Positions 1 to 62,079 of a stretch of 62,079 nt of DNA are shown in pieces. The notes under the pieces were generated by a model that was given only the letters and a program-made list of their open reading frames with translations, was not told where the DNA came from and did no database searches. The DNA comes from an uncultured Pseudomonadota bacterium (GTDB lineage: Bacteria; Babelota; Babeliae; Babelales; RVW-14): contig CAYMBP010000002.1 in assembly GCA_964388745.1 (NCBI GenBank), forward strand, positions 20,854 through 82,932. Reading direction: 5' to 3'. Made by a program: the position numbers and the translations under genes. Every line of letters starts with the position of its first letter. Position 1 is the first letter of the stretch.

Positions 1-180
1 ATTGGGGGTGTCAAAGAAAAGATATTAGCTGCAAAACAAAATGGTCTTTCACACATTATTATTCCTAAAATGAATGAAAAAGATGTTGAGGAAATTAAAG
101 AAATCACAAGTGGCCTTGATATTATTTTCGTTGAAAATGTTGATGAAGTCCTTAATCACGTTCTATTGCCTGCAGCATAA
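1..180 (+). CDS. lon: Lon protease, C-terminal fragment (5' end lies outside the window)
   Basis: Frame 1 is open from base 1 to TAA at 178-180. The translation IGGVKEKILAAKQNGLSHIIIPKMNEKDVEEI... matches the conserved tail of the Lon proteolytic domain (E. coli [33 protein letters not shown]). Confidence 0.75.
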   Translation: MGGVKEKILAAKQNGLSHIIIPKMNEKDVEEIKEITSGLDIIFVENVDEVLNHVLLPAA

Positions 181-198
181 TACAAAAATAGGTCAACA

Positions 199-240
199 AC
201 TTTGGCGAAGAAATAGCTATAGCTATTTCTTCGCCAAAGT
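199..240. terminator. Perfect 20-bp-arm palindrome between convergent genes (bidirectional terminator candidate)
   Basis: ACTTTGGCGAAGAAATAGCT-AT-AGCTATTTCTTCGCCAAAGT. It sits 19 nt after the lon stop and abuts the stop of the minus-strand ORF at 241. Confidence 0.6.
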
Positions 241-714
241 TTAAGTATAATCAAAATATCTCTTTACCTGCTGCATATCATTAATCATTTTATTAATAGC
301 GTGAAAATAATAAGCAAGAGCTCGCTGTTGGCGCCGCGTAACTGGCTGATCTAAATCTGCCTGTGCCCTCACCTCCCACATATAGGTGTTAAACTTGCGC
401 TTCTCTTGATGCAGCTGAACAATCAAATCATGCACCTGTACATATGCTACCTTTTGGCGACCAACTTGATAATCATTAAATTCTTTACGAATCATGCGAC
501 ACCGCTCCATTAATTCAATAAAATGCGAGAAGTCATACATGATAGCAAATCGATCTCTTAACTGCGGCGTATAACGTATATCAGGCGCCAATGCCTCTTT
601 TTTTCTAAGCTTAATATTTCCTCTATACCGGAAAAAGCTCCAGGTTGTTGCAAGCAAAATTACAATAATAATGGCAACAACCCTTATTCTTTTATTTTTC
701 ATTTCGCATTTCAT
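241..714 (-). CDS. Hypothetical single-pass membrane-anchored protein
   Basis: 157-aa ORF. After a short basic N-terminus comes a hydrophobic segment IRVVAIIIVILLATTWSFF. The rest is charged and helical. No family recognised. Confidence 0.55.
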   Translation of the reverse strand: MKCEMKNKRIRVVAIIIVILLATTWSFFRYRGNIKLRKKEALAPDIRYTPQLRDRFAIMYDFSHFIELMERCRMIRKEFNDYQVGRQKVAYVQVHDLIVQLHQEKRKFNTYMWEVRAQADLDQPVTRRQQRALAYYFHAINKMINDMQQVKRYFDYT

Positions 715-888
715 CCTCTACGCCACCCCAATTATGCTTGATAGGCACAACCTTTATATGCCTGCCAACAGCATACATGCTGCCCAAACACCGATGACTT
801 CATCTATAATTGTAAATTAAAATAATACAGCAAATCAATTATTTTGTTAATTAATTGATTTTAAAGAATACTCTTTCTCAATCGGTTG

Positions 889-917
889 TTGACAGTATGA
901 AACAATTCGAATAGAAT
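889..917 (+). promoter_or_regulatory. Sigma-70-type promoter candidate for the XRE/S24 repressor gene
   Basis: TTGACA (889-894), a 17-nt spacer, then TAGAAT (912-917), about 90 nt upstream of the start codon. Confidence 0.5.
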
Positions 918-1008
918 AAAGGAAAAGCGTTGTTTTCAAAGTCTTAAGCAAGCTAAAACGCTTATTATATGGAATAAAAAGCAAAACTAATAACTGGAGG
1001 TTATGGTT

Positions 1009-1689
1009 ATGACAAGTACGCGCTTACGTGTAAAAGAGATTCTTAAAGAACGCCGCTGGACAACTAAGGTTCTTGCTGAAAAAACAGGCATGTCCGAAAG
1101 CTACCTTACTCACATTAAAAACTCAACTCGACGATGGAACGAAGATGCGCTAAGGAAGCTCTCAGATGCTTTTGAAATGGATCCAATAGAGCTTTTTGAA
1201 CAAGAAGGCCAAGCAGATCGTGATTTAATAAATCCAGCAATCCCTATGGGTGCTTCAGACGGTAGCAGCAAGAGTGGCAATGCTAAGATTGTTCCTGTCG
1301 TTGGTGAAATCCCAGCTCAACCATCGGAATTTAACAACTCTATGATCCAAGCTGAAACAGGATACTCTGGTGAGTTTGTGCCAGTTATCTGGAACAGCAA
1401 GGCAGCTCTTTTTTGCCTTCACCTTCGAGACAGTTCTCACGCTCCCTATTTTTCAAAAGGTGACTATTTAATTGTTGCCCCAGAAGAGGAAGTCAAGTCT
1501 GGTGATATAGTTGCTGTTGAATATGGTAATGACAACCTAGTACGTACTATTGCATCAATCAACTATACAGGAAACATAATTGTTCTTGAGGCAATGAATG
1601 GCAAAGGAAGCCCCCTTGCACTTGTCAAAGGAAAAGATCATTGCCGAATTATAGGCAAAGTTATTTATCGTTATCAAAAATTAGCATAA
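1009..1689 (+). CDS. XRE-family HTH plus S24 (LexA/CI-like) peptidase-domain repressor
   Basis: The N-terminus LRVKEILKERRWTTKVLAEKTGMSESYLTHIKNSTRRWNEDALRKLSDAF is an HTH_XRE. The C-terminus IVPVVGEIPA...LRDSSHAPYFSKGDYLIVAPEEEVKSGDIVAVEY...IIGKVI aligns to the LexA/S24 fold. GGAGG at 996-1000 favours the ATG at 1009 over the ATG at 1003. Confidence 0.75.
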   Translation: MTSTRLRVKEILKERRWTTKVLAEKTGMSESYLTHIKNSTRRWNEDALRKLSDAFEMDPIELFEQEGQADRDLINPAIPMGASDGSSKSGNAKIVPVVGEIPAQPSEFNNSMIQAETGYSGEFVPVIWNSKAALFCLHLRDSSHAPYFSKGDYLIVAPEEEVKSGDIVAVEYGNDNLVRTIASINYTGNIIVLEAMNGKGSPLALVKGKDHCRIIGKVIYRYQKLA

Positions 1690-1885
1690 TAACATAAATA
1701 TTCTTTCTCTTAAAAAGACAAGTCCAAAATTTGCCAAAAGCAGACCTTCTTGGTAGGATAAAGTCATAGTTTTTTACCTTATAATCGACGGTTCCATAGC
1801 AAAGCACTTACCTAGAGCTTTGTTTCTCCTAAACTAACCGTTTTGGATCGTTTAATTATATCAACCCTTTATAGGAGAACCATTG

Positions 1886-2446
1886 ATGTCAACAACTCAA
1901 CAACGTTTTTATGAAACGTTACTTCTTGCAAAAACAGAAATTACTGAAGACGAGCAAGAAACAATGAGAAAAGAGTTTGAGTCTATTTTTTCAAAAGCTA
2001 GCGGTAACATTACTACGTTTGATCGATGGGGTAAGTACCGACTATCCTATCCTGTTCAAAAAAGTGAGTACGGCATTTACATTCTCATGCGCTATGAAAT
2101 TGCTCCAGATAAAGCAACTGAAGCTTTCAAGTCATTTGACACTTACCTTAAGATAAAATGTAATGACTTCATTATGCGTTGGGTAACTATGACTCTTGGA
2201 TCTAATCCACCAGCTCACTATGAAAAGCCTGATTCTCTTGATGCTACAGGTAAGTCTTCAGATATAGACACCTTAATTAAAGATAACAACATTGAAGAAC
2301 TTCTCTCAAGTGTTGATGCCTCATCTGACAAAGAAGTTATTGATCAGACTCAACAAAATTCAGTTGAAAAAGAACCCGAATCATTAGCATCACAAGAAAC
2401 ACCAGATACAACGTCAAACAATCATGATGGAAGCGCAGAAGCATAA
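1886..2446 (+). CDS. rpsF: 30S ribosomal protein S6 with a long acidic C-terminal extension
   Basis: YETLLLAKTEITEDEQETMRKEFESIF...FDRWGKYRLSYPVQKSEYGIYILMRYE is the S6 core. AGGAG at 1873-1877 precedes the ATG at 1886 (a TTG at 1883 is also in frame). About 85 extra Asp/Glu/Ser-rich residues follow the core. Confidence 0.85.
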   Translation: MSTTQQRFYETLLLAKTEITEDEQETMRKEFESIFSKASGNITTFDRWGKYRLSYPVQKSEYGIYILMRYEIAPDKATEAFKSFDTYLKIKCNDFIMRWVTMTLGSNPPAHYEKPDSLDATGKSSDIDTLIKDNNIEELLSSVDASSDKEVIDQTQQNSVEKEPESLASQETPDTTSNNHDGSAEA

Positions 2447-2456
2447 GGAATAATTC

Positions 2457-2741
2457 ATGTCAAAATTTAAATTAAAAGTAAGCTCTCGTCTTCTTCGTAA
2501 GAAAATTAGAAAGCAGTCATACCTTAGCCCAAAACATTGTCGCTTTTGTGGTAATCCTGATCAAGAGGTTCTTCTTGATTATAAAAATGTCTCTTTACTT
2601 AAGGGCTTTTTAACTGAACGTCACAAAATTCTTCCATCTCGCGTATCTGGCAACTGCTTCTATCACCAAAGAATGCTTTCTAGTCATATAAAAACTGCAC
2701 GCTCTATGGCTTTGCTGCCATTTTGCGCAATGCATATGTAA
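2457..2741 (+). CDS. rpsR: 30S ribosomal protein S18
   Basis: CRFCGNPDQEVLLDYKNVSLLKGFLTERHKILPSRVSGNCFYHQRMLSSHIKTARSMALLPF is the S18 signature region. The gene starts 10 nt after rpsF. Confidence 0.9.
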   Translation: MSKFKLKVSSRLLRKKIRKQSYLSPKHCRFCGNPDQEVLLDYKNVSLLKGFLTERHKILPSRVSGNCFYHQRMLSSHIKTARSMALLPFCAMHM

Positions 2742-2754
2742 ATTGATAATAACG

Positions 2755-2785
2755 GGTCCAGGACTGCCTGGGCCTTGTTTTTTTT
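2755..2785 (+). terminator. Rho-independent terminator after rpsF-rpsR
   Basis: GGTCCAGG-ACTG-CCTGGGCC forms an 8-bp stem with one G-U pair, followed by TTGTTTTTTTTAT. Confidence 0.7.
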
Positions 2786-2815
2786 ATAACCCATTAACTT
2801 TAATCTAAGTGACGT

Positions 2816-4621
2816 ATGAGTTTCAATCAACGATTAGATATCAGAAATATTGCTATTATTGCCCACGTAGACCACGGGAAAACAACCCTTGTTGATACCA
2901 TGCTCAAACAATCTGGCTCGCTTAAGCGGGGAACGGAAGATGTTGATCGAGTAATGGATTCTGGGGATATTGAACGGGAGCGTGGAATTACTATCCTTGC
3001 GAAGAACACTTCTATCCAGCTACCTCAAGGCAAGATCAACATTGTTGACACACCGGGTCACATGGACTTTGGTGGAGAAGTTGAGCGTACGTTACAGATG
3101 GTTGAAGGGTTCATGTTGCTTGTTGACGCAGCAGAAGGTCCTTTGCCAGGAACACGCTTTGTACTTCAAAAAGCACTTCAGCTTGATTTAAAACCGCTTG
3201 TTTTAATCAACAAAGTAGACCGAAAAGATGCTGATATTGAGCGTACAGAAGGTATGGTGCATGACCTTTTCTTGGATCTTGCAACCAAAGAGGAACAGCT
3301 TGATTTCCCTATTCTTTACGGCTCATCTCGTTCAGGTTATGTGTCAACTGATCCAACTAAGCGTGATGGTGATATTCAACCTTTATTTGATGCAATTTTG
3401 CATCACGTTCCAGTTCCAACCGAACAACATGACAATTTACAATTCTTAATTACCAATCTTGATTATTCAGATTACCTTGGTCGAATTGCGGTTGGTCGTA
3501 TTTTCAGCGGTACTATGAGCATGAACAAGCAAGTCATTGCTTGTAAAGATGATAATGTCAGTTCACCAAACAAAATTACCAAGCTCTATACCTTTGCCGG
3601 CACCAACCGGGTTGAGACAGAAGAAGCTCAATTTGGTGACATTGTTGCCGTTGCTGGGGTTGATGAGCATATTCAAATTGGTACAACGCTGTGTGATGTT
3701 GACTCTCCAGCACCAATTCCGTACGTTTCCATTGACGAACCAACTTTGTCGGTACTCTTCTCCGTTAACAACTCACCCTTCGCAGGTAAAGAGGGCGACC
3801 TTCTTACTTCACGTCAAATTCGTGATCGCTTGATGAAAGAGCTTAAAACTAATCTTGCATTACGCGTAGAGGAAACTGAATCAGCAGATACTTACAAAGT
3901 TTCTGGTCGAGGTCAGCTCCATTTAGGCATCTTGATTGAAACCATGAGACGAGAAGGCTTTGAATTACAACTTTCAGCTCCTGAAGTTATTTGTAAAACT
4001 ATTAATGGTACCAAGCATGAACCTATTGAGCTTTTGAGCATTGATGTTGAAGAAGCATATCAAGGTGTAATCATGGAAAACCTTGGAAAAAGGCGTGGAA
4101 TCCTTGAAAATATGGAGCATCATGGTGAAAATAAAGTTCACTTAGAATTTAAAATTCCAGCGCGAGGGCTAATTGGTTTTAGAAATCAATTCTTAACTGA
4201 TACGCGAGGCACTGGATTGATGAGTCACCGTTTCTCTGGATATGAGCCTCATGCAGGAGATATTCCTACGAGAACCAAGGGTGCACTTATCTCCATGGAG
4301 CTTGGTGAAGCAACTCCATATTCACTTGATGGACTTCAGCCGCGAGGTGTCCTTTTTATTGGACCAAATGAACAGGTATATGAAGGCATGATTATTGGTG
4401 AACATTCGCGAGATAATGATCTTGATGTTAATCCAACCAAAAAAAAGAAGTTAACCAACATGAGAGCTTCTGGCTCTGATGATGCGGTTAAGCTTGCACC
4501 TCCACGTAAAATGACCCTAGAGATTGCACTTGATTGGATTAATGATGATGAGCTTATTGAGGTAACTCCTGAATCTATTCGATTAAGAAAAGTTCAGTTA
4601 AGAGCATCATTAAGAAAATAA
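2816..4621 (+). CDS. typA: Translational GTPase TypA/BipA
   Basis: IRNIAIIAHVDHGKTTLVD, DTPGHMDFGGEVER and NKVDR are the G motifs. Length is 601 aa, with a BipA-type C-terminus (GMIIGEHSRDNDLDVNPTK...). Confidence 0.92.
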   Translation: MSFNQRLDIRNIAIIAHVDHGKTTLVDTMLKQSGSLKRGTEDVDRVMDSGDIERERGITILAKNTSIQLPQGKINIVDTPGHMDFGGEVERTLQMVEGFMLLVDAAEGPLPGTRFVLQKALQLDLKPLVLINKVDRKDADIERTEGMVHDLFLDLATKEEQLDFPILYGSSRSGYVSTDPTKRDGDIQPLFDAILHHVPVPTEQHDNLQFLITNLDYSDYLGRIAVGRIFSGTMSMNKQVIACKDDNVSSPNKITKLYTFAGTNRVETEEAQFGDIVAVAGVDEHIQIGTTLCDVDSPAPIPYVSIDEPTLSVLFSVNNSPFAGKEGDLLTSRQIRDRLMKELKTNLALRVEETESADTYKVSGRGQLHLGILIETMRREGFELQLSAPEVICKTINGTKHEPIELLSIDVEEAYQGVIMENLGKRRGILENMEHHGENKVHLEFKIPARGLIGFRNQFLTDTRGTGLMSHRFSGYEPHAGDIPTRTKGALISMELGEATPYSLDGLQPRGVLFIGPNEQVYEGMIIGEHSRDNDLDVNPTKKKKLTNMRASGSDDAVKLAPPRKMTLEIALDWINDDELIEVTPESIRLRKVQLRASLRK

Positions 4622-4649
4622 ACCTCTCTGCTTTATAATTAAGAATTTA

Positions 4650-4676
4650 GGCAGCTCGAAAAATTTCTGAGCTGCC
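4650..4676. terminator. Hairpin between convergent typA and the ORF at 4741-5400
   Basis: GGCAGCTC-(11 nt)-GAGCTGCC, followed by a T-rich tract CACTTTCTATCTCTTT. Confidence 0.45.
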
Positions 4677-4740
4677 CACTTTCTATCTCTTTAAACTTAC
4701 TTCTTAAGTTCTTCTTTAACTTATCAAAATTTGTTAGCAT

Positions 4741-5400
4741 TTAAACTTCATCTTTATGCCCTAACTCTTTATCAAACTCTAATACACGCTGATAGGCTAA
4801 ATTTTGCTGAATATCTCGCAGCAGGCTTAACTGATCATTCATGAGCATACCTGAATCAAGAATCTGTTTAACTTTTTGAATTTGTATTTTTTGAAATGTT
4901 GCAAATAATTTACGCTGCCCTTTATTCAATGTCTTTTCAAACAAATCAAGGTCTTTTTCTTGCAATCGAGCATATTCACGAAGTTGATCAAGACTGTAAG
5001 TTGCCCCTTTAAAAAAGCTATTCTTTCCTGCTAACATAAAGGCATCATATAATTTGCATTCTCGCAACAATAAGCCTTCGTACGACTTGACAAAGACCTG
5101 CTGCCGCTTTTTTTCTTCTTGCTGTAATGCCTCTTTATGCAGATTCTCTCCTTTTTTTACTTTTGCCCTCATTCGACGCTGACTCACTGGTACTTTTGAT
5201 TCAACTATGGGCATGCTTTTAACTTGTGCATAAGCAGCAAGTGCTTCTTGTGATAACCGCTGATGTTGCAAATCAGTCTGTAACTCCGCAAGTGGCGTTA
5301 ATAATTTTTGACTCAAAGAAAAATGGCGCAAAAGTAATGACATTCCGCAAAAACCAACAATCAAGATAACAATCATTTTTAAAAAATTACTATTATTCAC
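4741..5400 (-). CDS. Hypothetical membrane-anchored coiled-coil protein
   Basis: 219-aa ORF. The N-terminal anchor is FLKMIVILIVGFCGMSLLL. The remainder is Gln/Lys/Glu-rich and helical. No family recognised. Confidence 0.55.
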   Translation of the reverse strand: MNNSNFLKMIVILIVGFCGMSLLLRHFSLSQKLLTPLAELQTDLQHQRLSQEALAAYAQVKSMPIVESKVPVSQRRMRAKVKKGENLHKEALQQEEKKRQQVFVKSYEGLLLRECKLYDAFMLAGKNSFFKGATYSLDQLREYARLQEKDLDLFEKTLNKGQRKLFATFQKIQIQKVKQILDSGMLMNDQLSLLRDIQQNLAYQRVLEFDKELGHKDEV

Positions 5401-5824
5401 CTATCCCCCTCTCTGCACTTATCAACAATAGACCCTATTCATCATTAATAGTAACAATCAAAAAAGACAAAATAAACAATTTGAATTAATTGTCAAAACA
5501 TCACTGATTTTAAGATATATTATTAAATATTATTTTGATAAAGACTAAAACTCAATCTACACTTTTTTCAAAGCTTGCAAATTAGAATACCTTGACCATC
5601 TCAATATTCATTTACTCACCATGTCAAACATATCTCACAACTTAACCCAATTTCTTACAGCACTAAGTTGGCCTAATTTCTCAAGATAACTTAAAGTAAA
5701 AGCCCTCTTCCTCTTGATCTGAAAACAATTTTGAGGTAAAAAATAACAACAGGAGATGTCATTTTTACATGATTGTTCTTATAACAAATATTGTTAATAG
5801 ATTTATGACGAAAGGGTATATTTT

Positions 5825-6529
5825 ATGAAGAAAGTTAGTAAAATCTTACTTATCCAAGGAGTTACTTATGCTCTCTTTTTCTCATCATTCAATACTCTAT
5901 TTTGTAAACGAAACCGGCATCGACAACAGCGTGCAACTAACTACGAGCAGAAAAGAGGAGGTTCTAGCTCAAAATCTCATAAAAGCTCCTCATTTCAACG
6001 CTTTTCATCTGTTAATGGCAAAACTGAACGCATTAACATAAGTTACTCTAGCAATATTACACTTTCAGATGATGACGGAGTCAAAGAGCATCTTAAAAGC
6101 CAACTTGATCTCAAATCAATGAATGATCAAAAAGAAATTCTTATTGAATCCCTTCAAGGAAAAAATGATTTTCCTGCACACTTAAAAATTGCCTCAAACA
6201 ATGATAATGTCATACTAAAATCAGTTATAATCAGCATCAATGGCCCATCAATTAGACTCGCTTTTTCCGTTAATGAAGAAGGGTCTGCCTATGAAATAGC
6301 ATATGATGTCAATGAACTTAGCTTTGACAGGGCCCTAAAAAGAATACAAACAATCAATACAAATGATCATATCTCTCGCTTTAAAGAAAAGGTAACAAAT
6401 ATGCCCACCCAAGAAGAACAATCAATGGAAGGATTTCAACAAAATATACAATCACAAATGAATGAAATGAAACAAAAAATAAGCAATATGATGCAAGAGA
6501 TGAATAAGGCATTTAAGGATAATGCATAG
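5825..6529 (+). CDS. Secreted hypothetical protein, tandem family A member 1
   Basis: The N-terminal hydrophobic signal-like segment is ILLIQGVTYALFFSSFNTLF. It shares KEILIESLQGKNDFP...LKSVIISINGPSIRLAFSV and AYEIAYD...RALKRIQTIN with the next gene. Confidence 0.65.
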   Translation: MKKVSKILLIQGVTYALFFSSFNTLFCKRNRHRQQRATNYEQKRGGSSSKSHKSSSFQRFSSVNGKTERINISYSSNITLSDDDGVKEHLKSQLDLKSMNDQKEILIESLQGKNDFPAHLKIASNNDNVILKSVIISINGPSIRLAFSVNEEGSAYEIAYDVNELSFDRALKRIQTINTNDHISRFKEKVTNMPTQEEQSMEGFQQNIQSQMNEMKQKISNMMQEMNKAFKDNA

Positions 6530-6684
6530 CTAAATAATCTTAACTTGACACAGTCTATTTTGCCAAAATCATGAGGCTATAACTCATGTCCAGCATCACT
6601 AAACCTAGCACTAAGCTCTGGAATCCTTATTAAAGGCAAATAACAACGATAAAAGTCATAAAGAACCCAGTATTAAGGAAGCTT

Positions 6685-7632
6685 ATGAAAAATTTTAAAA
6701 TTTTAACCCAAGCCGTTGCCCTTGCTGTTTTGAGCGCTGCACATTACAATCTCAGCGCTACAACTCACATGGATATTAACTCTGCTATTATTCCCACAGC
6801 AGATATAAGACTCTCTGTTGAAGTATACTCTAACATTAACAATGAAGAGTCATATTCTTCAAAAAAATATTTACTCACAGATATTGTTGTACCAGATAAT
6901 ATGGGCATTATGGAATACCTTGATAATGAAATTATACATAATCCCTCAGCAGATCAAAAATTTAATATGAAAGAAATCATTATTGAATCTATCACAGGTA
7001 AAAATGATTACCCATTTTTTGATCAATTTTCAATAAATGATCAGCTCACACTTAAAAAAGTCATGATTGATATTGACAATAACGAGGTATCAATCTTTTT
7101 CACTTTAGATGACAATAAAATTGAAGATCTTGATTTGACCGAAAAAAATCCTAAAGATAATTTCTTGAATACCGATCAATCAAACCAAAGAAAAGCCTTT
7201 AAAATAGAATACAATACCAATTGCAGCAAATTAACGCGTGCAGTTAAGAATATAACTTCTATTGATTTTTACATACACGAAGCTCTTTATGAAACCAAAA
7301 CTGGTATGATTCTTATGAGTAAAGAAGATGATATGATCACTCGACTTGATCGAGAAGATGCCTGGATGGAATACCTTGATAACCGAATGGATGATATTCA
7401 AGAGCAAGTAGACCTTATTAAAGAAAATGTAAATGAAGCGCTCAAAGCCCTTTTAGGGGAAAATTGGGCAGAAACTCAATTAACTGAATGTGAAGATCTT
7501 GAAGAAAGCGACGATACATTTGAAACACGCTCAGTCATGTTTAACGGCGGCAAGCATAAAGGGAAACGGCATGGAACCAAACGGCGCAAGATTTCTTCAT
7601 GCCATACTTGTAAGCCGCATAATGCACCGTAG
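6685..7632 (+). CDS. Secreted hypothetical protein, tandem family A member 2 (basic Cys/His tail)
   Basis: Signal peptide MKNFKILTQAVALAVLSAAHYNLSA. It shares KEIIIESITGKNDYP...LKKVMIDIDNNEVSIFFTL and AFKIEYN...RAVKNITSID with 5825-6529. The C-terminus is GGKHKGKRHGTKRRKISSCHTCKPHNAP. Confidence 0.65.
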   Translation: MKNFKILTQAVALAVLSAAHYNLSATTHMDINSAIIPTADIRLSVEVYSNINNEESYSSKKYLLTDIVVPDNMGIMEYLDNEIIHNPSADQKFNMKEIIIESITGKNDYPFFDQFSINDQLTLKKVMIDIDNNEVSIFFTLDDNKIEDLDLTEKNPKDNFLNTDQSNQRKAFKIEYNTNCSKLTRAVKNITSIDFYIHEALYETKTGMILMSKEDDMITRLDREDAWMEYLDNRMDDIQEQVDLIKENVNEALKALLGENWAETQLTECEDLEESDDTFETRSVMFNGGKHKGKRHGTKRRKISSCHTCKPHNAP

Positions 7633-7662
7633 AAGATACTGAAAAATATCAAACAAAAGAAC

Positions 7663-7696
7663 GATATTTGGCAGGTTTTAATACCTGCCAAATATC
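7663..7696. terminator. 13-bp perfect hairpin between convergent genes
   Basis: GATATTTGGCAGG-TTTTAATA-CCTGCCAAATATC, lying between the stop at 7632 (+) and the stop at 7704 (-). Confidence 0.6.
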
Positions 7697-7703
7697 ATAA
7701 AAA

Positions 7704-8275
7704 CTACTCTTTTTCAACCACAACCAATTCGTCACCAATAAGATCATAATAACTTTTTTCCCCTATCTTAATCTCTTTCAGGTCTGCTTCTAATGCTTTT
7801 TGCGACTCTTCACCTCCACCCGACTTAATAAATCGATCAAGTGTGTCAACAACGCTATTTAAAAGGTCTTGCAAATCATTATATAGTGAACGGGCTTTAT
7901 CATAAGCATTATTTTCTATTCTAACTCCAGCTTCAAAAATTTTATCAATCTCTCCCTTAGCAATTTCTTGCGTAAGAACAGCACTCATCAAGATAGCAGA
8001 TCCAGGCATTTTGTCTTTTGGAATGTTAGAGCCAGCTTCAAATTTAAAATAAGGTTCTAATGATATTATTACGCTACCTACTCGCTCACGCTGAACTTCA
8101 TCATCTTCACCGTCTTACTTAATTTTCGATCAAGCTCATCCGTTCTTGCTCTCATTTTTTCAGCACTCTCTTCAGCCTTTTTTTAGCCTCTTCCATTTTT
8201 CTACGAGCCTGTTTTATTGGAGACTCCTCCTGAGAAGATTTATCAAAAACCTTAACAGACTAGCACTGTGAACCT
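7704..8275 (-). pseudogene. Frameshifted gene for a charged coiled-coil protein (only the 3' ORF 7704-8009 is intact)
   Basis: On the minus strand, AAGGA plus ATGATG at 8275 opens a reading frame. Coherent charged peptides then continue in three successive frames: VKVFDKSSQEESPIKQARRKMEEAKK, then AEESAEKMRARTDELDRKLSK, then DGEDDEVQRERVGSVIISLEPYFKFEAGSNIPKDKMPGSAILMS.... One frame change falls at an A7 run. Confidence 0.5.
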
Positions 8276-8537
8276 TCTTCATCATTACTTTCCTTTCTTC
8301 AAAAATCTTCAGGAATAATATTTGATTAGCTTAATAATTTAATAATATCTATTTTGCTTTAACACAGTCCTCCCCCTAATAAAAATATTTTTGAAAAATT
8401 GAATTTAAAAAATATTTAAAAAATTTACTTGCTATAAAAATTTTTTTAGAGTAATAATAAAAATAAGAGAGGGTATTACTTACAACAATGCAATGATAAA
8501 AACAAAGAAAAAACCCTAACAAAAGGAGGATTAGGCT

Positions 8538-8825
8538 ATGAATAAACGTTGTTTTATGTCAATACTGCTTCTATCTTTTTCTCTACTTTCATCTCAGATT
8601 CACGCAGAAAATCAGAATTTTTTCATTGAAAGCTCAATATTTCATCAAAAACAATCTTCATCAGGATTAAAGAAAAAATCCTGCCATGATCAAAACTTTC
8701 CCCATGAGCATGAACCCCACGAAGAGCATCAAGAAGAACAGATGTTCTTTATATCGTGCGATCAAGGGTCAACACAAAGAGCTCGTCGTTACCGACAACG
8801 AAAAAAATTATCTAAGATAGGATAA
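8538..8825 (+). CDS. Small secreted His/Glu-rich protein
   Basis: AGGAGG at 8524-8529. Signal peptide MSILLLSFSLLSSQIHA. It contains HEHEPHEEHQEE and a basic tail RARRYRQRKKLSKIG. Confidence 0.55.
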   Translation: MNKRCFMSILLLSFSLLSSQIHAENQNFFIESSIFHQKQSSSGLKKKSCHDQNFPHEHEPHEEHQEEQMFFISCDQGSTQRARRYRQRKKLSKIG

Positions 8826-8829
8826 GGGT

Positions 8830-10410
8830 TTACCCCTTATCCGTTCGATGCAAAAATTCGAGAATTGCGCAATTCAGTATTAGTCCAAGCCCTATGCACA
8901 AGCTACTGGTCAACCATACTCCAAGAGAGGTAATCAACTGTCCTGCAATAAAAAACATGAACGCTGAAACGGCAATACCGGAAGCACAAAAAGTCACTTG
9001 TGCCTTAATCAAATCTAAATGATAAGATCCCGAGCTTGCGGCAGACATCAGCATGATATCAGCAATGGGTGAGCAATGATTTGCAACCAATGCACCAGAA
9101 ATAAGAGACCCAATAATCGGCATAAGCATTGGCACGACTTCAACGGCAACCGGCAAGTCGGTTTGAATAAAGGTTGCCAACATGGGCAATGCGATGGAAA
9201 CCAAAATACCAATCGCTCCCCACGCCGTCCCCATAAGCGTTGAAATAATCCCTCCAACCACAAAAAACATCAATGGCAGCAACACCAGCGGCAACTTACC
9301 AAGTAACAATGAAGCCAGGTAATGACCGGTTGCTAAGTCAGATTTTAATAATGAACTCATCGTCCAAATAAGGATCAATACCATTACCGACGGGCCGGTG
9401 GCAGCAATGCCATCATAAACAAGACGCAGCAAAGCGCGACGTTTTATTAATTTTCTTATGCGATAATAACATGCCGTCAACACTACCGTTACCAGACTAG
9501 CACCACATAACACAAGCGACATCATGCCTGTTCCATGCCAATAAACACCAAGCATCACTGAAATAAAAATAAGCAGAAGGGGAAAAATAAAGTCACTCAA
9601 TCTCGTCCGTTCATGAGCATAATTTTTTTTAGATCGCTCAATCACAGGCATTTTTCCTCCAAATAAATTACCCGTTTTTTTTACTTCTTGAGCATGCCTC
9701 CTTAAAATACCAAATGAAAGCCGACGTAATAAAAAATACCAAAGCGACCCTATTTGAATAAATGAATAAAAAACAAAAGGAATAGAACTCAAAAAGAGAG
9801 TAAATGAAGATGCATTAACCAAAGCCCCATCAACAGCGGCTGTGGTTACTCCCGCCTGACGAAGCTGAATGACCAAATCAGCTACCCAACTTGAAACAGG
9901 AACAATAACTGCCAAGGGTGCCGCAACAGTGTTAATAATAAGTCCGAGACGAATTCGAGGAATAAAAAATTGATCAGTAATTGGCCTCATAACCGAACCA
10001 ACTGTTAAGCTATTAAAATAATCATCTACAAAAAAAAGATGTGTCATCATCATAGTTGACAATTCAACATTACGCGCATTACTCAACTTTTTACGTATCA
10101 TCCTACCATACGCAAAAGCAGCGCCAGAAGAGGTAACCAATTCAATAAGAATCCCAAAAAATATAAGAAATATACAAATGAAAAAATAGTTAGCGGTTAA
10201 CAGCGTTTCCCACGAACGCAATAATCCAAGCTCAGATACCTCCCACATCCGTTTTACAATTAAATTAAAGGCCGCAACAGGAGAAAATTCTTTGACAATA
10301 AGTGCTGCTGAAATTATGCCAAAACCAAGCGATGTAGTAATCTTGCGTGTTACTGAGGCATAAAAAATTACAATAATCGGGGGAAGAAGCACTAACCAAC
10401 CGTTTTCCAT
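8830..10410 (-). CDS. NhaC-family Na+/H+ antiporter-like polytopic membrane transporter
   Basis: About 12 hydrophobic segments. The NhaC-like N-terminus is MENGWLVLLPPIIVIFYASVTRK. I chose the ATG at 10410 (AAGGTG lies 9 nt upstream) rather than the ORF-track start at 10560, which would run across the divergent gene. Confidence 0.55.
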   Translation of the reverse strand: MENGWLVLLPPIIVIFYASVTRKITTSLGFGIISAALIVKEFSPVAAFNLIVKRMWEVSELGLLRSWETLLTANYFFICIFLIFFGILIELVTSSGAAFAYGRMIRKKLSNARNVELSTMMMTHLFFVDDYFNSLTVGSVMRPITDQFFIPRIRLGLIINTVAAPLAVIVPVSSWVADLVIQLRQAGVTTAAVDGALVNASSFTLFLSSIPFVFYSFIQIGSLWYFLLRRLSFGILRRHAQEVKKTGNLFGGKMPVIERSKKNYAHERTRLSDFIFPLLLIFISVMLGVYWHGTGMMSLVLCGASLVTVVLTACYYRIRKLIKRRALLRLVYDGIAATGPSVMVLILIWTMSSLLKSDLATGHYLASLLLGKLPLVLLPLMFFVVGGIISTLMGTAWGAIGILVSIALPMLATFIQTDLPVAVEVVPMLMPIIGSLISGALVANHCSPIADIMLMSAASSGSYHLDLIKAQVTFCASGIAVSAFMFFIAGQLITSLGVWLTSSLCIGLGLILNCAILEFLHRTDKG

Positions 10411-10500
10411 AGTAAAAACACCTTTCTTTAACGATAACTTTGCCTCAATCATTATGATTAGGGTATAATGACAAGTAACTGTTTTTTTACAAACTAAAGG

Positions 10501-10971
10501 ATGTGTGTGAATACACGTATTAAAGATATTATAGCAACAGTAATTCCTGATGAACACCATTGGAAAATAACTTTACTAGAAAAGTGGCCCCTCTTACTTG
10601 GCCCACTACATGAACACATTAAGATAGAAGTCATCAAAGAACACGTTCTCATTGTATCCGCATCACATCCTGCCTGGGGACAGGAGCTCACCTATCTTAT
10701 ACCAATTTTAAAAGATCAAATCAATAAACTGTTAGGTCATATTTATATTGACAAAATTCGCGTTATTGTAAAAAAGAAAAAATCAAAAAAAATTAAACCC
10801 CAGCAAGCCTCTCCACCAAAAAAATTAGCTAAAAGAGCTTTAACATTAAAAGAAAAAACAAAACTAGCAACCATAAGCAACAAAGAACTGCGCACAGCAC
10901 TGTCTCAGTTACTTTCTATCTGCCCTCCCTTATCAGAGGAGTCTCGACGATGTACCAATCAAAAAAAATAA
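10501..10971 (+). CDS. DUF721/DciA-like protein with a Lys-rich C-terminal tail
   Basis: HVLIVSASHPAWGQELTYLIPILKDQINKLLGHIYIDKIRVIV resembles the DUF721 (DciA) core (hydrophobic strand, then W..eL....il..in..lg...i..i.f). The start is uncertain (ATG at 10501 or GTG at 10507). Confidence 0.5.
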   Translation: MCVNTRIKDIIATVIPDEHHWKITLLEKWPLLLGPLHEHIKIEVIKEHVLIVSASHPAWGQELTYLIPILKDQINKLLGHIYIDKIRVIVKKKKSKKIKPQQASPPKKLAKRALTLKEKTKLATISNKELRTALSQLLSICPPLSEESRRCTNQKK

Positions 10972-12614
10972 CCTTACTCATAATTCTTTTCTGCATTCAA
11001 AATGCTCACACTAAAACAAAAAACTCCAACATTGATGACTTGTTACATCAACAACGCATTCGTCACGATACCAAACTTCAACAAGGACCTCTCTCGTTTC
11101 AAGATACTGACCACTCTAAAGATACTCAATCATACCACCATTATTTTATTGCCAATTATAATCACTCATCTGGCAACATTCAACAAGCTTTGCTTCAGTA
11201 TAAAAAAATCCTCACTGAAAATCCTTCAATTTATATATATGAAGGATACCTGAAATTACTCTTTGACGTTGGTCTTTTTGCTCAAGTAATTGATACAATT
11301 GAAAAGAAAAAAGAGCAGATTCAGCCCCTACTTAACAAAAGTGTTGAGCTTCAATTAATTATTGCACAAGCATATTTACACGCAGGAAAAGATGACGAAG
11401 CAAGTACTCGCTTCTCACTTCTTGCCAAAGAATTTCCAAACAACGAACAAGTTGCGTACTATTCAATTATTTCTCTTATGAAAAAAGGCTCTGACGCAAC
11501 AGTTCTTTCTGAGATTAAAAAGCAGCTTGCTAATGAACAACTTCGCTCAAAACATTTTCTTTTTTATTTTCTTGAGTCAAAAATTTACCTACAACAGCGC
11601 AAACTAATTAATGCACAACAGGCGATTGAAAAAAGCCTTGAGCTTTTTCCTAAATTTGAACGAGGCTGGTTGTTCAAAGCTCTTTTAATGGAGCAGCAAG
11701 GCAACATTAACGACGCCATTCACGGGTACCAACGCTTTTTATCACTCGTCGGCCGGGAAGAAAGCATTGAAAAACAGCTCATTCAGCTACTGTTTAGCCA
11801 AGAAAAATATGAAGAAGCTGCTAACTACCTTAAGCGCATTGATAGCGACTCTGCAGAATATTATTTTGATCTTGCACTCATCTACTTCAAGGGAAATAAT
11901 GTTAAAAAAGCCCTTCAAGCAGTTAATCAATCAATCAACAAAGATAGAAACTTTCAACAGGCACGTCTGCTTAAAATAGAAATTCTTGCTCGAAATAATA
12001 AAACAGGCGAGCTCGCGGTCTTTCTTGAAGACTGGATGACTGAAGAGAATTATAATCAAAGCCCTCTTCACGTTCTACTGCTTCTCAAGCAACAACTTCA
12101 CAAATCAAATCACTTTGTACGCGCCCTTGAACATGTTATTAAAAAGGACAAGGGATCAGATGAGCACATTGCTCTTTTAGCCGATCTATACAGCGAATCG
12201 GGCGAACACAAAAAAGCAATTGAGCAGTACAATGCATTATTGAGCAAAAGTAAAGACCAACAGCTCAAAACCCATATTTTGCTCCACATAGCGCACGAGC
12301 AGACCGCGCTCAATCAACACCCACAAGCTGAAAAGACACTTGAAAAGGCCATGAGCCTTAAAAGTGATGACCCTGCCGTTCACAACATGCTGGCTTATCA
12401 CTACGCACACCACAACAAGCGGATTGATGAGGCATTTTCTCTGATTAACAAAGCACTTGAAAAGGCACCACAAGTAGGTCATTATCTTGATACCAAAGGA
12501 TATATCTTATTAAAACAAGGGAATAAGCAAGAAGCGCAAGTATTCTTTAAACAGGCTCTTGAGCTTGACCCGCATGATAACGTTATTCAAGAGCACATTA
12601 AAATGTGTCAATAA
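10950..12614 (+). CDS. Secreted tetratricopeptide (TPR) repeat protein
   Basis: Signal peptide ITLLIILFCIQNAHT. It has repeated 34-aa TPR-like units (e.g. AQAYLHAGKDDEASTRFSLLAKEFPNNEQ and GYILLKQGNKQEAQVFFKQALELDPHD). It overlaps the preceding gene by 22 nt. Confidence 0.75.
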   Translation: MYQSKKITLLIILFCIQNAHTKTKNSNIDDLLHQQRIRHDTKLQQGPLSFQDTDHSKDTQSYHHYFIANYNHSSGNIQQALLQYKKILTENPSIYIYEGYLKLLFDVGLFAQVIDTIEKKKEQIQPLLNKSVELQLIIAQAYLHAGKDDEASTRFSLLAKEFPNNEQVAYYSIISLMKKGSDATVLSEIKKQLANEQLRSKHFLFYFLESKIYLQQRKLINAQQAIEKSLELFPKFERGWLFKALLMEQQGNINDAIHGYQRFLSLVGREESIEKQLIQLLFSQEKYEEAANYLKRIDSDSAEYYFDLALIYFKGNNVKKALQAVNQSINKDRNFQQARLLKIEILARNNKTGELAVFLEDWMTEENYNQSPLHVLLLLKQQLHKSNHFVRALEHVIKKDKGSDEHIALLADLYSESGEHKKAIEQYNALLSKSKDQQLKTHILLHIAHEQTALNQHPQAEKTLEKAMSLKSDDPAVHNMLAYHYAHHNKRIDEAFSLINKALEKAPQVGHYLDTKGYILLKQGNKQEAQVFFKQALELDPHDNVIQEHIKMCQ

Positions 12615-12633
12615 TATACAAGGAGAACTGAGT

Positions 12634-14544
12634 ATGAAAAATTATTACCCCCTTCTACTTGTTTTAATAAGTATTGTTAAGAGTAGCTTTGCTGTAGAAT
12701 TAGCCGGCAACCTTACTACATTACAAACCAATCTCACTGAACTTCAAGAAAAGCTTATAGAGCTAAAAAACTCTTTAACGTCAGTTCAAGAAAAACTGAT
12801 ATATGAAGAGTATGAAAAGATTGATCTTTCAAAAATTAATCAACTTTTTTCAGAAATAAAGCTTGACCCTAAAAAAAATTATATCATTGACAATGACTCT
12901 AGCCCTAAAAACATATATGACACCACAGTGAAAATTGCCGAAAATGAGATTAACAAGATTAGTAGCTATGGAATACACACCGATATCCCAAAGATAATAA
13001 ATAATGCTAAGAGAAATCACTCTACACTCTTAAAACACTCTCCAAGTGATGCTCAAACAACGTATACCAGGATATTGAAAATGGTTATCGATAAAATGTC
13101 AGAGAAAAATCATCAAATGCTTTTTCTCAATGATAAAAAAGAGCCTGAAATTTTGGAAAATAAGATTTTTAACGAAGAGTTACAAAAAAATTCCGTCTTA
13201 CTTTTTTATTTATTGACGAAAATACTAGATAAAGCTTCTAGTATTAATACTTTTTTAGAAAATTATAATCACTACAAGAAAAAATACGACTTTAACCTCA
13301 CATTTTTTGATAAAAAAATGCAAAATCCTTTTATCAAAAAATTTAAAAAACAAACAATAGTGGAAATCTATTCATCTAAGAATTTTTCTCTAGAAATATC
13401 TCAAAAACTTTTAGCGAACATCAAAGAGTGTGGCTTATATAACAATCAGACCTTTGGTCAGCAAAGTTTAGATAAAGCCCAACCTGAAAAATTTAATTTT
13501 TATCCTGCCCATATATTGCTCGACACATTAACAAGAAATATAAAAGCTAACATTAAAGAAATGGTTGATAATGTAATAAAACATATACAAGATGACTGGA
13601 ACCTTACTCTTTCTTGGAATGATTCTCCCTCTATCGTTCAGGGAAACAACATATCAATTAATGAAATAGTTAAAACATTTTATCCTAATATCTCAATTGA
13701 ACCTTTATTAAAACATAATGAAAAAAGAGACTCACATAATAGAAAAGATGAAAATGGCAAATCTATTCCTGTAGAAAGCAAGATCACTCTTACACCCTTT
13801 CGTAATAATTCAGAGAAGGAAACGAAGATATTTAACATTTTTTTCTGGATGCTTGTTGAAAATTTAAATAACAACCCAGAAATTACAGTGCAAAACATTG
13901 AGGCTATTTTTGATTTTTTTGAAAAAAATCACCTTTATGAGGGCATTGCAAACCCTATATTTATAATTGAGACTAACAAGAATAAGAGAAAATCATCTAT
14001 ACACCCGCATAATTATCTCACAAGCATAGAGACTATAAAGAACAATGAAATTATAAAAAAGTTAGTGTTACAAAAGATAAGAATGTTAATAGACCTAGAT
14101 TATAAAAGCGAATTAAGAATGCTCTTCGATGAAAACGTTAAGAAAGGCTATGCAATGCGATATGACAATCCATATCTCTATAAATTCGTTCAATTTTCTA
14201 ATATGGACTCTGTTCCAGACGAACAGCAAGAAGAGAAAAATGAAGTTGACAAAATATTCAACAACATAAGTGATAACACAACCTTTAATCTTTCTACCTA
14301 CTATAAAGGAAATTACTATATATTCCTTAAAAAAGTAACAAAAAAACAACTTAAAACCCTCTATACTGATCAAGATCAAGAAACTTTTTTCAATATTGAC
14401 TTCTTCACAAAAGATGGACTTAAAGATTATAGAAGCACAATCACAACGATCAAAAAGACCATAAAAAAAATCGGAGTCAATTCTGATCATAATAGGGCTC
14501 TCAATCTTGTTAACTTCAATAAATTTACAAATGAGGCCCATTAA
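12634..14544 (+). CDS. Large secreted Asn/Lys-rich hypothetical protein
   Basis: AGGAG at 12621-12625 precedes the ATG at 12634. Signal peptide MKNYYPLLLVLISIVKSSFA, then a coiled-coil LTTLQTNLTELQEKLIELKNSLTSVQEKL. No family recognised. Confidence 0.65.
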   Translation: MKNYYPLLLVLISIVKSSFAVELAGNLTTLQTNLTELQEKLIELKNSLTSVQEKLIYEEYEKIDLSKINQLFSEIKLDPKKNYIIDNDSSPKNIYDTTVKIAENEINKISSYGIHTDIPKIINNAKRNHSTLLKHSPSDAQTTYTRILKMVIDKMSEKNHQMLFLNDKKEPEILENKIFNEELQKNSVLLFYLLTKILDKASSINTFLENYNHYKKKYDFNLTFFDKKMQNPFIKKFKKQTIVEIYSSKNFSLEISQKLLANIKECGLYNNQTFGQQSLDKAQPEKFNFYPAHILLDTLTRNIKANIKEMVDNVIKHIQDDWNLTLSWNDSPSIVQGNNISINEIVKTFYPNISIEPLLKHNEKRDSHNRKDENGKSIPVESKITLTPFRNNSEKETKIFNIFFWMLVENLNNNPEITVQNIEAIFDFFEKNHLYEGIANPIFIIETNKNKRKSSIHPHNYLTSIETIKNNEIIKKLVLQKIRMLIDLDYKSELRMLFDENVKKGYAMRYDNPYLYKFVQFSNMDSVPDEQQEEKNEVDKIFNNISDNTTFNLSTYYKGNYYIFLKKVTKKQLKTLYTDQDQETFFNIDFFTKDGLKDYRSTITTIKKTIKKIGVNSDHNRALNLVNFNKFTNEAH

Positions 14545-14546
14545 TT

Positions 14547-15506
14547 ATGCATAATCACCAGACAAAACCAGACATCATCGTTATCGCATCAGAATCAGGC
14601 GGGCATATTCTGCCCGCTCTCACACTCGCCCAACAAGAACAGGCAAAGGGCAACAGCGTAACTTTTATCTCTGGCTCACACCGACTTGATCACCAACTGG
14701 TTACCGCACAACCCTACCTTAATGCAATCATTCGCCTGAAACTCGCCAAGCGCACCAGCAAGCTCATGCTCCCACTCATCTTTTGCCAACTTATTTTTTC
14801 CTTTTTCAAAAGCTTACGGCTACTCATCCGCCACCGACCTAAAAAAGTTATCTCAACCGGCGGCTTGATTGCCCTTCCCGTCTGCTTTGCCGCAGCCCTA
14901 CTACGTATCCCACGAGACGTACACGAACTCAATGCCGTGCCTGGCATGGCGGTTAACGCCCTACTGCCAACACTCAATTATTTTTACAGTCCCTTTGTTC
15001 ATCATCATCCAAAATGGCGCCAGTCAGAATACCCCCTGAGAAAAGAGATTCTTACCCAACCAAAAAAACCACTTACGCACAACAAACAATTGTGCTTATT
15101 TGTTCAGGGAGGCTCACAAGGCTCGGTCTCATTAAATAACCTTGTTTTACGCTCTCTTGAGCATTATGAAGACAAAGATGCCCTTTTTATTGCCCATCAA
15201 ACAGGTGCTCATGATGTAAAACGCATCATGAGCTGGTATGAGCAGCACAATATTGCCGCTCACGTTTTTACCTTTGAACAAAATCTTGCTTGTTACTACG
15301 CTACTGCAAATCTAATTATCAGCCGTGCAGGGGCTGGATCACTTTTTGAAATTATTGCCTGGAAAAAGCAGGCAATAATCATCCCCCTTGTTGCTGGCAC
15401 CACATCGCACCAAGTTGATAATGCACGAGCAATGGCACAAATATATCCTACACTCATTACGGTTCATCACGGAGAAGAAAAGATCAACATTATCACCCAA
15501 AAGTAA
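14547..15506 (+). CDS. murG: MurG-like UDP-GlcNAc:lipid I N-acetylglucosaminyltransferase (GT28)
   Basis: IVIASESGGHILPALTLA at the N-terminus, GGSQGS, and ISRAGAGSLFEIIAWKKQAIIIPL...HQVDNA match the MurG motifs. At 319 aa it is slightly short. Confidence 0.75.
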   Translation: MHNHQTKPDIIVIASESGGHILPALTLAQQEQAKGNSVTFISGSHRLDHQLVTAQPYLNAIIRLKLAKRTSKLMLPLIFCQLIFSFFKSLRLLIRHRPKKVISTGGLIALPVCFAAALLRIPRDVHELNAVPGMAVNALLPTLNYFYSPFVHHHPKWRQSEYPLRKEILTQPKKPLTHNKQLCLFVQGGSQGSVSLNNLVLRSLEHYEDKDALFIAHQTGAHDVKRIMSWYEQHNIAAHVFTFEQNLACYYATANLIISRAGAGSLFEIIAWKKQAIIIPLVAGTTSHQVDNARAMAQIYPTLITVHHGEEKINIITQK

Positions 15507-15729
15507 ATCATTCTCAAGAATAAGAAAAGTACTGAAGTATAAAAAAATTACTTTTTTGATCATTATTTACTCTTAAATTATCATTTTTAAAAAATCAACT
15601 TCATTACTCAGCAACTAAGGTAAATATATTTTTTTAAAAACAAGTGAAAATGATAGATAATTATGTTATGATTATTTTGGCCAATTTAAAGATAAACCTA
15701 TATCAACAGCTCACTTATAGAGGAATCCC

Positions 15730-16527
15730 ATGTATCCACAGTTGTTTCACCTATACGGTCCAATATGGATTCATAGCTATGGAACTATGATTGCTTTAGG
15801 CTTTGTTCTTTTTCTTGCGGTTTCCTACTATCATCCTCTTCGAGCAAAAATAACATCATCAGATGATTATTTTTCTGTTCTTTTTATAGGTCTTTTAACA
15901 GGCATCATTGGCGGACGAATTGGCTTTGTAGTAACACATCTTGACTTTTTTATACATAACTGGACAGAAATATTTTTATTGTGGACAGGAGGATTTACCT
16001 CACAAGGAGCAATTATCTCAATTGCCTTTGTTGTACCATGGTACTTGCACTATAAAAAGATACCGCTTCTGCCCTTTCTTGATCTTGCTGCAATTCATGC
16101 ACCGCTTTTACAAGCGGTTGGGCGGCTTGGCTGCCTTTTTGCAGGCTGCTGTTATGGCGCATCTGCAGCAGCAACCACACCTCTTGCTGTTATTTTTACT
16201 AATCCAAACGGCTCTGGGCCTCTTTTTACACCTCTTTATCCTATTCAACTCTATACAAGTGTAGCCTCATTACTTTTTTTTATGATGCTATACACACTCT
16301 CTTTCAAGTCTCGATTGCTTCCTGGTCTTCTTGCATTTATATATCTTTTTGCTGAAAGTGGCCTACGATTCACTACCGATTTTTGGCGTGGAGATAGGGA
16401 AAAACTTTATTTTATCAAACATATTTTATTATCACAGTCACAAATTACTTCATTTGTTGTTATGAGTATTTCATGTATAGGAATACTCCTTATTTTTTTC
16501 AATCATTACCGTTCTAGAAAGAACTAA
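15730..16527 (+). CDS. lgt: Prolipoprotein diacylglyceryl transferase
   Basis: IHSYGTMIALGFVLFL, GGRIGFV, GGFTSQGAII and GRLGCLFAGCCYG are Lgt signature blocks. Confidence 0.85.
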   Translation: MYPQLFHLYGPIWIHSYGTMIALGFVLFLAVSYYHPLRAKITSSDDYFSVLFIGLLTGIIGGRIGFVVTHLDFFIHNWTEIFLLWTGGFTSQGAIISIAFVVPWYLHYKKIPLLPFLDLAAIHAPLLQAVGRLGCLFAGCCYGASAAATTPLAVIFTNPNGSGPLFTPLYPIQLYTSVASLLFFMMLYTLSFKSRLLPGLLAFIYLFAESGLRFTTDFWRGDREKLYFIKHILLSQSQITSFVVMSISCIGILLIFFNHYRSRKN

Positions 16528-16541
16528 AGCTTTAAGTACCC

Positions 16542-18362
16542 ATGTCAACTATCTTTGATTACATCAGGCTTCATATTCCGATTCTTGATGTGGTAAGTGA
16601 ATACGTCACACTCAAACCTGCCGGTAGCTACTGGAAAGGCCCATGCCCTTTTCATAAAGAGACCGATGCCTCGTTTACCGTCAGCCCAGATAAAGCAATT
16701 TTTTACTGTTTTGGATGTCAGGCAAGTGGCGACGTCATTGGTTTTATTGCCAAAAAAGAGACGCTCAATCAGGGCGAAGCAGCACAACACATTATAGAAC
16801 AGCGCGGACTTGATGTCCCTCAAGATATTCTCTCACGATCGAACCTTACTAATCATACAGGCAAACGATTAAGTGCATTTTCTTCATGTGACGCTTTTGC
16901 TTTATGGGCAAATGAACAATTTAAACAATCAGTTGTTGCCCAAAATTATTGTAAAAAACGAGGAATTGATCTTGCGAGCGCCCTTTCATTTGGTATTGGC
17001 TATGTACCAAGCGGTAATCGAGCAATCAATAAATGCATTAAAGCTCTTCACTTAAACGGCGGCGTTGTTAACGATCTTATCTCTATTGGAATTTTTTTTG
17101 AAGGCCATAATGGACTTCACTCTCCCTTTGAAGAGCGAATCATCTTTCCAATTAAAGACCATTCAAATAGAGTCTGTGGCTTTGGTGGACGTATTTTTAA
17201 AACTGAAGATACACGAGCAAAGTACTACAATAGTAAAGAATCAGACCTTTTTTCTAAAGGAAAGGTGCTCTTCGGTCTTGATCGAGCAAAAACAAGCATT
17301 CAACAAAAGCAAACTGTTTTTCTTGTTGAAGGATATCTTGACTGCCTCATGATGGTAAGCAATGGATATCATAACACAGTTGCAACCCTCGGCACAGCCT
17401 GCACAATAGATCATCTTAAACTATTAGCTCGCTTTGCAAATAAAGTCTACATCTTATTTGACGGTGATGCAGCAGGGAAAAAAGCTGTCGCTCGACTTAC
17501 TCAGCTCTGCTGGGAAGTAAACCTTGAATTATTTGTCATACAACTTCCAAATAATCATGACCCAGCCTCATTTCTTCAAGAAAATCAAGACCTGACTCCT
17601 TTTATTAATCAGGCTTTAACTATTTTTAGCTTTTTTATAGAAATACAATCTGAAAATTTTTCAAAAAAGCCGCTTGCTGAAAAAGTTGCGGCGGCAGAAA
17701 CAATTGTATCATTAATCACACAAATAGAAGACCCCCTCAAGAAAGACCTTTTGCTTCAAGAGGCAAGTTCAGCAACAAGTATTCCATATAATATACTTAA
17801 AGAAAAATCAATTAAAAGACAAAAGCCAAGAAACTTTACAAAAGGCAATTCACCAGCTAAAATTAATTTGACGACTTCTCAACCAGCAAAGTCAAGTCTA
17901 CATAGCCAGTGTAATGAAACAGCAGCAGATATTCACCGTATTGAAAAGCTTATTTTTGCTCTTATTGTAAGCGGGAATACAAAGAATAAAATATTGGAGC
18001 TTGAAGCAGAGTTGATTCCTCACTTTTCAGAAAAAATTAAATCTTATCTGAAAGCGTGGCAAAAGTTTGTACAAAACAATGCTCATGAAAAATTAACACT
18101 TAGCTCTTTTATTGAGCAAATTGACAAAAATGATCGAGAGTGGCTTTTACGAGCAAGTATGACTTATGAACAAGATGATTTAGAGCTTGTTTTTCGCCAG
18201 CTTGTTGGTCAATTTTGTAAACACAATTGGAAAAACATTATTCGTGATCTCAAAGAACAAATGCACCAAGCGCATAAAGATCAAGATGTAGATCAATTAA
18301 ATAGGTTATTTACAACATTTTCCTCTTTAAAACGGGATATTCAAAGCAGGGGGCTGATATGA
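16542..18362 (+). CDS. dnaG: DNA primase
   Basis: The CHC2 zinc finger is [36 protein letters not shown]. The TOPRIM region is [12 protein letters not shown]...[12 protein letters not shown]. Confidence 0.92.
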
Positions 18363-20569
18363 CCATTAAAAAAAATCCAACACCAAAAAAAAAGACAAGC
18401 TCTAAAAAAGCAACATCTTCAAAAAAAATAGATGCTACTCGCTCATCAGTGACAAAAAAGAAATCATCAACAGATAAAAAAATATTGAAAAAAGTAGCAA
18501 CTAAAAAAAGCACAGCTCCTAAAAATGTCTCTAAAAAAACAAGCTCTACAAAACAAGCTGTTACCAAAAAACAATCAACCCCAACAAAAACAACTACCTC
18601 AAGATCAAAAGTTGTAAAAAAGATTTCTAAAAAAACAGCAACATCTCACGCTGCAGCACTTAAACAAGCAACAAGCGCTATTAAAAAAGTATCATCTCGC
18701 AAATCCTCCTCCAAGCAAGAAGTAACCAATGACAAAGTTGTATCACTTAAAAGCATTGAAAAGCAGCTTGAAAGCCTTATTGAGCGAGGTCGGACAGACG
18801 GAGTGTTGACCTTTGAAGATCTTGCAATGTTCAGCCAAAAACATCGACTCAATGAAGAAGATGCAAATGAACTGTTTCAGATATTTGAAAAAGAAAATAT
18901 AGATCTTATTTCACAAGAAGAGCTTGATAACTCATCGCATGTATTTGAAGCACTTGACGAGGAGTCTGCTCACCGATATGATGGCCTCAAACAGAATATT
19001 GCCTCATCTCTTGAAGCAACTGAACTATCGAGTGAACTTTCTGAAGATGAAGTTTTCAATGATAAAGAAATTGAAAAAATTAAAAGTGGTCTTGAGCCAA
19101 GCCAGCTCAATGATCCTGTTAAACTTTATCTCAAAGAAATTGGTAAAATACCACTGCTAAATAAAACAACAGAAAAAATGATTGCTGATAAAATAGCAGA
19201 AGGGAAAAAAGAGGCAATTAATGCTATTGCTCAATTTCCATTTGTTGCCAAAGAATTTCTTAATATGGAAGATCGCATTCATCGAGACCCTCTCTTTTTG
19301 AAAGATGTTATTCAATTCTCAGACTTTGATGAAGACAATTCTCCAAAATTTGAAGAAGAAAAGCAAAAATTTCTTTCAGCGATTCATGGTATTCGAGATA
19401 TTATAGCCAATGAAGATAAAATCTATCGATCTTATAAAGGAAAGCTTGACAACCCTTCCAAAAAGAAAGAAATGCTTAAAAAAGTTGAAGATAATAAAAA
19501 AGCCGTTGTTCAAGCTATTGAGGATATTAAAATCTCAAATAAGCAAATTCGACGCTTTGGTAAAAAAATTGAAAAAATAATTAAAAAAATAGCTGATCGC
19601 ATTAATGAAATAGAAATAGCAGACGAGAAGCTTATCTTTTATCGTGGGCTTAAAAGTAAGCGACCAGATGATGAAGAGACCATCAATACTCTCGAAACAA
19701 GCCAGCGTACAGCCGCAAAGCTCATAAAAAAAACTGAAGGCGAAGCGGGTATTAGCAAAGAACGAATTGATGAACTATATAATCAATTTTTGATTGCTCA
19801 AAATAAAGATAAACAAGCTAAAGATGACCTAGCACGAGCTAACCTTAGACTTGTAGTTAATATCGCCAAAAAATATATTAATCGAGGCTTGCATTTTCTT
19901 GATCTAATTCAAGAAGGTAATATTGGTCTTTTAAAAGCTGTTGAAAAATTTGAGTTTGAACGAGGATTTAAGTTTTCAACCTATGCAACCTGGTGGATTC
20001 GTCAGGCAATTACTCGAGCAATTGCTGATCAATCAAGAACAATACGAGTCCCTGTTCACATGGTTGAAACCTTAAGTAAAATTAACAAAATTACACGTGC
20101 TTATGTTCAAGAAGAGGGACGAGAGCCAACATACGCAGAGCTTGCCAAAGAACTTAATCTTGATGAAAAGAAAATCAAAAATATTATCAAAATTTCTAAA
20201 GAGCCTGTCTCACTTGAAACACCTGTTGGCGATAGTGATGACACCTATCTCAAAGATTTTATTGAAGATGACAATGACTATACACCTGTTGATGCCGTTG
20301 TTAATGATGACTTGAAAGAAAAAGTTCGTGAAATTCTTAAAACACTCACCCCTCGCGAAGAAAAAGTCCTCAAGATGCGCTTTGGGATTGACGTTGCCTC
20401 AGAACACACCCTTGAAGAGGTAGGAAAAGATTTTTCTGTTACTCGTGAACGTATTAGGCAAATTGAAGTAAAGGCCCTGCGTAAACTTCGACATCCATCA
20501 CGCAGCAAACGACTTCAGAGCTTTTTCGACAAAGAGTTTGATATCGCTCCAAATGATACCATTGAATAA
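18359..20569 (+). CDS. rpoD: Primary sigma factor (sigma-70) with a Lys/Ser/Thr-rich N-terminal extension
   Basis: Region 2 is [56 protein letters not shown]. Region 4 is [28 protein letters not shown]. The ATG overlaps the dnaG stop (ATGA). The first ~125 aa are KK/S/T low complexity. Confidence 0.93.
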
Positions 20570-20575
20570 TGCTAT

Positions 20576-20593
20576 AGGGCCCTATAGGGCCCT
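20576..20593 (+). terminator. GC-rich palindrome after rpoD (terminator/attenuator candidate)
   Basis: AGGGCCC-TATA-GGGCCCT followed by TCTCTT. It forms part of a direct repeat CTATAGGGCC x2. Only 24 nt separate it from the next start codon. Confidence 0.4.
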
Positions 20594-20616
20594 TCTCTTA
20601 AAAAGGAGAAATCAGC

Positions 20617-21738
20617 ATGCGCATCGCCCACTTTATCACAAGCCTGACAATTGGAGGCGCAGAACGAGCACTCTACAATCGCTTAGCACACAAAAATATG
20701 CAAGGACACGATCACTTCATTATCTATCTCTATGACGGACCAATTCGCTTCAAGATAGAGTCTCTTGGTATTCAGACTCATCAACTTTCTTACTCAAAAC
20801 TTAAGTATACTCCAGATATACTTGCAAAATTGATCTCGCAAATCAAAACTTATCAACCAGATATTATCCATACTGCACTTTGGTCTGCAAACACCCTGGG
20901 TAGAATTGCTGGAAAAATAACAGGTATTCCTGTAATTTCTGATTTACATGGCAAAAGCAGTCATGAAGGACGCTTTAGAAATATAATTGAACGGCAAACC
21001 TACGGACTATCCCATACCCTCATCGCAGTAAGTGAGAGCGTTGCACAAGATTATACAAAAAACATTTTACATTATTCAAAAAAGAAAAAGTCTCGGCTTG
21101 TAACCATTCCTAATGGCATAGACTTTCAACAAATTTCACAATCAAAATCGATTTCAAGAAAATCTCTCGGCTTTGATGATAATCATTTTATCATTGGCGC
21201 TATTGGCCGCCTTGAACCAATCAAAAATTATCACTTACTAATCAACTCACTTTCAGACTTGCGAACGTTTTTACCTACAAAAATAATGAGAAACATTCGC
21301 ATTTGTCTTGTTGGTGATGGCAGTGAACGAAAAAAGCTTGAGCTGACCATCCAAGAATTACAACTTGAAGATATTGTTTTTTTTGCAGGAGAGCAAGACA
21401 ACCCGCATGATTGGTACCCTCTTTTTGATTGTTTCACTTTGTCATCATTTTCTGAAGGACTATCAATTGCACTACTTGAAGCTCTTGCACATACTATTCC
21501 AATTGTCACAACTAATGATACACTAAAGCATGACGTAATCACTCACCAAGAACACGGCTTAATTGTTACTGAAAAAAAAAGTGAAGCGTTTGCCAGGGCT
21601 CTTGCCAAACTCATCACCAACCAACAACTTAAAAAACATATGAAAAAGGCAATCAAAAAACATATTGCTCAATTTGACCTTGGAATATCACTACAAAAAT
21701 ATAACCATTTATACAAGACCATTTGCAAAAAAAATTGA
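20617..21738 (+). CDS. Family 4 glycosyltransferase
   Basis: The N-terminus is MRIAHFITSLTIGGAERAL. The EX7E region is SSFSEGLSIALLEALAHTIPIV. AAGGAG lies 9 nt upstream. Confidence 0.8.
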   Translation: MRIAHFITSLTIGGAERALYNRLAHKNMQGHDHFIIYLYDGPIRFKIESLGIQTHQLSYSKLKYTPDILAKLISQIKTYQPDIIHTALWSANTLGRIAGKITGIPVISDLHGKSSHEGRFRNIIERQTYGLSHTLIAVSESVAQDYTKNILHYSKKKKSRLVTIPNGIDFQQISQSKSISRKSLGFDDNHFIIGAIGRLEPIKNYHLLINSLSDLRTFLPTKIMRNIRICLVGDGSERKKLELTIQELQLEDIVFFAGEQDNPHDWYPLFDCFTLSSFSEGLSIALLEALAHTIPIVTTNDTLKHDVITHQEHGLIVTEKKSEAFARALAKLITNQQLKKHMKKAIKKHIAQFDLGISLQKYNHLYKTICKKN

Positions 21739-21898
21739 CATGACAAATGATATTATAAAAAATTTTTGAGGAATTTTAATCAAAATTTTCATCTTGAAAT
21801 CAACAAAAAACTTTAAAAAATATTTGCTTTTTTTATTTTGATCATGTACATTTAGGTCATCAAGTAAATCAACTACTTAATTTAGATAACCTCCATTT

Positions 21899-21934
21899 CC
21901 CCTGTCCAAGACGTTCGTCTGGATGGGGGTTTTT
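21899..21934 (+). terminator. Imperfect GC hairpin plus T5
   Basis: CCCCTGTCCAAGACG-TT-CGTCTGGATGGGG followed by GTTTTT, immediately upstream of the truA start. Confidence 0.4.
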
Positions 21935-21945
21935 AATTGAATAAA

Positions 21946-22695
21946 ATGAACAAATTTAAAGCAATAATTGCTTACGATGGTACTTCCTACAAAGGATGGC
22001 AAATTCAAAAAAAAGATATAACTATTGCTGGTACATTAATCAAACATTTTAAACGCACTTTTAATCATGATATTGTACTTCTTGGTGCATCTCGTACCGA
22101 TGCGGGTGTTCATGCTCTTGGACAGACGGCTCGGATTATTACAGAATTGCCGTGTGATATACAAAAAATACAGTCAGCTTGGAATAAAGCGCTTCCACCT
22201 GATATTGTCATTCGCTCACTTGAAAGAATATCAAACTTTCATCCCTGTGTTAACGTCAAAGAAAAAACGTATTACTATACTCTTTTTCTCAAACGGCCAC
22301 TTCCCTTTATTGCTCGATATGGGTGGTTTTATGACTTTATCAAATTAATTGATCTTGCTTTATTTGAAAAGTTACTTCACAGCTATATTGGCACACATGA
22401 TTTTGCCTCTTTTTGCAAATGGGAACCAAACAAAACAACCATTAGAACAATAACAGATATCTCACTGAAAAAAATCAAACAACACAATGCACTGCTCATA
22501 ACCGTCAAAGGGCCAGGTTTTGCTCGCTTTCAAATTCGACGTATGATAGGATATGCACTGGATATTGCACGGATTTCACCAAGGCCTTTAGAACATCTTC
22601 GTGACCTGCTGAATAATCCTAATCATGAACAAACCTTTATCAAAGCAGACGGAGCTGGATTATGCTTAAGAAAAATTGTCTATCAGAAACCATGA
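21946..22695 (+). CDS. truA: tRNA pseudouridine(38-40) synthase
   Basis: FKAIIAYDGTSYKGWQIQ and GASRTDAGVHALGQ (catalytic Asp motif). I preferred the ATG at 21946 over the TTG at 21937. Confidence 0.88.
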   Translation: MNKFKAIIAYDGTSYKGWQIQKKDITIAGTLIKHFKRTFNHDIVLLGASRTDAGVHALGQTARIITELPCDIQKIQSAWNKALPPDIVIRSLERISNFHPCVNVKEKTYYYTLFLKRPLPFIARYGWFYDFIKLIDLALFEKLLHSYIGTHDFASFCKWEPNKTTIRTITDISLKKIKQHNALLITVKGPGFARFQIRRMIGYALDIARISPRPLEHLRDLLNNPNHEQTFIKADGAGLCLRKIVYQKP

Positions 22696-23375
22696 AACAA
22701 AACAGAGATCTTTATGAAGTAATCATCAGGACAATTAGTGGTTCACTGATGGCACTTGGACTAGTAACCATGTATTATTTTCTGCCAAACTTTTATGAAA
22801 AATTCTTTCTTATTTTTTTATCTTGTTTTGCAGCGTATGAATTTGCTCAACTACTTTCCAGTCATATACTAAGATCTATGCTCTCTATTCTTCTTTACCC
22901 AGTCTTGCCTACCCTTGCCCTCATCTACCTTCATAAAAATTATCGGGAAGTCAATCTGCTATTCCCCCTCACTCCTTTTATTATCGCAGCTCTTGCTGAC
23001 ACCGGAGGCTACTTTGTTGGTAAATTATGGGGGACCCATAAAATATGCATACGCATCAGCCCAGGGAAGTCATGGGAAGGGTTTGCAGGAAGCTTTGTAG
23101 CCGTTACTATTTTTCTTTACTTCGCACAGGCATTTTTTGCTCAAACCCCACTCGACTGGATTACTCATCAAGGGGTTATTCTTATGAGCCTTGTTGGACT
23201 ACTATTCACAGCCGTTGCTTTTCTTGGAGGCTTTTTTATTTCATTTCTTAAAAGAAGACAAGGCGTCAAAGATAGTGGATCTATTATTCCTGGCCACGGC
23301 GGCATTCTTGATCGGTGCGATTCAGTCTTTTTTTTAGCCCCTCTGATATGGCTAATAGACTTTATTTTTCGATAA
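22692..23375 (+). CDS. cdsA: Phosphatidate cytidylyltransferase
   Basis: DTGGYFVGKLWGTHKI..ISPGKSWEGFAGS and KRRQGVKDSGSIIPGHGGILDRCDSVFF form the CdsA signature. There is an ATGA start/stop overlap with truA at 22692-22695 (the ORF track's alternative start is 22662). Confidence 0.85.
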   Translation: MKQNRDLYEVIIRTISGSLMALGLVTMYYFLPNFYEKFFLIFLSCFAAYEFAQLLSSHILRSMLSILLYPVLPTLALIYLHKNYREVNLLFPLTPFIIAALADTGGYFVGKLWGTHKICIRISPGKSWEGFAGSFVAVTIFLYFAQAFFAQTPLDWITHQGVILMSLVGLLFTAVAFLGGFFISFLKRRQGVKDSGSIIPGHGGILDRCDSVFFLAPLIWLIDFIFR

Positions 23376-23583
23376 TAGATTATTCTTTTTGCAAGAAAAG
23401 AGATAAACCCGTATAATTAACGAATAGTTTATCTTAAGTAACTTTATAGCGCTAAAACTTATAATTAACACAATTGCTTCAGCTGAAAAGGAAGCTTTTG
23501 CAATTTATTTCGCTTATTTCAAGCTAACAACCTCACTGAAGCAAAATGTATTGATATAAGAAACAACTGCCGAATACATAACA

Positions 23584-24078
23584 ATGGTTTTTTTAAATAG
23601 TATTTACTCTTTTATCTCCTTACTCTTCCAAGTTAATCTTTTAGTAAGTATTCTATGGATCATTACTGCATTTGTTTTGCTTTTAATTGAAATAGCATTG
23701 CCCGGATTTTTCTTTTTTATCTCTTTTGCTTGTGGATGCCTTATTGCTTCATTTTTTGCCTTTTTGCACGAACCATTTTCTTCACAGATAATCGCCTGGC
23801 TTCTATCAACTACAATTAGTTTTTTCATTCTTAGACGATTTAGTAAAAAAGGACTTCCGCATCATTATTCCTCAAACTATAATGCTCTCATTGGTAAAAA
23901 AGGCACAGTAATACAAGAAATCAAACCATTTAAATCTGGCAGAGTAAAAATTCGAGGAGAATCGTGGGCCGCTATTACCTACAATGAAACAATTTCTCGA
24001 GGAACTTCCATTCGTGTGCTTGATATCAAAGGAAATAAAGTTATTGTACAATCTACTCTACCAAAGGATTTAGCATGA
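23584..24078 (+). CDS. NfeD-family membrane protein
   Basis: Three N-terminal TM segments, then the C-terminal OB-fold block GKKGTVIQEIKPFKSGRVKIRGESWAAITYNETISRGTSIRVLDIKGNKVIV. Confidence 0.8.
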   Translation: MVFLNSIYSFISLLFQVNLLVSILWIITAFVLLLIEIALPGFFFFISFACGCLIASFFAFLHEPFSSQIIAWLLSTTISFFILRRFSKKGLPHHYSSNYNALIGKKGTVIQEIKPFKSGRVKIRGESWAAITYNETISRGTSIRVLDIKGNKVIVQSTLPKDLA

Positions 24079-25046
24079 TTATTCTCTATCTTTTTACGCT
24101 TTTTCTCATTATTTTTGTTTTTCTTATGTCAATTGTATACCGGGCAACTTTCTTGGTTAAACAAGCTGAAATCATTATTATTGAACGCTTTGGTAAATTT
24201 CATCGTGTCTTAAGCTCTGGACTGCACTTGGTTATTCCCTTTATCGACAAACCACGTCAAACACTCTGGACATTTATTAAAGAGGATTATAAGGGGCACG
24301 CTATTCATCGCTATAGCTCATATGTTGAACGAATTGACTTACGAGAAGCTGTTTACGATTTTCCTAAACAAAATGTAATTACCAAAGACAACGTGACCAT
24401 GGAAATCAATGCTTTACTTTATTATCAAATTACAGACCCTCAAGCAGCAGTCTATGAAGTTGCGAATCTTCCCCAAGCCATTGAAAAGCTTGCACAAACT
24501 ACCATGCGAGATATCATCGGTTCCATGGACCTTGATGAAACACTTACCTCTCGTAGCAACATCAATGAGCAGCTGCAAATTATTCTAGACGAAGCTACAG
24601 ATAAATGGGGTGTAAAAGTTAATCGAGTTGAGCTTCAAGAAGTAAACCCTCCCCAAGATATTCGTATTGCCATGGAAAAACAGATGCGTGCAGAGCGTGA
24701 CCGTCGTGCCCATATCCTTGAGGCTGAAGGTAAAAAACGAGCGGCTATTCTAGAAGCAGAGGGAGATAAAATGGCCCAAATAACTCGTGCCTCAGGAGAA
24801 GCAGAAGCACGGCTCAAACTTGCATCAGCTGAAGCTGAAGCGATTACCTTTATCAAAGGGGCTGTTCCTGAAAAAGATCCCCTTCCTTATTTGATTGCAC
24901 AAAATTATATTCGAGCATTACCTGAAGTGACCAAGGATAAAGATGGGAAGCTTATTTTAGTTCCTTATGAAGCCTCTTCGCTTGTTGGAAGTCTTGCAAC
25001 GATCAAAGAAATTTTTACCCATACACAAGATAAGCCAAAAGATTAA
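24075..25046 (+). CDS. SPFH/band-7 (stomatin/QmcA-like) protein
   Basis: An N-terminal TM segment, then VKQAEIIIIERFGKFHRVLSSGLHLVIPFID...VITKDNVTMEINALLYYQITDP and an Ala/Glu-rich coiled coil. It has an ATGA overlap with the nfeD-like gene. Confidence 0.85.
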   Translation: MIILYLFTLFLIIFVFLMSIVYRATFLVKQAEIIIIERFGKFHRVLSSGLHLVIPFIDKPRQTLWTFIKEDYKGHAIHRYSSYVERIDLREAVYDFPKQNVITKDNVTMEINALLYYQITDPQAAVYEVANLPQAIEKLAQTTMRDIIGSMDLDETLTSRSNINEQLQIILDEATDKWGVKVNRVELQEVNPPQDIRIAMEKQMRAERDRRAHILEAEGKKRAAILEAEGDKMAQITRASGEAEARLKLASAEAEAITFIKGAVPEKDPLPYLIAQNYIRALPEVTKDKDGKLILVPYEASSLVGSLATIKEIFTHTQDKPKD

Positions 25047-25063
25047 CAATAAATTTTCCAGAC

Positions 25064-25084
25064 AACGCCCTTCTTTTGGGCGTT
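25064..25084 (+). terminator. Weak hairpin after the SPFH gene
   Basis: AACGCCC-TTCTTTT-GGGCGTT. Only a short T tract follows. Confidence 0.3.
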
Positions 25085-25340
25085 TGCGGCCCGATGAGTT
25101 ATTTTGTAAACTAAGTTGAGGTTAAAAATAGAAGTTTATTATATTATCTATAGCAAAGAATCTTGACTAATTAATACAGCTCTAATCTATGGGGCATTCT
25201 CTGCGAACAAGGTGAGCATAAGAATCTAGTCCTTATTTGTTTCAAAAATCTTCACGCTCGCTTTAGCTTGTTGAGAGTAACGATCAAAAATGTGTATTAA
25301 TTTAAAAAAACTTTGCTATAAAAATTATGGAGGTTATGTC

Positions 25341-26915
25341 ATGTTATACCGTAACATAGGACTTTTAGCTCTTGCTCTTGGATGTATAACACCATCCGCT
25401 TATTCTATGCAATCAGAAAATGAAAAGGCTGAAAATACTTCATTCTGGAGTACAATCTATAATGGTGCAAATAGTGTTAAAACGTTTTTTACAGGAACTC
25501 CATCATCCGAATCTCAATCAACAGCCCCAGCAAATCCAAAAACTCAAGCAAAAAATGATAACAACCAAAAAAAAATAGATAATGAGCTTACACAAAATAT
25601 TATAAAAACCCTTGAGCAAACTCCTCTGTCTCAAAGTCCATCAACTACAACAACCCAAGAAAAAATAGCTGCAGAAAACACTGCGCCTCCAGCAGATAAG
25701 ACTGGTGATGCTCAAAATAATGATGATGTAGAAACTGAAGATGAAGCTGATAACAAAGACGAAGCTGATAACAAAGAAAAAATAGAACCTACTAACGCAA
25801 AAGAGAACTTAAACAATCAAGCTCTACCTACTCCAACGCAAGAAGAAATATCAAGCGCTGCAGATAAAAATACAAGCCCAGAGTTAGGAGAAAGTTCTAA
25901 CCCTATTCTTATCAATTCAGAATCAGACGAAGTAACTGTTCTGCGTGAAAAAGAATTTGATGAAATAAAAAAAGAGTTTGTCCAAAAAGAACAAGAATTA
26001 AAAGAAAAAGAGAACTTAAACAATCAAGCCCTACCTACTCCAACGCAAGAAGAAATATCAAGCGCTGCAGATAAAAATACAAGCCCAGAGTTAGGAGAAA
26101 GTTCTAACCCTATTCTTATCAATTCAGAATCAGACGAAGTAACTGTTCTGCGTGAAAAAGAATTTGATGAAATAAAAAAAGAGTTTGACCAAAAAGAACA
26201 AGAATTAAAAGAAAAAGAACAAAGCCTTAATAATGCAAAAGCTCAACTCAACAATGAAAAATCTGAACTTAATGCACAAAAAGAGAATCATAATCGAAAC
26301 AATATTGCAGCGCATGCTTGGTTTGAGCAAGAAAAGCAAAAGCTTAACGAAAAAGAACAAGAATTAAAAAAGAGAGACAGAGAGCTCTTAATCAGAGAAA
26401 ATGATCTTGAAAATGATCTTAGAGACAGAGAGCTTCTTAATAACTCAATAACTCAAGAACGCGAAGCGGCAACCAAAAGAAATTTTACTCAGACAAACAC
26501 TATCAGCGATCTTCAATTAAAGAATCAAGAACTTGCAAAACAGAACAGTACGCTGCAACAAGAAATAAATCGTTTTAAGCAATTAGTTGAGACGCTTCGC
26601 CAACAAAATAAGGAACTTATTCAAAAAAATAATACTCTCAAAAATCAACCCCAAAACCCAGCTATACCCCAGCGTCAACATCTTAATATAACGGTTCCAA
26701 TGTTTCAATCATGCGATAATGGCGTTTCTGTGGCTCAATTCTTTGCTTGGTGTAACACAACCCTTAATAAACCAGACCTTCCAATAAAAATAAAAGATGC
26801 CATAAAGAATGCCTTAACAAAGAACATCGGAAGCAAATATTTGAAAAAACCAGAATTCGTTAGTGGCATACAAATGTATAGAAATGCCATTGTAGCAGCA
26901 ATTAATAATGCTTAG
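25341..26915 (+). CDS. Secreted (possibly lipid-anchored) coiled-coil protein with an internal 69-aa duplication
   Basis: GGAGG at 25329-25333 precedes the ATG at 25341. The signal peptide MLYRNIGLLALALGCITPSAYS carries a lipobox-like ALGC. The central region is acidic and the second half is a long Gln/Glu/Lys/Asn coiled coil. Confidence 0.7.
   Translation: MLYRNIGLLALALGCITPSAYSMQSENEKAENTSFWSTIYNGANSVKTFFTGTPSSESQSTAPANPKTQAKNDNNQKKIDNELTQNIIKTLEQTPLSQSPSTTTTQEKIAAENTAPPADKTGDAQNNDDVETEDEADNKDEADNKEKIEPTNAKENLNNQALPTPTQEEISSAADKNTSPELGESSNPILINSESDEVTVLREKEFDEIKKEFVQKEQELKEKENLNNQALPTPTQEEISSAADKNTSPELGESSNPILINSESDEVTVLREKEFDEIKKEFDQKEQELKEKEQSLNNAKAQLNNEKSELNAQKENHNRNNIAAHAWFEQEKQKLNEKEQELKKRDRELLIRENDLENDLRDRELLNNSITQEREAATKRNFTQTNTISDLQLKNQELAKQNSTLQQEINRFKQLVETLRQQNKELIQKNNTLKNQPQNPAIPQRQHLNITVPMFQSCDNGVSVAQFFAWCNTTLNKPDLPIKIKDAIKNALTKNIGSKYLKKPEFVSGIQMYRNAIVAAINNA
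25803..26216 (+). repeat. Tandem direct repeat, 2 x 207 bp, in frame
   Basis: Copy 1 (25803-26009) and copy 2 (26010-26216) differ at 2 positions by eye: GCT/GCC (silent) and GTC/GAC (Val/Asp). A separate 18-bp tandem GAAGCTGATAACAAAGA(C/A) x2 lies at 25744-25779. Confidence 0.9.
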
Positions 26916-27056
26916 AAAAACTGCTTTATAGCAAAAAATAATTTAGCTTGCACAAACATTGGGGTCATCCTAGACTCTATCACTTTACTCTAATGAAAAA
27001 ATAGACTGTGCAACTCTTAAAAGATTTAGCTATATTTATTTATGGTCTAAAATTCA

Positions 27057-27081
27057 GAGAGGCCCAAAAAAATGGGCCTCT
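27057..27081. terminator. Hairpin between convergent genes
   Basis: AGAGGCCCA-AAAAAAA-TGGGCCTCT followed by CTTTTAATATTCTTT. It lies 14 nt from the uvrC stop. Confidence 0.55.
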
Positions 27082-27094
27082 CTTTTAATATTCT

Positions 27095-28657
27095 TTAAGT
27101 CTCCTGACGACTACGCTCAACATGCCTATGAAAAGAAAGCGCAAAATGATGTGCATAATCCCTCAAAGCAATAAGCGCTTGTCCTACAAATGAACGAATA
27201 TCTAGCTTTTTTCCATCAGGAAATTTTTCAGTAAAAACAATCTCTTCTCTTTTTGCAAGGCTAATGCATCGCCCTTCAGGAATAAGGTTTCTAACGGCAT
27301 TAAGCTGCCCCTTACCTCCATCAATTAAAACCAGATCAGGTAACTGCCCAGAATCTTTATATCGCCGATTTACCACCTCTTTTAGTGAGGCATAGTCATC
27401 AATACCATCAACCGATTTAATATAAAATTTTCGAGAATTATTTTTATCCGGTTTACCATCTTTAAAACGAACACAAGAGCCAACCATAAAGCGCCCTTGC
27501 TTATGAGAAATATCAAAACAGTCTATAGTACGAGGTGCAATTGGCAATAAAAACATCTGCTGCAAAAGCTGTGGTAATAAAACTTGTTTACTTACCTCTT
27601 TATGAGCGTGTAAGCGAGCAAGACGCATTAATGCTGCTTCGTGTCCATTATCGGGAAAAATAATACGTACCTGGTACGAAAGCTCATGCCATTTGCTCAA
27701 GAAAGCTTCCCACAAATTTGTATCTAGCTCAAAATTAATTAAAATTGTTGCAGTTGGCGCATTGACCCGATAGTAACTTGCCATATTCTCTGCAATCTCA
27801 TCATCCGATTTAGATATACTATGAAAAATAGCTTTTTGTTTGAATTGGGTTGATCGTTCTTCAAAGAGAAAGAGAAGATGTCCTCTCTCATCCCAAAACC
27901 AAATATGATGAGCCAATAAACCATCCTGAGCTGCAGCACGTGTATCAAGAACACCATATACTTTTTGAAAAGCCATTAAATAATCATGCAGCTTACGTGA
28001 ATATTCAAAGGTTTGATTATAGTTACTTTTAGCTATTTCTTCTTGCAAGTAAATAAGGAATTTGGCATGCCCCTTTTTTAAAGCTGCTCGAGCAAACTCA
28101 ATATTCTTTTTATAGACCTCAACATCTGCATCATCTCGACAAAATCCGGCACACTGCCCCATATGAAAATAAAGGCAACCATTCTTAATTTTTTTACCAC
28201 AACGCTGTAGTCGAAATGTCTTAACTAAAAAATCATAAACCTTGCGCGCTGCTCCTTTTTCAAGAAAAGGACCAAAATAAGAACCTCTCTTTTTTTTCTG
28301 CCGTACAAGCTTAATATCTGGAATAATATCTGCTGTAATTAAAATATATAAAAATGGCTGACCAGACTTAAGAAGTACATTGCACTTAGGCTGATGTGCC
28401 TGAATAAGCTGTGCCTCAAGAAGCATTGCTTCCACTTCATTAGTCGTTACCAAATGCTCAAGTGCTACACTAGCTCCTAAAATAGCATCAACACGCATAT
28501 CTCGCCCTTGACGCTGCAGGTAGTTACTCACGCGCTTACGCAACGACTTTGCCTTGCCAACATAGACAATTACTCCCCGCGCATCTTTAAAAAGATATAC
28601 ACCTGGAGCATAGGGTAATTTTTTTATTTGAGCCTCAAGTTGCTGCTGTTCTTTCAT
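27095..28657 (-). CDS. uvrC: Excinuclease ABC subunit C, short form without the C-terminal (HhH)2 domain
   Basis: The GIY-YIG block is PGVYLFKDARGVIVYVGKAKSLRKRVSNY...EVEAMLLEAQLIQAHQPKCN. The endonuclease domain is LPDLVLIDGGKGQLNAV...LRDYAHHFALSFHR. The protein ends about 20 aa after that block (520 aa). Confidence 0.85.
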   Translation of the reverse strand: MKEQQQLEAQIKKLPYAPGVYLFKDARGVIVYVGKAKSLRKRVSNYLQRQGRDMRVDAILGASVALEHLVTTNEVEAMLLEAQLIQAHQPKCNVLLKSGQPFLYILITADIIPDIKLVRQKKKRGSYFGPFLEKGAARKVYDFLVKTFRLQRCGKKIKNGCLYFHMGQCAGFCRDDADVEVYKKNIEFARAALKKGHAKFLIYLQEEIAKSNYNQTFEYSRKLHDYLMAFQKVYGVLDTRAAAQDGLLAHHIWFWDERGHLLFLFEERSTQFKQKAIFHSISKSDDEIAENMASYYRVNAPTATILINFELDTNLWEAFLSKWHELSYQVRIIFPDNGHEAALMRLARLHAHKEVSKQVLLPQLLQQMFLLPIAPRTIDCFDISHKQGRFMVGSCVRFKDGKPDKNNSRKFYIKSVDGIDDYASLKEVVNRRYKDSGQLPDLVLIDGGKGQLNAVRNLIPEGRCISLAKREEIVFTEKFPDGKKLDIRSFVGQALIALRDYAHHFALSFHRHVERSRQET

Positions 28658-38439: not shown

Positions 38440-39756
38440 ATGATTAAAAAAAGTATTTTTTGTTTGTTAATTCTTGCAAATGGATCATTATTTGGAATGT
38501 ATCACATACCACAAAGCTACCAAAGTATCAAAAAAATTAGCCCTAAATTAATTCAAGCATATCCAAAAAGTCACCTCTTAAATCATCAACCAAAACGTCA
38601 TGATTACAATAATAACCAGACTTATGCTCATAATAAAGCATGTCTCAATAATACATTGCCACCACTCCTCCCTCTCTTTGCAATAACTTTATTTGGAATA
38701 TTGAGTAACGACAACTCAAACATAAATGAAGCTCAACCAAGACTCAGCATTGAGGAGCAACAATGGCTATACATAAAACAAGAAATCTTAGCACTTCTTA
38801 CAGAAGCACAGCTAGAGCAAGAGTGTGAACTTCTAGAAAAAATTATGCAAGAATTACATAACAACATAAACACAGAAGCAGCATTCTATACTATCCGATC
38901 AACAAGAGAATTTTTTAAAGATAGACAAGAAAAAATCAATCAGCATTCTGCCAATCCAGAAACACATAAAATCAATCACATTTTTTGTAAAGAGAGTGAA
39001 CTTGAATATCTTATTGCCAATGCCCCTTCTGCAGAGAAAGTTGTAGGTCAGATACTGCTTGTTCTCCTTAGAAAAATAGATGAATGTCCATTGCATTGCA
39101 AGCTTTTCTCTGACAATTTTTGGAATTCATATCCTGCACAATTTTCAGCACAAACAATTAAACAAGTTATTTGTGACCCAGCTCTAACAAGCTATGTAGA
39201 TATGCAACTTTCTGATTGTTTTTACCAACACACCCCAGGTAGTGTAGAATTATTAAACATTCTTTCTCAAAAAATTGATCTTAGACATGACCTTGATCTT
39301 GACCTGAAGGAAGCACGAATATCTTCGCATGAATACCTACTTAGCGAAAAAACGCTTAAAAAAAATAGAGTATTAATAGAAGACACTATCTTTGCTTACT
39401 ATCTTATAGAAGTCTTACAAAAAGCAGATACCCTCAACCTACCGAATCCTATCTGCAGTCCAAATTTTTTACTCAAACTTCTTGGACAATTTACACCGCA
39501 AGCAAAAACTTTATTTTTTGAGGCTCCTCTTTCATTGAAACAAAATGTTGAGCTATGCAGGATTGTTCGTTCAATAAGAGGCTCAATTCCTGAAGAAAAT
39601 TGCCCCCTGAGTTGCTACACCGAACCTCTGCTTCATACAATAAATGAGAAAAGCGTAGCGGTTCACTTGTTACAAAAAAAAATTACTAAAGAAATGGAAA
39701 ATCAAAAGCTTCAAAGCAAGCAACAAAGCAACTTAAACGAGGAATACAAAAAATGA
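38440..39756 (+). CDS. Secreted/membrane hypothetical protein, tandem family B2 member
   Basis: AAGGA precedes the ATG at 38440. Signal peptide MIKKSIFCLLILANGSLFG, with a second hydrophobic segment LPPLLPLFAITLFGIL. ELEYLIANAPSAEKVVGQILLVLLRKIDECPLHCKLFSDNFW matches a block in 40051-40719. Confidence 0.65.
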   Translation: MIKKSIFCLLILANGSLFGMYHIPQSYQSIKKISPKLIQAYPKSHLLNHQPKRHDYNNNQTYAHNKACLNNTLPPLLPLFAITLFGILSNDNSNINEAQPRLSIEEQQWLYIKQEILALLTEAQLEQECELLEKIMQELHNNINTEAAFYTIRSTREFFKDRQEKINQHSANPETHKINHIFCKESELEYLIANAPSAEKVVGQILLVLLRKIDECPLHCKLFSDNFWNSYPAQFSAQTIKQVICDPALTSYVDMQLSDCFYQHTPGSVELLNILSQKIDLRHDLDLDLKEARISSHEYLLSEKTLKKNRVLIEDTIFAYYLIEVLQKADTLNLPNPICSPNFLLKLLGQFTPQAKTLFFEAPLSLKQNVELCRIVRSIRGSIPEENCPLSCYTEPLLHTINEKSVAVHLLQKKITKEMENQKLQSKQQSNLNEEYKK

Positions 39757-40034
39757 AGAAAGTCACTGTTTTTTGGCTATTTTTATGTTATCAGCAGGCA
39801 AATGCAATGCTCAAAACATTTGCACACAATCGGATTACTCAGCAGCCTCCTTCATTAATCAGTCAGCATCAATCCGTATTGTCAACAACCCAAAAAGAAT
39901 CTACAACTCTGAATGCAGAATTGATAAAGAACAACCACAAAATTCGGCCATCAAGCAACTCTTCTGTAGCTGAGGCACTTTTTATTAGGGTGCAGCACAG
40001 GCACACTCCTATGGAGTATCTTATCCATTCATGA
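39753..40034 (+). CDS. Signal-peptide N-terminal fragment of a family B2 gene (probably split from 40051-40719)
   Basis: Signal peptide MKKVTVFWLFLCYQQANA followed by a Gln/Ser-rich linker, as in 38440-39756. It has an ATGA overlap with the preceding gene and only 93 codons. Confidence 0.45.
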   Translation: MKKVTVFWLFLCYQQANAMLKTFAHNRITQQPPSLISQHQSVLSTTQKESTTLNAELIKNNHKIRPSSNSSVAEALFIRVQHRHTPMEYLIHS

Positions 40035-40050
40035 AAACAGACGAGCTCAA

Positions 40051-40719
40051 TTGTTGAAAAGCAAAGAAAATAGTTTTAAACAAAAGTTACACCTTACTCT
40101 TAGCCTAATCAATAAAGATCTATATCAAACAGAAGAATTCAAGACTCTCAAAAAAAACCTTGATCCATCAATCATTGCAGACGGTATACGCGTCTACGCC
40201 AATAATAATATCCATACAAAAATCTATAACGTAAAAACAATTGATCGTAATATTTTTGAGCAGATAATAGCTGAACTCATGAAACATAGCAACACCGCAA
40301 CAAAAGATATTACAAACAATTTAGAAAAAATTATAAACATCCTCCTACAAATTGTATCACTCCAAACAAATCAAGCCTTTACCATTAATAATCATGAAGA
40401 GCTAAAAAATCTTGTTAACTATGCCCCTACTTTTATCCACGTAGCCAGCAAAATACTTAATCATCTCTCTTGCAAGGCACAACAATATGGAAAGATAGAG
40501 TTTTCTTCTGACTTTTTTGATAGAGAAAGCATTTTTCACAAACTAAATCCTCAACAGCAAGATGAATTTTTTAGCACTATCCATGATAAAGATGCAAGTG
40601 CTTTTATTCTTACATTTATAGAGAATAAACTCTCTGAAAAAAGCAAAAATCATTTAATAGCAATCTTTAAACAAAAAACCAATGATCACAAAAGGGCTTT
40701 CCCTGCATATTTTGAGTAA
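40051..40719 (+). CDS. Family B2 helical domain without a signal peptide (probably the 3' part of a split gene)
   Basis: ELKNLVNYAPTFIHVASKILNHLSCKAQQYGKIEFSSDFF parallels 38440-39756. It has only a TTG start and no Shine-Dalgarno sequence. Its frame is already open from 39970, overlapping the 39753-40034 frame. Confidence 0.45.
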   Translation: MLKSKENSFKQKLHLTLSLINKDLYQTEEFKTLKKNLDPSIIADGIRVYANNNIHTKIYNVKTIDRNIFEQIIAELMKHSNTATKDITNNLEKIINILLQIVSLQTNQAFTINNHEELKNLVNYAPTFIHVASKILNHLSCKAQQYGKIEFSSDFFDRESIFHKLNPQQQDEFFSTIHDKDASAFILTFIENKLSEKSKNHLIAIFKQKTNDHKRAFPAYFE

Positions 40720-40720
40720 C

Positions 40721-40777
40721 AAGCAATTTATCGTTAAAAATATTTCAAACTGAAATATTTTTAACGATAAATTGCTT
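40721..40777 (+). terminator. Perfect 27-bp-stem AT-rich hairpin
   Basis: AAGCAATTTATCGTTAAAAATATTTCA-AAC-TGAAATATTTTTAACGATAAATTGCTT, starting 2 nt after the stop at 40719. Confidence 0.55.
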
Positions 40778-40854
40778 TAATCTTGCATATTATTCATTTA
40801 TCGTGTACTGTGTTAAAAAATACAAACTGCTATATTTTTCAATAATCATAATAA

Positions 40855-42036
40855 ATGGATGATCATATGCTTAAAAAAATAATAATTCTTATTACCATAT
40901 TTTCTATGTCTCTAGCTTCAGCAATGAACAACGGCAATAACCAAAATGATGAAAACAACTTACAAACACCTCCTCGCAATCATATGAGATTTAAGAACCC
41001 AGAAACTCCTCAAGGAAGAAGTCCTGCTACTTATTGGAAAGATGTCTATCAAAGGCTAAAATCGATAGGCTTTTCATCTCTAAAAAGAAGGGCTCTTTTT
41101 GCAAATGAGAATACAACAGATGAAAATCGTCCAGAAACTCTGCTTGAAAAGGCTTTAACAGATTCTATCAATAAGAGCAGACATTTTTATATCACAGAAG
41201 GATATGTTTTTAGTCACTCTCTTGATTTAAATACAACTTTTCATGTTAATGCACTTACAAACATGAATAAAGAGTCTGAGTACAATATTTTTCACTATCT
41301 TATTATGTTGAATTCGATCGAAATATGCAATAACCTTCTAAGCAATCTTAAAGAAATTATTTATAGTAATAACAAAGAAGATGGTCATAAAAAGTTAGTT
41401 TCTCAAATTTCACCAAATCATGGAACACCATATCACATAGCAGTAGATAATAAAAATTTTTCACTTATTTGCTGGCTCACCGAACACTTTAAAGCCGATC
41501 TTACAGCTACTGATGAAGATTGGGATCCAATACTTCATTATGCTATAACAAAAAAATCTAGTGAAGAAATTATTGGCCACTTAATTCATGCTGGAGCAGA
41601 CATCAATCAACGCAATTGCAACGATGGTAACACAGCACTCCATATTGCTATGAGAGAAAAACATTACACAGCAATTCTTCTCCTTGCCAGGTGTAAAGAT
41701 TCTCCACCAGATATGGCAATGCCGAATTCTCGTAATTACCTTCCTCTTCATCTTTTTGTAATGGGTCCAGAAACAGAGGATTCTATTGCATATTTAAGAA
41801 TATTTATGAGAATTATGAGAAGAACCAACAACAATCAAGGTACCAATTTATATATTGACGCAGAAGATTCTCAAGATAGAACGGTTTTTGACTTGCTTCG
41901 TTTAAACAATAATCGAGTACTTTATGGCATCATTAGGTACACCCGGCAATGGCCAGTGCATCGAGACAGCATTCCACGTGGAAAACGTCTAGTACATTTG
42001 AGCTGGGCAAATTCGTCAAGAAGAAGACGGAATTAG
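40855..42036 (+). CDS. Signal-peptide ankyrin-repeat protein
   Basis: The N-terminus is MLKKIIILITIFSMSLASA (an alternative start is at 40867). ANK units include GTPYHIAVDNKNFSLICWLTEHFKADLTATDEDWDPILHYAITKKSSEEIIGHLIHAGADINQRNCNDGNTALHIAMREKHYTAILLLA. The tail is Arg-rich (SSRRRRN). Confidence 0.8.
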   Translation: MDDHMLKKIIILITIFSMSLASAMNNGNNQNDENNLQTPPRNHMRFKNPETPQGRSPATYWKDVYQRLKSIGFSSLKRRALFANENTTDENRPETLLEKALTDSINKSRHFYITEGYVFSHSLDLNTTFHVNALTNMNKESEYNIFHYLIMLNSIEICNNLLSNLKEIIYSNNKEDGHKKLVSQISPNHGTPYHIAVDNKNFSLICWLTEHFKADLTATDEDWDPILHYAITKKSSEEIIGHLIHAGADINQRNCNDGNTALHIAMREKHYTAILLLARCKDSPPDMAMPNSRNYLPLHLFVMGPETEDSIAYLRIFMRIMRRTNNNQGTNLYIDAEDSQDRTVFDLLRLNNNRVLYGIIRYTRQWPVHRDSIPRGKRLVHLSWANSSRRRRN

Positions 42037-42205
42037 TGCGCAACGCAAATTACAATACTGTTCTTCTCAGCAAACATTGTGAGCGTAAAAATCCTTACCT
42101 ATCAAACTATTGAGAGCCTCATGCTCGCTACGCTCTCTGAGAAAGGCTCCTACATCGATATGTCTTTTAACGCGGATCGAGTGAAAAAGAAATATCTCTA
42201 CAAAA

Positions 42206-43012
42206 TCAATTTTTCTTAAGCTCAATCATCATAAACCAGCCACAGGTCTGCCAACCGGATAGTGAAGCCAACAATCGAGCGCACAACTTAACTAAACGCG
42301 ACTTTTTGTAATAAAGCAAGTCATGAGAAGAGGCTGGAGCAGAAAGAGTCTGAATGGTTACAGGAAGCTTGGCACACATTGCTCGAGCCTCCTTTTGAGT
42401 AAACGCTTTTGTTCCAGGACTTTCCTGATGATGATATAACACGTTTGAAATTGACTGAAATGGTCGCCCTTTTAACAAACCTGATAAAAGATATTGATAA
42501 AATGCAAACAATGAACGTCTATTATAAATCATACACTTTATAATGCCGCCAGGCTTGGTCACACGCACAAGCTCTGCTAAACATTTTTCGGTATTTGGTG
42601 AATGATGAATTACACCCCAAGAATAAGCCAAGTCAAAAGAATTATCCTGATAAGGAAGACTCTCAGCATCACCTGTCCGCAAATCATGAGCTTGTAACTC
42701 TTCAAGCGCAAGGCGAGCTTGTACATTTTCAATTGCTTCTTCTGTTAAATCAATGCCATAAGCAAGAGCTCCCGTTCGCACCCATTGAGTAAAATCAGTA
42801 CCTGCACCAACACCAACTTCAAGTATTTTCTTACCTCGAAAACGAGTAAACTGGGCAAAAGAAAAAATTTCAGGTTCAATACTATAACGAAATGTCTCTA
42901 CTTTATCAAAATAATCAGAAGAAAATTTTTTAGCCTCAATAAATTCTGTTCCACAACTTGCCACATTCCAGTACGATTTTACTTCATGCTTTAAATTTTC
43001 ATTACTTTCCAT
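42206..43012 (-). CDS. Class I SAM-dependent methyltransferase
   Basis: Motif I is ILEVGVGAGTDF. Post-I is YGIDLTEEAI. Also ...FDLAYSWGVIHHSP and VTKPGGII. Confidence 0.8.
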   Translation of the reverse strand: MESNENLKHEVKSYWNVASCGTEFIEAKKFSSDYFDKVETFRYSIEPEIFSFAQFTRFRGKKILEVGVGAGTDFTQWVRTGALAYGIDLTEEAIENVQARLALEELQAHDLRTGDAESLPYQDNSFDLAYSWGVIHHSPNTEKCLAELVRVTKPGGIIKCMIYNRRSLFAFYQYLLSGLLKGRPFQSISNVLYHHQESPGTKAFTQKEARAMCAKLPVTIQTLSAPASSHDLLYYKKSRLVKLCARLLASLSGWQTCGWFMMIELKKN

Positions 43013-44177
43013 GACGCTCTTCTCCTATTTGATTATATATCCGCTCAATATGCCACTTGTAAGTTGCACGTGAAAATCGGTCTTTACAAAACGTAGAAGC
43101 TGCCAATGCAATCTCTTTCCTAAGCTGACCATCTTGCAGTAAACACACCACAACGCGAGCCCATTCATCATATTGCTCAGGAAGAATAAGAAACCCAGTC
43201 TTTTCATGAATAATAATTTCACTAAATGGTGGTATAGCTGATGCAATGACAGGAAGTTTCATAAATCCTGCTTCTATAACAGGTCGTGCAAAGTGACTAA
43301 CGGTAAATGGTGATAGCAACAATGTTGATGAAGCCATAAGCTCAGGAACATTCTGTACCGCTCCAAGAAATGAAAGCCTTGGTTTAAGTTTTTTTAAAAG
43401 CCTATATTGATGTCGATACCGAGAACTCAAAATCCTTTGCATTAATGTAGGAATGTGATAAGGACCAGCAATCAGACATTGCACATTCGGCACCTTCTCC
43501 ACAACTCGATTCATTATCTCAAGCACTACATCAAACCCTTTTGCCAATGACGTTCCACCTAAAAATAATAGCGTTGGCTTCGATGCAATAACTTCTTTAT
43601 GAGAAGGAATAAAGATATTTTCATCAACACAGTTATAAATCACTGACACATTTTTCTGCTTCTCCCATGGCAATGAATCATTGCGACAAATAGGGATTAT
43701 TGTATGCGCATACCGCTTGATGGCCCGAGTAACCATCCAACGCCTAAGGCCAAGATACCCAGAAGCTAGCGGTTCTCTCACATGCCACACAACAGGAATG
43801 TTTTTTTTATAAGCAACGTAAGCCCACCCAATCAATGAGCTCGTATTAAGATGAATAATATCAGGCTTTATCTTATCAAGTATGCGCGGAGCAACAGACC
43901 AGATAGTCTTAAATAAATCTTTATAAGCTCTAAAAAGTAACCATGGATGATACCAGCGAAACCACCAGACAGTAGTATGCGCAAAATCATACACATCAAC
44001 AGGCCCAACAACCTCAATACCATGATCTTTATACAACTGAATAATCGACGAATTATGTAAAAATAGAACAATAGGATGATAGAGGCGACGATCCAAAGAG
44101 CCTATTAAATAAAGAAGACTCAAAGGAGCGCCACCTATCCCTTTGCCGTGATGTACGTATAAAATTACTTTTTTCAC
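43002..44177 (-). CDS. Family 4-like glycosyltransferase
   Basis: The N-terminus is MKKVILYVHHGKGIGGAPLSLLYL. The C-terminal donor-binding region is SHFARPVIEAGFMKLPVIAS. Confidence 0.7.
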   Translation of the reverse strand: MKKVILYVHHGKGIGGAPLSLLYLIGSLDRRLYHPIVLFLHNSSIIQLYKDHGIEVVGPVDVYDFAHTTVWWFRWYHPWLLFRAYKDLFKTIWSVAPRILDKIKPDIIHLNTSSLIGWAYVAYKKNIPVVWHVREPLASGYLGLRRWMVTRAIKRYAHTIIPICRNDSLPWEKQKNVSVIYNCVDENIFIPSHKEVIASKPTLLFLGGTSLAKGFDVVLEIMNRVVEKVPNVQCLIAGPYHIPTLMQRILSSRYRHQYRLLKKLKPRLSFLGAVQNVPELMASSTLLLSPFTVSHFARPVIEAGFMKLPVIASAIPPFSEIIIHEKTGFLILPEQYDEWARVVVCLLQDGQLRKEIALAASTFCKDRFSRATYKWHIERIYNQIGEERHGK

Positions 44178-44193
44178 GAACTCACTACATTAT

Positions 44194-45588
44194 TTATAAT
44201 AAGCATGGTTTTGCAGGATTAATCGTTGCGGCCTTTACTTCTTGATCTATATTGCTTCGCTCACTTCCTTGACGGCCTACAGAAAAATAAGCTACTCCTG
44301 CATCTTCCATAGCAAGAGGACAAAAGCAATTACGAGCATCAAAAATAACAGTATCTGTCAGAACTCTAAAGTCTATTGGCTCATATGCTAAGAACTCTTT
44401 CCACTCAGTTGCAATAACGAGAGCATCTGATAGCTCAAGGACCTCTTTAGAATTTTTTGCATATGCTATTTTATCACCAAATAAATCTTTAACATGGTCC
44501 ATTGCAACAGGGTCATATACAACAAGCTTACAATTATATTCTAGCAACCGCTTAATGATATCAAGAGAGGGCGCATCACGAATATCATCAGTTTCAGGCT
44601 TAAATGAAAGCCCCCACAACCCAATAATCTTACCAGAAGGATTATTGTGATAATAAGCAATAATCTTATTCATAAACCAAGAACGTTGAACGACATTAAT
44701 AACATCAACCGCTGATACCAGGCTCATTTCTTGGTTAAACTCTTTTCCAGTTTGAATTAATGCTCGTACATCTTTAGGGAAACAGCTCCCACCATAGCCA
44801 ATTCCTGCATTTAAAAAGAGTCCTCCAATGCGCTTGTCATAAGACATACCATTTTTTATTTCATCAATATCTGCACCAACCTTTTCAGCCAAAAGTGCTA
44901 CTTGATTCATAAAACTAATGCGTGTTGCAAGCATAGCATTTGATGCATATTTAGTAAGCTCAGAAGAGGCAATGCGCATAACAACAAGACGCTCTTTTTG
45001 CTCTACAAGGGGCTCATACAACTCCCTCAGCTCTTTTTCTGCGCATGAACTATCAACACCAATAACAATACGGTCAGGAATGCGACTATCACTCAAAGCA
45101 TCCCCTTCCTTTAAAAATTCAGGATTTGAGGCAACATCAAAAGAGAGAGAGACTCCTCGCTCATTAAGCTTTTCTTGAATAATCATTTTTACCTGATGTG
45201 CAGTACCAACAGGAACGGTCGACTTATTAATAATGACCGCATAAGAAGAGAGATGCTCTCCTATTTCTGCAGCCATATCCCAGACTTGAGAAAGATCTGC
45301 TGCACCATTATCAAGAGAAGGGGTCCCAACACAAGAAAAAATTAACGTTGGCTGTGACTTCTCAAAAGCTTGCGAAACAGAAGAGACAAAGGAAAGAGTC
45401 CCCTTTTTTACACAATTTTGCACAACAGCTTCAAGACCAGGCTCATAAAAAGGCACCTTGCTTTGATTAAGCATGTTTATGCGATCAGGATTACGTTCAA
45501 TGATTACAACAGAATGCCCTTTTTCTGCAAAACAGGCTCCAGTTACAAGGCCAACATATCCTGCACCAACAATTCCAATTTGTTTCAT
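44194..45588 (-). CDS. ugd: UDP-glucose 6-dehydrogenase / nucleotide-sugar dehydrogenase
   Basis: The Rossmann motif is MKQIGIVGAGYVGLVTGACFAEKGHSV. The catalytic Cys block is GIGYGGSCFPKDVRAL. Also GLSFKPETDDIRDAPS. Confidence 0.88.
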   Translation of the reverse strand: MKQIGIVGAGYVGLVTGACFAEKGHSVVIIERNPDRINMLNQSKVPFYEPGLEAVVQNCVKKGTLSFVSSVSQAFEKSQPTLIFSCVGTPSLDNGAADLSQVWDMAAEIGEHLSSYAVIINKSTVPVGTAHQVKMIIQEKLNERGVSLSFDVASNPEFLKEGDALSDSRIPDRIVIGVDSSCAEKELRELYEPLVEQKERLVVMRIASSELTKYASNAMLATRISFMNQVALLAEKVGADIDEIKNGMSYDKRIGGLFLNAGIGYGGSCFPKDVRALIQTGKEFNQEMSLVSAVDVINVVQRSWFMNKIIAYYHNNPSGKIIGLWGLSFKPETDDIRDAPSLDIIKRLLEYNCKLVVYDPVAMDHVKDLFGDKIAYAKNSKEVLELSDALVIATEWKEFLAYEPIDFRVLTDTVIFDARNCFCPLAMEDAGVAYFSVGRQGSERSNIDQEVKAATINPAKPCLL

Positions 45589-45633
45589 TCTCTGTTCTCC
45601 TTTTTATATTGAGCTTAATCTCAAGAAAAGAAC

Positions 45634-46518
45634 TTACTTACCAGGTAAAGGAACCGCTAAAATATTAGGAGCTATAATTTGCGCATCTTTATCATTAAGC
45701 GGAACAAGATGTTGATAGTATACCTGATAAAAGCGATATGCATAGCTACTCAATATATTTAAAATAAAAGTTGTCTGCTTTGGATGAGAGCGACAATGCT
45801 CAAAAATAATAGAAGGCCTAAACCGCTCTATTGACTTATGCGCACCATCAATAACTTCTTGTTCATGTCCTTCAACATCAATTTTAATAAAATCAACTGA
45901 TGACAATTTTTTTGACGCAACATAATCATCAAGTGTTGTTGTAGTAACTTCAAACATGTGTTGCTTATCTTCATGAATTGCCTGAAGGCTTGATGTCCCC
46001 TCATTAGAATCTTTACCATTAAATCCATATAGAGTTACCACCCCCTGCTCAAAAGAGAGTGCACACGGCTCAACATGTACCCATGAGTAAGCATTAAGTG
46101 CTATATTATCTTTTAATTTTTTATAAACCTGCGGATGTGGTTCAAATGCAATAACATGCCCATTAGCCCCTGTTGACTTTGCCATTGTAAGCGTATGAAT
46201 ACCAATATTTGCACCAACGTCAATACAAACATTTCCTGGCCTTACAAGTCGCTTAATAATCTTTTCAATAAAAGGCTCATATGAGCCATAAAAAAACATC
46301 GACCACTCAAGATAGGAGGCTGTGTTTACATGAAAAAATGATCCATCCTCAAGCTGAATAATTCTGTTAATAGATGCATTTTGAACATTATCTGGGTTAT
46401 GAATCATGCGTAAAAATGGATCAAGCCGGGTTAAGTGATATTTACGAGTTAAAAATGCAAGCTTTGTAACCCAAGCATGACGAATATTCATTACATTTCT
46501 CCTAATAATTGCGACCAA
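45634..46518 (-). CDS. FkbM-family methyltransferase
   Basis: VCIDVGANIGIHTL, HVIAFEPHPQVY and VDFIKIDVEGHEQEVIDGA are the FkbM family blocks. Confidence 0.8.
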   Translation of the reverse strand: MVAIIRRNVMNIRHAWVTKLAFLTRKYHLTRLDPFLRMIHNPDNVQNASINRIIQLEDGSFFHVNTASYLEWSMFFYGSYEPFIEKIIKRLVRPGNVCIDVGANIGIHTLTMAKSTGANGHVIAFEPHPQVYKKLKDNIALNAYSWVHVEPCALSFEQGVVTLYGFNGKDSNEGTSSLQAIHEDKQHMFEVTTTTLDDYVASKKLSSVDFIKIDVEGHEQEVIDGAHKSIERFRPSIIFEHCRSHPKQTTFILNILSSYAYRFYQVYYQHLVPLNDKDAQIIAPNILAVPLPGK

Positions 46519-47645
46519 AAGGAATAAGTTTTATGAGCAATCGCCTCATGAGTATACAGCTTCATTACCCGCTCATATCCTTTTTTGGCATACTCACTTC
46601 GCAATGCATCATCACTCATTAAAAGATACAAACAATTAGCTAAGTGCAACTCATCAGACTGCCTAAAAACAACCCCTGCATCAGCTATAACATGGGGAAT
46701 TTCTCCAGCACTACTGCCAACAACAGCAACTCGACATGCCATAGCTTCAATTAAAACATGCCCAAATTGCTCACGCCATAACAATGTATCGCACGAAGGA
46801 AGCACGACTATATCAGATAGCTGATACAAATCTCCCAACTTCTCATGAATAACAGGCTGCTTAATAAACACATCCTTTTGCATATTATTTTTAATAATTT
46901 CTTCTTTTAGTTGCTCTTCAACAGGACCTCTGCCAATAAACACAAGCTCCCAACCATCTATTTTTTCTCTTAAGCTTTTAAAGGCATTAAAGAGTAAAAA
47001 AATGCCCTTCTCTGCTACAAAACGCCCAAGATACATAATTCTTTTTTTACGAAGAAAGCTTGTTTTTCGAGCAGGAGAAAAAATTTTTTGGCTTACCCCC
47101 AATTGAGGAAGAACAATAATTGGCTTCCTTCCCAGGTGCTTATTAATTATTTTTTTTGCTTCTTGATTACCCGTAATTGCCCCATGAGAAAATGCACAGT
47201 TAAAACGTTCCACCCATCGCCAAATAAGATAATCCGACAATCGTGACTTTTGCTTCCAATTAACCCAGGTAAAAAAAATAAATTTTGGCTTTATTCCCAA
47301 TAAGCGCGCACAGACGTAAAGCTGTGTATAACTCAATGCACAAACCCCTTGTTCAACATGTATAATATCAGGCCTGAGTTCTTTGAGAAGCAGATATAAT
47401 TCTTTCCATAAATACCGATACCGCACCTCATTTCCTGCAGCAACTGCATCAAGTGCACGAAATCTACACCGTCCATGTCGGTGCACAACTCCTTGTTCAA
47501 CTTTATGATTAAATAGACAAGTTGGCCATCGATTAGGGAAAATAACATCCACTGTAATATCATCATATAAATCAACAAGTCGCTTCCACTTATCACGATT
47601 AATAGTTGAAATATAGGTATGACTGACAACCAAAACTCGCATCAC
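46491..47645 (-). CDS. Family 4 glycosyltransferase
   Basis: MRVLVVSHTY at the N-terminus. The C-terminal region is REQFGHVLIEAMACRVAVVGSSAGEIPHVI. It overlaps the downstream gene by 28 nt. Confidence 0.8.
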   Translation of the reverse strand: MMRVLVVSHTYISTINRDKWKRLVDLYDDITVDVIFPNRWPTCLFNHKVEQGVVHRHGRCRFRALDAVAAGNEVRYRYLWKELYLLLKELRPDIIHVEQGVCALSYTQLYVCARLLGIKPKFIFFTWVNWKQKSRLSDYLIWRWVERFNCAFSHGAITGNQEAKKIINKHLGRKPIIVLPQLGVSQKIFSPARKTSFLRKKRIMYLGRFVAEKGIFLLFNAFKSLREKIDGWELVFIGRGPVEEQLKEEIIKNNMQKDVFIKQPVIHEKLGDLYQLSDIVVLPSCDTLLWREQFGHVLIEAMACRVAVVGSSAGEIPHVIADAGVVFRQSDELHLANCLYLLMSDDALRSEYAKKGYERVMKLYTHEAIAHKTYSFWSQLLGEM

Positions 47646-48886
47646 AATCCAACCTCCTGAATTGAATTTTTGGTCAAAGTCTTTTTTTTACGCTTAAATA
47701 ACTTTGCTAACTCTGGGTATACAGCTATTAAACCCTGCTTAAATGTTTTATATACGACAGGATAAGAATAGTTTTTCTTTATAAAATCACGAGCATTAAG
47801 ACTAAGTTGCTTATGCAACAACTTATTACGCAAAAGCTCAATAACATAACGAGCCATTGTTTCATCATCATCAATCGCAACTCTATAGCCAGTTATACCA
47901 TCAAGTGTATAATCAACAGTTCCTCCACACATGGTTGCAATAACTGGAATACCATAAGAGAGAGCTTCAACACCAACAATCCCAAAGCCTTCTTGATACG
48001 ATGAAATAACCATCACCTTTGCTCGCTGATATAATGCCTTCAGATCCGCATCACTTACTTGCCCAACAAACCAAATATTTTTCATACAAGGCTTATCTAC
48101 ATAATCCTGATATTCAATAGGTAAAGGTTTTTTTCCAACTACGACTAAACGAGCCTGATCATTTACCTGATGCACTTGCTCAAACATACGCAGTAGCATA
48201 GGAAAATTTTTACGAGGATCACTAAATCGTCCCACTGCGATAACAATCTGCTCATTCTTATTCTCTGATATATTGTCAGGCAGAGTAATAGGAAAACCAC
48301 AGGAGACAAATTTGCGATCAACTCCAGGAACCACAAAGTTCAATTGCTTTGCAGAGTAACTACTTAAAGGAAAAATTAAATTCGCTGCATTAAGAATTTT
48401 CTTTTCAATAGCATTCATTCGCTTATAAGCACAAGAGTCAATAAGTTTACGCATACCAGTTAATTGAGCAACACGCTTATCTCTATCATCGTTATACAGC
48501 GTTGAGACCCACATAACAAATTTTTTATCAAGTAACGCAAGAGGATGTGCAGCAATACTCGTTCCACTCACCATAAAAAAATAATCATAGTCTTGCAAAA
48601 GCGTACGCCAATGATTAATAGTATAAGCATAGTGACCAGGCTCCCAAAAAGCCCATCGAGCTCCAACTTCAACACAGTTCATACCAAAATATGTTAATGA
48701 ACGAGATGATGACGTAAGTGATCCCCGTTTAATGCTTGTTGCAATATCAGGATCAAATCCCAAAAAGAAAACAGTCGGTTCAAAATAATCTAAACAAAAA
48801 TTATAAACAACCTTAACAGATGATAAAACGCCACCATATCGATAAGAATTTTTGAGCGTAAGTATTGCTATTTTTGGTTTTTTCAT
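47642..48886 (-). CDS. Family 4 glycosyltransferase
   Basis: SSYQEGFGIVGVEALSYGIPVIATMCGGTVDY is the EX7E region. It has a 4-nt overlap with the downstream gene. Confidence 0.8.
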   Translation of the reverse strand: MKKPKIAILTLKNSYRYGGVLSSVKVVYNFCLDYFEPTVFFLGFDPDIATSIKRGSLTSSSRSLTYFGMNCVEVGARWAFWEPGHYAYTINHWRTLLQDYDYFFMVSGTSIAAHPLALLDKKFVMWVSTLYNDDRDKRVAQLTGMRKLIDSCAYKRMNAIEKKILNAANLIFPLSSYSAKQLNFVVPGVDRKFVSCGFPITLPDNISENKNEQIVIAVGRFSDPRKNFPMLLRMFEQVHQVNDQARLVVVGKKPLPIEYQDYVDKPCMKNIWFVGQVSDADLKALYQRAKVMVISSYQEGFGIVGVEALSYGIPVIATMCGGTVDYTLDGITGYRVAIDDDETMARYVIELLRNKLLHKQLSLNARDFIKKNYSYPVVYKTFKQGLIAVYPELAKLFKRKKKTLTKNSIQEVGL

Positions 48887-48889
48887 AGG

Positions 48890-49570
48890 CTATGCACCTT
48901 TTGATGATTTGTAAGCAACAAAAAAGAGGTCAGATGCAAGACGCTTTGCATTAACAATACCAAGACGACGAAATAAACCAATGCCTTTTTTGACCATAAA
49001 TCGTGTTCCCTGTGGAAAAAATTCAGCAATAACTTGCGGAGAGACTCCTCCCTCTTTGCGTACTAATTCAACAGTAAAACCTGCTTCTTCTAAAGTCTCT
49101 TTGATAGTATCTGGGACATAATAACGCTTATGGGTCAAATCACTTCTATGATTAAATGTTAAGTTATAAGCTGGTAAAAATTGATCATCATCATGAGGAA
49201 CAGAACCAAGCAAAACTCCTCCCGGTCGAGCAACCCTGAAAAGCTCACTTACAAATGAATGCTCATTTTCAATATGTTCAATGATATCAAAAGCAAAAAT
49301 GGTCGAAAATTGATTATCTTCAAGAGCAAGAGGTTGCTCTAAATCTGCAGACATAAATCGGAATCCATTACTTGTTAGGTCTAATTTATCAATCGATAAA
49401 ATATCCAAATGTGGCTTTTTCTTTACTAACCAGTCACTGTAGTAACAGTACCCAGCCCCAACATCAAGCACCGTCTCTCCTTTGAGATATTCTGTAATAT
49501 ATTTTACCTTTACATCAGACAATTTGCTTAAATCACTATCTAATTTGTTGCATTCCATGAGCATCCTCAT
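48890..49570 (-). CDS. Class I SAM-dependent methyltransferase
   Basis: VLDVGAGYCYYSDW (motif I), FDIIEHIENEHSFVSELFRVARPGGVLL. Confidence 0.75.
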   Translation of the reverse strand: MRMLMECNKLDSDLSKLSDVKVKYITEYLKGETVLDVGAGYCYYSDWLVKKKPHLDILSIDKLDLTSNGFRFMSADLEQPLALEDNQFSTIFAFDIIEHIENEHSFVSELFRVARPGGVLLGSVPHDDDQFLPAYNLTFNHRSDLTHKRYYVPDTIKETLEEAGFTVELVRKEGGVSPQVIAEFFPQGTRFMVKKGIGLFRRLGIVNAKRLASDLFFVAYKSSKGA

Positions 49571-49584
49571 TAAGTTAAATAATA

Positions 49585-50559
49585 TTATAACGCCGAGAAA
49601 ACCTGTCTGAGTAGTTTTGTTAATTCATACTCTTGCACCTTTTTATTACCCTGCCATGCAACCTCTTGCCGCTCTTGATCATGGTGGAGATACCAATCAA
49701 GATTGTCAATACATTCTTCTTGAGATGAAAAGCAACTAATACTCTCTTTTTCCTTAAAAAGAATGTGCGCCTGCTCTTCTGTTCGCTCAGAAAGCAAAAA
49801 AGCGCCACTAGCAGGCACCTCTATAGTTCTCATATTATGAGCATTCATATTTTGCGTTCGTATAAAATTTAATACAATCTTTGATGACTGCAATACCTGG
49901 ACTAATTTTTTATAGTAAAGCGCAGAGCCCTGTACAGCACGTAAAACAAAGGAATCCTGAGCACAACTCCAACGATCTCCCCAGATTACAATATTTGAAG
50001 AGACCTTAGCACGCAGCACAGCTGCAAGCCACTGCTCTCGAGCCAATTCCCACGACCCAACAAAGCAGACGTCAAAGGCGGCATGATGATTTTTAGAAAG
50101 TTTTTGATTTGAAAAGATAGTTTTATCAAAACCAAAAGGAAAGTATTGTATATTTTTGCCCCCAGACGCTTGCAAAAGAGGAATAAGCTGTTGTGACCAT
50201 ATAAGAAAAGAATCATATATCGGTAATGCAAGCAACACCTCTTTATTTGAATTTCCATTCCAAAAAGTAAAGGGATTATCAGGATAAAAATTAATGAGAT
50301 AAGCATTGCTATTGTTTTTTATCCATCGCAAAATTGAAGCTTTTAATAATTCCCCTTTAAGCACAAAAATAATATCTGGCTTATACTTTTGTACTTTATA
50401 ACACAAGACCATATTTGCAATGAATGCTGGGTAGGCGCGATAATTAAATGCTTCAACGCTATACCCCAATTCCACAAGCGCATGGATGAAAGAGAGTGTA
50501 TACGTGTAGTGACCTTTCTTGCTAGGAAGCACTCCAACAAGTAATACACGCTTTATCAT
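49585..50559 (-). CDS. CgeB-like / Glyco_trans_1_2-type glycosyltransferase
   Basis: VCFVGSW...IVIWGDRW...NMRTIEVPASGAFLLSERTEEQAHILFKEKESISCFSSQEE resembles the CgeB/DUF3880 C-terminal domain. Confidence 0.6.
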   Translation of the reverse strand: MIKRVLLVGVLPSKKGHYTYTLSFIHALVELGYSVEAFNYRAYPAFIANMVLCYKVQKYKPDIIFVLKGELLKASILRWIKNNSNAYLINFYPDNPFTFWNGNSNKEVLLALPIYDSFLIWSQQLIPLLQASGGKNIQYFPFGFDKTIFSNQKLSKNHHAAFDVCFVGSWELAREQWLAAVLRAKVSSNIVIWGDRWSCAQDSFVLRAVQGSALYYKKLVQVLQSSKIVLNFIRTQNMNAHNMRTIEVPASGAFLLSERTEEQAHILFKEKESISCFSSQEECIDNLDWYLHHDQERQEVAWQGNKKVQEYELTKLLRQVFSAL

Positions 50560-50579
50560 ATACTACCTCTCATCTAAAA

Positions 50580-51884
50580 TTAATTAAATAATATTTCACT
50601 CATTCGACGAGCTGAGGCTGGAATTTCTATAAAAAATAACCAAAAATCTTTCCATGAACATGCAAGTTCACGAAATATTTTTGCCCAAAAAGTAATAACA
50701 GCAATACTCAACATCAACCCCATAGCAAGAGCCCCTCCCCATGCCTGAAAATAAAGAACAAGCCAAGGCGCACAGATAATAATCACCAAAGACTGCAATA
50801 CTTGACTCTTCGTCAACACCCACGGATTTTTAAAGCCATACAGAAAAACCCCAGGTGCATCATCAAAAAAGGCCCGCAAAATACCATACAGCGTCATTAC
50901 TTGATAAACAGAAATCATTGGAATCCATTTTTCTCCAATCAACCATGGAATCCAAGAGTGAGCGGTCAATGCCATAAGAGACTGCACTGGAATGAGAGTA
51001 ATCATCTTAATAGTTTGGGACCGAACAAAAATTTTTTTTATTTCGATAGTATTAAATTGATATTGTGCATACAATGGAGTTGTCAAACGATTAAAAATAC
51101 CAGTAAGCATAACGGGAAAAGTTGCCATGGAAAAAGCTTTTGCATACAAGCCAGCTTCATAGGTTGAGCACATTTTTCCAACTAAAAATGGCATAAATTC
51201 ATAGATTGTCAGGCTTACAATCCCGCCAAGCCACGTTGCCAAGCCAAAGCTTGAAAAAAATGTACGAGCAATACGATAATCAAACTTTAGACCACATTTC
51301 CACGGACTAGCACAAAAGTAAGCAAAGGAAATAAAACCTTTATCAATGAATCGTTGCACAACCAGACTCCAGACCCCCCAGCCGTAAGAAGCGGCAAGAC
51401 AGGCAAGAGCATAACTTAAAATAATATTGCCAAATTCAAGACCGGCAAGGGTATTAAGCTTGTAGGTCCGTTCTAAAATAGTACGATAAGTTAATCCTAT
51501 TTTTTCACACCAATACACACCACATAAGACCATAACAAGATAAAAGTGATCGTGTATAAACGAAAAATCTGCAATATAATAAAAGGAAGTAAAGGTAATA
51601 AAAGGAATTACCCCCAAACAAAATCGAATCCAAAAATGGGTGCTTGCAGCCTGATCTAAAGGGATTTCTTTATGCGCCATAAACCCTTGCTCCCAGCCCC
51701 ACTCTACAATCCAATTAAAAAAAATAAAGTAAAAAAGCAGCATAGCCAAAAGACCAAAATCTTGAGGCATCAACATGCGTGTTAGCATAATTGAAAACAA
51801 CATATTGCATGCCATTCCACCATACTGACCAAGAAATAGTGATATAAAATTTTTTAGAATTTGTTTATGAGAAAATTCACTCAT
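50580..51884 (-). CDS. wzx: Wzx-type (MOP superfamily) polysaccharide flippase
   Basis: About 12 TM segments. The N-terminal block is ILKNFISLFLGQYGGMACNMLFSIMLTRMLMPQDFGLLAM, typical of polysaccharide biosynthesis (Wzx) proteins. Confidence 0.7.
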   Translation of the reverse strand: MSEFSHKQILKNFISLFLGQYGGMACNMLFSIMLTRMLMPQDFGLLAMLLFYFIFFNWIVEWGWEQGFMAHKEIPLDQAASTHFWIRFCLGVIPFITFTSFYYIADFSFIHDHFYLVMVLCGVYWCEKIGLTYRTILERTYKLNTLAGLEFGNIILSYALACLAASYGWGVWSLVVQRFIDKGFISFAYFCASPWKCGLKFDYRIARTFFSSFGLATWLGGIVSLTIYEFMPFLVGKMCSTYEAGLYAKAFSMATFPVMLTGIFNRLTTPLYAQYQFNTIEIKKIFVRSQTIKMITLIPVQSLMALTAHSWIPWLIGEKWIPMISVYQVMTLYGILRAFFDDAPGVFLYGFKNPWVLTKSQVLQSLVIIICAPWLVLYFQAWGGALAMGLMLSIAVITFWAKIFRELACSWKDFWLFFIEIPASARRMSEILFN

Positions 51885-53056
51885 TACTCTCCCACAAGAT
51901 TACGATATACATCATATACAGAATCTCCATATGTATCCCACCCAAGCTCTTTGCTCTTTTTTTGAGCCTGAATCCCCATCACCAGCAACTCTTCACGATG
52001 CAGATAACTCCATAATAAAGCTTCGGCCAAGACCTGAACATCTCCTGCTGCAATGATTCTTCCTTCAATACCATCACGTATAATATCTGGGCCACCCGTA
52101 TTTTGAGTACAAACAACAGAGAGCCCACTTGCCATGGCCTCTCCCATTACCATCCCAAAACCATCTTCAATTGAAGGCAATACAAAAAGAGTTGCTGTTT
52201 TATAAATGTGCTTCAAATCATCGCGAGATAAAGGTCCCATAAAAACAATGGAATTATCATCTTGATACTGGGCTACTAATTTTTTAACATCATGCTGAAT
52301 TGAACCAACAATAACTAATTCTGCAAACTGATCAAGCTCTTGCTTAATTTTTTTCCATGCCTGCAACAAAAGACGAATCCCCTTGCGTAAACAGACAAGC
52401 CCAACAAAGACAACACGAAAAACAGTGTCTGAACGGCGCTGATGTTCATCATAAAAAAAATCAATATCAGCACCACAAGCAACCTTAAGCAACTTGCAAG
52501 CAGGTACTCCTTGACGAACAAAACCATCATACACAAACTGTGAAGGTGTCATAATATAATTGGTCATCTCATACTCTGCACACATTTTTTCTTTATTCTC
52601 TTGTAAAATAGGAGGAGCCTTAAGCCCTGCGGCATCATACTCTTTTTGTAATAATCGCTCTTGTTCTAAAATATGGCTTGACCCGGACTCTACAATAACA
52701 ACGCGAGATTTTTTTTTAATCTGCGGCATACTCCACCGACAATAATGAGCCCAGACAACAAAAATATCTACAAAGGGCATTGATGCTACTTCTTTTTTAA
52801 GAGTCGCGTCAAACCAATTATCTTTGAATCGATTAACAATAGAAGCCGGAATAAACTTACCCATTCTCAACCGGTTGTAAAAAATATCTATTAATTGACA
52901 GGCATAAACAGATGTAACTCGATGCTGAGAAAGTACCTGATAATCTGAAGCAAGAACACTCCCAGAATAGAGGCGTTCAAGCAGATTGCGTTTTTCCATT
53001 TGCTGAGCAAGACGAATGGCATGAAATCGTCCTGCAGCTGCTATTGCAACCTTCAC
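51884..53056 (-). CDS. Family 4 glycosyltransferase
   Basis: PSIEDGFGMVMGEAMASGLSVVCTQNTGGPDII is the EX7E region. It has a 1-nt overlap with the flippase gene. Confidence 0.8.
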   Translation of the reverse strand: MKVAIAAAGRFHAIRLAQQMEKRNLLERLYSGSVLASDYQVLSQHRVTSVYACQLIDIFYNRLRMGKFIPASIVNRFKDNWFDATLKKEVASMPFVDIFVVWAHYCRWSMPQIKKKSRVVIVESGSSHILEQERLLQKEYDAAGLKAPPILQENKEKMCAEYEMTNYIMTPSQFVYDGFVRQGVPACKLLKVACGADIDFFYDEHQRRSDTVFRVVFVGLVCLRKGIRLLLQAWKKIKQELDQFAELVIVGSIQHDVKKLVAQYQDDNSIVFMGPLSRDDLKHIYKTATLFVLPSIEDGFGMVMGEAMASGLSVVCTQNTGGPDIIRDGIEGRIIAAGDVQVLAEALLWSYLHREELLVMGIQAQKKSKELGWDTYGDSVYDVYRNLVGE

Positions 53057-53157
53057 ATCTACTCCCGCTTACAATGATTTTGATTCAATAGTAATCTCTT
53101 TTTTCTTCAAAGCCTAGCATGCATTATAGAGGAGAACAACTTATCTCTTTTAGGCTT

Positions 53158-54147
53158 CTATTCAATAATAAGATGAGTACCTGGCTCCAAAGAAAGCGAA
53201 GCACCTGCATTACATTGAATAATACTTTGTTCAGAAAGAGAAAGAGCAACCCCCTCTGGTCCAGACAACTGACTTTGTCCATTTATAGTTAATCTTCCCC
53301 GAGGCTGAGCACTAAGAGAAGGCTGTCGGAATAAAGGAAAAAGAGGTGATGTATTTGTATAAACAAGCCTTGCAGAATCAAGAACAATTCCAGTTACCTC
53401 ATCTCCTGATAAAACTTCATTAACATTTAACTCCAGGCCTTGACCAATTGACAATTCCCCCTGATTATCTAGTATAAATGTATTTGTAATAGTAAGACTC
53501 TTCCCTTCTCGCCCTCTAAGAAAACATGCATTTTTAAATACTACAAAAGTACTATTAAAGTTACTGCTTACCCCCCTCAAATCAATAAGCGTATTATCAA
53601 ATTCAAGGCGACTAGGAGCAAGATCGGTGGTAAAAAAACGTGAATTAAGAGGGGTCCGAAAAAACATATCTTTAAAAACACACCTACTAACATTATTTGT
53701 AAATGCAAGTGATACATTTCCACTATTTATCAATATACTCCCTTTTCCCTGACCATCAAAAATTATATTTGACGTTACAATAATGCCATCAGTTATTAAT
53801 TTATCTCTTAAAAAGAATAGAGTCTTATCTTCTGCTTGTAAATAACCACTTCCTGAAATAGCCACATCTGGGCCAAGTTTTAAATGATCATCAAGAATTA
53901 ATGTCCCATTATTCATAACAATATCACCGCCAACTTGTTGAGTAATATTAATAATAACAGTACCATTGGGGGGCAAGTCAAATCCATCTTTAAAGTAAAC
54001 ATTCCCCCGTACTAATTCATAAGGTGTAAGAGAATAACGCGCATCTAGATAGATAGGCGTTACTGTTCCATCTAAGGTTGCATATACATTTTGAGTAGAC
54101 CAAACTATGCATGCCAATAAAATACCGATTTTCTTCACTTCACACAC
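53158..54147 (-). CDS. Secreted (possibly lipoprotein) beta-rich protein, putative parallel beta-helix
   Basis: The N-terminus VKKIGILLACIVWSTQNVYA contains a lipobox-like LLAC. It has repeated short G/N/T/I/L-rich strand-like units (GGDIVMNNGTLILDD, GSILINSGNVSLAFTNN, SLTITNTFILDNQGELSIGQG). No family recognised. Confidence 0.55.
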   Translation of the reverse strand: MCEVKKIGILLACIVWSTQNVYATLDGTVTPIYLDARYSLTPYELVRGNVYFKDGFDLPPNGTVIINITQQVGGDIVMNNGTLILDDHLKLGPDVAISGSGYLQAEDKTLFFLRDKLITDGIIVTSNIIFDGQGKGSILINSGNVSLAFTNNVSRCVFKDMFFRTPLNSRFFTTDLAPSRLEFDNTLIDLRGVSSNFNSTFVVFKNACFLRGREGKSLTITNTFILDNQGELSIGQGLELNVNEVLSGDEVTGIVLDSARLVYTNTSPLFPLFRQPSLSAQPRGRLTINGQSQLSGPEGVALSLSEQSIIQCNAGASLSLEPGTHLIIE

Positions 54148-54274
54148 TCCTTTAAATAAAGATTTCTTACTTTTTCCTTTTTAAATATACTCCTTTTTAA
54201 GTGGCTCCTGTTTTAGTTAGACATCCCATAAATACGTAACAATTTATTACATAAAATTATTACTCTATAAATTA

Positions 54275-55516
54275 CTATAGCAAGAAATTAATCAAATCCT
54301 CTTGGCGAACTTTTTCTGACTTGCCACTCATCATATTTTTAATCATTACCACACCCTCTTTTTGCTCATCTTCACCTATGAGTAGTACAAATGAAGGCGC
54401 TAAACGATTTGCTTTTTTCATAAGATTGGTCATTGATGCCTCATCTAAAATAATATCAGCAGCAATACCTTGCGCTGTTAATTGTTGCAATAAGAGCAAC
54501 CCAAGTTGTTTTTGTTTTGGGCCTAGGGGAAGTATAACATGAAGAGCTTGATCTTTCTTGAGCATAAGAAGATCTTGACGGGACTCAAGTAACATCAAGA
54601 CTCGACCAATACCAATTGCAGCCCCAACAGAATCATAATCTTGTCGTCCATTTGTTTGCTTTCCAAGAGTATATCTTCCTCCACCACAAAAGGCATTTTG
54701 TGCTCCAAGCTCTGCAGAGGTAAACTCAAACACCGTTCGATTATAATAATCAAGACCACGCACCAACTTTTTATCTATAATAAAACTAACAGACATAAGT
54801 TCAAGCATAGTTGTTACCTGCTTCCATTCTTGAGCACTCTGCTCACTCAAGCAATCAATAATATTAGGAGCATTATCATACAACTTCTGACAATCACTGT
54901 TTTTACAGTCAAAAATACGAAGGGTGTTCACCTCTTTACGCTTCAGGCAAGTTGGACACATTTTATTTTCATATTGACCAAGATAGGTCAAAAGCTTTTC
55001 TCTATGATTTTTTCGATCTTCAGGTGAGCCAAGATAGTTTAATTTTAAAACGGCAGTATCAATCTTAAATTTTTCAAGAAAAAGATGATTAAGCATTGCA
55101 ATAAGCAGACTATCATGCATTACATAAGGTGTATTAATAAGCTCAATATTGAATTGAGAGAATTGCCTCCAACGCCCTTTTTGTGGTCGCTCTCTGCGAA
55201 ACGCTGGCCCATGAGAGAAAACTTTCCATGGACGCGCGGTCAAACTATTTTCACCATAAGCTCGAATAGTTGAAGCAGTAAACTCAGGACGCAAGCAGAT
55301 ACTCTCTTCACCATCCTGATCGAAAGTATACATTTCTTTTGATACCACATCAGTATGCTCCCCAAGAGCGTGAAGAAATAGTTTGGTTTGCTCAAGAATA
55401 GGCGTTTCAATATAAGTAAAATTATGCAAAGAAAGATGATGAGTCGCTGTCTCAATAAAAAATGTCAGCAATGATGTATCTAGATGATCTTGAGTTCCGC
55501 GCACACGATTAATCAT
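54275..55516 (-). CDS. hisS: Histidine--tRNA ligase
   Basis: RGTQDHL, the class II motif 2 FRRERPQKGRWRQFSQFNIE, the GGGRY motif 3 region, and the anticodon-binding C-terminus. Confidence 0.9.
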   Translation of the reverse strand: MINRVRGTQDHLDTSLLTFFIETATHHLSLHNFTYIETPILEQTKLFLHALGEHTDVVSKEMYTFDQDGEESICLRPEFTASTIRAYGENSLTARPWKVFSHGPAFRRERPQKGRWRQFSQFNIELINTPYVMHDSLLIAMLNHLFLEKFKIDTAVLKLNYLGSPEDRKNHREKLLTYLGQYENKMCPTCLKRKEVNTLRIFDCKNSDCQKLYDNAPNIIDCLSEQSAQEWKQVTTMLELMSVSFIIDKKLVRGLDYYNRTVFEFTSAELGAQNAFCGGGRYTLGKQTNGRQDYDSVGAAIGIGRVLMLLESRQDLLMLKKDQALHVILPLGPKQKQLGLLLLQQLTAQGIAADIILDEASMTNLMKKANRLAPSFVLLIGEDEQKEGVVMIKNMMSGKSEKVRQEDLINFLL

Positions 55517-55721
55517 AAATGTCCTTTCTGCATAATATTTCTAATAATTGCTAAAGCTGAGTATAGCGCAAAAATAGTTTTTTGTCTGATCTTATAAAGC
55601 TCAGATAAAAAACTATTTTTTTAAAACTTTAAGCCTTGTATAAGCCCTCACATTACACTCTCTGCCACCACATCAAACTAAAAATTACAAGCACCATACA
55701 AAAAAGACTCTCTTTATATAA

Positions 55722-55749
55722 TTGACTTATTTTAAATTTTCGCTATAAG
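55722..55749 (+). promoter_or_regulatory. Sigma-70-type promoter candidate for the ThyA-like/NUDIX pair
   Basis: TTGACT (55722-55727), a 16-nt spacer, then TATAAG (55744-55749). A GAAGGAAG Shine-Dalgarno sequence precedes the ATG at 55797. Confidence 0.45.
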
Positions 55750-55796
55750 TAATGCATTAAATAATCACCTGGCATAAAACAGCACAGAAGGAAGTT

Positions 55797-56789
55797 ATGC
55801 ATCACTCATTTGTCACTCCTCTTATTTTTACACTTTTCTTTTTTTGCACCAATATTCAAGCAATGAATCTCTTCCAACAAAGAGAAGATTCTTCTACATC
55901 AGTTAGCAAACTTGTAGAACATCATCATATTGCAAAGGACTCACTTGACGAACTTGTTATTGCGGGAATTAGATTAATCAATTCTATTGGTTACCAATTT
56001 AAAGCACTGGCTGGAAATGGAATTCAAGCTTACAATGTCACCTATACACTACTCAATCCCCGAAATCGACTTCACCTTTTACGGCAGCCATGCTCCACAC
56101 GCTACCTTTGTCGAGAGCTTTTGGCCTATTTCAAGGGAAGCCTGCAAGTTAATGAAGGCCTTGCCCAAGCCTCAAAAATTTGGCAGTCTTTAGCAGATGA
56201 AAAAGGATGCATTAATTCAAATTATGGCTACTATGTCTTTCATCAAAGAGTACCTGAGTTTGATAATAAAACACAATATGAGTGGGTCATTTCTTGCCTT
56301 TTAAAAAATCCAGACTCTCGAAAAGCATTTATTAATATCAACCAGCCCTTGCATAAACGTCTTTCATCTAAAGATTTTCCTTGTACTCTTGGCATGCAGT
56401 TCTTTATTCAAGAGAAGCATCTCTGCTCTGTTATTTCTTCAAGAAGTACAGATATTTTTACTGGACTTCCCTATGATATGGGATTCTTTTCACTTGTAAC
56501 AGAACTTGTGTATCAAGATTTAAAAGAAAGAAATCCTACAACTTTTGCAGATTTACAGCTTGGTTATACAAGCATGAAGACTAACTTTACGCAAATTTAT
56601 GATAAAAAAAAGAAAAATGCTTTTGAGCTACTCAAAAGTCCTCTTATTAATGATGCTAACAACATTGAGACACTTAACATTAAAATGCCTCGTATTGAAT
56701 CAGCTCAAGATACATTGCACGATATTTATAATGAAACTCAAAACAGCCCAATCATGAAATGGATCTACACACATGCACAACTCAATTAA
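55797..56789 (+). CDS. Divergent thymidylate synthase/dCMP-hydroxymethylase superfamily protein with a hydrophobic N-terminal segment
   Basis: These blocks align by eye to E. coli ThyA: RELLAYFKGS (ELLWFLQG), IWQSLADEKG..NYGY (IWDEWADENG..VYGK), LKNPDSRKAFININ (LKNDPDSRRIIVSAWN), and FPCTLGMQFFIQEKHLCSVISSRSTDIFTGLPYDMGFFSLVTELV ([45 protein letters not shown]). Confidence 0.65.
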   Translation: MHHSFVTPLIFTLFFFCTNIQAMNLFQQREDSSTSVSKLVEHHHIAKDSLDELVIAGIRLINSIGYQFKALAGNGIQAYNVTYTLLNPRNRLHLLRQPCSTRYLCRELLAYFKGSLQVNEGLAQASKIWQSLADEKGCINSNYGYYVFHQRVPEFDNKTQYEWVISCLLKNPDSRKAFININQPLHKRLSSKDFPCTLGMQFFIQEKHLCSVISSRSTDIFTGLPYDMGFFSLVTELVYQDLKERNPTTFADLQLGYTSMKTNFTQIYDKKKKNAFELLKSPLINDANNIETLNIKMPRIESAQDTLHDIYNETQNSPIMKWIYTHAQLN

Positions 56790-57186
56790 ACCTAAAAAAA
56801 TAGCAGCCGCAGTTATAGAACAAGGTGATAAAATTTTAATTGCACAACGTAGCAATAAAAATGATGGGCTTGAAAATAAGTGGGAATTTCCTGGCGGAAA
56901 ACAAGAACCTGGAGAAACGCTTCAAGAATGTCTTAAACGAGAACTTTATGAAGAGTTTGGCATTGTCGCAAAAGTAGGAGAATATATTACCTGCAGCGCT
57001 TTCACTCACAAAAATACTTATTTTGAAATGGAAGTCTTTAAAGTTCCTTCATTTACAGGAACCATTACGCTTTTTGAACATAAAGAAATTCGATGGATAA
57101 CTCGCAAAGAGTTACCAAATTTTGACTACCCCCAACCAGATTTACCAATTGTTGAATTGCTCATGAAAGAAAACCCCTCTCTTTAA
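56773..57186 (+). CDS. MutT-type NUDIX hydrolase
   Basis: The Nudix box is GGKQEPGETLQECLKRELYEEFGI. The overall layout matches MutT/NudG (KIAAAVIEQGDKILIAQR...WEFPGG). It overlaps the upstream gene by 17 nt. Confidence 0.85.
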   Translation: MHNSIKPKKIAAAVIEQGDKILIAQRSNKNDGLENKWEFPGGKQEPGETLQECLKRELYEEFGIVAKVGEYITCSAFTHKNTYFEMEVFKVPSFTGTITLFEHKEIRWITRKELPNFDYPQPDLPIVELLMKENPSL

Positions 57187-57204
57187 TTTGACCAAGGATA
57201 TTGC

Positions 57205-57726
57205 ATGTTTACAGTTTATAACCGACAAGCACTGCTTTCTTTATTTTGTTTTCTATCTCAACTCATTACTCTACAAGCACAACAATGCTATATTCTTACG
57301 CCTAACACTCTTAAAAAAGTTTATAAAAAAAAGTTTCCTAATAACCAAATAGAACAAGATATTTTATTTGGCAAATGTGCAGAAATCAGGGAAGCCTTAA
57401 AGGCCGCTCTATCTATCAAATGCAACTCAATTGAGCAAGCATTAACCAAGGCTGGCTTTGTTAAAGCAAAGAGGCTAATAGCTTGCGAAAAACCAGAATA
57501 TATTTTGCATGAACGACTCTCCCAATCGACCCTTCCTGAAACACTTTCAGTAAATTTTAGCACTTTGCTTTATCAGCATTTCATCAAAAACCTTGAAGAA
57601 TATTTCCCACCAAACAGACTAAAAACAATCCTACAAATTAACCTCAATAATGAGACAGCATCTTGCTCTTGTTTTTTTGTTCAAGAAATAGAAAAGGCAT
57701 CTCTTTCTCAACAAATTAAAGAATAA
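57205..57726 (+). CDS. Secreted hypothetical protein
   Basis: 173-aa ORF. The signal-like N-terminus is ALLSLFCFLSQLITLQA. No family recognised. Confidence 0.55.
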   Translation: MFTVYNRQALLSLFCFLSQLITLQAQQCYILTPNTLKKVYKKKFPNNQIEQDILFGKCAEIREALKAALSIKCNSIEQALTKAGFVKAKRLIACEKPEYILHERLSQSTLPETLSVNFSTLLYQHFIKNLEEYFPPNRLKTILQINLNNETASCSCFFVQEIEKASLSQQIKE

Positions 57727-58072
57727 ACGTTTGAAGTTTTAGACAAATTAACACCTCAAACCCAAAGCATCAAAGTAAGTAAATAATAACTACTCCCTTG
57801 AAGCCTTCTTTTCGCCTTAAAATGATTATCTCCTCAAAAATATATGACTATATTTTTATCATGCATTTAATCGCTTATTTTATTAGATATGACTAGAGGG
57901 TAAATAATAGGGGCTAGCAATAGAGTCCAAGAATAACACCCTTAAATTAATAAATCTCTCGCTCATGCACTTTAATGTCATAAAATTATTTCATGAACTT
58001 ACTTGATTTTTATAGCAAATCAAGCACCCTATAACAAAAAGAATGATAATCATTCCAGAAAAAGGAGAGCTC

Positions 58073-59110
58073 GTGAAAAAAGCCGTTTTAGTTACTGGAG
58101 GTGCTGGGTATATAGGATCGCATGTTGCCTATGCCCTTCACATTCAAGGATACCATGTTATTATTCTTGATTCATTTCTTCATAAACAATCGATTCCTCT
58201 CAACTGGGGAACTACTATTAATGATGACTACGGCAATATTGATATCCTAGACCAACTCTTTTCAACGTACGTCATTGATGCAGTTATTCATCTTGCTGGG
58301 TACATTGAGGTTGGTGAATCAGTTAAAGATCCTGCACGCTTTTATCACAACAACGTTGTCAAAAGCCTCACTCTTTTTGATGCTATGAAAAAACACAATG
58401 TAAAAAAATGTATTTTTTCTTCTAGCTGCGCGGTCTATGGAAACCCAACAACACTGCCTATTAATGAACAACACATACTCGCCCCTCAAAACCCTTATGG
58501 AAAAACAAAGTTAGCAATTGAGTTTGCACTGCAAGATTATGCCCAAAGCTATGGATTTTCCTATATAATTTTACGTTATTTTAATGCAGCAGGAGCTTCT
58601 CCTGAGGCACATATTGGCGAACAACATGTACCAGAAACTCATGTTATTCCACTCTTGCTCAGAGCAGCTCGCACTAATAGCACCTTTACTCTATATGGTA
58701 ATAACTACGAAACAAAAGATGGAACCTGCATTCGAGACTATATTCATGTACGAGACATTGCCAATGCACATCTTAAAGCATATGCTCATTTGCAAAAACA
58801 GGCCCGTTCAAACATTTTTAACCTTGGCACAGGTGTTGGAAAAAGCATACAAGAGCTCATTGCTACTGCAGAAAAAGTATGTAATAAAAAAATTGCTCTA
58901 TCCATTAAACCGCGCCGGGCAGGAGACGTAGGTATTCTTATTGCAGACCCTCAAAAAGCTCATCAAATTCTTGGCTGGCGTGCAACTCACTCAGACCTTG
59001 TTGAGATGTTTTCAAGTGTCTATTTATGGGAAAATGATCAACAAAAGAGGTCTACAACTCATAAAAACCTTAAATCTGAAACTCAAACATTCAAACATAG
59101 CAATCCATAG
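58073..59110 (+). CDS. galE: UDP-glucose 4-epimerase
   Basis: VLVTGGAGYIGSH, SSSCAVYG and the catalytic YGKTK. I preferred the GTG at 58073 because GGAG lies at 58064-58067 (an in-frame ATG at 58043 lacks a Shine-Dalgarno sequence). Confidence 0.88.
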   Translation: MKKAVLVTGGAGYIGSHVAYALHIQGYHVIILDSFLHKQSIPLNWGTTINDDYGNIDILDQLFSTYVIDAVIHLAGYIEVGESVKDPARFYHNNVVKSLTLFDAMKKHNVKKCIFSSSCAVYGNPTTLPINEQHILAPQNPYGKTKLAIEFALQDYAQSYGFSYIILRYFNAAGASPEAHIGEQHVPETHVIPLLLRAARTNSTFTLYGNNYETKDGTCIRDYIHVRDIANAHLKAYAHLQKQARSNIFNLGTGVGKSIQELIATAEKVCNKKIALSIKPRRAGDVGILIADPQKAHQILGWRATHSDLVEMFSSVYLWENDQQKRSTTHKNLKSETQTFKHSNP

Positions 59111-59226
59111 CTCTATTTTTTCTTCAGAAACAATTCACGACATCAAAGAGAATAATCTTAATTATTTCCTTGCAGGGAGCATATGGTCCCTGCTCTTCTT
59201 CATGATAAAATATTAAGGAATTTAAT

Positions 59227-60780
59227 ATGATAAAAAAGTATAAAATAGAACTTCTCTGTATTATAAGCATAGCATTTATTGTTAGAGCTTTTATTTTTAT
59301 TGGATATCTTAGTGACAAAAATCGCTACTGGCAAGTAGACTCTGGAACTTATCACCATGTTGCAACTTCGCTTGCAACAGGAAAAGGGCTCTCTAATCCC
59401 GACGGAACTGATCACTTTTATCGCGTTCCCGGGTATCCATTTTTTTTATCTCTATTTTATCGAATAATCGGCATTGATACCAAAAATGTCTTGTGGCCAC
59501 AAATAATTATTGCTTCTCTTATTCCAGCACTTATCTTTCTACTTTCCATAACACTCTTTCCTGAAAGTTATGCCGTTGCTCTATTATCTGCAATCTGGTC
59601 TGTAATTCACCTAGGCTTTGTCTTGTATTCAGGATTTTTTATGACCGAGAGTCTTTTTATTTTTTTTTTACTACTTTTTTTCATTCTCTTTTTGCCTACT
59701 ATTAGATCATCTTCCATCACTGAAAAAAAAGATTTTCCACTTTTGGCTTCTTACTATACTTACTTATTTGACCCCCTTCCTGAAGCTCTTGGCGTATATC
59801 ATTTTATTAAAGACAAAGAGGCCAAACAACAAATCTTATCATACACAACAATCAAATATTCCTCACATCAAGAAGAAGCTATCGTTAACTGCTTGTGGGC
59901 CGGCATGCTCCTTGGCTGCGCAGCTCTTATACGTCCAGTAGGTCACTATCTTCTTATTCTATCAGTTATCATGCTCTTTCTTTTTCGACCTTCATGGTCC
60001 GACAAAATTAGTACAAGCTTTAGTCTCACCCTTGGCTGGCTCTTAACAGCGAGCTGGTGGCTTATTAGAAATTATGCGCTACTTGGCCACTTTTTTTTCC
60101 ACACACTTCCAGGAGGACATTTTCTTTATCTTTCAGCAGCTCGTGTTGCTATGGTACCCTACCAATGCACCTATCAAGAAGCCCGAAAAAAATTACATGC
60201 AGAAGCTGATCAATTAATGTATGAAAAAAGAGAAGAGCTTAAGCGCCCCCTCTCTCCCATTGAGGCATGCCTTATAAATGAAGAATTAGCAAAAAAGTAC
60301 TTTTTGAATAACCCATTTATCAGTCTTAAACTATGGGCAACCGATATATTTCGCACTATGTTTTCACTCTACTCTGCTGAAATTCTTTATCTTGAAAATA
60401 ATCGCAAGGAAATTGCCTACTTTGATAAAAGACATGGACTATGCCGTATGATTATGCGCTACCTTTTCCCTGAAACAGACTCTTGGAAACTTAAAATTTT
60501 AGTATATCTTGAAATTTTTCTCTTTTTTATTGTACTCTTGGGATTCGTGGGGGCTTTAGCTAAGGGCTTGCTTTGCTCACATTTTATTAATCTACGCGAA
60601 AAACTTTTAAACTGCATTCCCTTTATGGCTCTTTTTATTATCATCTCTTTGGCTGGAGGATATGCTCGAATGAGACTCCCAATTGAACCTTTTCTTATTA
60701 TATTTTCAAGCTGGTCGTGGATACAAAATACGAAAACTATAACCAAACAAATTAAGAGAAAGTTACAAAAAAAGGCATAG
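59227..60780 (+). CDS. GT-C fold membrane glycosyltransferase (ArnT/PMT_2-like)
   Basis: More than 10 TM segments. The N-terminal loop is YWQVDSGTYHHVATSLATGKGLSNPDGTDHFYRVPGYPFFLSLFY, typical of the ArnT/dolichyl-phosphate-mannose transferase family. Confidence 0.55.
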   Translation: MIKKYKIELLCIISIAFIVRAFIFIGYLSDKNRYWQVDSGTYHHVATSLATGKGLSNPDGTDHFYRVPGYPFFLSLFYRIIGIDTKNVLWPQIIIASLIPALIFLLSITLFPESYAVALLSAIWSVIHLGFVLYSGFFMTESLFIFFLLLFFILFLPTIRSSSITEKKDFPLLASYYTYLFDPLPEALGVYHFIKDKEAKQQILSYTTIKYSSHQEEAIVNCLWAGMLLGCAALIRPVGHYLLILSVIMLFLFRPSWSDKISTSFSLTLGWLLTASWWLIRNYALLGHFFFHTLPGGHFLYLSAARVAMVPYQCTYQEARKKLHAEADQLMYEKREELKRPLSPIEACLINEELAKKYFLNNPFISLKLWATDIFRTMFSLYSAEILYLENNRKEIAYFDKRHGLCRMIMRYLFPETDSWKLKILVYLEIFLFFIVLLGFVGALAKGLLCSHFINLREKLLNCIPFMALFIIISLAGGYARMRLPIEPFLIIFSSWSWIQNTKTITKQIKRKLQKKA

Positions 60781-60782
60781 CA

Positions 60783-61604
60783 ATGATACATCAAAAAAGA
60801 ATATCATATTTATTTTTGCTCTTTTTTATTAAAACTTCTTACTCTCTTAACAATCAAATAGCCTCTCATCTTCAACTACAATCAAAAACACCTGAAGCCC
60901 CCTACATAAAACAATTTTACATGATCAGTGATCAATATGGCACAACAGGATCTCTTATCATCTTAAAGATTGCATCATCAACTAATGAGCAAATTGAATG
61001 GATGAAGCTACCAGTAAATGTGCTCTATGATCAGAAGAGCAAGCTTGAACAAGAAGTAATTGCAATAGGAAAAATCAACTATTCCTCCCAAATAACAATG
61101 CAAAAGCTTGAAGATGAATACAGCGCTCTGCATCCATGGGAAAAGCTCATTAAGGGGAAAAAAATAAAAAATGAAATTGAAGCACTTCAACAATCTCACC
61201 AAAGATTACTAGATCGCATTGAAAATATTATGGAAACAATGCAAATAATTAACCAAGCAATTGGCTTTCACCAAACCCACACCTTTGAAATTTACTATCC
61301 TTCATCGTACAACAATAGAGTAGAAATAATTCATATTATGCCCCTCAGGCAAGAACTTATAATACTTAAAGAGAGCCCCTCTTTTCAAATAATTACAAGC
61401 TACCAAGAAAAAGAGAGCAAGCCCTCATTGCACAATAACAAGGAGTATCAACAGGCAAAAGAAGCCCTATTCAATCAGTTACGTGATCTTTATAGAAAGA
61501 CTAAGTTTTACGCTGCTCGCGCACAAGAACTCAATCTTGTAGAAAAAACAGAGTTTGATCTCATACAAGAAGAAATATCATACTTGGGGAAAAACCTTAT
61601 CTAA
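60783..61604 (+). CDS. Secreted hypothetical protein, tandem family C member 1
   Basis: Signal peptide ISYLFLLFFIKTSYS. It shares YIKQFY..QYGTTGSLIILKIASSTNEQIEWM with the next gene. Confidence 0.6.
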   Translation: MIHQKRISYLFLLFFIKTSYSLNNQIASHLQLQSKTPEAPYIKQFYMISDQYGTTGSLIILKIASSTNEQIEWMKLPVNVLYDQKSKLEQEVIAIGKINYSSQITMQKLEDEYSALHPWEKLIKGKKIKNEIEALQQSHQRLLDRIENIMETMQIINQAIGFHQTHTFEIYYPSSYNNRVEIIHIMPLRQELIILKESPSFQIITSYQEKESKPSLHNNKEYQQAKEALFNQLRDLYRKTKFYAARAQELNLVEKTEFDLIQEEISYLGKNLI

Positions 61605-61630
61605 CCTCAAAAGTATAAAGGAGTTTTAAA

Positions 61631-62079
61631 ATGATATACAAAAAAGAATATCTTCTTGCAGTCAGCACTATCTTTTTTACTATCCAGCTACGCACAGAAC
61701 AGGCAGAGCAATTTCTTGATAAATCATATGACCAAAGTGCTCTCTATATCAAAAACTATAAACGCATTCAAAAAGAATATGACACAACTGGTGTGAAAAA
61801 GTTATTAAAAATTGTCAGTGCAACAAATGATCAAATCTACTGGATTACCCAAAAAGAAAGCGAGCTCCTTGAGCATAAAAAACTCCTTGAAAATGAATGT
61901 CTTGTGCTACAAGATGCAGCAAAAAAGGTACATGATAAACAAGCACATTATAATGCCTATTGCAACATGATGAGCGAAACAGAGAAAATTGCTAACAAAA
62001 AAGAACTAGAAAGCGTTGCAAATAAAATAGTAGAAGAACAAAAAAGCCTTACAAATAAACTTAATCAACTTGCAAATCA
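61631..62079 (+). CDS. Secreted hypothetical protein, tandem family C member 2 (3' end lies outside the window)
   Basis: GGAG at 61620-61623 precedes the ATG at 61631. It contains YIKNYK..EYDTTGVKKLLKIVSATNDQIYWI. The frame is open to the window edge. Confidence 0.6.
   Translation, partial: MIYKKEYLLAVSTIFFTIQLRTEQAEQFLDKSYDQSALYIKNYKRIQKEYDTTGVKKLLKIVSATNDQIYWITQKESELLEHKKLLENECLVLQDAAKKVHDKQAHYNAYCNMMSETEKIANKKELESVANKIVEEQKSLTNKLNQLAN

Follow-up and report, generated by a model that had tools for sequence, protein, structure and literature searches.

Pyrimidine hydroxymethylases of the thymidylate synthase (TS) superfamily are known from phages, where they serve the hypermodification of DNA, and from a small number of antibiotic pathways in actinomycetes and clostridia. 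In phage T4 the dCMP hydroxymethylase (dCH) gp42 is accompanied by the dCTPase gp56 and the dNMP kinase gp1, while MilA and BcmA, of the mildiomycin and bacimethrin pathways, are associated with the N-glycosidase MilB. Among Nudix hydrolases, E. coli NudG (Orf135) prefers 5-methyl-dCTP. The signature of hydroxymethylases consists of an Asp at position -3 from the catalytic Cys and a Ser (or Thr)-x-Tyr motif, whose Tyr is the catalytic base (PMC6400193). The Asp at -3 marks a hydroxymethyl rather than a methyl product (PMC6400193, PMC13326640) and its replacement in D145N abolishes T4 dCH activity (PMC6400193). The base is discriminated by N177 in TS, D179 in dCH and D186 in MilA, with Asp conferring cytosine specificity (PMC5175136, PMC13326640); PMC13326640 cites N177D as converting TS into a dCMP methylase. 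Deoxyribose preference goes with Ser rather than Ala and Arg rather than Lys at the sites of S217 and R175 of the protein described below (PMC5175136), and E58 of TS, or E60 of dCH, activates methylene-tetrahydrofolate (PMC6400193). The flavin- and O2-dependent 5-hydroxy-dCMP synthases RB69 gp48 and DLP3 gp80 share TS homology, N177D and an acidic residue 143, act on dCMP and are diagnosed by D169N of TS numbering (PMC13326640).

The window, which is the whole 62,079-nucleotide stretch of DNA analysed, contains two overlapping open reading frames that had been picked out by a sequence-only reading. Their coordinates and the 17-nt overlap were verified.

55788..55794, + strand: Shine-Dalgarno-like AAGGAAG 5' of the first ATG, read in the sequence
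55797..56789, + strand: ORF of 330 aa, TS-fold enzyme, predicted cytosine-nucleotide C5-hydroxymethylase
56773..56789, + strand: 17-nt ORF/ORF overlap, from the ORF coordinates
56773..57186, + strand: ORF of 137 aa, NudG/CTP-pyrophosphohydrolase-like Nudix hydrolase without a leader

The overlap implies co-transcription and probably coupled translation. The long start proposed earlier is supported by a site scan, which located AAGGA before the ATG at 55797 and none before the internal ATG at 55863, and the motifs FPCTLGMQF, NPDSRK, SSRSTD, GLPYD, ALAGNGI and TNFTQIYDKK are all present in the 330-aa translation. A promoter and terminator scan of the locus returned a number of sites not above that of shuffled sequence. 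Neighbouring genes in the window include hisS, a galE-like gene and polysaccharide genes, and the sequence is present in four DNA runs only, all from an aquatic metagenome. Among the 57 window ORFs, covered by N-terminal inspection and partial Pfam searches over 62 kb that represent a small fraction of the genome, none was evident as thyA, thyX, folA, glyA, comEB or a kinase.

The first gene is annotated as 'thymidylate synthase' in all databases. A Pfam profile search, as the sequence-only reading had proposed, bore out the TS fold by assigning the 330-aa protein to PF00303 (E 6.8e-19; 68.5 bits versus a cut-off of 24.3), while the six NCBIfam thymidylate synthase equivalogs gave only 27-62 bits versus cut-offs of 108-405. 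Among solved structures T4 dCH matches best in sequence (5.3e-17); the bit scores, for the single query and the family profile respectively, are 65 and 77 to T4 dCH, 42 and 63 to E. coli TS and 37 and 49 to MilA. The AlphaFold2 model (pLDDT 91.8) was matched by Foldseek to TS, dCH and MilA structures with a probability of 1.00; the best match was MilA (5jnh), over 317 aligned columns that include the C-terminal helices and with a TM of 0.66-0.69, followed by T4 dCH. The protein thus groups with hydroxymethylases by both sequence and fold, and the analogy drawn earlier to T4 gp42 plus gp56 and to MilA is apt. In total 259 homologues were found, distributed across the Dependentiae-type phylum, also in Chlamydiae and Patescibacteria, and sporadically in free-living bacteria; the family is kept in many Dependentiae-type lineages with genomes of ~1 Mb (genome size: PMC4776705). 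Judged by profile scores, by the ranking of fold matches and by signature residues, these proteins form a distinct and misannotated cellular clade of putative cytosine-nucleotide hydroxymethylases, a chemistry predicted with fair confidence. Conservation of the signature residues was counted over 120 aligned homologues.

56007..56009, + strand: L71, where E. coli TS has the phosphate-binding R21; Arg in 90/120, Leu in the window protein only
56115..56117, + strand: E107, counterpart of E58 in E. coli TS and of E60 in dCH; 120/120
56217..56225, + strand: S141-N142-Y143, Ser-x-Tyr half of the signature (dCH S94/Y96), aligned to T4 dCH INSNYGW; 120/120
56319..56324, + strand: R175-K176, partner-subunit phosphate-binding pair (TS R126'/R127'); R175 is Arg in 119/120
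56373..56384, + strand: D193-F-P-C196, catalytic Cys and Asp at -3 (dCH D145; TS L143), aligned to T4 dCH SDFMC; D193 and C196 in 120/120
56442..56453, + strand: R216-S217-T218-D219 (TS R166-S167-C168-D169); R216, S217 and D219 in 120/120
56475..56477, + strand: D227, base discriminator (TS N177, dCH D179, MilA D186); Asp in 118/120
56592..56600, + strand: Q266-I-Y268, where TS, dCH and MilA have the sugar-binding His-x-Tyr; Gln and Tyr in 115/115 covering sequences

Both halves of the hydroxymethylase signature are therefore invariant, D193 being preceded by a Lys in the 330-aa protein. The ungapped alignment of the loops GLPYD, GLPFN and GFRND identifies D227, the last residue of the loop, as the base discriminator, which is replaced by Asn in only two homologues (P0078 and P0081). 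The sequence-only reading had sought the discriminator in the GDTHLYSNH block, here TNFTQIYDKK, and had recognised neither Asn nor Asp; this block is instead the site of the sugar-3'-OH-binding His-x-Tyr of TS and dCH, and with the Asp in place the prediction becomes more specific than was thought. At the sugar site the replacement of His by Gln is specific to the family of the window protein. Since this His (TS H207, dCH/MilA H216) is otherwise 'extremely conserved', the family-wide Gln266 suggests that sugar specificity, and even the exact substrate, may differ. The site of TS Trp83 is occupied by L132 (Leu, Ile or Val in 119/120), a small aliphatic residue as in the T4 enzyme, and Thr197 replaces TS His147. 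The loss of the N-terminal Arg described earlier holds for the window protein, through L71, but does not extend to the family, in which the Arg is kept in 90 of the 120 homologues. The distinction from housekeeping ThyA, in turn, stands on the sub-cut-off NCBIfam scores and on the replacement of both Asn177 and Leu143 by Asp.

T4 gp42 and the window enzyme share the TS fold, the catalytic Cys, the Glu, the Asp discriminator, the Asp at -3, the INSNYG motif, the Thr after the Cys and the pairing with an NTP pyrophosphatase. In contrast, the window enzyme, at ~24% identity, comes from a cellular clade whose best tblastn identity to phages is 31-35%, displays a MilA-like C-terminal helical extension of ~60 residues and an N-terminal Sec-like leader, and combines a TS-like folate loop (GLPY, not GFRN) with Gln in place of the sugar-binding His, while its partner is a Nudix hydrolase and not the dCTPase gp56. 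The NMP kinase of the T4 system has a counterpart beside the enzyme in Patescibacteria. MilA and BcmA share with the window enzyme the fold including the C-terminal extension, a bacterial origin and Asp at both the discriminator and -3, and the operons of free-living relatives similarly look biosynthetic. They differ in the ribose-preference pair Ala176/Lys133' (PMC5175136), which is Ser217/Arg175 in the window enzyme, in a sequence similarity (37-49 bits) below that to T4 dCH, and in a partner that is a glycosidase rather than an NTP pyrophosphatase. E. coli ThyA has in common the fold, the catalytic Cys, Glu58, Trp80, Arg166, Ser167, Asp169, the GLP(F/Y) loop and the dimer Arg pair, but Asn177 and Leu143 are changed to Asp, Trp83 to Leu, His147 to Thr and His207 to Gln, and the TS C-terminal tail sequence is missing. 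Unlike RB69 gp48 and DLP3 gp80, the window enzyme is without D169N, D219 being invariant, which rules out membership of the flavin-dependent 5-hydroxy-dCMP synthases. A search of the Dependentiae literature on thymidylate, thyX and folate found nothing specific.

The second ORF encodes a NUDIX domain (PF00293, E 4e-19) with an intact Nudix box.

56896..56964, + strand: Nudix box GX5EX7REUXEEXGU, G42...I64, GKQEPGETLQECLKRELYEEFGI, from the translation

Among NCBIfam models it scores best against PRK10546 (pyrimidine (d)NTP diphosphatase), at 101 bits and below the cut-off of 156, versus 72-75 bits for MutT models. The best solved match is E. coli CTP pyrophosphohydrolase (2rrk; 1.8e-22, 83 bits, residues 4-131) and E. 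coli MutT reaches only 35 bits, so that the partner, previously called MutT-type, is instead NudG/CTP-pyrophosphohydrolase-like. It has the size and the intact Nudix box of E. coli NudG but differs from it in scoring below the equivalog cut-off and in being always operonic with the TS-fold gene; E. coli nudG is not known to be operonic with a TS-fold gene. A reading of the pair as a defence system was rejected, as PADLOC has no model for the TS-like protein and the Nudix matches only the candidate PDC-S07.

The linkage to an NTP pyrophosphatase, which the sequence-only reading had set as a test, holds among the homologues. In 10 of the 10 Asp-type Dependentiae-type loci examined a Nudix gene lies 3' of the TS-like gene and overlaps it by 14-35 nt, whereas the two Asn227 variants are without a Nudix and are followed by adenylate kinase instead. 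In Firmicutes, Enterobacterales, Patescibacteria and Bacteroidota the Nudix slot is filled by a non-homologous NTPase, PF01931. The Dependentiae-type loci contain no linked kinase, deaminase or dihydrofolate reductase, and in two of them (L012 and L013) TLC/NTT nucleotide transporters lie on both sides of the pair. In free-living relatives the operons that contain the gene also encode MFS or EamA exporters, a pyrimidine 5'-nucleotidase and a deaminase-type amidohydrolase, and in Acetivibrio the gene is followed by a LOG/TIGR00725-type protein. The TS-like gene of Enterobacterales and Bacillus is accessory and sits inside exporter-containing operons, its carriers presumably also having a canonical thyA. 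In the Bacillus operon the last gene is a CTP synthase paralogue, which points to entry from ribonucleotides (CTP to CMP) and not from dCMP. In Patescibacteria the TS-like gene is located between a guanylate-kinase-like kinase and the NTPase, near NDK, and in one protein (P0098) kinase and enzyme form a fusion; this suggests onward phosphorylation of the product and would suit synthesis of a DNA precursor, as in T4, rather than export.

The TS-fold protein begins with a hydrophobic leader.

55797..55862, + strand: hydrophobic leader, residues 1-22, MHHSFVTPLIFTLFFFCTNIQA, then Met23; pLDDT ~50, non-globular in the model

An analogous leader is displayed by 66 of the 120 homologues, nearly all of them Dependentiae-type, and is absent from the Firmicutes, Enterobacterales and Patescibacteria homologues among the 120 compared. 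Most of the 66 leaders show the pattern of a Sec-type signal peptide, which runs from basic N-terminal residues through a hydrophobic core of 7-15 residues to small residues at -3 and -1, e.g. ...ASALA/QE or ...GVFA/MD (the slash marks the end of the leader). In the window protein no Lys or Arg stands ahead of the hydrophobic core. About a third of the window ORFs carry leaders, including an ankyrin-repeat protein and a RING/U-box-like protein with a leader of the same kind, and 44% of Chromulinavorax CDS do so (PMC6561590). The leader is thus real and conserved, no artefact of start-codon choice, but its description as unheard of applies only in part, as it is unusual for the fold and ordinary for the phylum. 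None of the copies of the Nudix partner has one. Met directly after the leader (A/ME, A/MD) was considered as a second start or a phylum motif and rejected, the excess being modest (26/60 and 19/51 versus 23-30% in control windows) and the sequences non-independent.

On three phage contigs the same cassette is inserted, moron-like, within the head-gene module, and the phage copies of the hydroxymethylase likewise bear the leader. A prophage origin of the window locus was rejected, since none of the remaining window ORFs has a match on the phage contigs, the GC is unremarkable and the locus lies among hisS, a galE-like gene and polysaccharide genes.

The best explanation, to which a probability of roughly 0.62 is given, is that the two-gene cassette makes and handles a C5-hydroxymethylated cytosine nucleotide. 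The hydroxymethylase hallmarks, the export-type leader and the constant CTP/dCTP-splitting Nudix together point to a modified pyrimidine nucleotide, and not thymidylate, as the probable product. In the proposed mechanism Cys196 would attack C6 of a cytosine nucleotide whose base is held by Asp227, and methylene-tetrahydrofolate activated by Glu107 would donate one carbon to C5. Water activated by Asp193, with Ser141 and Tyr143, would then hydrate the exocyclic methylene, and the reaction is predicted to yield a 5-hydroxymethyl nucleotide together with tetrahydrofolate instead of dihydrofolate. The Ser217/Arg175 pair weakly favours dCMP over CMP; dCMP is accordingly taken, at slightly better than even odds, as the candidate substrate, CMP being a less probable but serious contender. 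The NudG-like Nudix is expected to cleave cytosine nucleoside triphosphates, either converting (d)CTP to (d)CMP and so supplying substrate, as T4 gp56 does, or keeping a 5-modified triphosphate from the cell's own polymerases. Against this explanation, L71 takes the place of the phosphate-binding Arg in the window protein, the folate loop GLPY is closer to that of TS than to that of dCH, and the active site could be closed differently by the long C-terminal extension of MilA type.

The presence of the leader on the hydroxymethylase and never on the Nudix within the Dependentiae-type clade makes export the preferred role. The TS-fold enzyme may thus be an exported protein that makes a modified nucleotide in the periplasm or in the host, while the Nudix, in the cytoplasm, would shield a bacterium that takes up host nucleotides, a proposal that is tentative and held at less than even odds. 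It would be favoured by the leader and its Shine-Dalgarno-like site, the other leaders of the window, the exporter operons and the moron-like phage cassette. A further point is the analogy to the NTPase ThmC of the Photorhabdus 4'-thiothymidine cluster, which provides producer self-resistance by destroying a toxic triphosphate (PMC12691670). With ThmC only the logic of an NTPase in a nucleoside-analogue cluster is shared; homology is not established and the cluster is different. The Photorhabdus cluster was also considered as the enterobacterial operon described above and rejected, as it has no TS-fold gene. Against export, a folate-dependent enzyme outside the cytoplasm needs methylene-tetrahydrofolate there, and coupled expression with a cytoplasmic Nudix is more natural for one shared compartment.

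The biological role would lie between an exported antimetabolite or effector with self-protection and synthesis of a DNA precursor as in T4. The latter has the same enzymology and a different fate of the product: the Nudix would convert dCTP to dCMP, the hydroxymethylase and cellular kinases would follow, and 5-hydroxymethylcytosine in the DNA of the cell or its phage could resist nucleases released against host DNA. The pair would then be a functional analogue of gp42 plus gp56, in keeping with T4 dCH as the closest sequence relative, with the Patescibacteria kinase, its fusion in P0098 and the nearby NDK, with the cassette on phage contigs and with retention of the family across many ~1-Mb genomes. 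Serine/glycine interconversion has been reported for Dependentiae genomes (PMC4776705) and, taken as serine hydroxymethyltransferase, would be enough to recycle the hydroxymethylase cofactor. The Sec-type leader, however, phage copies included, does not fit a precursor enzyme that works in the cytoplasm, the Dependentiae-type loci carry no linked kinase, and the free-living operons contain a nucleotidase and exporters instead of kinases. Moreover, given the preference of NudG for 5-methyl-dCTP, an enzyme of NudG type should break down the modified triphosphate and not spare it. On balance such a DNA precursor pathway is judged unlikely.

Much less probable is an XP12-type C5-methyltransferase, which would yield 5-methyl-dCMP for a dCMP deaminase to convert to dTMP, bypassing dUMP and dUTP. 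An Asp at the discriminator is what the TS N177D dCMP methylase has, the folate loop GLPY and W129 are TS-like, and both a nucleotide-salvage lifestyle and the lack of a canonical thyA or thyX within the 62-kb window are compatible with it; yet Asp193 in place of the water-excluding Leu143 and the Ser-x-Tyr are both marks of hydroxymethylation, TS Trp83 is replaced by L132 as in the T4 enzyme, and the Dependentiae-type loci link neither a deaminase nor a dihydrofolate reductase. A divergent but ordinary housekeeping thymidylate synthase converting dUMP to dTMP is the least probable reading and a very remote one. It would agree with the source annotation, with a PF00303 score above threshold and with the Asn discriminator of two lineages with adenylate kinase next. 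It is opposed by the equivalog scores of 27-62 bits against cut-offs of 108-405, by Asp227 (118/120), Asp193, Thr197 and Gln266 in place of Asn177, Leu143, His147 and His207, by the grouping with hydroxymethylases in sequence and fold, and by the accessory gene of Enterobacterales and Bacillus in operons with exporters.

What is new in the hydroxymethylase assignment is a cellular clade that is conserved throughout an entire phylum of obligately parasitic bacteria. If the predicted chemistry is true, metabolic reconstructions would be wrong where they assign thymidylate synthesis to these reduced genomes, and a modified cytosine nucleotide would be made in cells that live on imported nucleotides, with their own DNA or the host as the target. 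The leader, the Nudix/NTPase partner, the kinase fusions and the phage copies would then offer experimental handles, and the invariant His to Gln change at the sugar site together with the hybrid TS/dCH folate loop would represent a new natural variant for enzymology. For the Dependentiae, which are intracellular parasites of protists, a more speculative and rather doubtful proposal is an exported effector that rewrites the cytosine-nucleotide pool of the host, with the Nudix as antidote against NTT-imported nucleotides and the cassette spread by phages as a moron; or else genomic 5-hydroxymethylcytosine, partial or full, which may also occur in some Patescibacteria. Genomic 5-hydroxymethylcytosine of this kind, if true, would be the first cellular example.

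Translation of the window returned both members of the pair, with a 17-nt overlap confirmed from their coordinates and with every peptide string quoted by the sequence-only reading:

55797..56789, + strand: TS-like gene, 330 aa; PF00303 (Pfam, E 6.8e-19)
56773..57186, + strand: Nudix gene, 137 aa; NUDIX (Pfam, E 4e-19)
55788-55794, + strand: AAGGAAG site upstream of the first ATG of the TS-like gene

No site comparable to AAGGAAG lies upstream of the internal ATG at 55863. The TS-like protein reaches 27-62 bits on six NCBIfam thymidylate synthase equivalog models with cut-offs of 108-405 bits and, by the criteria of the NCBIfam curators, is a member of the superfamily yet no ThyA. Every source name seen for members of the TS-like clade is 'thymidylate synthase', and the closest relatives bear the names Candidatus Babeliales or Dependentiae. 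The window, with a low GC content of 0.32-0.40, looks like the ordinary chromosome of a low-GC bacterium. Glycosyltransferase genes, genes the size of those for primase and sigma factors, hisS and a galE-like gene are found on it, together with many ORFs that bear leaders; its sequence is present in aquatic metagenome runs. A leader-bearing ORF of 173 aa (57205-57726) begins 18 nt beyond the stop codon of the Nudix gene, with which it may share a transcript; other loci do not carry it beside the pair.

An alignment of 120 homologues was tallied site by site at the signature positions, with T4 dCMP hydroxymethylase (dCH) and the CMP hydroxymethylase MilA among the references.

Signature residues of the TS-like protein and their occurrence among the homologues
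C196, catalytic Cys: 120/120; nucleophile
E107, TS E58: 120/120; methylene-tetrahydrofolate activation
W129, TS W80: 120/120; active-site residue close to C5
R216, TS R166: 120/120; Arg common to TS, dCH and the TS-like clade
D219, TS D169: 120/120; rules out the D169N class
D227, TS N177 and dCH D179: Asp in 118/120, Asn in P0078 and P0081; cytosine specificity
D193, three residues before the Cys, dCH D145 and TS L143: 120/120; hydroxymethylation signature
S141-x-Y143, dCH S94/Y96: 120/120; hydroxymethylation signature
L132, TS W83 and dCH V85: aliphatic in 119/120; dCH-like
S217, MilA A176: 120/120; deoxyribose-type
R175, MilA K133': 119/120; deoxyribose-type
Q266, sugar-binding His: 115/115 sequences covering the site; family-specific departure
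L71, TS R21: Arg in 90/120, Leu in the window protein alone; phosphate-binding Arg lost

The uracil/cytosine discriminator, E. coli TS N177, is equivalent to T4 dCH D179 and MilA D186 (PMC5175136; PMC13326640) and constitutes the final residue of the loop GLPF(N). It had been sought in TNFTQIYDKK, set against GDTHLYSNH, a block that is instead the His-x-Tyr contacting the sugar 3'-OH and that in the window protein reads Gln266-x-Tyr268. At the discriminator loop the window protein (RSTDIFTGLPYD) aligns without gaps with the segments of its relatives, including RSNDVVFGFRND, and its discriminator is thus D227, an Asp. The sole two homologues with Asn at this position, P0081 and P0078 (L006:6001-7669, L046:907-2643), retain the leader, the Asp-at-minus-3 and the Ser-x-Tyr motifs, and may act on uracil nucleotides.

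The combination of an Asp at -3 with Ser-x-Tyr was proposed as the hydroxymethylation signature from the T4 dCH ternary complex, the D145N variant being inactive (PMC6400193). Deoxyribose-preferring enzymes display a Ser/Arg pair, MilA and the second CMP hydroxymethylase BcmA an Ala/Lys pair, and a residue swap flips the preference of MilA (PMC5175136). The substitution D169N is diagnostic of flavin-dependent 5-hydroxy-dCMP synthases (PMC13326640), a class ruled out for the TS-like clade by the retained D219. Two departures from all characterised relatives were observed: the clade-wide replacement of His by Gln at the sugar site and, in the window protein alone, the missing phosphate-binding Arg, such that the loss of the N-terminal Arg suspected by hand alignment is real.

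When solved structures were ranked by sequence similarity, T4 dCH came first, at 65 bits for the single sequence and 77 for the family profile; E. coli TS (42 and 63 bits) came second and MilA (37 and 49 bits) third. The AlphaFold2 model built from the 120-sequence alignment is of high confidence, with a mean pLDDT of 91.8 and residues 1-30 only unstructured, and Foldseek placed MilA (317 aligned columns, including the C-terminal helices) ahead of T4 dCH and then the ThyA structures. Identity is ~50% across phyla inside the clade, against ~20-24% to any characterised enzyme. A library of 50%-identity representatives contains 191 proteins with E <= 1e-30, ~35-45 of them full-length and above 200 bits, and 7265 matches to the whole superfamily. 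The best tblastn identity in a phage genome collection is 31-35%, and the clade is therefore more than a simple phage dCH copy. Two phage contigs (L050:673-1961, L051:3393-4681) encode a 276-aa TS homologue, 36-41% identical to the clade, which has the motifs INSNYG, KDFPC and His-x-Tyr as well as an Asp discriminator and adjoins a dCMP-deaminase-like gene; in sequence it is intermediate between the TS-like clade and the T4-type dCMP hydroxymethylases.

The Nudix box of the partner is intact (residues 42-64). The MutT-type label first given to this protein is not sustained, its closest solved relative being the E. coli CTP pyrophosphohydrolase 2rrk (1.8e-22), then the putative CTP pyrophosphohydrolase 3gwy, with a much weaker match to E. 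coli MutT (8.7e-8). With NCBIfam, PRK10546 (pyrimidine (d)NTP diphosphatase) scores highest, its 101 bits falling short of the cut-off of 156. Given these best matches, both enzymes of the pair indicate cytosine nucleotides. In PADLOC the Nudix protein (window 56773-57186) hits PDC-S07, a 'phage defence candidate' model, at 3.1e-39, above any NCBIfam model; in the literature searched, PDC-S07 figures only as an untested candidate.

ORFs were called and neighbours clustered in 38 loci fetched from species-representative genomes. The proposed linkage is conserved in relatives, with the Nudix gene lying 3' of the TS-like gene and overlapping it by 14-35 nt in 10/10 Dependentiae-type loci with Asp at the discriminator (window, L008-L014, L021, L040). 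Among Dependentiae-type loci only the two Asn227 lineages are without Nudix, their next gene encoding a housekeeping-type adenylate kinase. In Firmicutes, Enterobacterales, Patescibacteria and Bacteroidota the Nudix slot is filled by an unrelated NTPase, PF01931 (inosine/xanthosine triphosphatase family), a non-homologous replacement with the same predicted kind of activity, and no NTPase adjoins any of the three TS-like copies of Chlamydiales. In two Dependentiae-type MAGs (L012, 5977-8748, and L013) a gene for a TLC/NTT nucleotide transporter (PF03219, 4.2e-21) stands on either side of the pair. A guanylate-kinase-like kinase adjoins the TS-like gene in Patescibacteria, some Clostridia and Muribaculaceae; in P0098 (473 aa) kinase and enzyme form a single protein, the kinase being the N-terminal part. 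The P-loop kinase of Patescibacteria is a divergent, guanylate-kinase-like one (P0098, P0089, P0093; L007:5422-6897), and in L007 a second Nudix and an NDK are also nearby.

In Enterobacterales and Bacillus (L023, L037, L026, L030, L018/L003; Erwinia, Ewingella, Edwardsiella, Dickeya, Bacillus cytotoxicus) the TS-like gene heads an operon with the PF01931 NTPase, a YjjG/PynA-like pyrimidine 5'-nucleotidase, a TRZ/ATZ-type deaminase-like amidohydrolase, PurN and an MFS or EamA exporter, followed in Bacillus cytotoxicus by a CTP synthase paralogue. No description of this operon, which has the appearance of a route to a 5-modified pyrimidine nucleoside destined for export, was found in the literature. 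The Thermoactinomycetaceae cluster (L016, L017, L019, L020) comprises a radical-SAM protein, the TS-like enzyme, the NTPase, the amidohydrolase and three ATP-grasp ligases, two of L-amino-acid-ligase type plus a third, which suggests a peptidyl-nucleoside product.

The leader-bearing TS-like gene with its overlapping Nudix was also found within the structural module of three phage-like IMG/VR contigs:

L075:1-14800 (same contig as L047): cassette-bearing phage-like contig
L076:1-10358 (same contig as L048): cassette-bearing phage-like contig
L049:1-5946: cassette-bearing phage-like contig

These copies have all signature residues intact and share 53-55% identity with the window protein and 64-68% with a Dependentiae MAG. 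The cassette is flanked by a portal protein (phrog_156, 2e-33), a major head protein (phrog_1357, 9e-34) and a tail-like protein. In L075 it is inverted with respect to all structural genes and sits elsewhere than in the related L076, a placement typical of morons. The pair moves as a unit. Some other ORFs of these contigs also bear Dependentiae-style leaders, so the contigs may be phages of Dependentiae. A prophage origin of the window locus was rejected since the window and the IMG/VR contigs share just the two cassette genes.

The hydrophobic leader proposed for the window protein is likewise real, an analogous N-terminal segment being present in 66/120 homologues, essentially all full-length Dependentiae-type sequences. 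In most of them Lys or Arg precedes the segment and small residues follow it (e.g. ...ASALA|QE, ...GVFA|MD), and its conservation at the protein level between close homologue pairs argues that it is translated. The Firmicutes, Enterobacterales and Patescibacteria homologues carry no leader, and neither does any Nudix partner. Similar leaders occur in the window on an ankyrin-repeat protein (40855..42036; Ank_2, 8.9e-22) and a RING/U-box-like protein (28846..29745; zinc finger, 1.4e-5); hisS, the galE-like gene and the genes for replication and transcription lack them. Signal peptides are reported for 44% of the CDS of Chromulinavorax destructans and for 78% of its ankyrin proteins (PMC6561590). 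Since the leader is shared with these window ORFs, and in view of the Chromulinavorax figures, it appears typical of the putative secretome of the phylum; for the TS fold it appears unprecedented. The ankyrin and RING/U-box-like domains (40855-42036, 28846-29745) are eukaryote-type and typical of host-directed effectors. In several leader-bearing window ORFs a Met directly follows the hydrophobic segment (…SILA|MQ, …LASA|MN, …NIQA|MN):

25290-26915: Met after leader
28846-29745: Met after leader, RING/U-box-like protein
37586-38368: Met after leader
38413-39756: Met after leader
39753-40034: Met after leader
40855-42036: Met after leader, ankyrin-repeat protein
55797-56789: Met after leader, TS-like protein

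The same Met is present in 26/60 TS-like homologues, with Glu or Asp next in 20 of those; the enrichment is modest (37-43% vs 23-30% in control windows), and the residue may be a further start codon or reflect a preference in leader cleavage.

The reaction would be a folate-dependent C5-hydroxymethylation of a cytosine nucleotide, in which Cys196 would act as nucleophile, Asp227 would bind and protonate the base, Glu107 would open the cofactor, and Asp193, Ser141 and Tyr143 would place the water hydrating the exocyclic methylene. Tetrahydrofolate would be released, so dihydrofolate reductase would not be required; the serine/glycine interconversion reported for Dependentiae genomes (PMC4776705), which we take to be serine hydroxymethyltransferase, would suffice for cofactor recycling. 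The Ser/Arg pair (S217/R175) favours dCMP as the predicted substrate. Gln266 and the CTP synthase encoded in the Bacillus operon leave CMP as a possible alternative. The Nudix protein would hydrolyse cytosine nucleoside triphosphates, either making the substrate or removing the modified triphosphate.

Two putative roles can be proposed from sequence and gene context. Our preferred one for Dependentiae, tentatively held at a probability of about 0.35, is that the enzyme is exported and acts outside the bacterial cytoplasm, with the cytoplasmic Nudix serving as self-protection; it is favoured because the leader is on one partner only, the operons of free-living relatives contain exporters, transporters are neighbours and carriage by phages is moron-like. 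In a nucleoside-antibiotic cluster, self-resistance has been shown to be conferred by an NTPase (PMC12691670). The kinase fusions and the NDK linkage in Patescibacteria point to the modified nucleotide being a precursor of the bacterium's own DNA, as in T4, an explanation that we regard as rather unlikely.

The TS-like protein is predicted to work like T4 gp42 and MilA, the hydroxymethylase signature being present, and it falls outside all four groups as defined (T4 dCH, MilA/BcmA, ThyA and the 5-hydroxy-dCMP synthases). The literature search found no description of its clade, which has its own features: Gln stands in for the sugar-binding His, the folate loop resembles that of TS and the C-terminal extension that of MilA, an NTPase partner is obligatory and, in one phylum, a Sec-like leader is present. 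The protein represents a separate conserved cellular clade, and the prediction made for it is precise and would cost little to test.
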